From: Kudoa neothunni
Taxonomy: Eukaryota > Animalia > Cnidaria
Direction: 5' to 3'
Assembly: GCA_964304625.1 (NCBI GenBank)
Contig: OZ199839.1
Span: forward strand, 3,950,670 to 4,014,669
DNA: 64,000 bases
The translations under genes were made by a program, and so were the position numbers. Each line of letters opens with the position of its first letter. The stretch's first letter is position 1. A model generated the notes under the pieces. The model saw nothing but the letters and a program-made list of their open reading frames with translations, did no database searches and was not told the origin of the DNA. Below, piece after piece: positions 1 through 64,000 of the stretch.

Positions 1-266
1 TACATAAAAAATGTATATTTAAGCAGGGATAAATAATACCTCTAATCGTTGAGTGTTGAGTTATGAGACAAGAAAATGTAATAATTTATCCTACTTAAAT
101 TATTGTAGGGAATTAAGTTGATCAGGAAAGTTTTGTTTTTAATTTGTGCACTTCAGAAATAATTAGAAAAATTCCCTAAATATAAAAGAAAATAATAAAA
201 TGTGTAATTTTGAGACGTTTTTACTTGGATTATTATTTTCTAATTTATATAAAAGTAAAATTGAGC

Positions 267-571
267 TTTGACCCTTCACACGAAAAAGATGATGCGAGGT
301 GAGCGTAGGAATTAGCATGGGGTGCGGGTGAGAAATATGTAGGGGAGCATTGGCATAGCACAAGCTGGGTAGAAATCTATCAATATGGTCAAGTCTCCTT
401 TATTTCATACAATATCAACGTCAAAATCTCAAGAAATAAAGTCGACGTCAATATATTTTTAAATTCTACGAAAATTATCTCAACGTATTAAAAAAATACG
501 ATAGGATTAAAGATCTGACATAAGCTTAAAGTAACGTGGATGTAGTTACTTTAAGGCCTCGAAGGGTCAAA
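267..571. mobile_element. Small MITE-like element with 11-bp terminal inverted repeats
   Basis: TTTGACCCTTC (267-277) pairs with GAAGGGTCAAA (561-571); piggyBac-like CCC...GGG core; internal perfect 11-bp hairpin stem at 525-535/545-555. Confidence 0.45.
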
Positions 572-615
572 TCTTATAGATACAAACGGAGATGAAATAT
601 AAAATACATAAAAAA

Positions 616-1990
616 TCATTTGCTATTAAAAAGATTTTGTACACTCTCCAAAATGCTATCATAGTCGTCAGCATTGCATCTTGATCCAACCAGCTAAATA
701 AAACTCAAGCACAATTTCAAAGTTGTTATGTTACGTCGTAAGGAGTTTCACCATATTTGTTTTTGGGATATTTGTTGATTCCATGCTGAGTAATCAAAAC
801 TTTCACTGTTTCTTTCGCTCCAAATTTACACGCTATATGCAGAGGTGTTTCGAAAAGCTACGATAAATTGATATGTGTATTCAAACGTAAAAGAATTACG
901 ATTTTATCTGGACTGTTGAGGTAGAGATCAAGTGTGTATGAAGTGTAATCTCTACATTGGTTATTTTTCAAAATGTCCTCAATCGTATCTTTATCATTGT
1001 TAGGAACCAAATGACATGCTTGGCACCACATATCGTTTCGCATCAAGTCTAACAACAATGATATCACTTGGGGTTGGTTCTTTTCAGCGGCTATGTGGAA
1101 TGCATTTCTTCTAGTCCCTTCGTGCAGTATAACAGGTGTATCGATAGAAGAAATGACGTAACGAGGATTGTTCAAGCAGCATAATAAGACCTGTTTTAAA
1201 ATGGGCAAAATTAAAGTTTATTAAATTGAATCTACATAAATTAGAATGAAACAACTATCCACCATGATAGTGAATTAGACATTTTTAACAGTGGTTTCAA
1301 AATTGTCGTGCCAAAAAAACTGATTACATTTTTAATATCACCCTTTTCTATATATTTTCGGTATTTCAACAAAAACTTGGTCGGAATTGACTTCCAATTC
1401 TTGAAAGGGGCCAACTGCCCATTTTTATTGTTTGAGATTGATAGTTTTGGTTGATCGAACTCATTAGATTGAATCTTTGAAAACTCTCCCTGAAAGGATA
1501 ACATTGAACTTTCAGCTTCGTCGTAATTAGTAAAGGTTCTAAACCTTAGTTCAGGGTCCACTTTAGCTAACTCTGTAACCTCTTTCAACGAATGTACTAT
1601 GTGTGAATTTTTGGATGACTGCACTACGAAATATTGAGAGGGTGATGTCCAAACTGCTTTATTAGGAGTCGATTGCATTCCCATTTTGGACATATCATGT
1701 GACAAGCAATCCAATACTTTATCATCAATAAATTTATCTGCTTTACGTTCAACTGTTGACTCTAATGTGGGAATCGGAAGGCAATTAGAACCGTCATCGG
1801 ATTTGTATTTATTGCAATGATTGGAGTCGTTGTTAAATGAAATATCCAAATTTATTTTATCATTTAATGCTCTTTCAATCCGTTTTACCATCATTTTTCT
1901 AGTGTTTGGGGTAATTGGGCATGTTTTTAAACCTAGTTCAAAGGCTTTTTCCAGTAACTCTTTATCGCTCAAGTTGTCAATCCCACTCAT
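616..1990 (-). CDS. ANKLE2: ANKLE2/LEM4-like protein (LEM domain + ankyrin repeats), multi-exon; 3' end uncertain
   Basis: ATG at 1990 gives a LEM motif (LSDKELLEKAFELGLKTCPITPNTRKMMVKRI), then PELRFRTFTNYDEAE. After GT-AG introns come NNPRYVISSIDTPVILHEGTRRNAFHIAA, LDLYLNSPDK and FETPLHIACKFG...KNKYGETPYD, all typical of ANKLE2. The last visible exon ends LFNSK* at 616. Confidence 0.88.
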
Positions 1991-3084
1991 ATTTTTGACT
2001 AATTTAAGCAGGGAATAAACGCGAGTGGACGGCACAGAAACCACCCCTTGGCCACTTATAGCTGTGTTCAAAATCACGTGGTATAAAAAATTAGGACTAA
2101 ACGTTCACAGCGTAGTTTACATTTGTATATTTTAATAATCAGACATTTCTCATACGATTATAGAATAAAATATCGACAAAAATTTAAATTAGCCCATTTG
2201 AACTGAACGTCTCGCGCTCAATCGGTACAATTCGCATGTGTGCTATTTTGGGTTACTTTTTCTTCGGAGATTTACATAATCTAGAAATCAAATGAGAAAT
2301 TTACATTAAATTATAATGAATAATTTTGGAGTGAAACAATTCGCTCATCTTGTGAGCATAGAAAATTTTTCATCATTTAAATCACTTAAATTCTGAAAAA
2401 ATTGTCATTTTAACGAGAGTGAAAAAGTTTAATGTATCTTTTCATTTTATTAAAAGATGCTTTATTGAATTTGGCAGGTTTTTTTTATAAGAATATGATT
2501 ATTTTTTCAAATTATAAGTTAATTCAATGTTTCCCAACTCGAAATTAGGCGCGTATCCCCTCCAAATGTTAATAAACGCTCACCACCCGCTGAATGTTTG
2601 TTGAAATGAATTTCACATTAGATTTTGATTGCCATCAAAAAAATCGGAATAACTCATAAAATTAATTATACATTATTTATTTCTACGAGATAAGTTATTT
2701 TATAACTTTTAAAATTGATGATTATTTGTAATAATTTTGTTTTAATACTTATATCAATTTTTTAATTAACTTATGATGACCAGCTTTAAATCGTTAAGGA
2801 AAATTGTTTTATATTACTTATTTATCTACAATCAGTTTCGATTTAAATAAATGATGTCATTGAGTCGATTTCTTGTTCCAATATTTTAAATAAAATAAGT
2901 AAATGGATATTTATACAAAAATTTATGGCTTGTTTATTTTAATAATAATATTCGCCGAAGCATTCGAAAGAAGTGATGAAAAATGAATATAAACTTATGT
3001 TTGCAATAGAGTTAACCTTCTAAAGACCACAAAACAACCGCCCTCCAAAGACCTTGGAGTCAATTAGAACCCAGATTTTGTTAA

Positions 3085-4990
3085 CCCTTTAAGACCGAAT
3101 GGTGCCATATGGCACCATGGCGTTGTTTTGGAAATTTCTTGGTGTGTATTAGTGTTTCTGAATATATATATATATATATATCTTATATGGGCATTATTAA
3201 TTGTCACTTTATTTTATCAAAAAAACAAATAACAGTATTTATTATTTTTTTATAAATAAAAATGCAAATTAAATCGATATTTTTTTTTGTATAATAAACA
3301 GGTGATGTTTTATTGATTGAATCATATTCTTAAAATTATTATATTTTCATAAAAAAATATATACTGGAAATTATATAAAATTTTAAAAAAATGTATATCG
3401 CCGTTATTAATTCGTAAATGTCGAGGTGTACAGTGAATGATTAATTCGTGGTGCCATATGGCACCATTCGGCGCCCACGTTGTTGTGTCGGATTAACATT
3501 ATTATGGACTCTGATTTGGTGAAAAAGATTAATGATAATGGGGATATTATTGAGGAGTTAATATTACTACCTGATGCCGATATATCTGATGATGAAATCG
3601 AAAATTTGAAACCCGATATTCTCTCGGATACTAATTTTGACACGTAGGATCATAACGACCATCAATCACGATTTATAAATAACTCACTAAACGTGGTAGA
3701 TGAAAGAGTCCTCATAAATAAAAAACTCAAAAAAGAGAATATTTTTGATCCTTATTCATATTTTAATATGTTCTTTTCCGACAAATTATTTGAATTAATT
3801 TGTAAAAAAACTAATAAGTATTCCATAAAACAAAATGCGTCGTTTCGACCTACCGTAAACGAAATAAAGTTATTCATTGGAATGCTTATAAGAATGGCCA
3901 TTATTAAACTACCTAGAATAAGGAGCTATTGGAGTGCTGAACTCAACATAACAATATAAGCTGAGAAAATGTCGAGAGATCGTTTCATGGATATGCAAAA
4001 ATTCATTCATTTTTGCGACAACAATGATGTTAAATCCTGTACCCACAGGGATTATGATCGATTTTTTAAAGTGACGCCCTACTAGACACCATTCGAGAGG
4101 CCTGTTTGAAAATTGAATCCGACTATAATCAATGCGTGGATGAGCAGATGATTCCATTTAAAGGTAAGTCCGGCCTCAAACGATACCTACCATCCAAACC
4201 TACAAAATGGGGGTTCAAGGTATTTACAAGAAATGGGTCTGGTGGTATTGTCCACTACTTTTTGTTTAAGATGGCAATTTTACTTGATGGCGAAAGCTCT
4301 TATTTTCGATCCTCAGAAATCGTTTTAAATTGGCCCAGTCTATTGAAAATGGAAACACACCACATATAATTTTGATAATTATTTTTCTACGCTCCCGCTG
4401 CATTCGATTCTACTCAAAATGGGTCATCACTCCACGAGTACGATGAGAAGAATCGCCTCCGTAATTGTCCTATCAGTGATGATAAGACCTTTAAAAAATT
4501 GAAAAGGGGCAGTTACGAATACGCGCTATATGTAGATAAAGATTCAAAAACTAACATTGTGCGTTGGTTAGACAGCTCCGTCGTAACTGTGACATCGACA
4601 ACCCACTCTATTTCTCCTATGAGCACTATCGACAGATACGATCGAAAAGAGAAAAAAGTTGTAAAAATCGATTGCCCACATATCATCAAAATGTATAATC
4701 GAAAAATGGATGGAGTGGACTTTTTTGACATGCTGATGGCTCTTTATCGGTTGGACCATAAATCCCAAAAATGATATAAGGGAATATTTTCGTGGACCAT
4801 TGATTTGTGTATCCTTAACGGATGGCTTATCTACAAACGCCAATGCCTGCCAAAAATATTCGCTGTTTAAAGGATTTTAGCGTTTTGGTGAGCGAGTAAT
4901 TGTTGCATATGCATCAGGTAGTAAATAGAAATAGGCAGTGGCTATTGCACTCACGGAAATCATAAATAAATCATCATTCCTTATTCAAAT
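3085..4990 (+). mobile_element. Decayed piggyBac (PGBD-type) transposon with frameshifted transposase; right end not found
   Basis: TTAA|CCCTTT left end at 3081-3090. Transposase fragments include PYSYFNMFFSDKLFELICKKTNKY, EIKLFIGMLI, CVDEQMIPFKGKSGLKRYLPSKPTKWGFK and YNRKMDGVDFFD; several stops and frameshifts. Confidence 0.9.
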
Positions 4991-5598
4991 TGCAATACAT
5001 CATATTGTCATATACACTCAACTCATTGAACAAGTGTTGCCATTGTTTGAATTAAATATTCAAGGATTTTCTTGTGAAAATGACAAATGAATTGTTTTTT
5101 TCTCATTTAAATTATGCGTATGCAATGTTTTGATTCTAAAAGTGAAAAATCTTTGAGGATATTGATTTAACGATGCTGTGCGATGAGTAAAAAAATAACG
5201 CTAATTGGATTAATTGATTATTTATTATCATTTTATTCAAAAATCTGCCATTAGAAATGTTATAAACATACCTATAAGCTTATAAAAATTTATTAAATTT
5301 ATCAAATAAAAATCTAAGATCATGTTTACCCTAATGTAACTGGTAACTGTAGAATAATTTTGATGTGTCTTTAGAGAGATAAATAAATTAATTCGAGAAA
5401 CTGATATAAAGTGCAACTCTGTAATATTTGATTTAACAAAAATTATATTATAGTTGCTAAATTTTTTGTTTGTCGTTAAACTCCTTATTTTTTACAATTT
5501 CACAAAAATATCTTTTCTGAGTTTCTTAAAAATATTTTGAGTGGTAAATATTCACCTGCGTGCGCACTCAAAATAAAGCTTAATCCATTTATGGTACC

Positions 5599-8500
5599 AT
5601 GCCTACAGAGGATTCAGTAACAGCTGTTTGTCCGATAAACATTGCCCTAATAAAATATTGTAATGATTTTTTGGTTGGGTATTATTTGAGTATATTTTTT
5701 ATGATCAGGGGGGAAGAAAAATACGAACCTTAATCTACCACTTAACTCCTCAATTAGTATAACCCTTGACACCGATTACGTAATTTTTTATCTGCTTGTA
5801 TCGAATATAATTTATTTAGTGTTTCACGAAGACAACAATTACTCGCATAAGTTCAAACAATGCCAAAACAACTTTTTTATTAAATAGGAAGTAAAATTGA
5901 TTTTGATAAATTTATTAAAATATCAAATAAATTATTAGAGAAGAAGAAATAAAACCAGATTCGAGAATCAGTAAAATACTCCAATTTGGTAACTGTTTAC
6001 TTTCTTGACCGGCGTATGAACTATAATGGAAAAAGTGGAGAAATACGAATCTTGCAACTATACGATAGTTTCCACTAATTCGTTCCCAACTGCAGCAGGA
6101 ATGGCTTCTTCAGCGTCAGGATTTGCTGCTTTAGGTATTATGTCATGGTACGATTGTTTCTCATCTTTCACATATTATTGTAGCTGTTTGTTTCGGGAAA
6201 CTATGCAATATGGATCCTAAAGATGTCGCCATTTTATCTAGGTATTTTTTATTGACTTCGGTTGATGATATAGCGTTACCAACTTAGGCTTGGATCTGGG
6301 AGTGCGTGTAGAAGTTTGTATGGTGGATTTGTCGAATGGAGATGTGGAATAAAGCCCGATGGCAGCGATAGTATTCCTGTTCAAGTATACATATCTTTTT
6401 ATTATATCCACGTGTTAGCTCTGTTTTACTGTAGTTGTTTGACCATAATTATTGGAAGGAGCTGGCCGTATTGACTTTAATTGTGAGTTTATATCGCAAT
6501 AGAATCAATCGATTGCTTTTGATTCATTTTATCAATATATATCGAAAATTAGTGTTCAGATTCCAAAAAGGAGTACTCAAGTACTGAAGCGATGAAATTA
6601 AGCACCGAAACCAGTGATTTTCTTACGGTAATGTTTTAGTTGGCGGAACTAAGAATAAATCCTTGCATTTGATTTATTTATCCGATTTATTCGATTTAGT
6701 ACAGGGTGGCTTATCAAATTGACGAAAGAATAGAAGAAATGAAATTCGCGCTGAGTAATAAATCTTTTGAAAAACTTGGTGAGTTGATTATGAAGGTATT
6801 CAACTTTTTTTGTTTAGCAATAAGATTTCATTCCTCTCATTTTAATCATGCTACAGCAAACGTTCTTTATTTCTAATGTTCGTGAATTTATTGACTATTA
6901 TTAATTTGTCAGAATTTAATAAAAATATTCGAACACAAGCGGGAATTTTCATTGTTTGTTGATAAATTTATTCATTTTTCATGATAGTAAACCTATTTTA
7001 TCAGTTACGTGAAAGGGGCGCGTTAAATTAGAATTAATTTTAAAATATTATTTTGTTATCATATACTCTTATTAAAGAATATTAAATTATATTTAATATT
7101 AAATTTATAGAATTTTAACATCTTTTTTGAAAGATGCCTACCGTTTAATGTGCATCTATAATAGGGGCCAACAATGACTGGCCCGCTGACTAGACTTGGC
7201 CGGGGAGCTTTCCTCATCCGTCCCGCGAGGGTGTCAATGATAAAGTTAAATTTTTTTTGACGGTACTTGTATAATTTCCCCAACTTTAATTTCGATCTTT
7301 TCAGTGTATAAATAATCGTAATAGCAATGTGAACTAAGTTAATTAAGTACTATCCCCTTTTCTAAATATGAACGTGTAAACGACAAAATAACGATAAAAG
7401 TTTCCCCAAACAAATTCCTTACCAATTTTTACTGATTGTATGGTATTAGTCTTATTGTAACTAATGGAAACATTTAATTATGTTTCTTTACGATTTCGAA
7501 TCATCATTTAAATATACAGTGGGCAACCGATAATACGTAATCCCCTCGCTTCGGAACCATCAAAAAAAGTGCGTATTAAACGTTGCAACCGATATTACGC
7601 ACTAAAAATGCGTGCGCGATTAATTTTGTTGTGTTGTCTGTATTGTCCAGCATGGGTATTACACCCTTATTGAATTAAAATAATATAAAAACACAGTTAA
7701 GATTATTTGACCGAGAAATAATTTGCAACTTTTGTCTTAATCATTTTTATTGATAAAATATTTATATCCTTTTACATTAGGATAAAATCTAATGAATGGT
7801 CAGTTCTAAAAAAGTATAAATATTATTCTATTCATTATTCATTTTTTATCGCAATATGAAGTTTTTTTATATTTTTACCCTAAAATCTCTATTTATGCGC
7901 ATCTATAACATTCTTTAGTCAACTACTAACATTGTCTAGAAATAAAATTTATTATATTTTCATTTACATGGAAATGATCATTTTTCGATAAATATCTCCA
8001 AAAAAATTTTCTATTCGTTCCCCGTAAAAACAAATAACCTACGTGGACGTGGTTTGGCCGAAAAATGCGTACTATCCGTTAGTCACGTGATATGACTGAT
8101 TGGTAATTTCTTAGTTTAATTCAAAAGTATTATAAAACGTTTCACCCAATATAAACTTTGGATACGTCGTAACGATGAAAGCGCGTAGTATTGGTTGTCC
8201 ACTGTATAAACATTTTAATTCAGCATCAAAAAAATCACGTAAACTTTGAAATAAAAAATCGTATAAACTAACGATTCCCTACTGAAAAAATGTCGAACTT
8301 TCACGCTCGTTACATTTTTACTCTCATTAAAATAAAAATGTATTATTTTAAATTTCAAAATATAAATTTACTAATCCAATGTTCAATTGTATGGGAAAAA
8401 ATTCATTACATCTAAAGGATTTAAATATATTTTTGCATGACCATATGGCAGGTCAATCCTATTGGGTTGCTGCCTCTTATCGATAATCTTTCTTCTAATT

Positions 8501-9499
8501 TAGCTAGATAAGATTTAAAAAAATAATTAGGTGGAATAATAAATAAAATTCATCAATTTTTTAGCGTTTAAGTACGATAAATTTACTTCATCTTCCTCTA
8601 TGAAAGTAATAAAACAAATTTTGTAATCTTTAGGTACGTTTATCAGAAAGTACAACCTATTTTCTCGGCTAGAATCAATAGTAAATTTTCACATTAGAAG
8701 TGTTAATCTCTTTTTTCCTGAACATTTTTATATTTATATTGTTCTTCAAAGATAAGATTAAAAAATTAAAATTGATCAAACTAAATCTTCTATTATTGTT
8801 ATAGAAATTTTAGTTGTATGGATAAATAACTTTATTTGATTTAACGAATATCATATAAGCTATTACGATCAAATTAAGCAGTTTCGAGGGCCTACTGTGT
8901 ATCATTCTTGGGTTGAAATTAGCGTGGAAATAAATGTCAAGCAATTTGATCATAATTTAGGAAAGCAATTCGTTTCATGCCATCTGCCAAGATACCTATC
9001 CTCCAATTGTGCCACCTTATTTGAACAATTTTTCGTTCAGTGTCATTAGATTAATTTCTCTTTGGAATTCTCAGGCGGGCTCGGTTAACGTATGGTATCC
9101 GAACGAATTAAAGTTTATTTGAGTTTTAGGCAGCGTACACGTTTGATGCTGGCCCTAACGCTTTTATTATTCTACCCAAAGATAATGTAGACTCTATGCT
9201 ACACATACTGAAATCATTCGCTGATCTGTCGTCAACTAATTATGGAATTCACAATTACGAGTTACAATCGTCACGTTACGATCCCTCCTCTCTCATCAGC
9301 CCAGAGTCTATTGGTCACGTAAACTGCATCCTTTTTAATTACACATTATCTTCTTATTTTTAGGATTTGAAAGATTATATTGTGCAGGGTGTTTCTCGAC
9401 TTAAATCAGTGGTCTATTACAATGTGTGGTTTTCATTTTGATGTACTTTTAATTAACGTTTTCTAGATTGGTAAAGGTCCATACCACCAATGTGGCTAG
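5599..9499 (+). CDS. MVD: Diphosphomevalonate decarboxylase, multi-exon, appears intact
   Basis: Spliced exons read [88 protein letters not shown] and terminal IGKGP; GT-AG introns are phase-compatible; one long intron ~6796-8960. Confidence 0.95.
7517..8204. mobile_element. Non-autonomous Tc1/mariner-pogo type MITE in MVD intron
   Basis: TA|CAGTGGGCAACCGATAATACG ... CGTAGTATTGGTTGTCCACTG|TA: 21-bp TIR with 18/21 match and TA target duplication. Confidence 0.8.
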
Positions 9500-10384
9500 C
9501 TAAAAGCTTGGCATTATTGTATTGACACAAATCACAGCTAATACTATTACTAAAAAAATTGATAAGATTATTGTTGTTGTTATTGAAACAGACAAATCCA
9601 GCCTCATATCTGTATTAGCGCTTAAATCTCTACCCTCACTCCTTATTTAATGAGCGTATATATTTAATCCGCACAGTTTCAATTAATGGTATAAGCAGTT
9701 TTCTCGATCACATAACTTTTGTAATGTGAATATTACTTTTTAAAATGAGCTGGCAACCGAAGTCGCTTCTTTTTTGTGATTGAATTCCCTCTGTATTCTG
9801 CAACATTACACACTATGGTAATAAGGTGTTAATGCTGAATGTCAACAAGATATTAAGAATTAATTGCTTTGAACAGCCTTCCTAGCTGGATATTTAGCTC
9901 AATTAACTTTTGAATAATTTCCTAGCAACACTAACCGACTTGAAATATCCATTCTAATTGTGTGACGTGTGTGTTGATGAGTTCGGCCAGAATATACCGA
10001 TATCAGTTGGAATACTAATGACCTTACTGTACCCATAAATATGCTCTGTATTGTGTATTGTGTTTTGAATTGAATGTGCAAAGACTAACCATAGAGCTTG
10101 TTTGTAAACAACTATTATAATATTGGGTTGGGTTTTCCGCCGACACTAGTGAGGTATGTGCATTGTGGTTTAAATATTGAAGAAAGGAAGAGGAAGTGTT
10201 TGGTGCTGTGTTGGCAAGTGGTATTATTAGATTGGAATCTAGTAGCAAATCTTAATACGCTTAAAAACACCTTCAAACGTGCGGCCCATTACAAATTACA
10301 TCCTGCATTTGCATGCTATTTATTTGAGTGGCTGGCGACAAAAGTTTGTGTGACGATATCGTGTGAACTTGTTTACATTGGGAT

Positions 10385-11880
10385 ATGCCGGAAAACATAC
10401 AACTAGAATGCAAACACAATAGTAATGCTAATCACAGCGGACGCCACATTATCTCAAACGATACCAACAGCACAAACAATCAACAAAAAAACGGTCCAGA
10501 CCCATACAGCCTAAATTACTCCTCAACCAGCTCAAATACTGTTGCGAACGAAAACAAAATTGTTGATTCTCACATATCACTGTCACAAATAACCGAAGTA
10601 TTTGACGATACCAACTCCTCCACGCCTCACTCTCAACCAACTATCAACGAGCCACCACCACACAGCGGAGACAAAACTTCCAGCTCCTCTCTCTCAAGCA
10701 CCAACGATTCAGCTGACACAATCAACTCTATCATTAATGATGAAGTTGGCATAGACGGCGAGATGAAATTTTCCTATGTAAAAGCTATCGCTGAGGCCAT
10801 TATAGAAACTCCTCACAAAGAAATTTTGTTGAATGATCTCTACAACAAAATCATCGTCAAGTATCCTGAACTTAAAAATAAAAGGGTGGATTGGCAAAAT
10901 GGAATCCGTCACAATCTTTCGTTGAATGAATGCTTTGTTAAGTTGGATCGTAACCCTTCAGGTAAGGGTCATTATTGGGGTATTCGTCGCTCCAATTTGG
11001 AAGCATTTTTGAAAAATGACTTTCGACGTCCGATGGAATCAAAGCAGATCTCGCTGTAAACGCTCTAGGTACAACCGACATGATGAATACAATTTCAGGA
11101 TGGAGGATGGCTCAATGCAAGACTACTTCGGAGGAAACTATATGAAAATGATCCTCCTTTTCCAGGCTATTATAATTATAATAACCGGTATCATCAACAT
11201 CGACTTCACCCTTACCATACAATTACACCACCTCCTTTCCAATTGCAATATATTCCTGCAATGAATAACAACTACTTTGTGGAAAATTATAGCCATGAAT
11301 GCGAACAGTTATATAATCAACTGTATAACCGCCCCAACGCATATGGATGCACCCAATCCTTTGTGGCCTATTCATTCGCAACCTCTGCATTATCCCCCGC
11401 CTTATTTCAAAGTCATCCTGATACTCATTTTCAACATCCCTCGCCGATTCATTGCAGCCACCATCTGAAAAATAATATTCCGTATTGTGTGGATGAAAAT
11501 GATCAACTGGAGGGTTGGGAAACTTCAAACGAAAGGATTCGGCCCAGGGATAAAATAATAATTCGCTCAGCCGAATTACTAACAGACTCTGATTCTGCTA
11601 GAGATCCGAAATCAAGCTCATTAACAGGATCAAATTCTAGCCCTATTCCTTTACCCTTGGTCAATAATGCATCACAGAAGTGTCCATCAAAATCGATAAT
11701 TAGGTCGTACTTTAAAAACAAGAATGTATATTTATTTTTATTTGATTTGTATTAAATTAATTTTAGCATTCAATACCCCGAAATGAGGACGCTGCTTCTG
11801 TGGCAACGAGAATCGAATGTGACAATGAGGAGGATGTTACATCTTCTAAATTTGATTTGAATTCGTTGTTGGATAGATAA
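10385..11880 (+). CDS. FoxQ2: Forkhead transcription factor, FoxQ2-like, with C-terminal eh1-like motif; internal junction at 11020-11170 unresolved
   Basis: Forkhead domain FSYVKAIAEAI...WQNGIRHNLSLNECFVK...GKGHYWGIRRSNLEAFLKNDFRR resembles the FoxQ2 signature (GKGHYWAIHPAN.EDF.KGDFRRR). The same frame reopens at 11087. A 41-nt intron (11726-11766) leads to a final exon ending KFDLNSLLDR*, an eh1/Groucho-type motif. Confidence 0.8.
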
Positions 11881-13935
11881 ATTGCGAGAGCGGGCGTGCT
11901 TGGTTGTTGCCATAGAGCCTCACATATTCTCAATCAAATTTTTCTTGTTGCCGTGTTATCTACTGAATTTCGTTACTGGTGCATATTTTTACTCTCTTTT
12001 TCGTTGTCACTTGTCGTCAGATTCGGCAGAGAAGTTGAATTCTTACTTAAATTTTGCTTCCTTAACATATTAATCTTAATTTTTTCTACATTAATACGAT
12101 TTTTGGTCCGTAAATAATTTTAGTAATGCTTAAAATATATATTTTCTGTACAACTTATATTCAAGATTAAATATTGAACAATTAATCATTTTCATCTGTA
12201 TTATAATTATTGATAAATTATTGTTTAATGTGTTATTATTAATTTTCAAATTGTTATTGTAGTTGACTTAGAATGTGAAAAATATTGTTTATTTCCCTAC
12301 TTTGTGAATACAACAAATATTTTTACTGTTTAATTTCCACATTGTACAGATAATTTTACAATAATTAACTTCAATTGAAATGTGATCAGCGAATTCTCCT
12401 AGCACAGCTTCCCAATTTTTAGTTGCTGCCATTCCTCATGACTTGCTATCTTAAGAATAAATACGCGGGGAATTTTCAAAATTAATTTGACTATTTTTGA
12501 TTTTATTGAATACAATATAAACATTAGTTTGAAGTTATTTGTCCTAATTTCCTTATGGCATATTAGCGATAAATTATTAATTTGACCTTTACTTGTCGAA
12601 TTTTTGTTCATTATGAATATCATATATTACCTAAAAATCAATATGTATAGAAATTAATCAACCATATCATCAAAATTTCAGGAAAAAATGAAAACCAATG
12701 AAAAATCCTATTTTTATATATATTTATTATATTAATATAACAAAAAATTTCACGCTGTTTTTAAAATAGATCGGAAATTTGGTTTTTTCCGATTCGTAAA
12801 AAGCGTCTTAATATAATCAATATGTTTGATCGACCATGCCACGCGCGTGCGCGTGCATTTATCGTCAACTTCTCATTTTCAAAACTATTCCGTATCTAAA
12901 AACATTTATAACTGTTGATTTTGAAAGGAAATATACAACATTGAGTTCTAGCATATATGTTTTTTTTCTATGAAGTATATACTTTATAAAATATTAAAAT
13001 AATGAATTATTACATATTACACAACAGTAATTCATGTACAACTTTTTAAAATTAATTTCCAAACTTTTCAAATATATATGAATAACTTCAGACCATGAAA
13101 AATCCTATTTAAACAAAAAATCTTGGACAGAATATATTACAATTATACCTGAAAATAATTACACTGTTTTTTAAAGTGAGTACTATTTCGAATTTTTGGT
13201 CGCGTATTCTAATGTTTTTATTCTTTAAAATTATTTCTAAATTTCGTCTAGGACACATACAAATTACTAATATTTAAAACCTATTTTGGAGAAAATATTC
13301 ATAATATAGTCCGATGGTGATGCAATTTTTTCTCTTGTTAAATTTTAAATAAGAATTGGACATGAAAGGATTGAATAAATTTTGCCAAAACCTTAAATAT
13401 AAAATTCACTCGATCATATATAGAGTTTGCAGGGTATGTTGAGTACCTCAGAGAGAATTTCATTTCTGAGCCGTGAAACTCTAATCTGGAGTGAGCCCAA
13501 GAGATCATTTTTTTATCTAAGAATCATGTTACGATGAATCAATATAACCTTCGGGACAACCTTCATAAACAAAAGCTCTTTAATGAATAATACATAAGTT
13601 TTCAATAAACAATGTTTTGTCAAAACAACTGTTGACAATATATTCAAAAATAATTTGGTAAAAAGAACAAAATTTATATGTTAAATCTCCTTCGGTGTCA
13701 TTCATGGAGTCCTTGAATTTGGTCGCAATCAAAGTGAATTTCTCAAGTAAGAAAAAGCGCGTATTGCTCAATTAAAAAGAAGTTTCGTCAAAAAAATAAA
13801 CATAATACAATTTTGAGTTAAAAAAGTAGAATACTAGATTCTAGTTTATAAGAGAAGGATTAGGATTTGGGATACGTAACACTTCTTTGCAGAATGTTTC
13901 AACACTAGTGTAGTCACCAATTTTTTCGAATAACT

Positions 13936-14730
13936 TTACGTTTTCTGTTCGTTTCTAAAGCGATTGTTGTTTGCATATTTACACCTTCGAAGGACAATAT
14001 GTGGCCAATCGGAGTCGATCTCACAATCCTCAGTGTTGTTGTAATAATGAGGCTCAACAAAGGTGAGGAATTTGACAGGCAACGAACTGGTCGTATTATT
14101 CAATTTGCTATACTCTTCATAGTTGCCTTTCTTTTGGGACATAATAACGGTTTGTCTAACTGGATTGTACACTTCTGGATAGATATCGACGGATGAGAAA
14201 TGGATCAACACTATTCTCACTCTGAGTAGAGTTGACGCTGCTAGTAGAACAAAGCGGGATCCATAAGTATTAGTATTACGAATGCGACCACAATAGGTTT
14301 CATAATCTGGGAAAAATGGGTCTTCGTCGATGATGGTTTTGTACACTTCAGGGTACTTTTCGATTTCATCGGCAATCGCATTTCTCATATCATCTCCAGC
14401 TCGTAAAACAATGCTGCCAAGCGAGTCCCGTATCGCATCCAAGCAATCGAACAAATGATGAGGAGCCATATCGTTAGGTATTTGTATGAATCCGAGCATA
14501 TCACACAAAGAATTCATGTAGTAGACATTATCTTGAAGAAGTTTGAGAGTGTCTTGTTGAGTTTTTGTGGTGATATCAGTTTTTTCATCGTTAGCCGTCA
14601 GATACCTATTGTCGTAGGTTTCGGTGGCTTTAGCTCGTCTTGAGGCCATAGGGACATTTCTGAATTGTTTACAGTAGGTTCTGATACAGCTTCTAATGGA
14701 ATTGTACATGAGATTGCCGTCGTGGGAGTT
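13936..14730 (-). CDS. OTU-like (probably catalytically inactive) domain ORF overlapping the channel ORF in the +1 frame
   Basis: Pattern GFIQIPND..HHLFDCL / MRNAIADEIEKYPEVYK / YETYCGRIRNTNTYGSRFVLLAASTLLRVRIVLI / LTFVEPHYYN follows OTU-domain layout; the DGxCLF catalytic Cys position reads His. Confidence 0.65.
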   Translation of the reverse strand, partial: NSHDGNLMYNSIRSCIRTYCKQFRNVPMASRRAKATETYDNRYLTANDEKTDITTKTQQDTLKLLQDNVYYMNSLCDMLGFIQIPNDMAPHHLFDCLDAIRDSLGSIVLRAGDDMRNAIADEIEKYPEVYKTIIDEDPFFPDYETYCGRIRNTNTYGSRFVLLAASTLLRVRIVLIHFSSVDIYPEVYNPVRQTVIMSQKKGNYEEYSKLNNTTSSLPVKFLTFVEPHYYNNTEDCEIDSDWPHIVLRRCKYANNNRFRNEQKT

Positions 14731-15874
14731 TCTTTTGAAGTTCTATCCAAAACAATAGATCATTATAGCTCGGCAACCCGCTAAGGTAGCTGTCAGCTTC
14801 CCCAAAAACTCGATCGTCATCATCTTCAGCGTTCACTTCGATAGCCTCCTGTAAATCTTGAGAGGATGTTTTATGTTGACGCACACATTTCTTCGTACGG
14901 GATGATTTGGATGAGCTTTTTGCCGATTTTTTCATCCCAGGACAACAGCCCATTAGACTGTCTTTATATATCCATCCCATTGCTATGGTACTCAGAATGA
15001 TCATAATAATACGCACTAACGCGTCAAAGTGAATGGTGAACAATATGAAGAATCCACTATTCAAATGGCAAATGGTAGGTAGATGGCTGTTGTCGCCGTA
15101 GGGATACGTTCTTTTAATAGGAGGGTCATCTGAGAGGTGACATTTGAATGAGAGATCGTATTTTGCCCAAGAAGCCATTGTACCAAAGGTGAAAAAAAGC
15201 GAAAGCACACAAAACGCCATCACCAAGCAGTGCTTCAAAATATAGGACCTACGCAAGTAAGGTTTGTCGGTGAGTAGATATTGGAGTCGATTCAACAGTC
15301 GATCAATAGTTTTTGAGTTGGCTTCATCATAAACAAATTCTTTAGTGATTTGAAAGGGTTTGTTTGGATCTCGATAATTGATTGGGGTAGTACTGAAAAT
15401 GCCGTTGAGGATATCAGCAAAACCTTCCATTTTTGAGAGAATGGCGGGTATTTTAAGCCATGTCAAATGGATTGTACTGATGATCATCCAGGTGAAAAAC
15501 ATAATATAAGGATAGAAAATCAAAGCCCAAGCATTAGATTCACGGCAGCATCGAGAGTTGATATACCTAAAAGCAGCAACATATTACATCAACCGTTAGT
15601 TGGTATTATGAAGATTCCATTGGGTAGACCAATGGAATCATAGACCTACTACTACTCCTCTTACTTACCTACTCTCGCTGTATCCATAAGATTTTCCATC
15701 TTCTGGATGAGTGCAAATTAACATTCCTGTTTCATAGGTGGCAATTCGGGAAAAAATTAACAAAATAATAATTCCAGCTGCTGTAACCATATAATCTAAT
15801 AGCACATCCCACCATGCTTTAAAATTGCTATAGTTCAGCACAAGCCGATCGGAATCAGCACCGCCCAATGCCAT
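14693..15874 (-). CDS. LRRC8/pannexin-like 4-TM channel domain (2 exons, intron 15567-15668)
   Basis: FKAWWDVLLDY matches LRRC8 LKPWWDVFTDY; also LICTHP, YINSRCC, FYPYIMF, WLKIPAILSKMEGF (cf. WFKFPRTSSKLEHF), two Cys in the second extracellular loop, and LPSYNDLLFWI (cf. IPDVKNDFAFML). No LRRs follow. Confidence 0.85.
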
Positions 15875-16916
15875 TAACGATTAAGATTTTATGTGTTGTG
15901 AATGGAGAGCAGATTATATGATGTTACAACTTTATTGCGCACGCTCACCTATTTGCTTCATATACGTGATTAGCAGCCATTTTACTTATATTGATGCTAT
16001 TGTCGTCAAATCACCCACGCAATACTTAAATCAATCAATTGTGTGTTGGCCCACTACTAGATATGTACTAAAAATTGTTAACACCTGTTTAGCTTATTAG
16101 GAAAGTCGACTAAAATTATTAATTCAATCTTTTTAATTTAACTGAAAATTAAATAAATATTTTGTGATTAGCAAGTAACGCAAGCGTTATTGATAATATC
16201 TATGCTGTGACAATGTAAATATACTACTCTGTTGTTACATTTAAACGTTATTATATAAAAATGGCTAATTTTAATGTATTTCATTTTAAATCCAATCCAT
16301 GATAATATTATAATTAAGTCTTCGTGATGATTCAAACGATTCTTATATGATAACTGCTAATAAAAATAAAGCTACAGTAAATCCATGACAACAAAGTCAG
16401 CATTTATCTATAGTTTGAAAACAATAGGTGAAAACTAAGCATAACATTAAACAAACTGGTATTTCCGAAAGAACTGCGCGCGTTTTCGTAAAAAACAACA
16501 GGTTGTAGGCTGAAAACACCCGCCGCTGTAGTACCTGCTAATTATAATTGATTTTAAAATTTATCTATAATTATGAAGTTATTCTATTTTGCAATCTAAC
16601 GGCAACCTGTGTTAATTTAAGAAAATATCTTGCGTCCCCAATAGCATCATTAATTTTTTGGTAGCGTCGTGCTTTATGTATGAAAACGTCTTTCTTATAA
16701 AACTATTTAATTTTAAGATTATAAAAATAAATTGTTTTATTTCACTCGTCTATTTGGCTGCCTATGTTAGGATTGTGGTTGCCAATATGTGCGGTGACCC
16801 CCCTTATCCACAAAAGTACGGCATCCTCACATGAGATTACGGCACCGTTGAGATTGAATTGAAACGTATTTGTTGCTTTGGATAATCTGTTGTTTTAGTG
16901 TTTGGATAGTTGTTAA

Positions 16917-17234
16917 ATGATGACGATAAAAATCAGGCGAAATCAACTTTCAGCAAAAAGAGTACTATTTCCTGAAGAAGGTAGTTCAACTGTTGGCCGA
17001 TATGAACTAGAGTTGATTGAGAATGAACAATTGACCCATAAGGATAAATCGGAACAATGGAATTTTAATTTTGAAACCGGACAACCCTTGATATGTGGGA
17101 TAAACGATTGGATAGTGATTAATCCAGGAGATTCTTTTCCTTCAACTCCTCGAAAAAAATCAAACCGCCGTTCCTTGTCCCCTAACAAACTAGCCAAAAA
17201 AATCAATCAATTTGGAATCAAATGCTCTAGATAA
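16917..17234 (+). CDS. Cip/Kip family cyclin-dependent kinase inhibitor (p21/p27-like)
   Basis: Cyclin-binding SAKRVLF, CDK-binding QWNFNFETGQPL..G..DW, basic tail with TP/SP phosphosites. Confidence 0.82.
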   Translation: MMTIKIRRNQLSAKRVLFPEEGSSTVGRYELELIENEQLTHKDKSEQWNFNFETGQPLICGINDWIVINPGDSFPSTPRKKSNRRSLSPNKLAKKINQFGIKCSR

Positions 17235-17387
17235 AATGATATTTACAACTGTTGTCTAAGAGAATCCGAAAGAACACCATGTTGTGATCAAATATTGAAA
17301 AATTAAATGTCCAACCCGCTCTAACCAACAACTTGATATTATAATGACTTCTTTTTTTATCATAAATGTAAATACGTATCTAACCTA

Positions 17388-18526
17388 ATGATACGTCGAT
17401 TGTTATTACATGGATTAGTTTTTATTTATGGTTTTTTACTTGTGTTTATTTTTCGCCATCCATTGATTACTAATACAACAGTTTATTGCATAAATAATAA
17501 AACTCAAACCTACCTCGGTGTTAATAGACGCGTTCAATTTGAATCAATTCATTTTCACCAATTACCCCTATCCATTGGATACACCTTTAAAGGTTTACAA
17601 GAAAATAAATTTAACACAATTTACCCAGAATTTACCAGATAACTACTGCAACCGTCTAATCCTTAATGATTTTTTTTTGTATTGCATTAAGTTGCTGTTT
17701 TTATAATATTTACTGTAAGTAGTTAGTTTCATGAATACTTGTGGTTAATTTTGAATAGATTGTGTGAAACCGGATGATGATCTTGAGATTGATCTACCTG
17801 ATTCTGAAATAAAACCTGTTATCTACCCAAAAACTGGTAATCTACACATACGATATATCTTAAACAATAGTGAAATTTAATGTTTGAATTAATTAATTAA
17901 TTAGCAATAATGACAATAATTAGTTTGAACTCATGTGTAAAATGAAGTGTGGACGTCGACCAATGATATAATACATTATATTCATTTGAATGAGCCTACA
18001 AAATTAAATATAATTGTTTCCATGAATAAAAAACATATAAATTAAATTGAATACAAAAATAAATAGCCTGATTAATTTTTTATTTGGTAGTATAAAAGTA
18101 TAAAAATTGTAATCAAATTCTATGTAGGCAAAGATTTTGATGTAATCATCAAAATTAAGGAACCATTCTTGGATAAACTGCTCGACAAATCTTCAAAAGA
18201 GTTCAATTTATTGCGAAATAAACTCCAATTAGCTGTACCTAACTAAATTACGTTGTTGATTTAATGAGTTAAATTTTTGTCTAGATACTTCAACTCTACG
18301 TGGATGATGATTACTATCAAGGAACTCACATTTTGGAAATTTCGTAAGTTTGATTAATGTTGAATTTTATGATATTTGAAAATTATTAGTAACTCAACCA
18401 GTTATAACGCTAGATTGTTTGTGAGATTTACCGAAGAAGGTGACGACCATCTGGTACCATTGAGTGATGGCCTCATGTCTGGAAAGCTCGGAAATATTCC
18501 TGTCCACAACTTTTTTCTAAACGCTA
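17388..18526 (+). CDS. Secreted SEA-domain protein, 5' exons (likely continues at 26995)
   Basis: Signal-peptide-like MIRRLLLHGLVFIY/VYC. Spliced exons near 17759, 18129, 18285 and 18390 give QDFDVIIKIKEPFLDKLLDKSSKEFNLLRNKLQLA/ILQLYVDDDYYQGTHILEIS/NSTSYNARLFVRF, a SEA-like pattern. Confidence 0.62.
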
Positions 18527-19549
18527 GTAATTAAATTATCTTTGTTTTAATCGTTTTAACAATTGTAACACAAGAATTAAAATTAACATTCAAATCTGAA
18601 TCCTTTCGATCGGAAACTTTTATTCAGACTCTCAATTTTATTAGAGTTTTAAGTGAAAAATATAAATGAGAAATGTTGGAGAACAATAGATTTATAACCT
18701 TAAGCTTTTCAAATTTATTAATTAAAACAACGAGTTAAAAAATTTTTAATTTAATGTTTTCTAATTTCTAATTTATTACAATTTGCTAATTTAATAAAAT
18801 ATATAATTCAAGTACATAGTATTATTTTGAATGCTTCGTTTTAGCTCTTACGTGTATGCGTTCTTATCAAGTACTAATTGTTGTTAATATTAATCTTCAT
18901 TCAATTATGATATTCATTTGTTTACCCATAATTAAGATAGAAAAAGTTAATTTTTAGTTTATATATTTTACCGATTCAGTACAATAAGGTTTAATTTTTA
19001 ATCCTTAAATCTTGATCTAATACATTGTTTATAATATAAATCCATCAAAAATTTATATATCGTAATTACCATTTTATACAAATCTCAAAAAAAACGGATT
19101 TCATTAGTGATTAAATTTAAAATTATTATAATCGATCTTTTAGCCATTATTCGCGTATACATAAACGAATGTCTCTATGTAAAAGCGCAGGTGCGATATA
19201 CTTAATTCTCGGTAGAAGATTATTTACGGAACTTTTAAAGTTCATGATATTTAAAAAATTTTTTTCTTTCTTATTAAAACTTTGAGAGATGATAAATAGT
19301 CCAAAAATTCCATGAATTCAGTAATAAAATTAACATTCATTTATTTCAGAGGGAGTAGCTACTTACATAGTAAATAATATAAGAGCGCCCCCCCCCCCCA
19401 ATGTTTACTATATTTAACTACAGTAATTTAACATCAACTTGCAACCTCCGCACGAAATAGAGTAAAATGTGTGGTATCCTGCTAAAGTGAGATTAAAAAT
19501 TCCAATTATTTTGATGTTGATTCATCAAAAATACTATATTTCGGTTTAA

Positions 19550-21646
19550 CTCTCTATCAGATGAAAAAACCACACCCTCCAAGGGGCTTTGGGATAAAAA
19601 AATACCCCATAATATTTTACATTTAACTTATGTCGAAAATTATTATAAGGTAATGAGATAAATATGGGGAAATTCTGCCCACGGAATGTTGAGAAAACAA
19701 TCAATTACTGCTTAATAATCCTCGGAGACCTGCTTCGGTAAGATTAAGTATTATTTCGTAATAACTCGTGATTAGAACGTATAATATGTTTAACCTCATA
19801 TGAAATAACGATAAACAAAAATTTCAATGACAAATAAGATATAAATTCTATCAAAGATAATCTATGCGGACAAATGCAGAATAATGACCAAAATCCAAAA
19901 CAACCACAGCGAAAAAAATCGACCATGGTGAATAATTTATTTTTGTTTATTTCTTAGTTTTGATCCAACGTGATTTTACATTTAATATTCTCTTTAATAT
20001 ATATGATAGTTATTGTAATCTATTATGTATCTCCTAGTCCCTCGTAATCATTTTTACAGACGATAACTAGGGCATGTAATTTTCGATTTAAACCGTCGAT
20101 TTTATCAGGTTAGTTCGACGTTTATTTTTTGGGGTTGTTTCGGAAGGGGGGTCTTAATAAAAATGGGGAAAAATTTATGTGATTTAGAGAATTATATTGA
20201 GGATTGAGTTAATTAAGAAATTATTTAAAACGAATTTGTTTACAAATACCGTAACTTAGAGTTACTCAAAAAACAAAACCACATGTAGAAACATATTGCA
20301 TTGCTCAAGCATCGTTCAATGATAGGATCGTTAAAGCACCTCTTTCCTGACCTCTTTTGTTATTTAGAGATCATAAAAATATAAAGATATGTCTTGTTTC
20401 AGCTTTAATGTAGTTGGATTACGATTTAAAATAATAGATAGTTACACAAGACCTAAAAGTTTTTCCTGAATATATTGATATTGTCCTGCAGCATGTTCAT
20501 GTTCGAATGATAAAACTTCGGTTGATAATAACTTACCTACATTGTTTGAAGAAAAAGATTTTAGCAACGCCAACTTTGCCGACATTATTGTTTAAACAAA
20601 CCGTTGTCTTCAATCTTGGCAAAAATCTTTTCGTAGATGAGGCATGTTTTTTTTCAGAGGAAAAAACTCTATTCTATTATAATTATATTAAAATAGAGGA
20701 ATTAAAAAATAATTTTATCATATTCTGTGTAATGTTAATTTGTGTTTATTGCGTCATAAGGATGTCTGCGCATATCTGTTTATAATTTCCTTTATGCGTA
20801 AAAATGTCGAAAATTGCATGCTTTAGCTATAACACTCAATTAAGTAAAGCACCCTTTATGTATTCTAAAACTTAGTTGTGCCAACTGATTTCTGTGCATC
20901 GTCACAATTTCTTCTTAGCGGTTACCTATTATTAAATGAAGGAATTTATACGAATGAGAATAGCATATTTAGAACAAACATTACATATTCGGTTGTAGCA
21001 ACTGTTTAATGTTAAAACCAACAATAAATTATTTGACGAAGTTAATGAATTCCTACTCTAAATTGCTTAATACATATCACACGATTCTAATTAATAATTG
21101 TACGACTAATTATCAAACTAATTATAATCTTTCATTGATGAATGCGGCCATTGTTCCGTAATTTTACCTTTAAATTATCCAAATCTTATTTATTGGGGGC
21201 TATTTATTGTTAGCGGGCAAATTATATGGATAATTTTGTTTGTTTTGAATAATAAACACTGGCGCGTTACAACGCTTGTTGAAACGACAGCTTACGATAT
21301 ATACGGCACCACGTAATTAATCGGATTACTTCGAATAATAATTATTCAATTTCTCAGCATTCCTTAAGAAGAATTTTTCAAAATCTTCCATTTCGTTTTG
21401 TAATAATTTCCTGCATTCATTGAACTAAAAAAATCCAGGAGTCTTTTTGACCCCAAAGCCGTTGGAGAAAAAAATTTTGTTCGATAAGAAATAATCAATA
21501 TTCATCATTAAATTTTTTATGAATTTATTTATTAAAATAGTCTAGAAGAATATAAGAAATGTTAAGTATCTAAGATAATTATTAAATATTCTATGAACAA
21601 ATTAAAATCCTTTAGGGGCCTAAAATACCCTAAGCCCGTTAGAGGG
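19550..21646. mobile_element. Degenerate TTAA-flanked piggyBac-type non-autonomous element; end pairing uncertain
   Basis: TTAA|CTCTCTATC at the left and GTTAGAGGG|TTAA at the right, with GGG..CCC subterminal palindromes like other copies in the window. Confidence 0.4.
20068..20825. mobile_element. hAT-type deletion derivative
   Basis: TIR TAGGGCATGTAATTTTCGA vs TCGAAAATTGCATGCTTTA; flanking 8-mers ACGATAAC/GCTATAAC (6/8) fit a decayed 8-bp TSD. Confidence 0.55.
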
Positions 21647-22286
21647 TTAAAGAATACGAAAGCAACCATTATATAATTTTATCATGTTAGATTACCTGCT
21701 CGTGAAACCGTAAATTTAACACAATTTGTTAACCACCACTATCTAGAGCTTTGATAACTACAAGGAATATTTATATCATACCTTAGGCAAATTATTTAAT
21801 TTACACCCATATAGAGAATAGACTCAACCGAAAAATTTAATCATTAGGTTTCGTATTATAAATTGTTTTATGGCGCTCAAATAACTAAACTTTCGTTGAA
21901 AACATAAAATGCACTGATTTGAACTGTTTTTTATTAAAATAATACCTCTGATTTTGAGTAAATTAGCGATCTGATATTGGCGCAAGCGCTACTTACAAGT
22001 TGATGTAGGAATATTGTATTTGTGGCTCCTAAGTACTAAGGGGGTAGCTCAGAAAAGTTTAATATAACAGATTATAAAAAATTAAATCTGTACACAGCTT
22101 GTGAATAAGAGTTGTTGAGATTAAAAGTTGACACCGCACAAGCGTACATATAATTTAGGATTAAAATTTGCCACAGCAATAGGATCTTGTTTTCAGATTC
22201 ATTTAGTGTAACGGTGGAGTTAGTTGCGCTGTCGATAGGAGAAGCCATGATAAAATATACTCGAAAAGTAATCTACCTAGATATCA

Positions 22287-24857
22287 CTAATCTAAATCCG
22301 GTTGACGCGTGTCATCCGTTACATTCCCCCCTTGGGAAGATCGGGACATATATGATTTGATGTTGTTTCTGTGGACAGTAGTTGGGAGATTGTCAATACT
22401 AATTGTATAAGTGGAGGGTCCATGTCTTTTAAGGACTACGTAAGGTCCTGACCACTTATTGGTAGCTGGGTTTTTGTAAACAACACTAGATTGGACTTGG
22501 ATGGGTTTAGGAGGACTTGCATTGTTGTAGTTTCTTGAGTTTTTGGATGATGAATTGGTTAGGCTTTTGAGTGCAATTGCATGTGTGCGTGAAAGTTCAC
22601 GTTTGAGATTTTTTAGGTATGACAGAGTGGTAGGAGAATTGTTCATGTTATCATTGGGCAGAATGGGTGTGAGAGCAAAGTTGGGTTTTTTACCGTAGAT
22701 AAGTTGAAAGGGAGAAAAACCAGTTGATTCATTGGTATGATTATTATAATGGTTCACTAACATTTGGAGATGGATGTCCCATAAATTGGGTTCGTCGAGC
22801 TTCAGTAGCATATGCTTAAGAGTTCGGTTGAAACGCTCCACGGCGCCATTGCCCTGAGGATGGTATGGTGTAGTATGGGATAGCTCGATGTTGAGATCAC
22901 GGCAGATTTGTACGATAATATTTGAAACGAAGTTCCTACCATTGTCGCTGTGTATACGTCTAGGCTTACCGAATTTGCATAATATTTCCTGGATGAGTTT
23001 GTCACAAATTGTCTCTGCTCTTAAATCAGCTAGTGGAATGGCTATGGCGAATTTGGTGAAAAGATCCACACAGCAGAGTATATATCTATTAAGATTATCG
23101 GTGCGATTGAAAGGTCCAATGATATCCCATTCCATTAATTGAAAAGGGAAGGTAGCTTTTAGTGGGATTAAGTTGGATTTTTCGGAAGACCATGGATTCA
23201 ATTGGCAAGTTTTACAAGAACGCACATAATTTCGGGTTTCGATTTCGTAGCCGGGCCAAAATGCGTTGTCTCGTAGCATCGAAAATGTTTTGAAGAACCC
23301 GGGATGGCCAGATTGATCATGAAATCTGTCCAAGATTTTAGCGCGCATTTGAAGTGGGATGAAAAGTTGATTGATTTCTCTATTTTCGGCTTTCAGAGTC
23401 CTCACCAAGAGGCCATCTTTGAATCGGTAAACTCTCTTACCTTTGTATTTATTTTGTTCAATGGATTTTGCGATGCTCGATATAGTTATGTCCTCTTTTT
23501 GGGCCGATATCCACTTGTCTACTGGTAGGGATAGGAAATGGACTGATATAGCATTTGATTCGCACGGTGTTCTCGATAAAAAGTCGGCGTCTACATTATC
23601 AGGGCCACGTTTGTAGACTATTTCTAGGTCGTAGTTCTGGAGAAATAGCAGCCAACGGGATATTCTACCGTGAGAGTCTTTGATGGTTTTCAGGTGAGTT
23701 AGGGGGTTGTGATCCGTCCATACTTTGGTTCTTTTGCCGTAGACATATTGGTGAAATGTTTTGAGTGCATGTACTAGCGCTAGTGCTTCTTTTTCGAAGG
23801 TGGAATAATTAATTTCGGATTTATTGAGGATACGGCTGGCATAACGTATGACATGTTTCTTGCCATTCACTTCCTGATAGAGTACTGATGCGATGGCTGT
23901 GTCTGAAGCGTCGGTGGAAATTGTGAAATTTTTATTCAGGTTAGGAAGACTGAGTAGTGGCGAGGATGTTAACAAATGTTTGATGTTACTTATTCGATTA
24001 ATAGCTTCGGTGGATAATTCAAAGGGTTTTGTAGAAATGGCATTGTAGAGGGGCTGTGCTATGCTAGCAAAGTTTGGAATTAGGTCGCGGTAATAGTTTG
24101 CGAAGCCAATGAATGATTGGAGGCGTTTGGGTGTATTGGGAATGGGTATGTCAGCTACTGATTTGATTCTATCAGGATCAGGTGTGATTCCATCTTTTGA
24201 GATTACGAAGCCGAGATATTTGATTGACGTTACCTTATAAATGCATTTTTTTGTGTTGGGTTTCCAGTTGAATTCTGTGAGACGCTTCATGATTAATTTG
24301 AGATGTTCATCGTGCTCGTTAGAAGAGGAGGAATAGATTAGGATATCGTCAAGGTAAACGTGACAGAATTTCCCAATGTAGTCATTCAAAGTTTCGGTCA
24401 TGGCTCTTTGGAATGCAGATGGGGCTGTTACCAAACCAAATGGCAACACATTAAATTCGTAGTGGCCAAAGGGAGTGGAGAAAGCGGTCGCATATTTACA
24501 ATTCTCGTGGAGTGGTATCTGCCAGAATCCGGATTTGAGGTCGATTTTTGAAAAGTAGGTGGCAGAAGAGAGGGTGGAGATAATGTCATGGAGTAATGGT
24601 ATGGAGAATTGTTCCGAAACTATCTGAGAGTTGAGTTTCCGATAGTCTACACAGAATCTATATTCATTGTTGCGCTTCTTGACGAGGAGCACTGGGGATG
24701 AATACGGACTGTTACTTTTACGTATTACACCATCGTTGAGCATATTATCTATCTGCTCCTTAAAAATTGGGGAGAGGGCGAAAGGGATTTTCCTGGTGGA
24801 GATGTGAAAGGGGTTATCGGCGAATTTGAAACAGTATGGAGGAACTTTTGCGTGATC
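22287..24857 (-). CDS. pol: Retrotransposon Pol: reverse transcriptase, RNase H, integrase
   Basis: RFCVDYRKLN, VYLDDILI, TDASD, HHCC (HDQSGHPG...CKTC) and DDE (DIIGP, HSDNG, VERFN) motifs; in frame with the protease ORF across a single TAG at 24858-24860. Confidence 0.96.
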   Translation of the reverse strand, partial: DHAKVPPYCFKFADNPFHISTRKIPFALSPIFKEQIDNMLNDGVIRKSNSPYSSPVLLVKKRNNEYRFCVDYRKLNSQIVSEQFSIPLLHDIISTLSSATYFSKIDLKSGFWQIPLHENCKYATAFSTPFGHYEFNVLPFGLVTAPSAFQRAMTETLNDYIGKFCHVYLDDILIYSSSSNEHDEHLKLIMKRLTEFNWKPNTKKCIYKVTSIKYLGFVISKDGITPDPDRIKSVADIPIPNTPKRLQSFIGFANYYRDLIPNFASIAQPLYNAISTKPFELSTEAINRISNIKHLLTSSPLLSLPNLNKNFTISTDASDTAIASVLYQEVNGKKHVIRYASRILNKSEINYSTFEKEALALVHALKTFHQYVYGKRTKVWTDHNPLTHLKTIKDSHGRISRWLLFLQNYDLEIVYKRGPDNVDADFLSRTPCESNAISVHFLSLPVDKWISAQKEDITISSIAKSIEQNKYKGKRVYRFKDGLLVRTLKAENREINQLFIPLQMRAKILDRFHDQSGHPGFFKTFSMLRDNAFWPGYEIETRNYVRSCKTCQLNPWSSEKSNLIPLKATFPFQLMEWDIIGPFNRTDNLNRYILCCVDLFTKFAIAIPLADLRAETICDKLIQEILCKFGKPRRIHSDNGRNFVSNIIVQICRDLNIELSHTTPYHPQGNGAVERFNRTLKHMLLKLDEPNLWDIHLQMLVNHYNNHTNESTGFSPFQLIYGKKPNFALTPILPNDNMNNSPTTLSYLKNLKRELSRTHAIALKSLTNSSSKNSRNYNNASPPKPIQVQSSVVYKNPATNKWSGPYVVLKRHGPSTYTISIDNLPTTVHRNNIKSYMSRSSQGGNVTDDTRQPDLD

Positions 24858-26043
24858 CTATTTCGGGGCGATTGAACATGTATTCCCACGTACTGCAGGG
24901 AGTGTTATGGAACCATTCTGGCAGGTGATGAGGGCAGCATGTGCAGACAAAAAATCGCGACCAAGGATGCAATCTGTTACCAGATTATGACATACAACCA
25001 TTCTCCATTTGAAGACCTTTCCATTTAGAGAGAATTCGACGATGCTAGTACCAATGGTTTCCATTTGCTTCCCGCCTGCGGATGTAAGACTAATTTTGTC
25101 AGGGTGCATTTCCACATCGAAGCCGTGTCTTATAATTGATATGGAAGATCCAGTGTCAATCAGAGCAGTTGCAACTCTAGTTCCGATTTCAATTGGTATT
25201 GTAAAATTTTTAGACAAGTCAAACTGCGCTGAAGAAACAAAACACGAATAATTGGCCTCATCCGAAACAGATTCATTAAAATTGATACAGTTAATGTTAT
25301 TTGTATGTTTGCTATTGCATATATATGAGAGGTGTCCCCTCTTGTGGCAGGTTTTACATATTGCAAAACCTTTGCACTCTTTGGTTGAGTGATTATTTGA
25401 GCCACATTTTTTGCAAGATCGTTTCTTGTATTTGGATTTCCTCTCGCCGTACGAGGCTGCTGCAGTGTGATTTGGAATATTTAGCTGTTCCTCAACCGAT
25501 TGGATCAGCTCAGGAAGTGCTTGGGGTTTCGAAGCAACGATAATACGTTTGATGTACTCAGGCAACGACTTCGTGCATTGGTCCATAACTAGAGTTCTAG
25601 CGGTGTCTTCGTCGATAGAGGGTAGGGCCTTGCGAAGCAAATTGTTCACTCCGAAGCAGAATTCAGCAAAGGGGGGTGACATTGTCCCACGTCGAACTGT
25701 AGAACGATTGAAGGGACAATGCGGAAGAAGTGATAGGGCGATATGTATTATTTAACAGCTCCACCATAAGGTTGAATGTATCCCTCGTTGGTCGGTACAT
25801 ATTTATACCGTTGGTCTCGATCAAATCGAGGATGGTATCTCCGAGGTACAAGGGAAAATTCCTAGCTTTGTCCAGGTCATTCCAGTTGCTAGCTAGTGCA
25901 AGGAGCATAAAAGAGCGGTGGAACTTGGCGAAGTTATCGGCGGCGCCGGTAAATTTCTTGAGTGGCGGTGGCTTAACAGAGTCAACACCCCTGTCACCAG
26001 ATGTAACGGTGGAGTTAGTTGCGCTGTCGATAGGAGAAGCCAT
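24858..26043 (-). CDS. gag: Retrotransposon Gag + aspartic protease (two ORFs joined by a +1 shift at ~25671-25676)
   Basis: PPPLKKFTG capsid-like start; two CCHC knuckles CKKCGSNNHSTKEC and CKTCHKRGHLSYIC; protease ALIDTGSSISII...ILGRDFL. Confidence 0.92.
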
Positions 26044-26994
26044 GATAAAATATACTCGAAAAGTAATCTACCTAGATATCACTAATCTAAATCCGGCTGA
26101 CGCGTGTCATCCGTTACATTTAGAATCCTTATTAATTTTTGACGTAAATATGTCATTAAAATTCATTTAATTTTTACCTTACAATTGTTTTGTATGAATT
26201 AAAACCATCACAAAGGAACTTTTACCTCAATTGTGATTTTTTAATAAACATAAGATGGATTTATCTAAATAATTTGACATTCCAGCTTTTTAAGGAATCC
26301 ACACATTAACAATATTTATTGCGCATGCATCAAACTGATATAGAAACTTATGCGATAGAAAAATTACACTTCATCCCTAAATTCAACTGACTTTTTGTTC
26401 ATAGATTTTATGATGTATGGGTGATATAAATATTGCACCACTATACAACACGCATTCTAAATATGTTTAAAATTATATATTAGAAAAATATTATTACTTA
26501 AAAATTAACTCTATCAACAACATAATGCAATTTAAATTATATCAAAGACGATGCATTAGCTTTTACTGATTAATGTAAGTGCGTTAGAACTAAATAAAAA
26601 ATTATATACTTTTTAATGGGATAGATTTGTAACTAGTAATAAGATATTATTGAAAAAATCATTTACGAAAAAGCAGTCAGTTACTTTAACTGAGTTCAAT
26701 TTTACCATGACATTAACTTGATTTCAAGTTTTCTAATCACAATAGATTGTTATGAATATTTTAATTATGTAAAAATGATTTTCAACACTACATTTGTTGC
26801 CAACAATGTAAACAGTAATAAGTTTAATATTCTAGAATCCTGAATTTATTAAATAATACGAGTAATTCTTAAGTTTGAAATGGAAACTAAAAACTGGGCT
26901 AAATAGGAATCGTCCGAGAATCGCAAGTTAGTCTATCAACAAATATCTCACCACATCTTGAGGTTTTATATTTTTAAATTTATTTATAATTTAG

Positions 26995-27407
26995 CCATTG
27001 CGAATTACAGCTTGATACAACCTATACTGTGTGGCATTGAATGTTCTTCCGCTAGAACTTGTGACAAGGATAACTGCTCTAGAGATTGTTGCGACCTAAT
27101 GATTGCGATGCCAGTGGGTAATCTACCAGTGATAAATCAATTTCCGATTATACCCATTGCTATGCCAACTGCTCCCACAATAGTCCGTCTGGAGTCTACC
27201 CCCTACAATCAACCAACCTTCCGACCATTTAATTCTCCTGTATATGGAAGCCAACAACGTTATCAAGATGAATCTAATTTGTTGCTTTGTGGTGTTGGTT
27301 GTTCAAATTTTTGTTACCCTTACTGTACGTCTGTATGTTGTAATTCACTTAAAAGATCCTTCATATCCAACAGATATGTCTATCCTTATTATTATCCCAG
27401 AGTATAG
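26995..27407 (+). CDS. Terminal exon with two minicollagen-type cysteine-rich domains flanking a Pro-rich spacer
   Basis: CGVGCSNFCYPYCTSVCC is a canonical CxxxCxxxCxxxCxxxCC; CGIECSSARTCDKDNCSRDCC is a spacing variant; a KR dibasic site follows. No ATG precedes the first CRD; T-rich acceptor ends at 26994. Confidence 0.8.
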
Positions 27408-27631
27408 ATTAGAATTTGATTTTAGGAGTTTTTTGGTACTTTTAATGAGCTCTATGTTTTGCGACTTTTCAGCTACATATAATTTATCGTTGTGTAAACA
27501 GATCAAATCAGCACAACCGATTTATTGATTTAGCGAGTAACGCGATCAGTCGTCGATTACGATCGAGTCGGCGCTTTATTTATTATACAGTATCGTAGTT
27601 GATCTGCTGTTCTAAAACTACTAAAATAACA

Positions 27632-30600
27632 ATGGAGGAAGAAGAATGGTCCAAATTGTCAATTAGTGATCGAGTCTCTCATAAGGTTTTTCATTTGACA
27701 CGACATTCAGTGTAGTCCGGCAATCAGCTTCCTTCATTTTAGGTTTGGAAAGCCCGTCTTGACGGGTATGATGAGTTGAACAAAAAAATTCCCATAATGG
27801 ATGTCGAGGAGTTGAAATCGTATTGCGATGTTGTCAAGAAAGCTCCATTTGAATCAAATGCCGCTGCATTAGATAGAGCCTTAGAGTGCGTGTTGTCGTT
27901 TCTTCAGAATGCACCTGAATTATCAGAAAGGTTTTTTTGATATCCAAATATTATGTGTAACTCGAAACATGATTTTTTTGTTAGAATTGTGGTTGAATGT
28001 GTGTGTGGTGTTGTCACCAAAGTTCTGAGTGCTCGTCCCAAATCTAAACAATTGGGTTTTGATGTGTGTTTACAATTCATTGAAAATGAAGTTGCTTCCA
28101 GTGTTGTTGTATTACTTTTGTGATTTGTTTGAAAATGCTTGGATGCTGATGCCATTTTAGGAGGAGTTGTTGAAAGTTGTTACCAATAAAAACCCAAAAA
28201 TTGTTAACGGATCATCCGAATTAATCCTTTTAGCTATAAAGTTATTTCGTTTTGTTCAATTTTAAATCGCTTATTTTATGTATAGAGAATTCGGTGCAAA
28301 AGTTATCGATATTAAACCGGTTGTGAAAACTATCCCAAAATTTCTCTCACACAACGATAAGAATGTAAGAAATAATGCCAAAGCCATTGCTCTCGAATGC
28401 TACTACTATTTGGGTGACGCTATCAAAAATGTACTCGCTGATATACAACCAGTACAAATGAAGGAATTGGAAGAAGAGTTCAGCAAACTTAAAGGACAAG
28501 CTCCTCCTATTCCACCCAGAAAAATAAGATCTCAACAGCAACAACAACAGAAAGCAGTTAACGCTTCAAATGGTGAAACGACAGTCAATGGTAATTATTT
28601 AAAATTTAATAACGCAAAAAATAAAAAATTAATAAATAAATTAATGCCTCTTTCGGCCACCGAGAATAGCTGATTAATAATGTTGATTTTTTATGCGAAT
28701 TAATGCCTTTTTTGATATTCCTACCTATTAAAAATAAGGGATAATTTTTTATAATCAAATTTTGTAATTTGAATTAATCTATAGGCAATTTTTAGACATA
28801 TCTATACTTGTAGTGCGCATGCATGGGAAAATATGAACATTAATAAACAAATCCTATACAAAGAAAACAAGAATATGATTGATATCAAACAATAGTTCTT
28901 TTTTAGTACTTTCAAAAAATATACAGGGGATATCAAAGGATGCGTAATAGATAATTTAGAATGCGATGTATGCTTGCGCGCTCGTCATTTTTAATACCCC
29001 TTGTTTTTGTTGTTCGTTACGGATACAAATTATTTTTTTGAAACAATAAATTGTGGCAATTAGCCAAAATTATTTAACTATAGCGAACACTACATAGGGA
29101 ATTAAATTCGGATAGATTGATAAATATTTCCTATACAAATTTCGAACTCTAAATTATTATTAAAATTTTTTAAATATCAACTTGATTAGAATAAAAATAA
29201 TTCAACTGCAAAAAAAATTAATGAAACGTAAAGCTTCTCAAATTGGATAGTGTGCGCGCCGATTTGAATGGTGCCCAATTTAATCTGAAATTTATGTCGT
29301 TTTAGTTAATGATTGTGCCATTCATGATTTGAAAACATTGTAAATTTTTTCAAATGAGGTATTAAACTTAAGTAATGATTTAAAAATGAAATTTTTCCTT
29401 TTCGCAGGCAAATTTCAATAGAAAACAATGAGGCTTAATGGTGCATCCGAACCTCGATTTTCATTAAATCGTGCTCTCCGGAAGATATTATAAATTTTAT
29501 TTTGATTTTAAAACTTACGTCGAGAATTCAGTTCCTATATAAATTTATATAATATCTCAACATATGCCTGTATTTTTATGAAACAAACATTAATTACCGA
29601 TTATTTAAAAAATGTAGATTACTCACACTTAGACGTGTGTTTCCCCCATAATTATGTATTTTTTTCTTTAAGTCTCCATATTACAGGTTAAAGATGTGCT
29701 GGTATCTCTAATTTAAGTTGCAGGAGTTAAACTATTTTTCTTAATAAATCATTCGAAATGTTGATAAATCAAGGGAACAACATAAATAAATAGAAATTTT
29801 AAAAATGCGCGCGCGTTAGACGTTTGTTATGTTAAAGTAATTGGAACCTCGCTATCCGGAAAGAAAATCGCTGATCCGAACTTTTCCGGATAATCGAGTT
29901 TCGACTGCATATTAATTATTAATCTGTTCATAAACTTGTATTAATCCAAATAAATGTCAGTATAACAATAAGTGTGACCGTTTCCAATTTAAGGCTGTTT
30001 AAGCTTTGTGAGCTATTCCACAATATAACTATGGATTATTCTCTGCGACAGGAACTAGAACAACAATTAATTCAAATATTAATTTATGATATATTATAAT
30101 TGGAATAATGACTGAGTTATAGCTCCTTTTCAAGTTAATGCCTAAACTATAGTTACCTTAACTCTCTAATGGTATATCTTTTTATATCGTAAACTAATAC
30201 CTAATAGATCTCAGTTATTCTTCTAATAAGATGTCTTTGGTTCGACGAAAAAATGTTTTTCGAGAAATTATTGAATAAGTTTTAATTTTTATTTTATCTT
30301 GTAATGGTCTTTGGGGTAAAATTTACCTCATGTTTTCTTTGATTACAAATATTCCAAAAAATGTAAACCACTTTGAACTTAAATATAATAAAATTTCTGA
30401 GTAATTTTTGTAAAAAGTGAGGATATGTTAGATAGATTAATTAATGCGCAAGCGCTGATCATGTGAAGATGTATAATTCTAATGATTTCATTGATGAATT
30501 TGGTTTTTCAGAGAATTAACATCATGTTGTTGACGAAAACGTCTTCTTTTCGGTGCCCCTTGCTAAAAAATTGACCATAGAGACATTACGTTAAAAATTA

Positions 30601-33600
30601 GGGATACCACCTTGCCTCCAAGCATCACCAAATAGAGCCCGTTGTGGCAACATTTTTTTATTCCGTGAAAAGTATATGTTGGTATTTTATGTTCCCAATA
30701 AATTAAAATGCGTTATTTTCTTAAAGAAATCGTTGAACAATTAAACAAAACATCGTTGACAACAAATTCCACAAATAAAACAATAAAAACAGGTCTCAGC
30801 ATTGTTTATGCATCCCAACAGGAACCTCCTCTTAATGTCTTAATGTAAAGCGAGAAACATGTGGGTACAGTGGGAGGAAAAACGATGAATAATCTTCTGA
30901 ATGGTGCGAAAATTGTTATAAGTTTTATTGTCCAATTCACGCTTTTAAAAACTGTTTTAATATTTCAACTGGCGCAACACGATTAATTCCGCTGAATTAA
31001 CGCAATTACTTTATTAATGAACATCAATGTGTACCGACTTTAAACGGATCATAAACAAAGAGGATCATCGCCTGGATTACGTTAAAATTTAATATGCGTT
31101 TGCCAGTGTTTCATCCATAGGAATTAAAAATTACTCTATAGTATTGATTATTAGATTGTTTAAAGTGTTATAATTCAAAAAAAATGTGGGGTAAAATTTA
31201 CCCCAAAGTCCATTACACGTTCATCTCATCGTTTTTGTGATCATTAGAGAGTTAAAGTTAAAATATTGTTATATTAAGAATTAAATATGTAACAACCCCC
31301 ATTATGCAAAAATTGCTCTTATTCAATGTTGATGTCACCTAATTTACCTCGGGTTAGGAACTCATGATATAATAGGTTGGTCTAATATTTTATTAATACG
31401 CTTTAATATTTATATGATTATTTTTTGCGTGATTTAATTTGATCGTTATTTTTAGATGATGCAAATCAAGAAGAACCCCAAGATATTATGGACCCCTACG
31501 ATCTGTTGGACCCTGTGGATATTCTTTCTTCGATTCCGGACGATTTTTATACTAAAATTGTAAGTATTTTGTGTCTTAACTAAGAAGAAAGTTCATTTGG
31601 TTAATATAATAATGTGAATACAATTTAGAATTTTTACGTACTTTAAACTGAATTTTAATCAATGCATTTATACACTATCATTAGATGGGACGATTTTGCG
31701 CAAATTTTATAATTTCACTTACTAAAATCGACTATTATTACTTTTTCAATCTAATTTTGAAAATTCTATAATTTAAATTCAGTAAATTAAATCATGACTT
31801 TAATTCTTAAAAATACATGTCGAGCATACTTCTGTTCGACTTTATTGAATATCGTTAATGTTGGCATGAATTAATTTAACCGGATTTTTTTCTATTTCTC
31901 CACGCTTGTGCAATATTTCAACCTTTATTTTGTTCAACCAAATAAAAACACATATCATGAAATGATATAATGACCTTATGGGTGAAGGTAGAATTAAAAA
32001 CTTAAGATTATATTAAAAAGAATAAGACTAAAAATAATGATTTCATATTTCGAAATTTATTTTTCTGCCTGAATAATCTTGTTGGCATAGATTTTTGAGA
32101 CTTTTTTGGTTTATCTAATTTTGTCGGTAGACGCGAAAATCATTTTTTAAATTCAATAAAAATTATTGGTTAGCGGTTTTTCGATATATTTATCGAGGCA
32201 GTTTTAATTATAAGCAATCTTATTGAAAAAATTAATCAAATAAGATCAGAGTTTTCATTTGCATTGCTTATACGAATTGGTTTGATTACTCGTAAATTTT
32301 GGATTCTGTTTTTCCATGTTTCGCATGAATGTGTAAAATTCTTAGATGTATCAACCTGAAATTGTAATTTCTTCTATTAAAACAACAAAAGGTGCTTCAC
32401 TATTAACCAAAATAGTTCTTCACTTTAAATCGTTTTATTTTGGATGATAAAGTTATTATTTGCTATTAATTTTAATATTAGAAATTGTGTATATTTTAAA
32501 ATTTTATCTCGACTTTTTAATTCCAATTGTGGTATTGTGCGCTTTTAATGTATTGTTTGAATGGATTGGCTGCAAAAATTTACACTTAGAAGATAAGGTA
32601 TAAAATTGGTTTTTTGATATATTTTGTAGATTGTTCTAATAAAAATATTAACAAAAAGGATCAAAAATACATCGACATAGTTACAACTATAAATTTATAG
32701 CATTTAATTTGTCCGTTTTAATTAGGCCTTGCAATTTTCGGCAGTTATTATTATTTGATTTAGTCATTTCAATAGACGTTTATGAAATTCATCAACTACA
32801 ACATCTTGATTCAACCTTTTTTAAAGTGGATAATTTCAGTTTTATTATGCTAGACAACCAATAGCACGTGATCTCCTGAGGTCAACCGTGCGCGCATGCG
32901 CGTTTATATTTTTTTAATAGAATGACTAAAAATAGTTCTTAAGATTATTTAATTGAAAAATAATGTGAAATTTTTATTTAAACGGAATATGTTGAGAAAA
33001 TATTTAACTCTTTACATTTAGTTCAAATTTTGTAAATAGTTCATTCCATGAAATTATAGAAAACTACTATTTTCTTATTCTTTATTAAATTAATTCTCAT
33101 ATTTTGTTGTTACAAATTTTCATTGATGCATCTAAAGGACAATTTTTAAATAACACTTAACATTATATATCAATTTAATCTATTCTATTATATCATTTTC
33201 GATGAATTGGTTATTTTTTGTTGAAGATATCAAAAAACTTATTGTCATCCACAAGAAATTTTAGATACTTATGAACATGGTTTAATTTTAATACTTTAAA
33301 TGCAGATTAATTTTTTATTCATAGGATATAAGTTTTCACGTCATTCCTGATAATATTAGATAATTTCATTTAAATTGTATATAAAATCTGACTAAGGTTT
33401 AAACAGCTTTACGAATTATATAAGCATTCGTTAGGAATTTTTTACTAACGTCCACGGATAATGAATGAAAACATATTCTTGCCCAATTTGACTCATTTCT
33501 ATTGTCATGGAACCGTCCTAGGTAAGATTTGAGCCAATGCTTATTGCATCAACTAATTTTCGCCTTATAATTATTGTGTCAACTGAACGTGGCTGGAATT

Positions 33601-36600
33601 TTTTATTTCATCAAGGCACTTAGCCATAAGCTGTGATAAACGGATAAATCATTTTATTCCTCAGTGTTTTCCTGATTTTAATTCTGAATTATCTTAATAA
33701 TTTTAAGTCTTATACATAGTTTTTAATTTGGATGCAAAGTATATTGGAAAATATCTTTAATAATTTTTCGGCCCCTCCAGATACAGAAAGGAATAATGTC
33801 ACATTATTTCGTGCAGTTCTTCAAAAATTCAAATGCTTGACTCTAAGTTTACGTATTTTGGGTTAAATAAAGACTAAATTTACATGATTCAATCGGAAAA
33901 TTTGCATATTGCCGTTTTCCACCTAATTTTAGTATATTATAATTTCTTAATTTAATTAAAGAATATTTCGGAGAATCTTGCACCATTAAAGTCCTAAAAT
34001 AATTATTATTAAATATATAATTTAATATAAACTATGAACACAGCTTATTGATGAAATTGTGTATTATCAGTTGCGTATTATTTGTTGTGTATTATTTCTA
34101 AGTAATTTCGAATGCCATTTTTGTTAATATACTGAGTTCATACTTCCATACATGTTTTTTTATATGATCTAATTCATTATTTTTGTATTTAGACCGAAGC
34201 AAAATGGCAATCTAGGAAGGAAGCATTGGAAAGTGTTATCAAGTTGATTCAGTCGCCCAAAATCACTCCAGGAAATTTCTCAAATTTTATCGGAGCTTTA
34301 AAAAAGGTTATCTCGTCTGACGTGAACGTGAATGTGTGTTTATTGGCTATAAATTCGGTCGGATTTTTGGCCAAAGGCTTAAAGTCTGATTTTGAACAAT
34401 ACTGTTCAACGATTGCACCCACGTTATTGGATCGTTTCAAAGAAAAAAAACCGAATATAGTAGCGGCGATAAGAGATGCGGTGGATGCTTGTTCATCTTC
34501 ATGGTCTCTGGAAAATGTGATCGCGATAGTCACTCCTTATTACGACCACAAGGTTCCATCCATTAGAGAAGAATGTATCAAGTATTTGGGTCGTTATCTT
34601 TCCAGAAAAAAGCCATCCACTATCAGCAAACCCATTATTAAGTCCATCACTACAGATCTTGTCAAACGAATGGATGACAATGTGGGACCTGTGAGAGAAG
34701 CGACAGCAGAAGCATTTGCAATACTTATGAAAATTTCTGGCGAGAAAGTTCTAAACGCTTTGCTGGAAGGCCAAATTGACGATATCAAGAAAAACAAGAT
34801 TAAATCCATTTATCTTAAAATGACTGATAGTGCAGAAAGTTCGCCGAATGCTCCTTCCGCCATCCAACCTATTTCATCGTCTTCTTGTTCTAAGCCATCC
34901 TCCAGTTCGATTTCACAACCATCCGCGTCCGCAATTATTAACAAGGCGTCAACTTCCAAAACTACTTCAGCCCCTTCAAATAAACCTATCGCAACGCAAA
35001 AAACGCCACCAAAAAATGCCTATGAAAACGATTCCGATGAACCCGCTGAACCCGATATTGAAGAAGATTCTGCTATTGAACAATCTATGGGAACACTTTT
35101 AAATGAAGAATTGGTTAAGAGTCTTGGTAGTTCGGTTTGGAAAGATCGTCTCGAATGTGTAGAAACCATCAAAAATAAAATTTCTCTTGAACCTCTATCG
35201 TATAATCCACCTGTGGTATTTAAAGTTCTTTCTAAGAAGCCAGGTTGGCGAGATGGCAATTTGCAAGTTTTCAAGGCTAAACTCTCTGTAATGAGTCAGC
35301 TTGTAGTGTCATCTAAAACAGCCGAAAAACCGTTTTCACGCCGAGCAGCCCACAATTTAATTCCTATTATAGCTGATAAAATTGGCGATGTCAAGATGAA
35401 GGATTCTATTAGAAACATATTGATTGAGTTGGCGGACGCTCTTTCGTTGAATTATGTTTCGATCCGTCTTGCCAACATACTCCAATCGACAAAAAATGTG
35501 AAAGTTCAATGTGAAATTTTGAACTGGATTAGTGATATGTTGTATGATTTCGGCCTCAAGATTGATGTCAAACCTCATATCCATATGCTCAAGTTTGCTC
35601 TTGATCAAATCAATCCAGAAGTGAAAAAATGTGCGGTTCATTTGGCTGTTAGAATGCATGTTCATATGGGAGCTACCCTGATGAGACTACTTGCTGATGT
35701 GAAACCTGTTCAGTTGACTCAAATAGAAAATGAATATTCTAGAGTGAAATCTGAACCTATACCTAAACCAATTCGGGGTGTAGAGGCAAAAACACCTGAT
35801 GACACTACTACTGCAACACCCGCTGTTAATGCTACCACCAATAAGATTTCTGACACAGTTCAACAACAATTTACCATGATGAATCTAGAAGATAGTATTG
35901 AACGTGTTGATGTGAGCGATTTGATTAGTGATGAAATTCTCACTAATTTGGAAGATAAGAATTGGAAAATTCGTACTGAATCGTTAGAGAAAATCAACGA
36001 TATATTTAAAACGAGAAAGCCTGTCCAACACACCGGCCGACTATCTTCACTTATCACTACAATCGTTTCAAGGCTTCAGGACAACAACAAAAATATTGTC
36101 GTGCTTACGCTTAATATTTGTTCTGCAATGATCGATTCTGTTGGACCGAATATCTATGAGCATAAAAACACCCTTTTTAGAGGTATACTTTCATGTCTCA
36201 TGGATAGTAAACCCAACGTACATAACGCTGCACTATCGACGTTGGACTCCTGGAATTCCATTATTCCTATTCACATGACTCTTAATATTGACTCTTTGGT
36301 TGTTTCTGAGTTGCTGTTGATTGAACATCCTAATTTGAGAGCTGGGGTTTTAACTTACTTGATTCAATCGTTTGAGAAAATGCCTGATGCACAGGTTCCG
36401 CCACAATGTATCGAACTTCTTATCCAACCTACCTTCCAATGTCTCACTGATCGCAAGAATGAAGTCAGAAAAGTGGCTCAAGAATTTATTCCGTTTGTGG
36501 TAAAATTTTACAATCCAAATAATGTTAGAAAGATGGCCAACAGTTTGGATAGAACAATGCAAAACATTGTTATCCCAATAATAGAACAGGCTGTGCAAAA

Positions 36601-39376
36601 CTCAAAATCGACCATCTCTAAAACCTTCCATCCTGAAGTTGTTCCTGTCGCCAAACCTCAAGAAACGATGACTACTTTGCACGACAATAACAAAAACGTA
36701 GAATTTAAGGAAGTTGACAAAGTACACTTTGAGGAAGTGGAAATGGAAGAGGACACGAAACCCGTTGTGATGCCACCTAAACCGCAGAGATTGAAACATG
36801 TCGTTGGTAGCAAAAAAGTACGTGAACGCGATGATTCCATAAATAGGATAATTCAATGGAATTTCGGTTCGTTAAAACCTGCTTATATTTCACACCTAAA
36901 AGAACTCATGACTCCATATATAGAGCCGGAATTACTGGACCAACTTTTTCATACGGATTTTAAGAATCATATAATCGCTGCCAAAACGTTATCTGAAATT
37001 TGTTTGAATGGCAATGAGGTGGAGCGTGAAGCTTATTTTGAATGTTTTGATCTGATCCTAAAGTGGTGTGTTATCAAGTTTTTCGAAATCAATCCTGTTG
37101 TACACGTGAAAGCATTGGAATTGTTACAAATATCGTTGCAAGAATTTCAAAAGGGCGATCGTTTCTTGTGTGATTATGAAGTGAATTCATTTGTCAATTA
37201 TTTGTGCATCAAGTTTGGGGATCCCAGGGAAAATGTTCGCAAACTAGCTCATCAAGTGTTCCACTTATTGGTTCCTTTATACGATTCGGCAAAGCTGTTG
37301 TGCTGTCTTATGTTTGGATTAAGCCATAAATTGATGCGTGTAAAAGCTGATTCTCTCTTCGAAATGACCTCTCTACTAGAAAATGATAATATTGACAAAT
37401 TTGTTGAGGTGCTAGGTCAGGTGAGTTCTGAAGTTGCGAAATTTGTTGTCGATCGCGATGTCAATATCAAGAAAAATGCAATCCAATTCTTTTCTCAAAT
37501 CTATCTCTCGATAGGACCCAATTCGGTGGACTATATTAAAAAATGCGAAAAAACCATTAGAGACATAATTGTAGAAAAATTTAACAAATTGCATCCACAA
37601 TATCTAGCACTGAAACAAAGCCAACTTTCATTACTCGAAGAACAAGATGTGAACTTTCAAAATACCGCCCATGATGATTCCATTATAACAGAAAGTCATT
37701 ATAATGAGTCATTAGATAATAATGAAACCCGTGTTATGGCTTCTGACATATATGATGTAAATTCCTCGCCAATTAATTCAACTGCTGTGGATGTACATTC
37801 TTCGATGCAAATCAGCACCATCCCTCAAAGATATTCTATCGATAAAGATGTCTATTTTCAAGCAGCCAAAGATGTTCGTCCTCCTCCACGACCCAACTTG
37901 ATTGCTATCGATGAAGCTCTGTTATATAATGAACCTAGTCGTGCTGAGTTGACACCAAATTTAGAATATGATTACCATCGTTATAGCATCGAAAATGACT
38001 ATGTGGAAAATTTTCTCAGAGTTGAATCGGTTTTTCACTCTCTAAAACGTGACAACATTATATGCAATTCTATTGGCGAAGAATTATTGAAATATTTCAG
38101 CTGTATGAATAACGATATCATTATTGTTTTGGACGATATGGATGCGTTGGAAAATATTATAGAAGATTATTACACTCGTAATTTGTGGCTATGGATTGAT
38201 GCCTTGGATCTGTTTAATCACTTGGTCGGAACAATCGATATAGACAACTACACCGACATTCAGCATGGCATCAATCACAATTACATTGAAACTTGCCTCT
38301 ATCAACTCAATATTGTCATCCACAACTCCAAATTTGGATCTGCATTCACAGCAGAAATTCAGTCAAAACTTTTCTCTTTCCTTATGGATCTCATTGCTCA
38401 TGAGACTTTCAACAAAATCTTCAAGGTTGGTAGAGTAATCGAAATTATGAGTAGTGTGACTGCACAACTTTTGGTCTGCACTCCTATCATCCAATCGCTA
38501 TCAGTAATACAAGAGTTGATTCAGTGCCATGTAGATAATGTCAAAAAAATTGAATTTTTGCTACGTCTATTTTGGAAATGCTCTCAGGTTGTTGTCACCG
38601 AAATCAAATTTTATCAGGATAATGAGTTGGATAAATTCGTATCAGCATATTATCTTATCTATTCTATCATTATGGAAACGTCCAATAATAACAATAAGAA
38701 TAATAGTGACTATTTTGTGTTGTTGGATCATTGTTTTTCGAGTGTGATGAAACAGCTATCAAAAAATGCACTATATGAGTTGTATTCGATCAACAACGAC
38801 CTCCAAATGCGGTCCCATATTGAAAATACTATCAAAAGATTGGGAATTCAACTGCCAGCCGATACCGACCTTCACGCCGTATGCATTGATAGAGAAATGT
38901 GGATTACTACTCTTGAAAACAAGGTGGCCGATTATATTGATTACAAAAATTCTATAGAGAAACTTGTACGTTACCGTCTTCATGAGGTTGATTGTTCGGG
39001 CCATCATAGAAACAAATTACATCACATTACAAACCTCATCAAATGGAGAACTTCACTTGACAATCTAACCAAAAGTCACGCCAGGCAACACATCATAAAT
39101 GGAAAAATACTGCAGGACAAATATGAAGTGGACTTTAGTTCTTCCAGTTCAACCACCCTCATCAATACTCCCTCTCAACCCGCCAGAAAGTACATATCAC
39201 AACTTTTGGACAACAACAACTCGGGATTAAATCTTTCTAATATGACTTTTGCGAGTCCTGCTGCTTCATCTCTGCCCCCTAGTCCAGGTGTTACTTCTTC
39301 TAACAATAAATCTGCTGGTTCAAATCTTGCAAATCTCAAAGCTCGACTGGAAAAAATCAAAGCCGACAATATCTAA
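27632..39376 (+). CDS. CKAP5: XMAP215/ch-TOG microtubule polymerase (TOG domains)
   Basis: MEEEEWSKLSISDRVSHK/VWKARLDGY (TOG1), DPYDLLDPVDILS exon at 31457-31559, KWQSRKEALE (TOG2), VWKDRLE (TOG3), NWKIRTESLE (TOG4), LFHTDFKNH (TOG5), C-terminal LKARLEKIK; final exon 34193-39376 is uninterrupted. Confidence 0.96.
30162..31251. mobile_element. Non-autonomous piggyBac element in CKAP5 intron
   Basis: TTAA|CTCTCTAATG ... CATTAGAGAG|TTAA (perfect 10-bp TIR, TTAA TSD), plus subterminal inverted repeats containing GGGGTAAAATTTACCCC at ~30300-30330 and ~31185-31217. Confidence 0.88.
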
Positions 39377-41246
39377 ACTTTCAAATATATTCTGTCGTTT
39401 TTTTATCTATCCTAAATGTTTTATTAAATGTTGTTTTCCTCGTGGTACTAATACTGCTATAAATACACTTGTTGTTTGGTTATTTAACTTATATTTTCCT
39501 ATGAAGTTAGTTTTTATAATTTTAACATTTAAAATAACATTCGGCTACTGCACTGCAACTTAGTGTCATAAACTGAAACGCGTAAAGCAATTTTAAAAAA
39601 TAATGACGAGTTGCACAATAATTTTGAATATGAATTTTTTAAATCGTTATAAATAATTTAACTAAGGGAAACACTGGTTTTCGGGACCAACGAGTTTATA
39701 ATTTAATTCGATGAAAATGATCCAGAATATTGTTGCGTGCATGCTATATAAATAATAAAATAGCCAAATGAGGTATACCCTCATATTTAACAAATTTTTG
39801 TTATATGAAAAAAATACAATATAACAAAATAAATTTGAATATGGAAATGTCGCCGAAGATCCTATTATCACATTTAATTTGAGAACTCAGACAATTATTC
39901 ACAGACGCAGGATGTCCCGTAGTTTATATCTACCAAATTAATGATATGGCCTGATTAAGTCAGCAACAATGCGGTGTATAATTAAAATTATCAGTAACTC
40001 ATAATTAACCCCCTAATGCAAGAGTTCTCAACGGTTTTTTCAAATGTACTCCTTCGACCTGGTGAAAAATCCAAATTTACCCCCTTAACTTGGAAGATAA
40101 ATTCACTTTTACTTTAAGGTTTTATACTGGTTTAGCTATTCAGAGGCTATTCTATGGGTAAATTCTGATCCAAAAAGATATAAGTTGACATAAGGACAAT
40201 TTTTGATCCCATCAACTCTTACTCAAAAGCTGTCCACAGATTTATTTTTTTAAATGTTGTTATATTAATTCTGGCCCATTCCGCTCAATTTTAGGGGCCA
40301 GAAATAAATAAAAATAGTCAAAACTTGTGACACCTAAATATTATTGCAAGTGACTATATCTCAGGGAATGAATATCTCCAAAACTACCGCACATATTTTA
40401 TTCATATTTTGCGTATTATCTAATATTTATTTAATTTAATTTTCTGTACCTTTTGGAAAAATTTGAAAGATAAATTTTAAGTAATACAACCACTCCGAGT
40501 CTGAGTCCATCAATAATCTAATGTAACTATCATAAAATTTTAAGTATTTCGATATAAAAGTAGTATCCTCCTTTTAAATTAGTATATATAAATGATTAAT
40601 TTTTCACTAAAAAGTTATTTCAGCCTCCATTGTACTCTTTCGTGTTGGAATGGTATAAGATTAGTTTTAGCATGTTTATATATGGAATATGGTTAGTTTC
40701 CTTCGAAGATCTTTATATTGTTATAATAAAACGTATATAATTAAAATTTTGATTATCACTAACATTATCCTTCTTTTACAAAAATTGTGTATTTATCTGT
40801 GGATAAAGTCATACGGAAAAAGGTTTTTAAACGTGGGTCATATAATAGAAAATAACAAATAAAATGTTTCAATCATTATTGACTGTAAAAAAAATTGAAA
40901 TCAAAATAAATTCCGACAAAAGTTACAATAAAAACAAATTTTTCGATGGTTTTGGTTAATTTAACTTCCAAATTTTGTGGGGAACTTTTTAATAAAGCTA
41001 TATGGTTTATTAATCTACTGGCGAAAATAACTAAGAGTCATGATGACGTTCGTATCGTTCGTTTCCTCAATAAATATGAAGGTTTCTTGGCAAATACAAT
41101 ACTTTCAATTAGATATAATGGGTAACCGATTTTACGCACCAAATAGGCACACATGCAAAAAGAAAATACAACAGATTTTTATTTTTTCAAACTATATCAC
41201 AGGTTTTAAAAATCACGTAAGTAAATTGAGTAAATTTTATTAATCT

Positions 41247-41270
41247 ATATATATATATATATATATATAT
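41247..41270. repeat. (TA)n microsatellite
   Basis: Direct reading; similar tracts at ~3162-3182, ~45781-45800 and ~59812-59829. Confidence 0.9.
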
Positions 41271-42006
41271 CTATGTACACATTAATTGTGAATTTCTTAT
41301 TTGATTTCTAAAACAACAAAATTCCATTATTTTCAACTGTCGAATATTCTTCAATGACATTTCAAAAATCTCTTCTTCAAATTTACACAATAAATTGTAT
41401 TTTCAGTTGCCACCGTCTTTGGTATGTGCTTTAAATTTTGCACGCAATCAATTTTATCTCTTTATAAAACTTTACAGATGTTATTGTAACCACCTCCTGT
41501 TCGATATCCTTCATAGTTGATTACACAACGCTCTTATTTTCATGAATACCGACCATTTGATCTTTCATTATCTCCTACTAGAGCATCATTTCGTCAATTT
41601 CATCCTTTTTTATATTTCATTAATAGAATATAACGTGGAAATCATGAATTGACGAATAGTAATTGTTATTTCATTTTTAGGAGAAAGAGTTTCAAAGAAC
41701 TTCCATATTTCATGTTTTTCTTTAAATGTTCAACGCCTCTGGCTATCAGTGATCACAGCTAGTGATTTCGTAAAATCCACAAGCGGTATAGAAATCGGGG
41801 AAGAAATGTACGTAAAATTGGTCACTACGGACTCTACCTACCTTGGAATTATTTGATATTAAGTGAAGATTTTATATTTTTTAAATGGAAATATTAATTA
41901 CAATAAACTTTATAATATACACATTTAATATGAGAACTATTTACTGTTGTTTAAAAAAATGCATAAAATCCACGATGCGTAAATGCGTAAAATCGGGTTC
42001 CGACTG
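41270..42006 (-). mobile_element. Truncated Tigger/pogo-like remnant
   Basis: Pogo-type terminus TA|CAGTCGGAACCCGATTTTACGCA on the minus strand, followed by degraded coding-like sequence. Confidence 0.4.
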
Positions 42007-43299
42007 TATAATTGGAGATATGTGTGACAGTAAAGAAAAAAGAAATGTTTCATTATTTAATTTCTGATAATGAGAGATAGGAGACTCCTGTTGGTTGAAT
42101 CGGGATCTTATTCATCAAAATTAAAAAACTTGACAAATAATGAGTTAAAACCTCATAAGGAACAATTAAATAATAGCGATTAAGCTGAAAGTAGCATAAA
42201 ACTACCTTTATTAAAAGTTAACATCAAAATTTTATTATTATCTGATTTTTAAACCTAAAAATTTCATCGAAAATATAGTCAATTGTAAGGTCAGGAGGAA
42301 TTCATTTTCAACAATTGTGGATATAAACATATATACAAATTACTTATTACATCATTAAACCGAAAAATTAAATATTACATATCAAATTTATTTTCTGCAT
42401 GTGATAACCGTTATATTTTATGATTTCTAACCCACATGCTCAAGTCGTTATATATTCCATTTCCTTTAGAAATATAAAATAATATGATAACAAAAATAAT
42501 GAAAATTTTTATATTATTTTGTATCCGATAAATGAAAGATTGTTTATTTATCCAAATTTTCAAAAACATACAGAAAATTATGTTAAGTAAATATTAGATA
42601 ATATGCAAAAAATATGAATAAAATACGTGCAGTAGTTTTGGGGATATTCATTCTCTGAGATATAGCCATGTCCAATATTGTTTCCCATGCAAATAGCCAC
42701 TTTAAATAATGTTATTTGACTTCATCACTAAAAAATAAACGAGCTACTTAAGATAGAGACTGATTGTAGTTTTATAAATAATTGTTAAATATTTATTTCT
42801 AAGAACATTTTAGATATTTCTGCCAACTACTTATTGAGTTTAATAACCCTGAATAATATAATTCCTTAGAAATCCTTAAATACATCACAAACCCTTTACA
42901 ACAGGTAACCAATGTTCGGCAATTTCAGACTTTCTTCCCTTAAAATATTACTCTAATATTTTAAACCATACATTTGATTTTATTTGCCGTTCTTAATAAT
43001 AATTTACACAAAATTTAAAAAATGAACATTCTAAAGTGGTTTCTTTCTATTATTAGCGCTTAAATGATTTTCCGTAATTTTTCAGCTATAGTCGAATTTA
43101 GTGGTGTGCCTTTTGTTACATTTATGTCTGTAAAATCTAAAAACGGGGAAATAATAAACCTGAAAGATAAATTTATTGATTTTTTTAAAGTATAATAAAT
43201 AGGAGTGCAAAAATACTACTTTTCGTAAATTTAAACTCTCTTTTATTTCTACTCTAGATATCATCTTGATTAGGAAGAAAGATATAGTTTGATCTTTAA

Positions 43300-44729
43300 A
43301 CTGGTTTGGCTTCTTCAGAGAGAATGAATTTTAAACAGTGTTAAAATCACGACATCGATACTTTAGTATATGACCGGGTGAATTACCTGAGATAATAGAA
43401 ATTGAACTATCTGCCCATGACATTGTACATGAAAGAAATTAATTGACAAAAGAATTGTACCTAAGCGTAGTAATGACCCATGATTGATTTCTTGGTTTTA
43501 AATCACGATGGAATTTAAAAATATCATTGCCCATGGTGGTGGTGCTTATGTTGACTAAAGTTTTGTAGAAAATTGATAATCTAAATTGAAGGATTAAGTC
43601 AAAGGTAACAACGATGACTGTATCTATAATCTTAACGAAACAGCATTATTTTAGTAGCAACAAAGAGGTCCATTATTTTTAATGCTATGTTTTATCGAGA
43701 GAAAAATATTCGAGCAGAGGAAAAAATCTAAAAAATAGTTACCGTTTTGCGGCATACATCTATGCCTAGAGGTTGCATTGAATCTCTTGTGACTGGAAAT
43801 CACAAAGACCTCGTTATTTTAAAAATGCTAAAACATTTCTAGTAAAACACAAATCTAACAGGAAAGAATGGATGACCAGGGAAACATTTGCCAAATATTT
43901 TTCTAACTTTGACAATGAATTCAAAACGAAATACAAGTAAGTTTACTACTTCTAAAAAATACCACTTGCCAAGCCGAAACTCATTTGTCCAATATCTCTG
44001 TTATATTCCTTACAAAAAATTCAACTAACGTTTTGCAACTATTAGACCATGGAATCGTTTTTTGATTCAAATAAAATTACAAAAATAATTTAACAGAAAA
44101 TCATATTTCTGCAGTTAGCAGTGATATAAATACATCTACCCAAGATTCGCTTAAAACATTGTTCATAATTAAAAAATCCTGGGACGGTGTTTCAAAGGAT
44201 ATTGTATTTAATTGTTTCAGCAAATATGGGTTTCCTTCAGCCAATGAATGCGAGCGTTCACCGAATATTAATTTTAGAAATAAAGAATTCTCAGCTGGAA
44301 ATTCCGAGATCAGTCAAGAGGAAGTCAATATGCCTACATCAAAACACTTTGACGAGCTTACTCCCTTGGTTGTTGAATCCGCTAATTTTGAAACTAAAGA
44401 TGAACGAATGGTAGAATTTATATCGTCAACAAATTCATTTAAATGTTTAAACACGCAGAAGAAATATACAACAGAGAGGAATTGATTATTTGGACGAAAT
44501 AATGAGTTAACATCATAAAATTACGGCATACACATTTAAAAATAACATAAATTAACATATTGTTTCAATAAAAGTAGATGATTGTACGAATAAAATTAAT
44601 TTCTTTAAAATAGGTGTATATTTGTTTATCTTCGCGCGCGCGGGATGTTACGGAAAATATGTCACTGGCGCATTTTCAGTAACTTTTTCCATGGTCCCGA
44701 GGGGATTACAGAAAATCGGTTACCTACTG
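43300..44729 (+). mobile_element. Heavily decayed Tigger/pogo transposase remnant with right terminus; left boundary approximate
   Basis: YNLNETALF, SNRKEWMTRETF, NSTNVLQLLDHGI and IKKSWDGVSKDIVFNCFSKYGF fragments; ends ...AATCGGTTACCTACTG|TA. Confidence 0.8.
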
Positions 44730-44799
44730 TATGCAAAAATTTATCCTATGAAATTGGATATCATTTAATTTACTCCCTGATATTTAAAATTTACCCCCA

Positions 44800-45709
44800 G
44801 TTGAAAATCCCCGCTCTAGCGGATTTGGGGTAGAAGTCTACCCCAATGAGACTTTGTCTATTGTATAATTTGTCATTTATAATTTCAAACTTTCTGAGAT
44901 TACTTGTATTCCCTCAAAATTATTTTATTTGTATATGAAAATAAAACAATTTTTATCTATTACATTGGCGGAAATATACATTTTCCATCTTCTGATAGAC
45001 CTTGGGGTAGAAAGCTACCCCACAATTTTTCTTTCTAAAATTAAAGAAGAAATAATTTTTAGTGTAATTGACGAGTTTAGGATTTTCTATAGTCTAGATC
45101 TTACGATATAACGCTTACAAACTATAAATATATCACGTGATTCTATATAAAAACATTTTCGGGTGATGATATTTTTCGGAGGGAGTTCGTGAAATGATGG
45201 CAGAATTATTATATGGCTTACTAACGATGATAATCATGGCAACCAAAACTCTTAAACCGTGTTTAATGTTTATTCCAATAAAATGGGCTAAAAAACCAAC
45301 GATGTGTGCGCAATTTGCAATGAATTTTGGTGTTAGGACCACCTAATAAATGTTTGTGAGTCTCGTTTGCATTAAATATGGTTTAGTTAGGACACAAAAA
45401 ATAGGCTAAGGAATTATGTAGATTAATATTTTAATTTTAAAAGATTTAATTAGAACAACACGCAGCCATTCGAAATCAGAATTAAAAACTAATAGGGCGA
45501 TTGTTGGTGAAAGTCATATTCGTAGAATTATCGGGATTATTAACGAATTTATTTTCACTATAACTCTTTATTATTTTTGTGTATCCACCAAAATCTTCAA
45601 TATTTCTTCTTACGGAATTTTTTTGTAACAAGCGATAAAATAAAAATCTGGGATTGAAAACCACCTCAGAGTCTAACGGAGTGCAGTCGATTTTCGGTCC
45701 ATTAGAGGG
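44800..45709. mobile_element. piggyBac-type non-autonomous remnant; left end eroded
   Basis: Palindromes GGGGTAGAAGTCTACCCC (~44828) and GGGGTAGAAAGCTACCCC (~45004); right end CCATTAGAGGG|TTAA at ~45699-45713. Confidence 0.55.
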
Positions 45710-46236
45710 TTAAGGAGGGGTGATGGTTATTTCACAGGCAATTAATATCTCATGTTAATCAATGGAATTATTCTAATTAAATATATATATATATATATAT
45801 TAAAATAACTTATATAGATATGATTTTTTACAAATTTATAGATAAATACATGCATTACATATTTGTGGTGATATGATGGGTTAACACACTCGAACATCGA
45901 CGCAACTCTGTTACAATAACGAGAAAATAAATATTTATTGTACGATGAAGTCGCTGGAAATATTTATAATCATTTGTTCAAATGAATCACTAGTTTTCCA
46001 TTTCATTCAACCAAAAGGATAATACGTACAAAAATATTACAAACTAAGTTTGGGGACTTTAAAATTGTTTAAATTCAAGAATAAAGAAAAAAATTAACTT
46101 ATTAAATATTTAAAACTGCAACAAGTTGAAGAAGGAATTTTATTAGGATTAAATGAGTTGAGTCAAAAAATACACGTTTATTCATAAAGGTAAAAATAAA
46201 TCACAAGAAATATTGAATATATAAGTGATAATTTTT

Positions 46237-46766
46237 TCACCAAATTTTCCTTAACTTCCAAGCACAATCCAGTACAAGGACCGTCGTCAATATATGGAAG
46301 CCATACAAAATGAGTACAGGGTAATGTAAATGGTCTTGACGGTCCCTAAGCATACGTACAATCACCAAAATTTTAGGGAAAAATTCTAAAAGATTGCACA
46401 GCAACATATAGACAAATAATGCGATTTTGGAATTGTAGTTTATAGCAGTTTTGCCGACAAAAATATTGAAAACAGAAAACAACGTGAGCGTTTCCAAATG
46501 GCTCCAAGGTATAGTATCAATATGGTAGCTTATCAACACCAATAAGCATTAAAGTAAGGTCAAACAACCCAAAGTTACCCATATTTGTCAGAAAAAAAAC
46601 GAATCCAATTAATCAAACACATAAGCGCTTGAAGATAAAAGAGTCGACTTAGTGTGGACTTGATTTGGGCACTGATTCTGTATTTATCAGCAACCCTCTC
46701 TCGGTGTGTAAAATCACTTCCATCGGTTCCAGCAGGGCGTGCGCCTCCTCCTCTTTTTGTTGCCAT
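46237..46766 (-). CDS. JAGN1: Jagunal homolog (ER membrane protein), 2 exons
   Basis: N-terminal GARPAGTDGSDFTHRERVADKY is the Jagunal signature; a short GT-AG intron joins KYG/YHIDTIPW; hydrophobic helices; ends AWKLRKIW*. Confidence 0.92.
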
Positions 46767-46953
46767 GTTTATTACGCGGAAAAAATGAAAACTCAGCTAA
46801 TGAGTTTCTTCGACAAAAATCGGCAATACTCGTCCCCAAGTGACTTGTCCGGTTTACAATAGAAAATTACAGTAATGGATCAGTCGTACGTAATCCCCTT
46901 GGGGATGTGGAAACTGTACGTACCACCGGTCTCAGCCGGATAGTATGTACTTT

Positions 46954-46965
46954 TGCGCAGGCGCA
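46954..46965. promoter_or_regulatory. NRF1-like GC motif upstream of JAGN1
   Basis: TGCGCAGGCGCA about 190 nt 5' of the JAGN1 ATG in otherwise AT-rich DNA. Confidence 0.35.
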
Positions 46966-48399
46966 AAGAAGTATTAGAACACAAGAGTAGCTATAACTTA
47001 AATATTCATGAAAAGATAATTATTGTTTTTGTTTAAAGTACGATCTAAAAATGAATAAACATCCGGAATATAATCAGACATTAACTCCTACTTTTTCGAG
47101 CCACGATGTTTAAAAAGTTGCCAAGACGTTCTAAGTAAAATAAGCCCATCTCTGAACGACTCAATTTTTTAACAATAAAATCATCCGTTTTTGAAATATT
47201 GGGGTGGGAGTGCCATTGCGCCATTGTTATTTCTATGAATTAGAGAGGACATCATTATAAATCACACTACTGTGTATCTACGACATGTGTCTATGTTTAT
47301 CGTTCATTTTTCTACCAACTACCACATTGACGTAACTATACAAACTTACTAATTGTTTCATTGTGGTAAAAAAGGAAGGAAACGCATAATTTAATCACGC
47401 GGTCAAAGCAAAAAGGTACACGTACGACCGATCCTCATGTAACTTTTTATTTTTCGTTGTTATGTACTAATTATACTCATAATTATTTAAAACGAGTATT
47501 AATATCATTAAATCATTTTAAGTACGATAGAATCTTTTAATATGTAAAATAACTAATGTACGTACGAGCGGTCCATTACTGCAATACCAAAGACAATTTA
47601 AATTTTATTTTATGCTTCATTTTAGGAAAATGTGGATCCTGGGTTAAATTAATTATGGTTTCAATTGATATTTTTGAAACGAGTGGCTCATTTAGGCTCC
47701 AGATCATCTTACTTTCTATTTCAGACGAGTCTTCGCGACATTCGGTTTCAACGCATTCATCAGACCATTCTAGTCAATCAGATAAGCTGTCTTCAACTTC
47801 ATTACCATATAATTCCAATTCTTTAATAAATTCCGAAGGGCTACTGCTCATTTTTACTTTTTAGAAAAAGAAGTCAGTATCATATCACAATGATATTTAA
47901 TAAGCTGTCTATCATACTATAACTTAAATATAAAAAAATTTTCAACATTTGTTGTTCAAGCTTAATAGACTACGATTTTTTTAATTTAAATGCCATCATA
48001 TAATTTTTCGTTTTGTTGATTAACCTGTGAGAATAGATAGTCTTTTGTGCTTTAGATAATTTTATGATCGAATTAATATTTGATTTTTAAGTAAGTAAGT
48101 AAATAAACAAATAAAAATAATCTTACTAAATAAAGATTATTATAGTTGAAAAGTAAGGGGAAACGCACATTGTCAATAACAAAAGCATACGATGCAGTGG
48201 TAATTCTTTTTTAATGCAATTATTAGGGATTAATCTGTTGAATTAATAATATTCTTATTGCATTCTTTCTTCGTAATACAATATTATTTTACTGTCCGTT
48301 TTATAATATTTTGAATAAATTTATCAAAAAAATCTGCTGTAAAGTATCCCATAATGCAAGTAAAGATGAATTTATTTCTAAGCCTAATTAAAATAATAT

Positions 48400-50243
48400 T
48401 TTTTGAAAATTTCTTCATCTTACACAACTTTAACGTAGTGATAATAGCTAGAGCTTTGAGAAACTTTATGCGAATTGTAAGAAGTTGTAGTTATATTAAA
48501 GTCGACTTGGGATGTAATACATCCTACTTCATTAGGAAGTTAGTGGGCGAGAGAGACAACCATGCTATACAAGCAAAATATCTATTACAAGAAATATAAT
48601 GTAAGTTATGCAGATAATTCTTGATGAGGAGCAACGAAATAGTCTTCATTTTTTTTAATCAAAGCCTTTTTATGTGAGCGTATTTTGGTCAGAACACTAA
48701 AAAAAGTGACAATATATAACAAGATAGACAATTAATACATAATTGCAACAATCAAGACAAGCGGGAAAATAAAAGCTAAGGATAGAAGTATCAGTATGTA
48801 AGGTTGAAGAAGAACTAAAGCAATGATTAATAATAGATTCAGAATTTTATTATAGAATAATATACATCTAATGGTGGGTTTGTTCGAACTGAGCGCAGTT
48901 ACTATATAAAAATAGTTACAATAACAACATAAAACACCTAGATTCGATATCAATATGCGTGAATTTACATTTAACGGATTCTTCTGCCGAATATATTTGA
49001 TCTTCGATTACATTATTGGCTGTGATAACCACCATAAATGGATCGTTGTTTGTAGTCGAAGTTTGGACAACAATTCTAATTTTTGAGGTATAGAAACCAT
49101 CTTTGAATGTGGTTATATTATTGCTTCTATGTGAGTGAGGCGGTGGCTCAATATGGTAGGTTAATTTGTGAGCTGGTTGAGAGATGCATTCGCAGAGAAT
49201 GACCACGGTGGTATTCCAAGATTTTTTCGAATCTACAACACATCTGAGTTCAGGCTTTCCTATAGAAGGTATTTAAGTTAGATACAGCAGTGATGCAAAA
49301 TCTTACGAAACACCACAAATTTAATAATGGTTTCATTTTTTTGAACCATATTCGAATCCTCATCAATCATCACAAGACTTATAAGAAGAAACTTGTTGTG
49401 CATCCTAGAGGTGACATTTGAAATAACGATATCATTTTTTGTCATTTCAACGAGTTTTATATCGGGAGAATTGTGTGAGGAATCCATGAAAGAGTTTTCA
49501 GTCATTAATTTTTTACCCAATAGTTGAGTACGGTTGTTATTAATGAGATAGATGTCGTATTTGACAACATATCTACTCGGCACTGCGTAACTCCATGAAA
49601 TCATCGCAGTATCTTGATGGAAAACTTTGAGTTTATTCGAATTAGGTGTGCTCATTTTTACATATTGTGGCTCTAAATATGTATTTAATGGCTTTTTTTG
49701 CATCAAAACAAATTACGTTCCAATACGGTAGGGGGTTTGTTTAGGTGATTGGTGAAAATAGGAGCGAAAACAATGAATAATATGCCGAATTTCATTAGAG
49801 TGTATGTGTTAACCAACGCTTGTTCTACGCTTAGTGACACTGATGTGTGTATTAGTTGTTGTGAGAGAATACCTGCATTTGGATTTTCAATCAAATACAC
49901 ACAATAATGGGTTTCTTGTGTTTTCAGGTGTCTTGGTAGTTGGGTTCCGAAAGAGGTTCACTTCCGTTGCGTCCACCTCATTTCCTGTGATCAAAATTAA
50001 TATTCTTAATTATCACTTTCAAAGGTTCACCGCAAACGTGATGGTATAATTTGTTGGGGATGTTTTTTTGAATTAATTTGATTTGTTGAATACTCGACTT
50101 GTGTCATTCTAACCGCTACAGCAGTAATATGCTTACTTGGTTTGACTTTATATAAATTTTCATCCCCTCGTAAATCACTTTTATATTTTATTAAAATTCT
50201 CGTACAGTAACAAAATTTAATCAATAATTGTCAAAATAATCAT
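48400..50243 (-). pseudogene. Putative membrane protein locus (FN3-like extracellular segments + hydrophobic helices) with several frame disruptions
   Basis: Consecutive minus-strand ORFs with splice-like boundaries: KVFHQDTAMISWSYAVPSRYVVKYDIYL (FN3-like) and hydrophobic ILNLLLIIALVLL...ILLSLAFIFPLVLIVAI. It cannot be assembled into one open frame. Confidence 0.4.
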
Positions 50244-50499
50244 TCATTGGATGAGAATAGTAAAAATCCAACTGTTAACTCCAACATTCTAATCCTCTCT
50301 GGTTCTCCAGAGGACTGCCACCCTCCCTCAACATCCTGTTTATTCTATCATGTACCCACCAAAAATAATCCATAAATTGTGTTATATCAGGTATAATAAC
50401 AAAACTAAAAAAATTAGTACAACAGAAAAAGCCTTAACCAATAAATTAAAAGAAACACGCAAATCCGCGCTCAAATCTTCAAAGTTTATTCCTATATAC

Positions 50500-51865
50500 C
50501 ATGGATGGCAAAACCATGGCTCGCGAGCCACATGTGGCTCTTTGGAAGTTATGATGCGGCTCTTGAAAAAATTTTTATTTGAATTTTTTTTAATTCAACC
50601 AACACATTAATTCAGAAAAGTACAACGTTTAAAATTTTTAATTAAGAGGAGAAATAAAATCTTTAAATCTAAACTAGATAATATCTTTGATTAGAAAACA
50701 TAGTTAAAAACTTCCATATAGTTTTAATATTTGATAAAAATCAGAATTATTGCTAGTTTAATTTTGAAATACAATTAGAACTAGTGTCTACCCATTATCA
50801 AAGTAATAAATTTCAGAGGAATAAAACATCCATTAAAGCTTTAAACATGATTCATAATCCCAACTCACCAAGCAAATTGTGGAAATACGTTCTAGAAATT
50901 AAATATTCAAAATGAAAATAAATTTTTCTCAAACTTGTTTCTATCTTTGGAACCATTTATCGTTGTGAGTTTCTTTATTAAACGATGAAGTTTGTAAAAT
51001 TGAAGCATCACCAATACCTTCCTCATAAACAAACGCCTGACGGAACTAATTCGTGCAGCGTTAACAGCATACGAACCGGATTACCGTCGGCTCACTGATA
51101 ATGTGGAAACATAAAAAATTTGTAACATTGGAAGCAATTTCTAAAAAAAATCCGGATGCATTAAATTTTCGTGTCATTACTTTATTCGTAAATATTTTAT
51201 TTTATTTTTTTCCTGACTGCCATACATGATTAAATGTGAAAAATATTTCATTATTTTTTCGACCTTTTTAATAGTGAAAAAGTTTTTCGGATCGTTAACT
51301 ACTAACTTACGTTTTTGGAAATACCATCATAAATTATACCTGTACAAATCATATGTAAATTTTCCAGCGGTTAGCCGAATAAGAAAACATTAAAAAACCT
51401 TTATTTAAAATTCTACAACGTTATATCTTATTATTTACGAAAAATTTCCCCAAAATATACATTTCAAATAAGGAAGAGGTGCATAAGTGATTTTAGTGCC
51501 TTGTGGCCCTTGAAAATTTGGGCAACCTTAAAGTTGGCTCCCGATCTAGCCAAGTCTGACCAGACTTGCTTAGAATGGGAGCTGCATTTAATGAACTCCA
51601 TATTTTTTGAAGCCATTAGGATTAAAAATTATCCTTCGGCTCGTGTTATTATATTTACATTTTGTCTAAAAATTATAATTAATAATGAATTAAGGTTAAA
51701 TTCGTGTGTTCTTATTCAAGGTAACTGCATGACTCTGACTCTCAAAGTATCCGAATAACTTTGCGGGAAAAATTTAATGAAAAGCCAAGTCTAAATTTTT
51801 CAAGAGCCGCACTTCAACTTCGACGAGCCGCATTCGGCTCGCGAATCGAGGTTTGGCCACCTCTG
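50500..51865 (+). mobile_element. hAT (Charlie/SPIN/Buster-like) deletion derivative
   Basis: Left CATGGATGGCAAAACCATGGCTCGCGAGCCACATGTGGCTC; right GAGCCGCATTCGGCTCGCGAATCGAGGTTTGGCCACCTCTG; TSD-like CTATATAC/CTAATTAC; internal SIFGTIYRCE...ELIRAALTAYEPDY remnant. Confidence 0.8.
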
Positions 51866-51999
51866 CTAATTACTGACGTAGCTGTACTAACAAATGAAAA
51901 ACTTCATTAATTTCACATATTTAAATAAGGAAGTACAAAAGGGTGTATAAACACCTCAGAACGCTCAACCACAAACCAAACGACTTTTACTTAAATAAA

Positions 52000-52255
52000 C
52001 CTACTTAATGTACCCAAATATGCACATTCAAAGAAAACGTACAAAATCACACTGAATCGTGTCCAGAAAATTAAACCTAACATCCAGCTAGTCTGATGCT
52101 CGATCAGCAGCAACTCCTGCCCAGAATCCTTGATTCGTACACTTACTCAACGCAGGCCGTTCCCTCAAATTGTGACATACACCCTCCAGAGCTGGACGGC
52201 CTATACACACTCATCCCTATGTTTCTCCAGCTAACTAACTCCAAGTCTCATTATT
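52000..52255 (-). mobile_element. Possible non-LTR retrotransposon endonuclease remnant
   Basis: Minus-strand fragments NETW and GMSVYRPSS resemble APE endonuclease motifs; short and degraded. Confidence 0.3.
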
Positions 52256-54751
52256 AAGCCGGAAATTTGTTACAAATTTTTCTAGATTTCACGTTCAACT
52301 CGAGAAAATTATTTTAACCATCAACTACAACACCCAGCACAATACGACGTCTAATAAGGCCCAATCGGAGGACTATGAGACCGCAGAATCGCACCAGTCC
52401 TTGATTTCTCAGTTTTATTATTGACCTTGGAGGAAACGCGGAACTACAACATCCGATTATCCAAGTACAAACCAACTTAACAAATAACACCGATATGGTA
52501 ATACCAACAAATGCACTGATATTGATAAATAGATTCAATGAGTTATCTCCATAAATTACAACCAAGTAGCCAATAAAATCGATAATACAGTGTTTAGGGA
52601 TGGGGTGATATTTTAGAAGTGATAGATGATTGGAACAGTTAGCACCCACACAGAAATTAAACAGAGAAATACTAGGTTAATCTGTTGAAAGGGAAACTGT
52701 ACTAAGAACTACTTATGATAAGACCGCTGGTAAATCCTAGCCTCACACCCGTATATAATTGGCAACATAGGGGTAATTTAGACGATGGGGAAAACATCAA
52801 TAACTAAATAAGTAGTGTGGTTACTTGTCTGTGAGAATATTTTAGACATATTCCATATTAATTGGTGTGAAATTGCGAAGCGTGATAGAAGGCGGTTCGA
52901 TAATGCACGCAGTGATTTCCCAATTATTTTATCCCCAAAATATATTTTGACAGCAAAAACCCCCTTCAAATTTTGACAGAAGTCAAAAATGTTATGACAA
53001 TTAATTGCATGCTAATCGCACTATTGTCCTATGCGTACTTGATAAATGGATTATAAATGTTGCTCTTGCTGCTGTAAATGTTAGTTGAGAAGCAGCATCA
53101 TAAAATTCCACAACCGTTAAACTCACAATTATCAATTATTCCACATTGTAGTTTACCGCAAAGCTAAACCACTTGAAAAACTTTGCAATAAACTACTTAA
53201 TATTGTCGTCAACGCATTCCCAAAGCTCTAATATTATTTTTGATACCAGTGACGCATTTGCGTTCAAACTATAATTTGCAATGTGGCAATAGTTACACCT
53301 TGTAGAGTGTTATCAAGCTGACTAGAACAAATTGATTTTATCATATGCTAAGTACATTTAGGGTATTAGAGTTAATCTCTCGATATTGACAGGCTGTGAG
53401 TTGGTCTCGTTTGATGCTTAATATTTCCCACCAATTTTCCTTTGAAATTCATAAAATAATTTTATTCATGTTCGCAACCGATTTCTTTGATCACACATGC
53501 TTGGAACTATCAGAAAAAAGCGTTAATACTTTAAGAAATTATCTAGTTATTAATGTTTATAATACACACAATTAGATTTTGTGTGAAATTAAGCCCATCT
53601 GATCACCTCCGAAAAATTCTGACTGAAGCAGGAGAGGTGGCTGATCAAATTTCTGCTAAACCATCTATTTGGCTAGATCAACTCATTCAAGGTATGTGTG
53701 ATTTGTTATTTCTCATTTTGGTGGGTGTTATGTGAAACAATATTTTAAATGAAACCAAGTGGCACCAACTACAGTCTACTTGCTGAAATTTATGTGATTT
53801 TTTATTTTTTTACATACAACAGCCGATAGTCTTCACACAATAACACTAATTATAATAACTGCTGCAGTTATAGCAATAGTAGATGGATACAGCTTATCAT
53901 CAATTATACTTACTATAAAAACATGCCGCCCACTGCGTTGTGTTATGAGTGGGTTGCATTGATTGATTTGTTGGTTGTTTACACATTAGCGGTTGAACTT
54001 AGTGACAGCTTTTCAACAATTGAAAATCAGCCATTGAGACAATGATTTATGTCTCACTGAATTCCATTGTTGTGAGCCACTAAATTTAAATTAGGTGGTC
54101 CGAACATCTTGCCACCCTTATTTATTCGTTTATGCATTTATCCATTTACCAGGGGATTTCATTCCGGTTAATGTGTTTAGAACTGTTTCAAGGAGATAAA
54201 CATCACAGAAAATTCACAAATTTGTTATCTATAGAGATAATTAACTCTAATTATATTCAGCTTATCAGCGACTGTGGCGACCACACATAAAATCCTCTGA
54301 ATTCTATTTTAAATTTAAATTGTGCTCATGCGCCACGAGGTTTAAATCTATTGAAATCTGCAATTGTATCCAAATCCAATTGAGATATTTTTATCTTTCG
54401 TTTTAACAATCGAAATCCGCAATTTATTTTGTTTTTCTTGTATTGATTTTTCTTCATTTATCAAATTTCGGTCGATTATTCCTATTCGAGTTGTCCAAAC
54501 AAGTGGCTATATTTTATTCAATCACGTGATAAATAATAAAATTATCCCCCGGTTATTGTTTTCGTTGCTAATTAACGAAGTTGTCACCAGGCTGGTGCAG
54601 CACTGTTTGGTTGTAGTAGTTTTAGATTTGTTTGTCTGTACTTTGTTGAAATTTTGTATGTTTCACTTCACCTACCCATCCCCACTCATTCAAATCCCAA
54701 TAATTATACTAATCTTGGTCTATCTTTAGAAACCATATCAACAATTCAGCT

Positions 54752-57072
54752 ATGTCACAATCTCCGATGGAAAACATAGTTGGAATGGATGACGACAAGC
54801 AGCATCAAAATCTCACCAAATTGGCTGCGACAACTAATCTGAATGAACATATCTCGTTCAATTGTGGTGCAACCACACCCACATTACCCACCAATGTAAG
54901 CATTTAAATTATTCATCACTAGTAACAGTTGCTACTACTATTGGGTAGATTTTTATTAACGCCCAATCGTCTCCGCTGGCTACTCCGCGCTCTAAGTGTG
55001 ATGAAAATCCGTGGTAATTTTTTGGCGTTTCTTAGGCAGACCGATTAATTGGTGTTATTTTTTTTATTCAGTAATAAGATATTCGTTGGTGGGCTCAGTT
55101 GGGACACTACTCAAGGTATCACAGCTTAAATTTTGATTTAAAATTATCATTTTCATCCACAGAAAAATTGTATGAATACTTTTCCGAATTTGGCCCCATA
55201 ACAGATTGCATTCTGATGCTGGATGGAGCCACTGGTAGATCAAGGTAGGATTATTGATTGTTATGGAAATTCTTCCAAATAACTGTTAGTTTATCTCAGT
55301 TTATGTTAATTTATGATATTATGTGTATATTGTAGAGGATTCGGCTTTGTTACATTCCTCCAACAGGAATCAGTCAAGTCTGTTCTCTCCGTCAAACAAC
55401 ACATCCTCGACAACAAAATTATCGACCCGAAGGAAGCTGTTCCCAAGCACATTAAAGACATTGAAAATAGAGTCAATTCAAGCCAACCCAATTGTCACAC
55501 ACCAACACTCATCAACAGCTATAGTTGCAGTAACGGCTGTGGTGGTGTTGTTAGTGGCACAGGAAATAATGCGATCCCAGTAACCGCTGCAACAACTAAC
55601 ACTACCAACAGTCATAACAATAGTGGTGCTAAGTCATCTGCGAAGCAATCTCTTTCACGACGTTCGTCGTGTGTTGGTGAACAACTGATTTTGCCGAATA
55701 CCTCCTTCGGTTGTCAACACAATTCAATACCCTCCTCTTCGTGTTTTCTATGTCCCAATGTGTTGCACAACACCAAAATATTCGTAGGCGGAATCGGACA
55801 CGTGTCAGAAGCTGACCTACGGGAATATTTCTCCACTTTTGGCACTGTTGTCGATGTGAACATTATGATGGATAAAAGTACGGGTCGTCCCAGAGGTTTC
55901 GCCTTCATAGGATTCAGCACCAGCGAAGCGGCCGATCTCACCGCATCCATGCGGTATCATTTTGTTCGAAATAAACAGGTCGAAGTGAAAAAAGCTCTCC
56001 CCAAAGATACCAAATATCTCTCTACACCCAATCACAACACCGCTGTTTTTAGTAATGTCTCTTCTGCAGTAGCGGCGGCGACAACGACGTCGGTTATTTC
56101 TGAGAACCATTCAATTATTTCACACTCCCATTTTCATTCCACCAATCTACACAATAACAAAAACAGCTTCAACATTACCTCTTATCCATCTGATAAAAAT
56201 ATTCTCAAAAATTATAATTCGATAAATAATGATTATCAACAACAATACCCGCTTCATTCCACCAACAATCCCAAACTAAATTCTACTTTCGATGAGAGTA
56301 TCGTTAGTCATGAACAACCCATCTCCAATGTTGTCACTCCCGTTGGTACTGCCAACTGTAGCCTGGTTTCCGGTTGCTCTACCGTTGGCAATGACGATCG
56401 TACTGCTAGTATTCTACAATCTGCTACTGTCTATGGAGGTAATTTTCACTATGTGTTTGAAATGAGTTTGAGCGTTCAACCTATAACTACGATTTTTCAT
56501 CACTCAATTCGGTAGATTTGATTTGATCTGATATTAGGCGAGTGGGACTTTGACGACGTGATCCACTTTGATGATACCAAATCAGGGGCTTTTTTAACCA
56601 CTAACTCATTTGGTGGTGTAAATTCACCTTTGCACACCAACCCCATTAATAGTGATATCCATGCCAACAATACCGCTCAACCCAACAACCTCATTCATTC
56701 TGTGAAAAACCTAGGTGGAGCGGTTAACGGCAGCAGTACTTTATTGCATCGCCATGACAACACTCCTTTTGGAATTTCGAGCAATCGAGGTAGTTGTGGT
56801 AGAAGACCTCAAGGTTGCGCGTTGGGGTTCGACACCAACTACGACCTAAACTTAGGTATTGCCAGCGCCTGCAATCCATCAACCACAGTGACCGATCGCC
56901 TTCAGCCCACGCGATTTAATAGTGTTGGAGACACCACAACATTACTCAATCGTCAAATACCAGATGATACCAAAAATAGTATCGTCGAACTTCTAAATGA
57001 AATATGGAAGTATTTATTCTAGTTTCATTTCAAGTGTGCTAACTTTTTTTATTTTTTAGGGGAGCTGGATAA
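54752..57072 (+). CDS. Two-RRM RNA-binding protein, Musashi/DAZAP1/hnRNP-D group, multi-exon
   Basis: RRM1 spliced from short exons: KIFVGGLSWDTTQ/EKLYEYFSEFG...TGRSR/GFGFVTF...HILDNKIIDPKEAVPK. RRM2: TKIFVGGI...RPRGFAFIGF...KQVEVKKALPK. Low-complexity N/S/T tail; last exon KGAG* is inferred. Confidence 0.88.
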
Positions 57073-57489
57073 GTTTTCTGGTATTTCCTTCCAGCGTTTT
57101 GTTGCCATACCAGTTTATATTTCTCTCTTCAATTTTTCACTATCTCTAGTAGTAGATTTAGTATTCATTTATTACACTTTTGTTTGTACCAAATTAGTCA
57201 TTTAGTTTATCTATATACTTGTATTTTTCGCGAATTATTTGCATAGTTTCTCTTATAAAATCATCTTAGGTTTACAAAATGCATTTAATTTTTCGTTCGG
57301 TTATAAATGCGGCTGGAAGTATCTCCTTGAGACGTCTAACCCCGTGACTTACTTTAGTATGCAAGATCGATTTTCGTCGATGTGGGTCGTTGAATCTAGT
57401 GAGAAATAAATTGTGGCAGCTGCCTGAAATATTTTAGTAGTATGTAATGTATTTTTACGTCATATATGTATCATGTTATTATGCCTTAA

Positions 57490-58428
57490 CCCATTAAGGG
57501 TTAATGTTCCTTTTTCGACACACGAATATAATATGATTTTCTCTTTGTTTGAATAACCGGATAACTTTACATAAAACATATATTGGAATAGTCAATCAGA
57601 ATTAATTTACAAAATAATAAGAAATTTTATTATATGGTTTAAGGAATATCGTGCTATTTACGCTCAACCACTCATTTAGTGCCAATAGTGAAATATTATG
57701 GCGGAATTAATTTATTTCCGTCCATAAATTTGTGGTTTAATATTATATACGTTTACGACTCAATGTCATGATTATCTATGATATATAGTTGGAATTGAGA
57801 AAAATATTACCAAAAAAACATGTGCCGAAAAAGAAACAGTAACTCCTCCATGTGGAAATTTTCAATGAACCATTTACACAGACTGTTGAAATTCTTGATA
57901 GGCATAGTTCGTTCTGAAAATTTATTAGACGCATTTAATGAATTCAGCGATAAAGATGAAATGATTTTAAAGATATTACCATTCTTCCTCCTATCACTGT
58001 TAAGAATTTAACGGATGAGGAGGATAATTTCATGTCAAATTTAATAGTGGATACAGGTATAAGAATTTTACTTGAAATATGCGGAGAGATTGAGGGGTAA
58101 TATTATTATTATCAGTAAATCTTTGATGACAATGTTCCTCCTACCTAGAAAATTTTCCTCGAATAAAATTAGTTTTGAAACTTTCAACGAACATGCTCCA
58201 TTTATTACCAGTTAAGACATACGCGAAGAACCTGCGTAAATTTTAAGAAAAAGTTGAGTCCTACGATGTTTTTCAACAACTTTTTGACGAAAACGTAATG
58301 ATGATTGTAAAGCAATCTAACTTATACATTCAGCAGAAAAATGACCTCATCCTTAACCTGACAGCCAAATAACTCATAACTTTTATTGGTATTCTGTTAG
58401 TTATCCTTTATCACACGTTGCCTGGCAA
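57490..58428 (+). mobile_element. 5' remnant of piggyBac element, truncated at a pogo-type terminus
   Basis: TTAA|CCCATT start; IVKQSNLYIQQK...LITFIGILLVILYHTLP PGBD fragment at ~58300-58425; then TA|CAGTCGAATCCCG at 58437. Confidence 0.65.
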
Positions 58429-59723
58429 TATATATACAGTCGAATCCCGTTTACCCCAAAATCGTGCTATCCGAATGATTTTTTAAAACTTATTCGAAAA
58501 TGATGTAGATACTAAATACAAAATTTTGTTTAACCGAGATCCGGAACAACCTTTTGCTGGAATTTTTGGATAAAATGCTTAAAGTCTGGATTAGTGCCTG
58601 GTTAAAATGGCACCTACATTTATTTTTTGATACGTATGTTCGTTATTAATTCAATTTAAGTTTATGTCTGATTCATAGAAATAGAAATATCGTAACGTAG
58701 ATAATAAAGTATTTTATGTTCATGATGAACGAATAAATTTTGGGTAGAGACAAACTTCCTTATATCATTCCAAGAGTAATAAATATAAAGATGGAATTTT
58801 TTGGATTGTTTAATTACAAACTAGAAGTGACTTCATAAGACCAATTTATCCACGGAATTGACTCAATTAAACGATGTTCACACATCAGTTTTTCCCATAA
58901 CACCTCCACTTTTAAGTCTTATTGAGCCTTAGCAATCATTAATCAATATTAAATTATTGGAATATGACATATTTTAATTAATGAGGAAATTCTAAATATC
59001 GTTATGGAGAACTTTGGGAAAATACTCCTCATTGTTACATTATTATTCTTACCATCATTATTAGTACAACTCACAATATCCAAATAGGGAAGAAATTATA
59101 AAAAAATTAGTAATAATAATAGTCCATTTTTAATTCTAAAAAATGTATCATTCTAATATAGGGCGGCGATGTTTAGTTCGCACATATCGGTAGTATGCGT
59201 GTGTCGATTACGTTGGATCTAGATTCTAGAACTACTGTGCCTTAACCTTCTAAGTAGCTGAAAAATTTACACCCTCCAAATAGAAATTGGGTAGAAATCT
59301 ACCCTACTTTTTATTTGATAAAATTTTCTCAAATAAAAATCAGCACTGACTGACAAAATATGAGAAAAAGTCGTCGAATAAATTTTGAATCAACGACAAA
59401 TTATTAAAGTTATATTCTATATACGCATTCGCATAATTTAGTGTTGTTACGTTTCTATGGTGAATGATTGTATTTATAGATGTATTTATGCGTTTTTTTA
59501 GTTTTAATATTTAATTCAAGTTTCATAACAGCTGCCAATTAATTTATCCTATTTATACAACGCAGGGTAATACTGCGAAGAAAAACACAGAATTATGGGA
59601 AACAGTGCTTATTTCACGAAAAAGTTATCATATATGTTTTTTTGAATGCTCTCTACAACGTAGAAATAAGCAAACTAACGAAGTCTTCGTATTTTAAATA
59701 ACTGGTATAAAAATAATGAGATA

Positions 59724-61764
59724 CGGTGGGTGACGGCTAATTCGCAGTATGGATAATTTTCACTTTTTTCACTGTCGCCAAAATAAATAAACTTGAGGTT
59801 TTTATCATTTTATATATATATATATATATGAGTAGAATTATTAATTACGGCATTATACAACTTAAAAATGTTTCATCCTATTAAATATAAGAAAATTTTA
59901 TGAGTTAAACCCATGGATGGATAATTCGCACTAATTTCCGTGGAGCAGGGATGCAAAACGCGCGCCGGTATCATTTAATACGGAAATATGGGTGAACAAA
60001 GAAAGCATAAATGGATGACACTTACCGAAAAATATAATATTATTAGATACTTCGAAACTCAGCCTCCAAAAAACGCTAGAAGTCACACAGTGAAACACTT
60101 TGGCTTATCCTCTATTTCAACTTTGAATGGAATATTATTGAAAAAAGAGGAAATAAAGAGCTCCGCTGAGACCGAAATAGTCAAAGGAAATGGTAAAACC
60201 TTGAAAAAGGATTCAAATGATGAAATTGATTAACAAGTTTTTGAGCGGTTAATATGGATGAGGTCTACAAAATTGGGAATTTCGTCGTTGGAAATTATTT
60301 CGAAACGAAATGAATTTTCATAAAACATTAATAAAGAAGCGGAAGGTATGAGCTATGGTTGGTTTCGTGGATTCAAAGAAAGATTTAAGTTACGACGACT
60401 AAATTTTCGTGGTGAGGCAAACATGGAGACTGTCGATGATTGAAAACTTAAATTAAAAAATGTATTGAAAAATTATAAAGCTGAACAATTGTACAACCTT
60501 GATGAAACAGCTCTATTCTGTCAGCAATATTCCAGTAAGATATATAAGCTATACAAAAACGACAAAAATCATCATTAATTTGTTACATGTCGTAAAAAAA
60601 TAATTATATCAACATTTAATTTATGTCAATCATCGACAAATACCGATTGGAATTTTTTATGAACTATTTTACAATACATTATATTCACTCGAACGTATTT
60701 ATGGTAACCTGATTTAGGAAGAAATTATGTTCTATCTACTGAGGTAAATGCAAAATGCTCAAAGCGATAAAAAAAAGAGTTACGCTTTTATTGGGAGCAT
60801 CACCATCAGGCGAAAAAATGGAACCATTAGTGATTGGTCATGATGAAAAACCAAGTTGTTTTAAAAATTTGAAAGATACTCCAGTCCCTTACTTCTCCAA
60901 TAAGAAAGTATGGATGACCTCGGAGATATTTAAGAAATATTTAGTTAAATTAAATGCTAATTTCAAGGAGAAGAACAAAAAAATTGTGCTATTTCTTGAT
61001 AATGCGAGTTGCCATTCACCACTGCAATTATCAAATAATGAATTATATTTTTCCCTAAAAACACAACTAGTGTTCTACAACCTGTGGCTCAAGGGATTAC
61101 TAATTCATTTAAAGCTGTTTATAGAAGATATCTAATAAATAGATCTACATTTTTAGTTGAGAATGATGTCGAACTTAAATCGATTGATTTATTAGATGCG
61201 TTGGTACTTGTAAAAAAATCGTGGGAGCACATAACGATCCAAACCATATCCAATTGTTTCAAGAAAGCTGGATTTAGATTCGATGATAACGAAGATCCTT
61301 ATTACTATTTTTTACAAACTTAATAATTATACATCGACGAACTTGAAAACCATGAAGTTTAGATGGAATCGACAATCCAAAGATAATACAATGCCAAGAT
61401 AAAGAAGAACTCGTTCAAGTCTGCGAATTTGAGGACAACCATTGAAACAGCGGCGTAACCATGAATGTAGAAGAACAGTCTGATTGCGAACCCGAAACAT
61501 ACAAAGAAGAGTCATATACCACGAAAGAAACGCTGGAATGCTCTGATTATTTAAAGGGAGATTTCATTTAGAATGGATCAAATATTTTGGATTATCTTCA
61601 CAAACTAGAGGAGGAAATGTTTCTAATCCAAAAAAAGGATTTGAGCAAACGAAAATAACAAATTTTACTTTAGAAGAGTAGGATAATATCACATTTCTTA
61701 TAAAATCGACCAAAATCTTTTGCGCATACGTTAAATAAAAGTGCGAATTAGCCGTCACCCACTG
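59724..61764 (+). mobile_element. Full-length but decayed Tigger/pogo transposon
   Basis: 23-bp TIRs C(G/A)GTGGGTGACGGCTAATTCGCA (22/23 match) with TA TSDs; CENP-B-type HTH (RKHKWMTLTEKYNII), SYGWFRGFKERF, YNLDETALF, IVLFLDNASCH, NCFKKAGF; several stops. Confidence 0.93.
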
Positions 61765-62036
61765 TATCAAATTAGAGGCTTGCGTATTGCAGTAGATGCA
61801 ATTAATTTCTAGAGTTAAGTAGAGATATAGCTAAATTAAGAAAAATTTATTGAATTTTATTTAATGTAATATTTTCTATGCTTAAATGATGGTTCGGAAT
61901 AATAAATAACAGCAAATAACCGTTTCCATTCGTTACAATAAGGCTCGTATCATATAATCAGTGAACATAACTAAAAAATTTGTTTTTAAATATTTATACA
62001 TGGAAATGGGCGGAGAATATTTAATTCTGTTTAGTT

Positions 62037-62579
62037 CAGTGTCGGGAACCTATGGATCGCAGACAAATTTTCAATTTAAAAAAAAGGTTCCGATAAACTT
62101 CCTTGCTAATATGCGAAATGGTCACAACTGAAAATCGGTTACCTATTGTATCACACTGCAGTGTGCAAGTACTGTTGTAATTACAATGTTTGGCTCTACA
62201 TATGCACGTAAGCAGTCTTTCTACGTCTAAAAAAAGTTAAGACCAACTTACTGTCACGTTTAACGGATTTACGCCCGAACACCTGAATGAAGCTTAATCT
62301 TACCAAATATCAACCACACTACAAAGCCACCTGCAAAACCATGCAGAACCAGAAGTCGCATTGATGATGAGAAATATTCTTCATTGATTAGCAATAGATT
62401 ACAATGCTAATAGAAGGAATTTAGTCACTTAATTTACTTTGAAATGTTGGAATTATATAAAACGCGCATGTGTATTTCTATTTTAGTTTTAAAACATGTT
62501 ATATGGCTCTCATGGAATTAGTTTTTTAAACGTGTGTGGACTTGGTGACTCTCTCGTCAAAAAAGGTTCCAGACCCCTG
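62037..62579 (+). mobile_element. hAT (SPIN/Charlie-like) deletion derivative
   Basis: Ends CAGTGTCGGGAACCTATGG / AAAAAGGTTCCAGACCCCTG; TSD GTTTAGTT/GCTTAGTT (7/8); C-terminal remnant MFGSTYA..QSF...SRLTD...QKSH*. Confidence 0.82.
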
Positions 62580-63783
62580 GCTTAGTTTGTTATTAATCTT
62601 CTTTATGTGCAGAAAGGATCGATTTTACAAACTTGGAAAATTATAAAAGTATCGTCTAATAAAAAATAAATATTTTAGCTATATCACTGACTCTCTCGCG
62701 GGTAAGATGAGGAAATCTCCTGGATCAAATTTGACCCGAATGACAGGCGTTGCCTATCTTTTGTTTAATTTTTAAGAAATTTTTATGAATTAATCTGTGG
62801 CTTTGCAATTTCGTCAACTATGACGTGAGCACTAGACGAAAATTACTTTTCTCAAGTTTGTCTCTCCTTCAATAGATAATTATCATACAAATGAACCATT
62901 AAATAACATTATTATAAAGATTTTTTCCCTTTTTAACGAAATTAATAAAACTTGCTATGAGTACGACAGCGTCATTTATTCAAACACAAATAGATCGTAA
63001 AAAATAAATTTAAGGAGCAAGTTTTCACAATAATTTAAACCATAAGTTAGCCTAATTTACGCAGTTTACATAACAAGAATTTTAAAAATTTTAAATGGTA
63101 AAATTATAAAACGAATAAATAATTAACAACAAAATCATTTACAACTCGAATAAAGATATATTTTCTTAATTTTTAAACTTCCATAATTATTTTTTCCTTA
63201 AAAAGTAAAAACGTATTCACTCCATTGTATAAAGAGAGTGAGACTTAATTTGTTCATCAAGTTAAGAAGCGCCGTCTTAATGTCGTACATTTGCGTGACC
63301 TTCATCCTTAGTCTTTGTTTCTCTCGTTTATAACTTAAAATTTTATTTTTTTGGATCTTACATAATTAAGACTACATTCTATTAATTAAATGTGTTCTAG
63401 CCAACAGACTTTAAAAATGATCATCATTGAAATCTCGTGTAATAATTATTCTAATAAGCGAGAATAGATTATTTAGAAAAATTTGGTAGATTAAAATTTT
63501 CAAGTATGTGAAAGTTGAATAAGTCACAAAAAACAAGTTTCTTCACGAGGAGTTTAATAAAAATCCGTATACGCAATAACACGATTTAAATTAAATTTTC
63601 TAACCTATATTTGAGGAAAGATAAACTGTAACTATAGGTAACAATGAATAATTTTAAGCATCTACATCTCAAGCATATCGATATATAACTCAAATTCAAT
63701 ACGAAAAACTTACGTAAAAACAATCTATCAAACAAACCAGGTAATAAAGATGTAATTAGAGTTAGTTGCTAAAAATCTCTATC

Positions 63784-64000
63784 TCAGGCCTTCGCTTTAT
63801 TTTTTTCAGCTGCTTCTTGTTTCAGACGTTGTTTCTCTTGTAGAGCTTGAGCGTCTCTAAATTAGGTCTTAAAAATTTACGAACATTTTCACAGCTAAAT
63901 ACCTTAATCTACGTTGTTCCATATTGAGACCTACGTTGCTTGCTTTTTCGCTTGACTTTTTAGATTTTTCCAACTCTGCTTGTTTCTTTTGACCTTTTTG
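63784..64000 (-). CDS. SERF: Small EDRK-rich factor (SERF/4F5) 3' portion; 5' end lies outside the window
   Basis: QKGQKKQAELGKSKKSSEKASNVGLNMEQRRL(R)/DAQALQEKQRLKQEAAEKNKAKA* across a 46-nt GT-AG intron (63857-63902); absent from the ORF track. Confidence 0.82.

Follow-up and report, generated by a model that had tools for sequence, protein, structure and literature searches.

LRRC8/VRAC, the volume-regulated anion channel of vertebrates, is commonly seen as a chordate invention, in which a pannexin-like pore was joined to leucine-rich repeats (LRRs). Among OTU proteins, OTULINL/FAM105A is catalytically inactive and membrane-associated and presumably works by binding. LRRC8-like genes in Nematostella have been mentioned briefly, with gene transfer as a possible source (PMC9399500, citing Abascal and Zardoya 2012), and in those parts of the literature that were consulted this mention was the sole non-chordate LRRC8 case found. 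The window analysed here, a stretch of 64,000 nucleotides from Kudoa neothunni, a parasitic cnidarian of the Myxozoa, carries on its minus strand a gene that probably encodes a large-pore channel composed of an LRRC8-type four-helix pore, cytoplasmic helices, a linker and an OTU-fold domain lacking the catalytic cysteine. The features of the gene, in window positions, are the following.

15669–15874, minus strand: exon 1, with the start codon, the 'FKAWWDV' motif, TM1 (about 15814–15737), the start of extracellular loop 1 and the conserved Cys54
15567–15668, minus strand: canonical intron of 102 nt (gtaagt ... actaac ... tttag)
14737–15566, minus strand: exon 2, first part, the remaining LRRC8-type pore domain, with the loop-1 helix and Cys75, TM2 (15529–15452), TM3 (15256–15164), TM4 (15055–14945), an insert of acidic and basic residues and, from 14779, the post-TM4 motif GLPSYNDLLFWIEL
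between 14736 and 14737, no strand assigned: assembly omission of 2 nt (GA on the plus strand, TC on the minus strand), from read-derived contigs X2 and X5 and the orthologue contig L013
14548–14736, minus strand: exon 2, middle, where the LRRC8-like cytoplasmic helices end (KRNSHDGNLMYNSIRSCIRTY...), and a linker of low conservation, aligned with relatives
13939–14547, minus strand: predicted OTU-fold pseudo-deubiquitinase domain of 203 residues, from the Pfam OTU match, the AF2 model and structure matches
14455–14457, minus strand: domain residue His31 at the start of the first long helix, where OTU enzymes have the nucleophile Cys, from the helix start of the model and aligned ranges
14047–14049, minus strand: His167 within 'EPHYY', where OTU enzymes have the catalytic His, from the alignment column
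13841–13938, minus strand: probable true 3' coding end, from indels in the X2 contig and a tail like that of the orthologue

The gene consists of two exons, with exon 1 running from 15874 to 15669 and exon 2 starting at 15566, and is seen in the assembly as three minus-strand ORF pieces, 15874–15665 (69 residues), 15523–14693 (276 residues) and 14709–13936 (257 residues), all of them found as given in the preliminary description. Exon 1 ends at the donor AG|gtaagt and its N-terminus is the same as that of P0003, the orthologue from a related species, which is a single 636-residue ORF on genomic contig L013. This contig lacks exactly the 102 intron nucleotides and its coding sequence is uninterrupted there. 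The paralogue L002, in which one 436-residue ORF runs from the transmembrane module into the beginning of the OTU module, is likewise continuous at the intron position.

The apparent change of frame between the pore half and the OTU half arises because the assembly omits 2 nt after 14736. An extra GA follows this position in contigs of run X2, which bears the same organism label, and of run X5, which comes from another study, and the orthologue contig has a 2-nt insertion at the same place. With GA restored the reading becomes W-I-E-L-L-K-R-N-S-H-D-G, as in P0003, and the two halves fall into one frame. Thus the overlap of the OTU ORF with the channel ORF, as first described, is an assembly artefact and not biology, while the OTU ORF itself is real and lies on the same strand. 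A short intron at 14700–14740 had been considered as the cause of the frame change and was rejected, as the reads show a 2-nt omission. The concern that the two halves might lie on separate transcripts was also considered: both form one ORF in the read contigs and in the orthologue. No read run that contains this sequence is catalogued as RNA.

As assembled, the stop codon lies at 13938–13936. The X2 contig (depth 4.9) has one A fewer at 13941 and one fewer at 13921, both within homopolymers, and if these indels are right the true stop would probably be at 13843–13841, giving a protein of about 643 residues rather than 612. The corrected tail, QKRKVIRKIG...FCKEVL..., resembles the P0003 tail QKRKVIREIG...FCKDVL. 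The proposal of one protein of about 610 residues therefore holds, at about 610–640 residues, backed by the X2 and X5 contigs and by the orthologous ORF. Comparison of the window gene with the X5 variant over 1232 nt revealed 20 substitutions spanning both halves, all at third codon positions, of which 19 are synonymous and the remaining one is D>E; with the 2 nt included, they keep to third positions upstream and downstream of the junction alike. The gene is intact and under purifying selection and encodes about 612–643 residues.

The assignment of the N-terminal half to the LRRC8-type pores is supported by sequence profiles as well as by predicted structure. On ORF pieces 1 and 2 taken separately, the Pannexin_like family (Pfam PF12534, cut-off 25 bits) scores 17.6 and 16.7 bits, and it reaches 41.2 bits when these are read through the intron, with the match covering only profile positions 17–166 of 346, of which exon 1 accounts for positions 17–54. 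Elsewhere in the family the same profile scores 25.6 bits on P0003 and up to 49 bits on other relatives. PDB searches with the two large single ORF pieces returned nothing useful. A profile of the family gave 26 PDB matches at E <= 7e-4, all of them LRRC8A, C or D, with a best value of 3e-10 and an alignment with LRRC8A extending up to its residue 360; pannexin, innexin and CALHM chains were absent from the PDB matches of this profile even at E <= 10. Exons and pieces of the window were analysed separately, and P0003, whose ORF is naturally uninterrupted, stood in for the full-length structure. Its full-length AF2 model contains helices 21–46, 82–107, 173–203 and 240–276, β-strands in both loops and helices 295–364; in the counterpart of the middle part of exon 2, helices are followed by the low-pLDDT residues 367–379. 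The best Foldseek matches of the model are all LRRC8 pore domains (E 1.8e-8), superimposing with TM-scores of 0.71–0.73 over about 370–380 columns at an identity of 14–17%. These results agree with the LRRC8-type transmembrane module recognized in the preliminary description.

The best-conserved parts of the family are the pore-lining motif at the N-terminus, extracellular loop 1, TM2 and the cysteines on the extracellular side; residues C54, C75, W105 and P109 hardly vary. The equivalent of Arg103, the constriction residue of LRRC8A, placed by a gap-free register with LRRC8 and not by residue-level structural alignment, is Tyr in the window gene and Tyr, Phe or Thr in its relatives. The constriction residue thus resembles that of LRRC8C/D-type subunits, and strong anion selectivity would not be expected. 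Pfam gave no LRR match in the three pieces of the window or in the 16 cnidarian-type relatives scanned, whereas vertebrate matches of the same search carry strong LRR matches; no LRR exon follows the gene, and the absence of LRRs downstream of the pore, claimed from the letters alone, is borne out.

The C-terminal domain occupies the position of the LRR domain, as had been proposed, and its assignment to the OTU fold (Pfam PF02338, MEROPS C85-like) rests mainly on predicted structure. The third ORF piece and the isolated domain score 23.4–23.8 bits, marginally above the Pfam cut-off of 23.3 bits, and an OTU match at E <= 1 is seen in 9 of 17 relatives. Searching the PDB by sequence with a profile of the domain retrieved no OTU chain, only oligopeptidase B matches at chance level. 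The AF2 model of the domain (pLDDT 85.9) has OTU structures as all of its top 50 Foldseek matches, with Otu2 at E 2.8e-6, and 28 of its 30 nearest Atlas clusters are OTU. VIA Z-scores are 14.4 for OTUD1, 14.1 for Otu2, 13.8 for OTUD3 and 13.1 for DUBA, the alignments covering the whole OTU fold with 132–148 aligned residues and an rmsd of 2.8–3.0 Å; the possibility that this region lacks an OTU fold, raised at the outset, is contradicted by these models. The window gene is the only PF02338 match in a search of 40 Mb of the genome. A complex prediction of the domain with the organism's own ubiquitin, run without controls, had a score of 0.00 and gave no answer, counting neither for nor against binding.

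The first long helix of the model starts at residue 31, a histidine. VIA ranges place OTUD1 C320, OTUD3 C76 and Otu2 C178, the catalytic cysteines of these enzymes, on this residue, the catalytic positions being mapped by helix start and aligned ranges and not by residue-level structural alignment. At the nucleophile position the 17 members carry H H S H G N H T H S N R - G S G H, with Cys in none; the loop read as 'MAPHHLF', with His in place of Cys, in the preliminary description is thus one instance of a loss found in all 17. The column four residues further on holds C, Y, T, A, V or G, with Cys in 6 of the 17, including Cys35 of the window gene. The catalytic His column reads H Y N L H H S F H G N E Q S S Q H, with His in 5 of the 17: the window copy keeps His167 and its direct orthologue has Tyr, although Pro166, immediately before it, is nearly invariant. 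Because the catalytic Cys is lost throughout the family, the domain is classed as a pseudo-OTU with a predicted dead active site in all members.

Alignments for the family were built from full-length relatives, as those of exon fragments were partly misaligned. The family search gave 72 matches, 38 of them below 1e-10, with members in the public sequences of Thelohanellus kitauei (KII69696.1, KII71417.1, KII66798.1 and KII73185.1), Hydractinia symbiolongicarpus (XP_057316428.1, 'LRRC8C-like') and Dendronephthya gigantea (XP_028409967.1), and the K. neothunni genome has four paralogues, the window gene being unlinked to the other three. Since Thelohanellus, Hydractinia and Dendronephthya all possess members, the family is, as judged from these sequences, cnidarian-wide, extending over anthozoans, hydrozoans and myxozoans. 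In an unrooted tree a branch with support 99/98 splits the cnidarian group from chordate LRRC8; the window gene pairs with P0003 and then with KII69696.1, its nearest named relative, with support 100/99. A comparison by hhalign of the OTU-like domain with the C-terminus of a short LRRC8-like protein from amphioxus found no relation.

Other readings of the locus differ in what they make of these observations. Taken literally, the assembly would contain two genes, either separate or overlapping, or else a pseudogene with a frameshift, as the stop at 14693–14695 and the different frame of the OTU ORF would have it; yet two contig sets, derived from the reads of different studies, include the missing GA, the orthologue is a single ORF, the substitutions fall on third codon positions to either side of the junction with 19 of 20 synonymous, and the further homopolymer indels nearby point to assembly noise, which together make this reading highly improbable. 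Just as improbable is an active deubiquitinase or ubiquitin-like protease fused to the channel and working through a non-canonical nucleophile or geometry, with His31 or the Cys four residues on. His167 in 'PHYY', Cys35 one helical turn past the canonical site and the recurrence of Cys at this column in the family speak for such an enzyme, but no candidate residue is conserved in the nucleophile, +4 or His columns and even the direct orthologue has Tyr at the His position, whereas an enzyme under selection would retain its triad.

A less easily dismissed, though still doubtful, explanation is that conduction has been lost and that the LRRC8-like module only tethers and oligomerises the pseudo-OTU domains at the plasma membrane or ER, where the membrane-held domains would bind ubiquitin, ubiquitin-like proteins or other partners. 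Pseudo-deubiquitinases often serve as binding modules and myxozoans are highly reduced parasites, both of which suit such a scaffold, as do the low identity to LRRC8 and the absence, by register, of an Arg103 equivalent. Against it, conservation peaks in the pore-lining motif, loop 1, TM2 and the extracellular cysteines, which fits a maintained pore and extracellular domain better, and purifying selection extends over the transmembrane half. The large-pore channel carrying a pseudo-OTU domain is the preferred reading, its channel activity, oligomeric state, pore properties and ubiquitin binding being inferred.

By homology with LRRC8, the protein would assemble into a hexameric or heptameric large-pore channel in which the N-terminus and the first extracellular loop line the pore and a ring of pseudo-OTU domains hangs under it, at the place of the LRR ring of LRRC8. 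This ring might act as a regulatory or docking module coupling a cytosolic signal to gating, candidate signals being a ubiquitin-like protein, another partner or conformational strain alone. A bolder proposal, which we regard as decidedly improbable, is that the pore predates the cnidarian–bilaterian split with an exchangeable sensor, and that the cnidarian pseudo-OTU ring binds ubiquitin or a ubiquitin-like modifier and gates the channel; if true, membrane permeability would be tied directly to the ubiquitin system, in a way without described counterpart.

The presence of an old, multi-copy pore family in anthozoans, hydrozoans and myxozoans argues for an origin of the LRRC8-type pore before the chordates. 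As a natural domain swap, the family helps to ask what the LRR ring adds to gating, and it extends the small group of pseudo-deubiquitinases known so far by a fusion to a probable membrane channel. Most gene families have disappeared from myxozoans, and that four copies persist in this species despite such loss suggests that the protein is important, for instance to control volume or osmolytes when the parasite invades its host or forms spores. The locus also illustrates that apparent frameshifts in this assembly can reflect indel errors.

No description of a family joining an LRRC8 pore to an OTU domain was found in the literature, in line with the preliminary description, to which the architecture was not known from described proteins; unannotated members are nevertheless present in the public sequences of several cnidarians. 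The Thelohanellus, Hydractinia and Dendronephthya entries share the same two-module architecture over their full length; their annotation names just the pannexin-like region or calls the protein uncharacterised, and the second domain goes without annotation because its OTU matches fall below the Pfam threshold. OTULINL/FAM105A similarly combines an OTU fold devoid of the nucleophile with a location at the membrane, but is not known to be fused to an oligomeric pore domain. With OTUD1, OTUD3, OTUD5/DUBA and yeast Otu2/OTUD6 the domain shares the motifs that surround the variable loop ('YGSRFVLLAASTLLRVRIVLIH') and the final hairpin ('FLTFVEPHYY'). In contrast to these OTUD-type deubiquitinases, the nucleophile Cys is replaced, the catalytic His is variable, an insert of 25 residues is modelled with low confidence and the same polypeptide carries a channel pore domain. 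With LRRC8A–E (VRAC/SWELL1) the family shares the 'KPWWD' motif at its N-terminus, four TM helices, conserved cysteines in an extracellular domain, the 'FPY' motif of TM2 and, after TM4, the 'P-x-x-x-D-F-x-F' motif with cytoplasmic helices. It differs from them in the Tyr, Phe or Thr at the Arg103 equivalent and in the predicted OTU-fold domain that follows the cytoplasmic helices instead of the LRRs.

The gene on the minus strand of the window, a stretch of AT-rich eukaryotic DNA, encodes a single protein in which an LRRC8-type pore domain is followed by an OTU-fold domain. It lies on contig C2 of a 40 Mb assembly of four contigs and comprises three pieces of open reading frame (ORF), the first two joined by an intron.

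15874-15665, minus strand: ORF piece 1
15567-15668, minus strand: 102-nt intron joining pieces 1 and 2, with canonical splice signals
15523-14693, minus strand: ORF piece 2
14709-13936, minus strand: ORF piece 3

The intron displays a donor AG/gtaagt at 15669/15668, a branch point actaac and an acceptor tttag/G at 15567/15566, and the reading after splicing (...GYSES-R-YINSRCC...) agrees with the paralogues and the orthologue, both uninterrupted at this point. Precisely these 102 nt are lacking in the orthologue contig of a related species (L013, run SRR31175926). Intron presence thus differs between close species. The 102-nt intron is also missing from L002, a paralogue stretch on contig C1. 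L002 itself carries an apparent intron of ~43 nt (gtatag...cttag; L002:915-960, minus strand) within its OTU-like domain, and the tandem copies of L012 contain more short introns at other sites. Thus, intron positions vary among the paralogues.

The frame change between pieces 2 and 3 stems from an error in the assembly. Four public sequencing runs supplied contigs that were mapped onto 13700-16100. Of these, X2 shares the window's organism label and, indels aside, is 100% identical to it; X5, from another study and under another label, is ~98% identical. One contig of each (depths 6.9 and 6.14) carries GA inserted behind plus-strand position 14736, and L013 is likewise longer by 2 nt at this junction. 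Once the 2 nt are restored, the minus-strand codons are tgg ata gaa ctt ctc aaa aga aac tcc cac gac ggc, translating to W I E L L K R N S H D G, the sequence that the orthologue P0003 shows over the junction. The overlapping ORFs of the preliminary description are therefore an artefact of two omitted nucleotides, and its inference of a single protein of ~610 aa is supported: minimal correction gives 612 aa, P0003 is one ORF of 636 aa, and complete family members span 536-726 aa. The ORF pieces of the window were analysed one by one, and P0003, whose identity to the two large ones is 81% and 75%, served as a natural full-length stand-in. An X2 contig at a depth of only 4.9 is one A shorter in each of two homopolymers, at 13941 and 13921; if these lengths are right, the stop would shift to 13843-13841 and the tail would then resemble that of the orthologue. 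The protein is probably ~643 aa long.

Small indel errors of the assembly affect this gene: two nucleotides dropped from a TC/GA dinucleotide run (14736/14737) and the single-A differences at 13941 and 13921. Further frameshifts, 'overlapping ORFs' or pseudogenes of this assembly may be artefacts of a like kind. A polyubiquitin locus on contig C1 (4911469-4912597) contains at least five head-to-tail units, one of which (4911697-4911897) reads through a TAA that may be a further assembly error or mark a decayed unit.

The window and the X5 variant differ by 20 substitutions over 1232 covered bases. Every one lies at a third codon position, before and after the junction alike when the missing 2 nt are taken into account; 19 are synonymous and the remaining one is D>E. 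Both halves are therefore read in the frames listed. The gene is under purifying selection, and the same substitutions rule out a decaying pseudogene.

With the two ORF pieces taken singly, the Pfam Pannexin_like model reaches 17.6 and 16.7 bits, and across the intron 41.2 bits (cut-off 25). The family profile alignment, searched against all PDB sequences, gave 26 distinct matches at E <= 7e-4 (best 3e-10), every one of them LRRC8A, C or D; pannexins, innexins and CALHM were absent from the matches up to E <= 10. The alignment spans the N-terminus (MI...F..lKPWWDV), TM1, the loop-1 helix with its Cys and TM2 ('FPY'), extending to residue 360 for LRRC8A. After TM4 the window gene reads GLPSYNDLLFWIELLKRNSHDG, which positionally matches the LRRC8 motif P-x-F-N-D-F-A-F-M-L-H-L-I-D, a match of value as a lead only. 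The AF2 model of P0003 (38 aligned sequences, pLDDT 81) displays four long TM helices, β-strands in both extracellular loops and cytoplasmic helices, and its best Foldseek matches are all LRRC8 pore domains (E 1.8e-8; TM 0.71-0.73 over ~370-380 columns). Aligned without gaps from the conserved loop-1 Cys, the equivalent of LRRC8A Arg103 (LRRC8C Leu105 in the PDB alignment) would be Tyr in the window gene and Tyr, Phe or Thr in its relatives.

The C-terminal half scores 23.4-23.8 bits with Pfam OTU (cut-off 23.3), which also matches 9 of 17 relatives at E <= 1. Modelled by AF2 from 17 sequences (pLDDT 85.9, pTM 0.83), the 203-aa domain of the window gene itself retrieves only OTU domains as top Foldseek matches, Otu2 first (2.8e-6), followed by OTUD3, OTUD2, DUBA, OTUD1, Cezanne, A20 and viral OTUs. 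VIA-align superposes it on OTUD1 with Z 14.4 (139 residues, 3.0 Å) and on Otu2, OTUD3 and DUBA with Z 14.1, 13.8 and 13.1, respectively, and OTU accounts for 28 of the 30 nearest clusters in an ESM Atlas feature search. The first core helix begins at residue 31, upon which fall, in the aligned ranges, the catalytic cysteines C320 of OTUD1, C76 of OTUD3 and C178 of Otu2. Residue 31 is His (APHHLF, 14457-14455), and the nucleophile column of the 17-member alignment (H H S H G N H T H S N R - G S G H) contains no Cys. The catalytic-His column (H Y N L H H S F H G N E Q S S Q H) is likewise not kept, with Tyr in P0003 itself. The conserved residues, L32, F/Y33, a 'Y/H-x-L-x-A-A' helix, an 'I-V-L-I' strand and P166-x-Y/F-Y/F, are structural ones, and the domain is therefore a pseudo-OTU family-wide. 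The LRRC8/pannexin-like membrane module, the OTU-like domain behind it and the degenerate catalytic loop, all proposed from the sequence in the preliminary description, are thus upheld; its gating by ubiquitin is a hypothesis. A six-frame search of the four contigs (40 Mb) with Pfam OTU (PF02338) returned nothing beyond the window gene; search prefilter and introns, or gene loss in a reduced parasite, could account for the lack of a canonical OTU deubiquitinase among its results.

Among 1.84 billion representative proteins the family profile matched 72, of which 38 scored below 1e-10, while genuine vertebrate LRRC8 with LRRs was matched only at E 1e-8 to 1e-4. The family includes the following members and paralogues.

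Thelohanellus kitauei, KII69696.1, KII71417.1, KII66798.1 and KII73185.1: hypothetical protein
Hydractinia symbiolongicarpus, XP_057316428.1: 'LRRC8C-like'
Dendronephthya gigantea, XP_028409967.1: uncharacterised protein
C1:4297407-4298714: paralogue, TM module and start of OTU module in one 436-aa ORF
C1:4284-4289 kb: two additional tandem paralogues

The nearest named relatives belong to T. kitauei, a myxozoan (parasitic cnidarian), and the organism of the window is accordingly assigned to the myxozoans. Two of the T. kitauei members are annotated in UniProt as 'LRRC8 pannexin-like TM region domain-containing protein', and the C-terminal domains of hydrozoan, octocoral and myxozoan members are alignable over their entire length. 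The genome holds four paralogues including the window gene, and the tandem arrangement recurs in a related species. A maximum-likelihood tree, unrooted and without a pannexin outgroup, sets the cnidarian family apart from chordate LRRC8 (99/98); the window gene joins P0003 (100/100), then KII69696.1 (100/99), and this clade groups more loosely with hydrozoan members (89/87). The window gene is an unlinked paralogue, the closest of the four to free-living hydrozoan members. Three Branchiostoma proteins (P0065, P0112, P0116; 453-536 aa), named 'LRRC8A/E-like', score 68 bits with Pannexin_like and have no LRR match in Pfam. By hhalign no relation links the OTU-like domain of the cnidarians to the C-terminus of these proteins, which may represent another LRR-less LRRC8 branch or truncated gene models.

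Full-text searches of the literature on LRRC8 with OTU domains, cnidarians or Nematostella found no description of an LRRC8 pore joined to an OTU domain. LRRC8-like genes in Nematostella were seen, and gene transfer considered, by Abascal and Zardoya (2012), as relayed in a passage of a review (PMC9399500), and 'Lrrc8a' is among candidate Gcm target genes in a Nematostella study (PMC10491807).

The protein might act as an active non-canonical protease, but this is unlikely, since no candidate catalytic residue is conserved. The main alternative is a membrane-tethered pseudo-deubiquitinase scaffold without conduction. The favoured reading is a channel: like LRRC8, the protein would form a large pore as a hexamer or heptamer, in which the pseudo-OTU domains would serve as a regulatory or docking module. 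In VRAC the cytoplasmic ring is built of LRRs, whereas in the window protein pseudo-OTU domains are proposed to make up the ring in their place.
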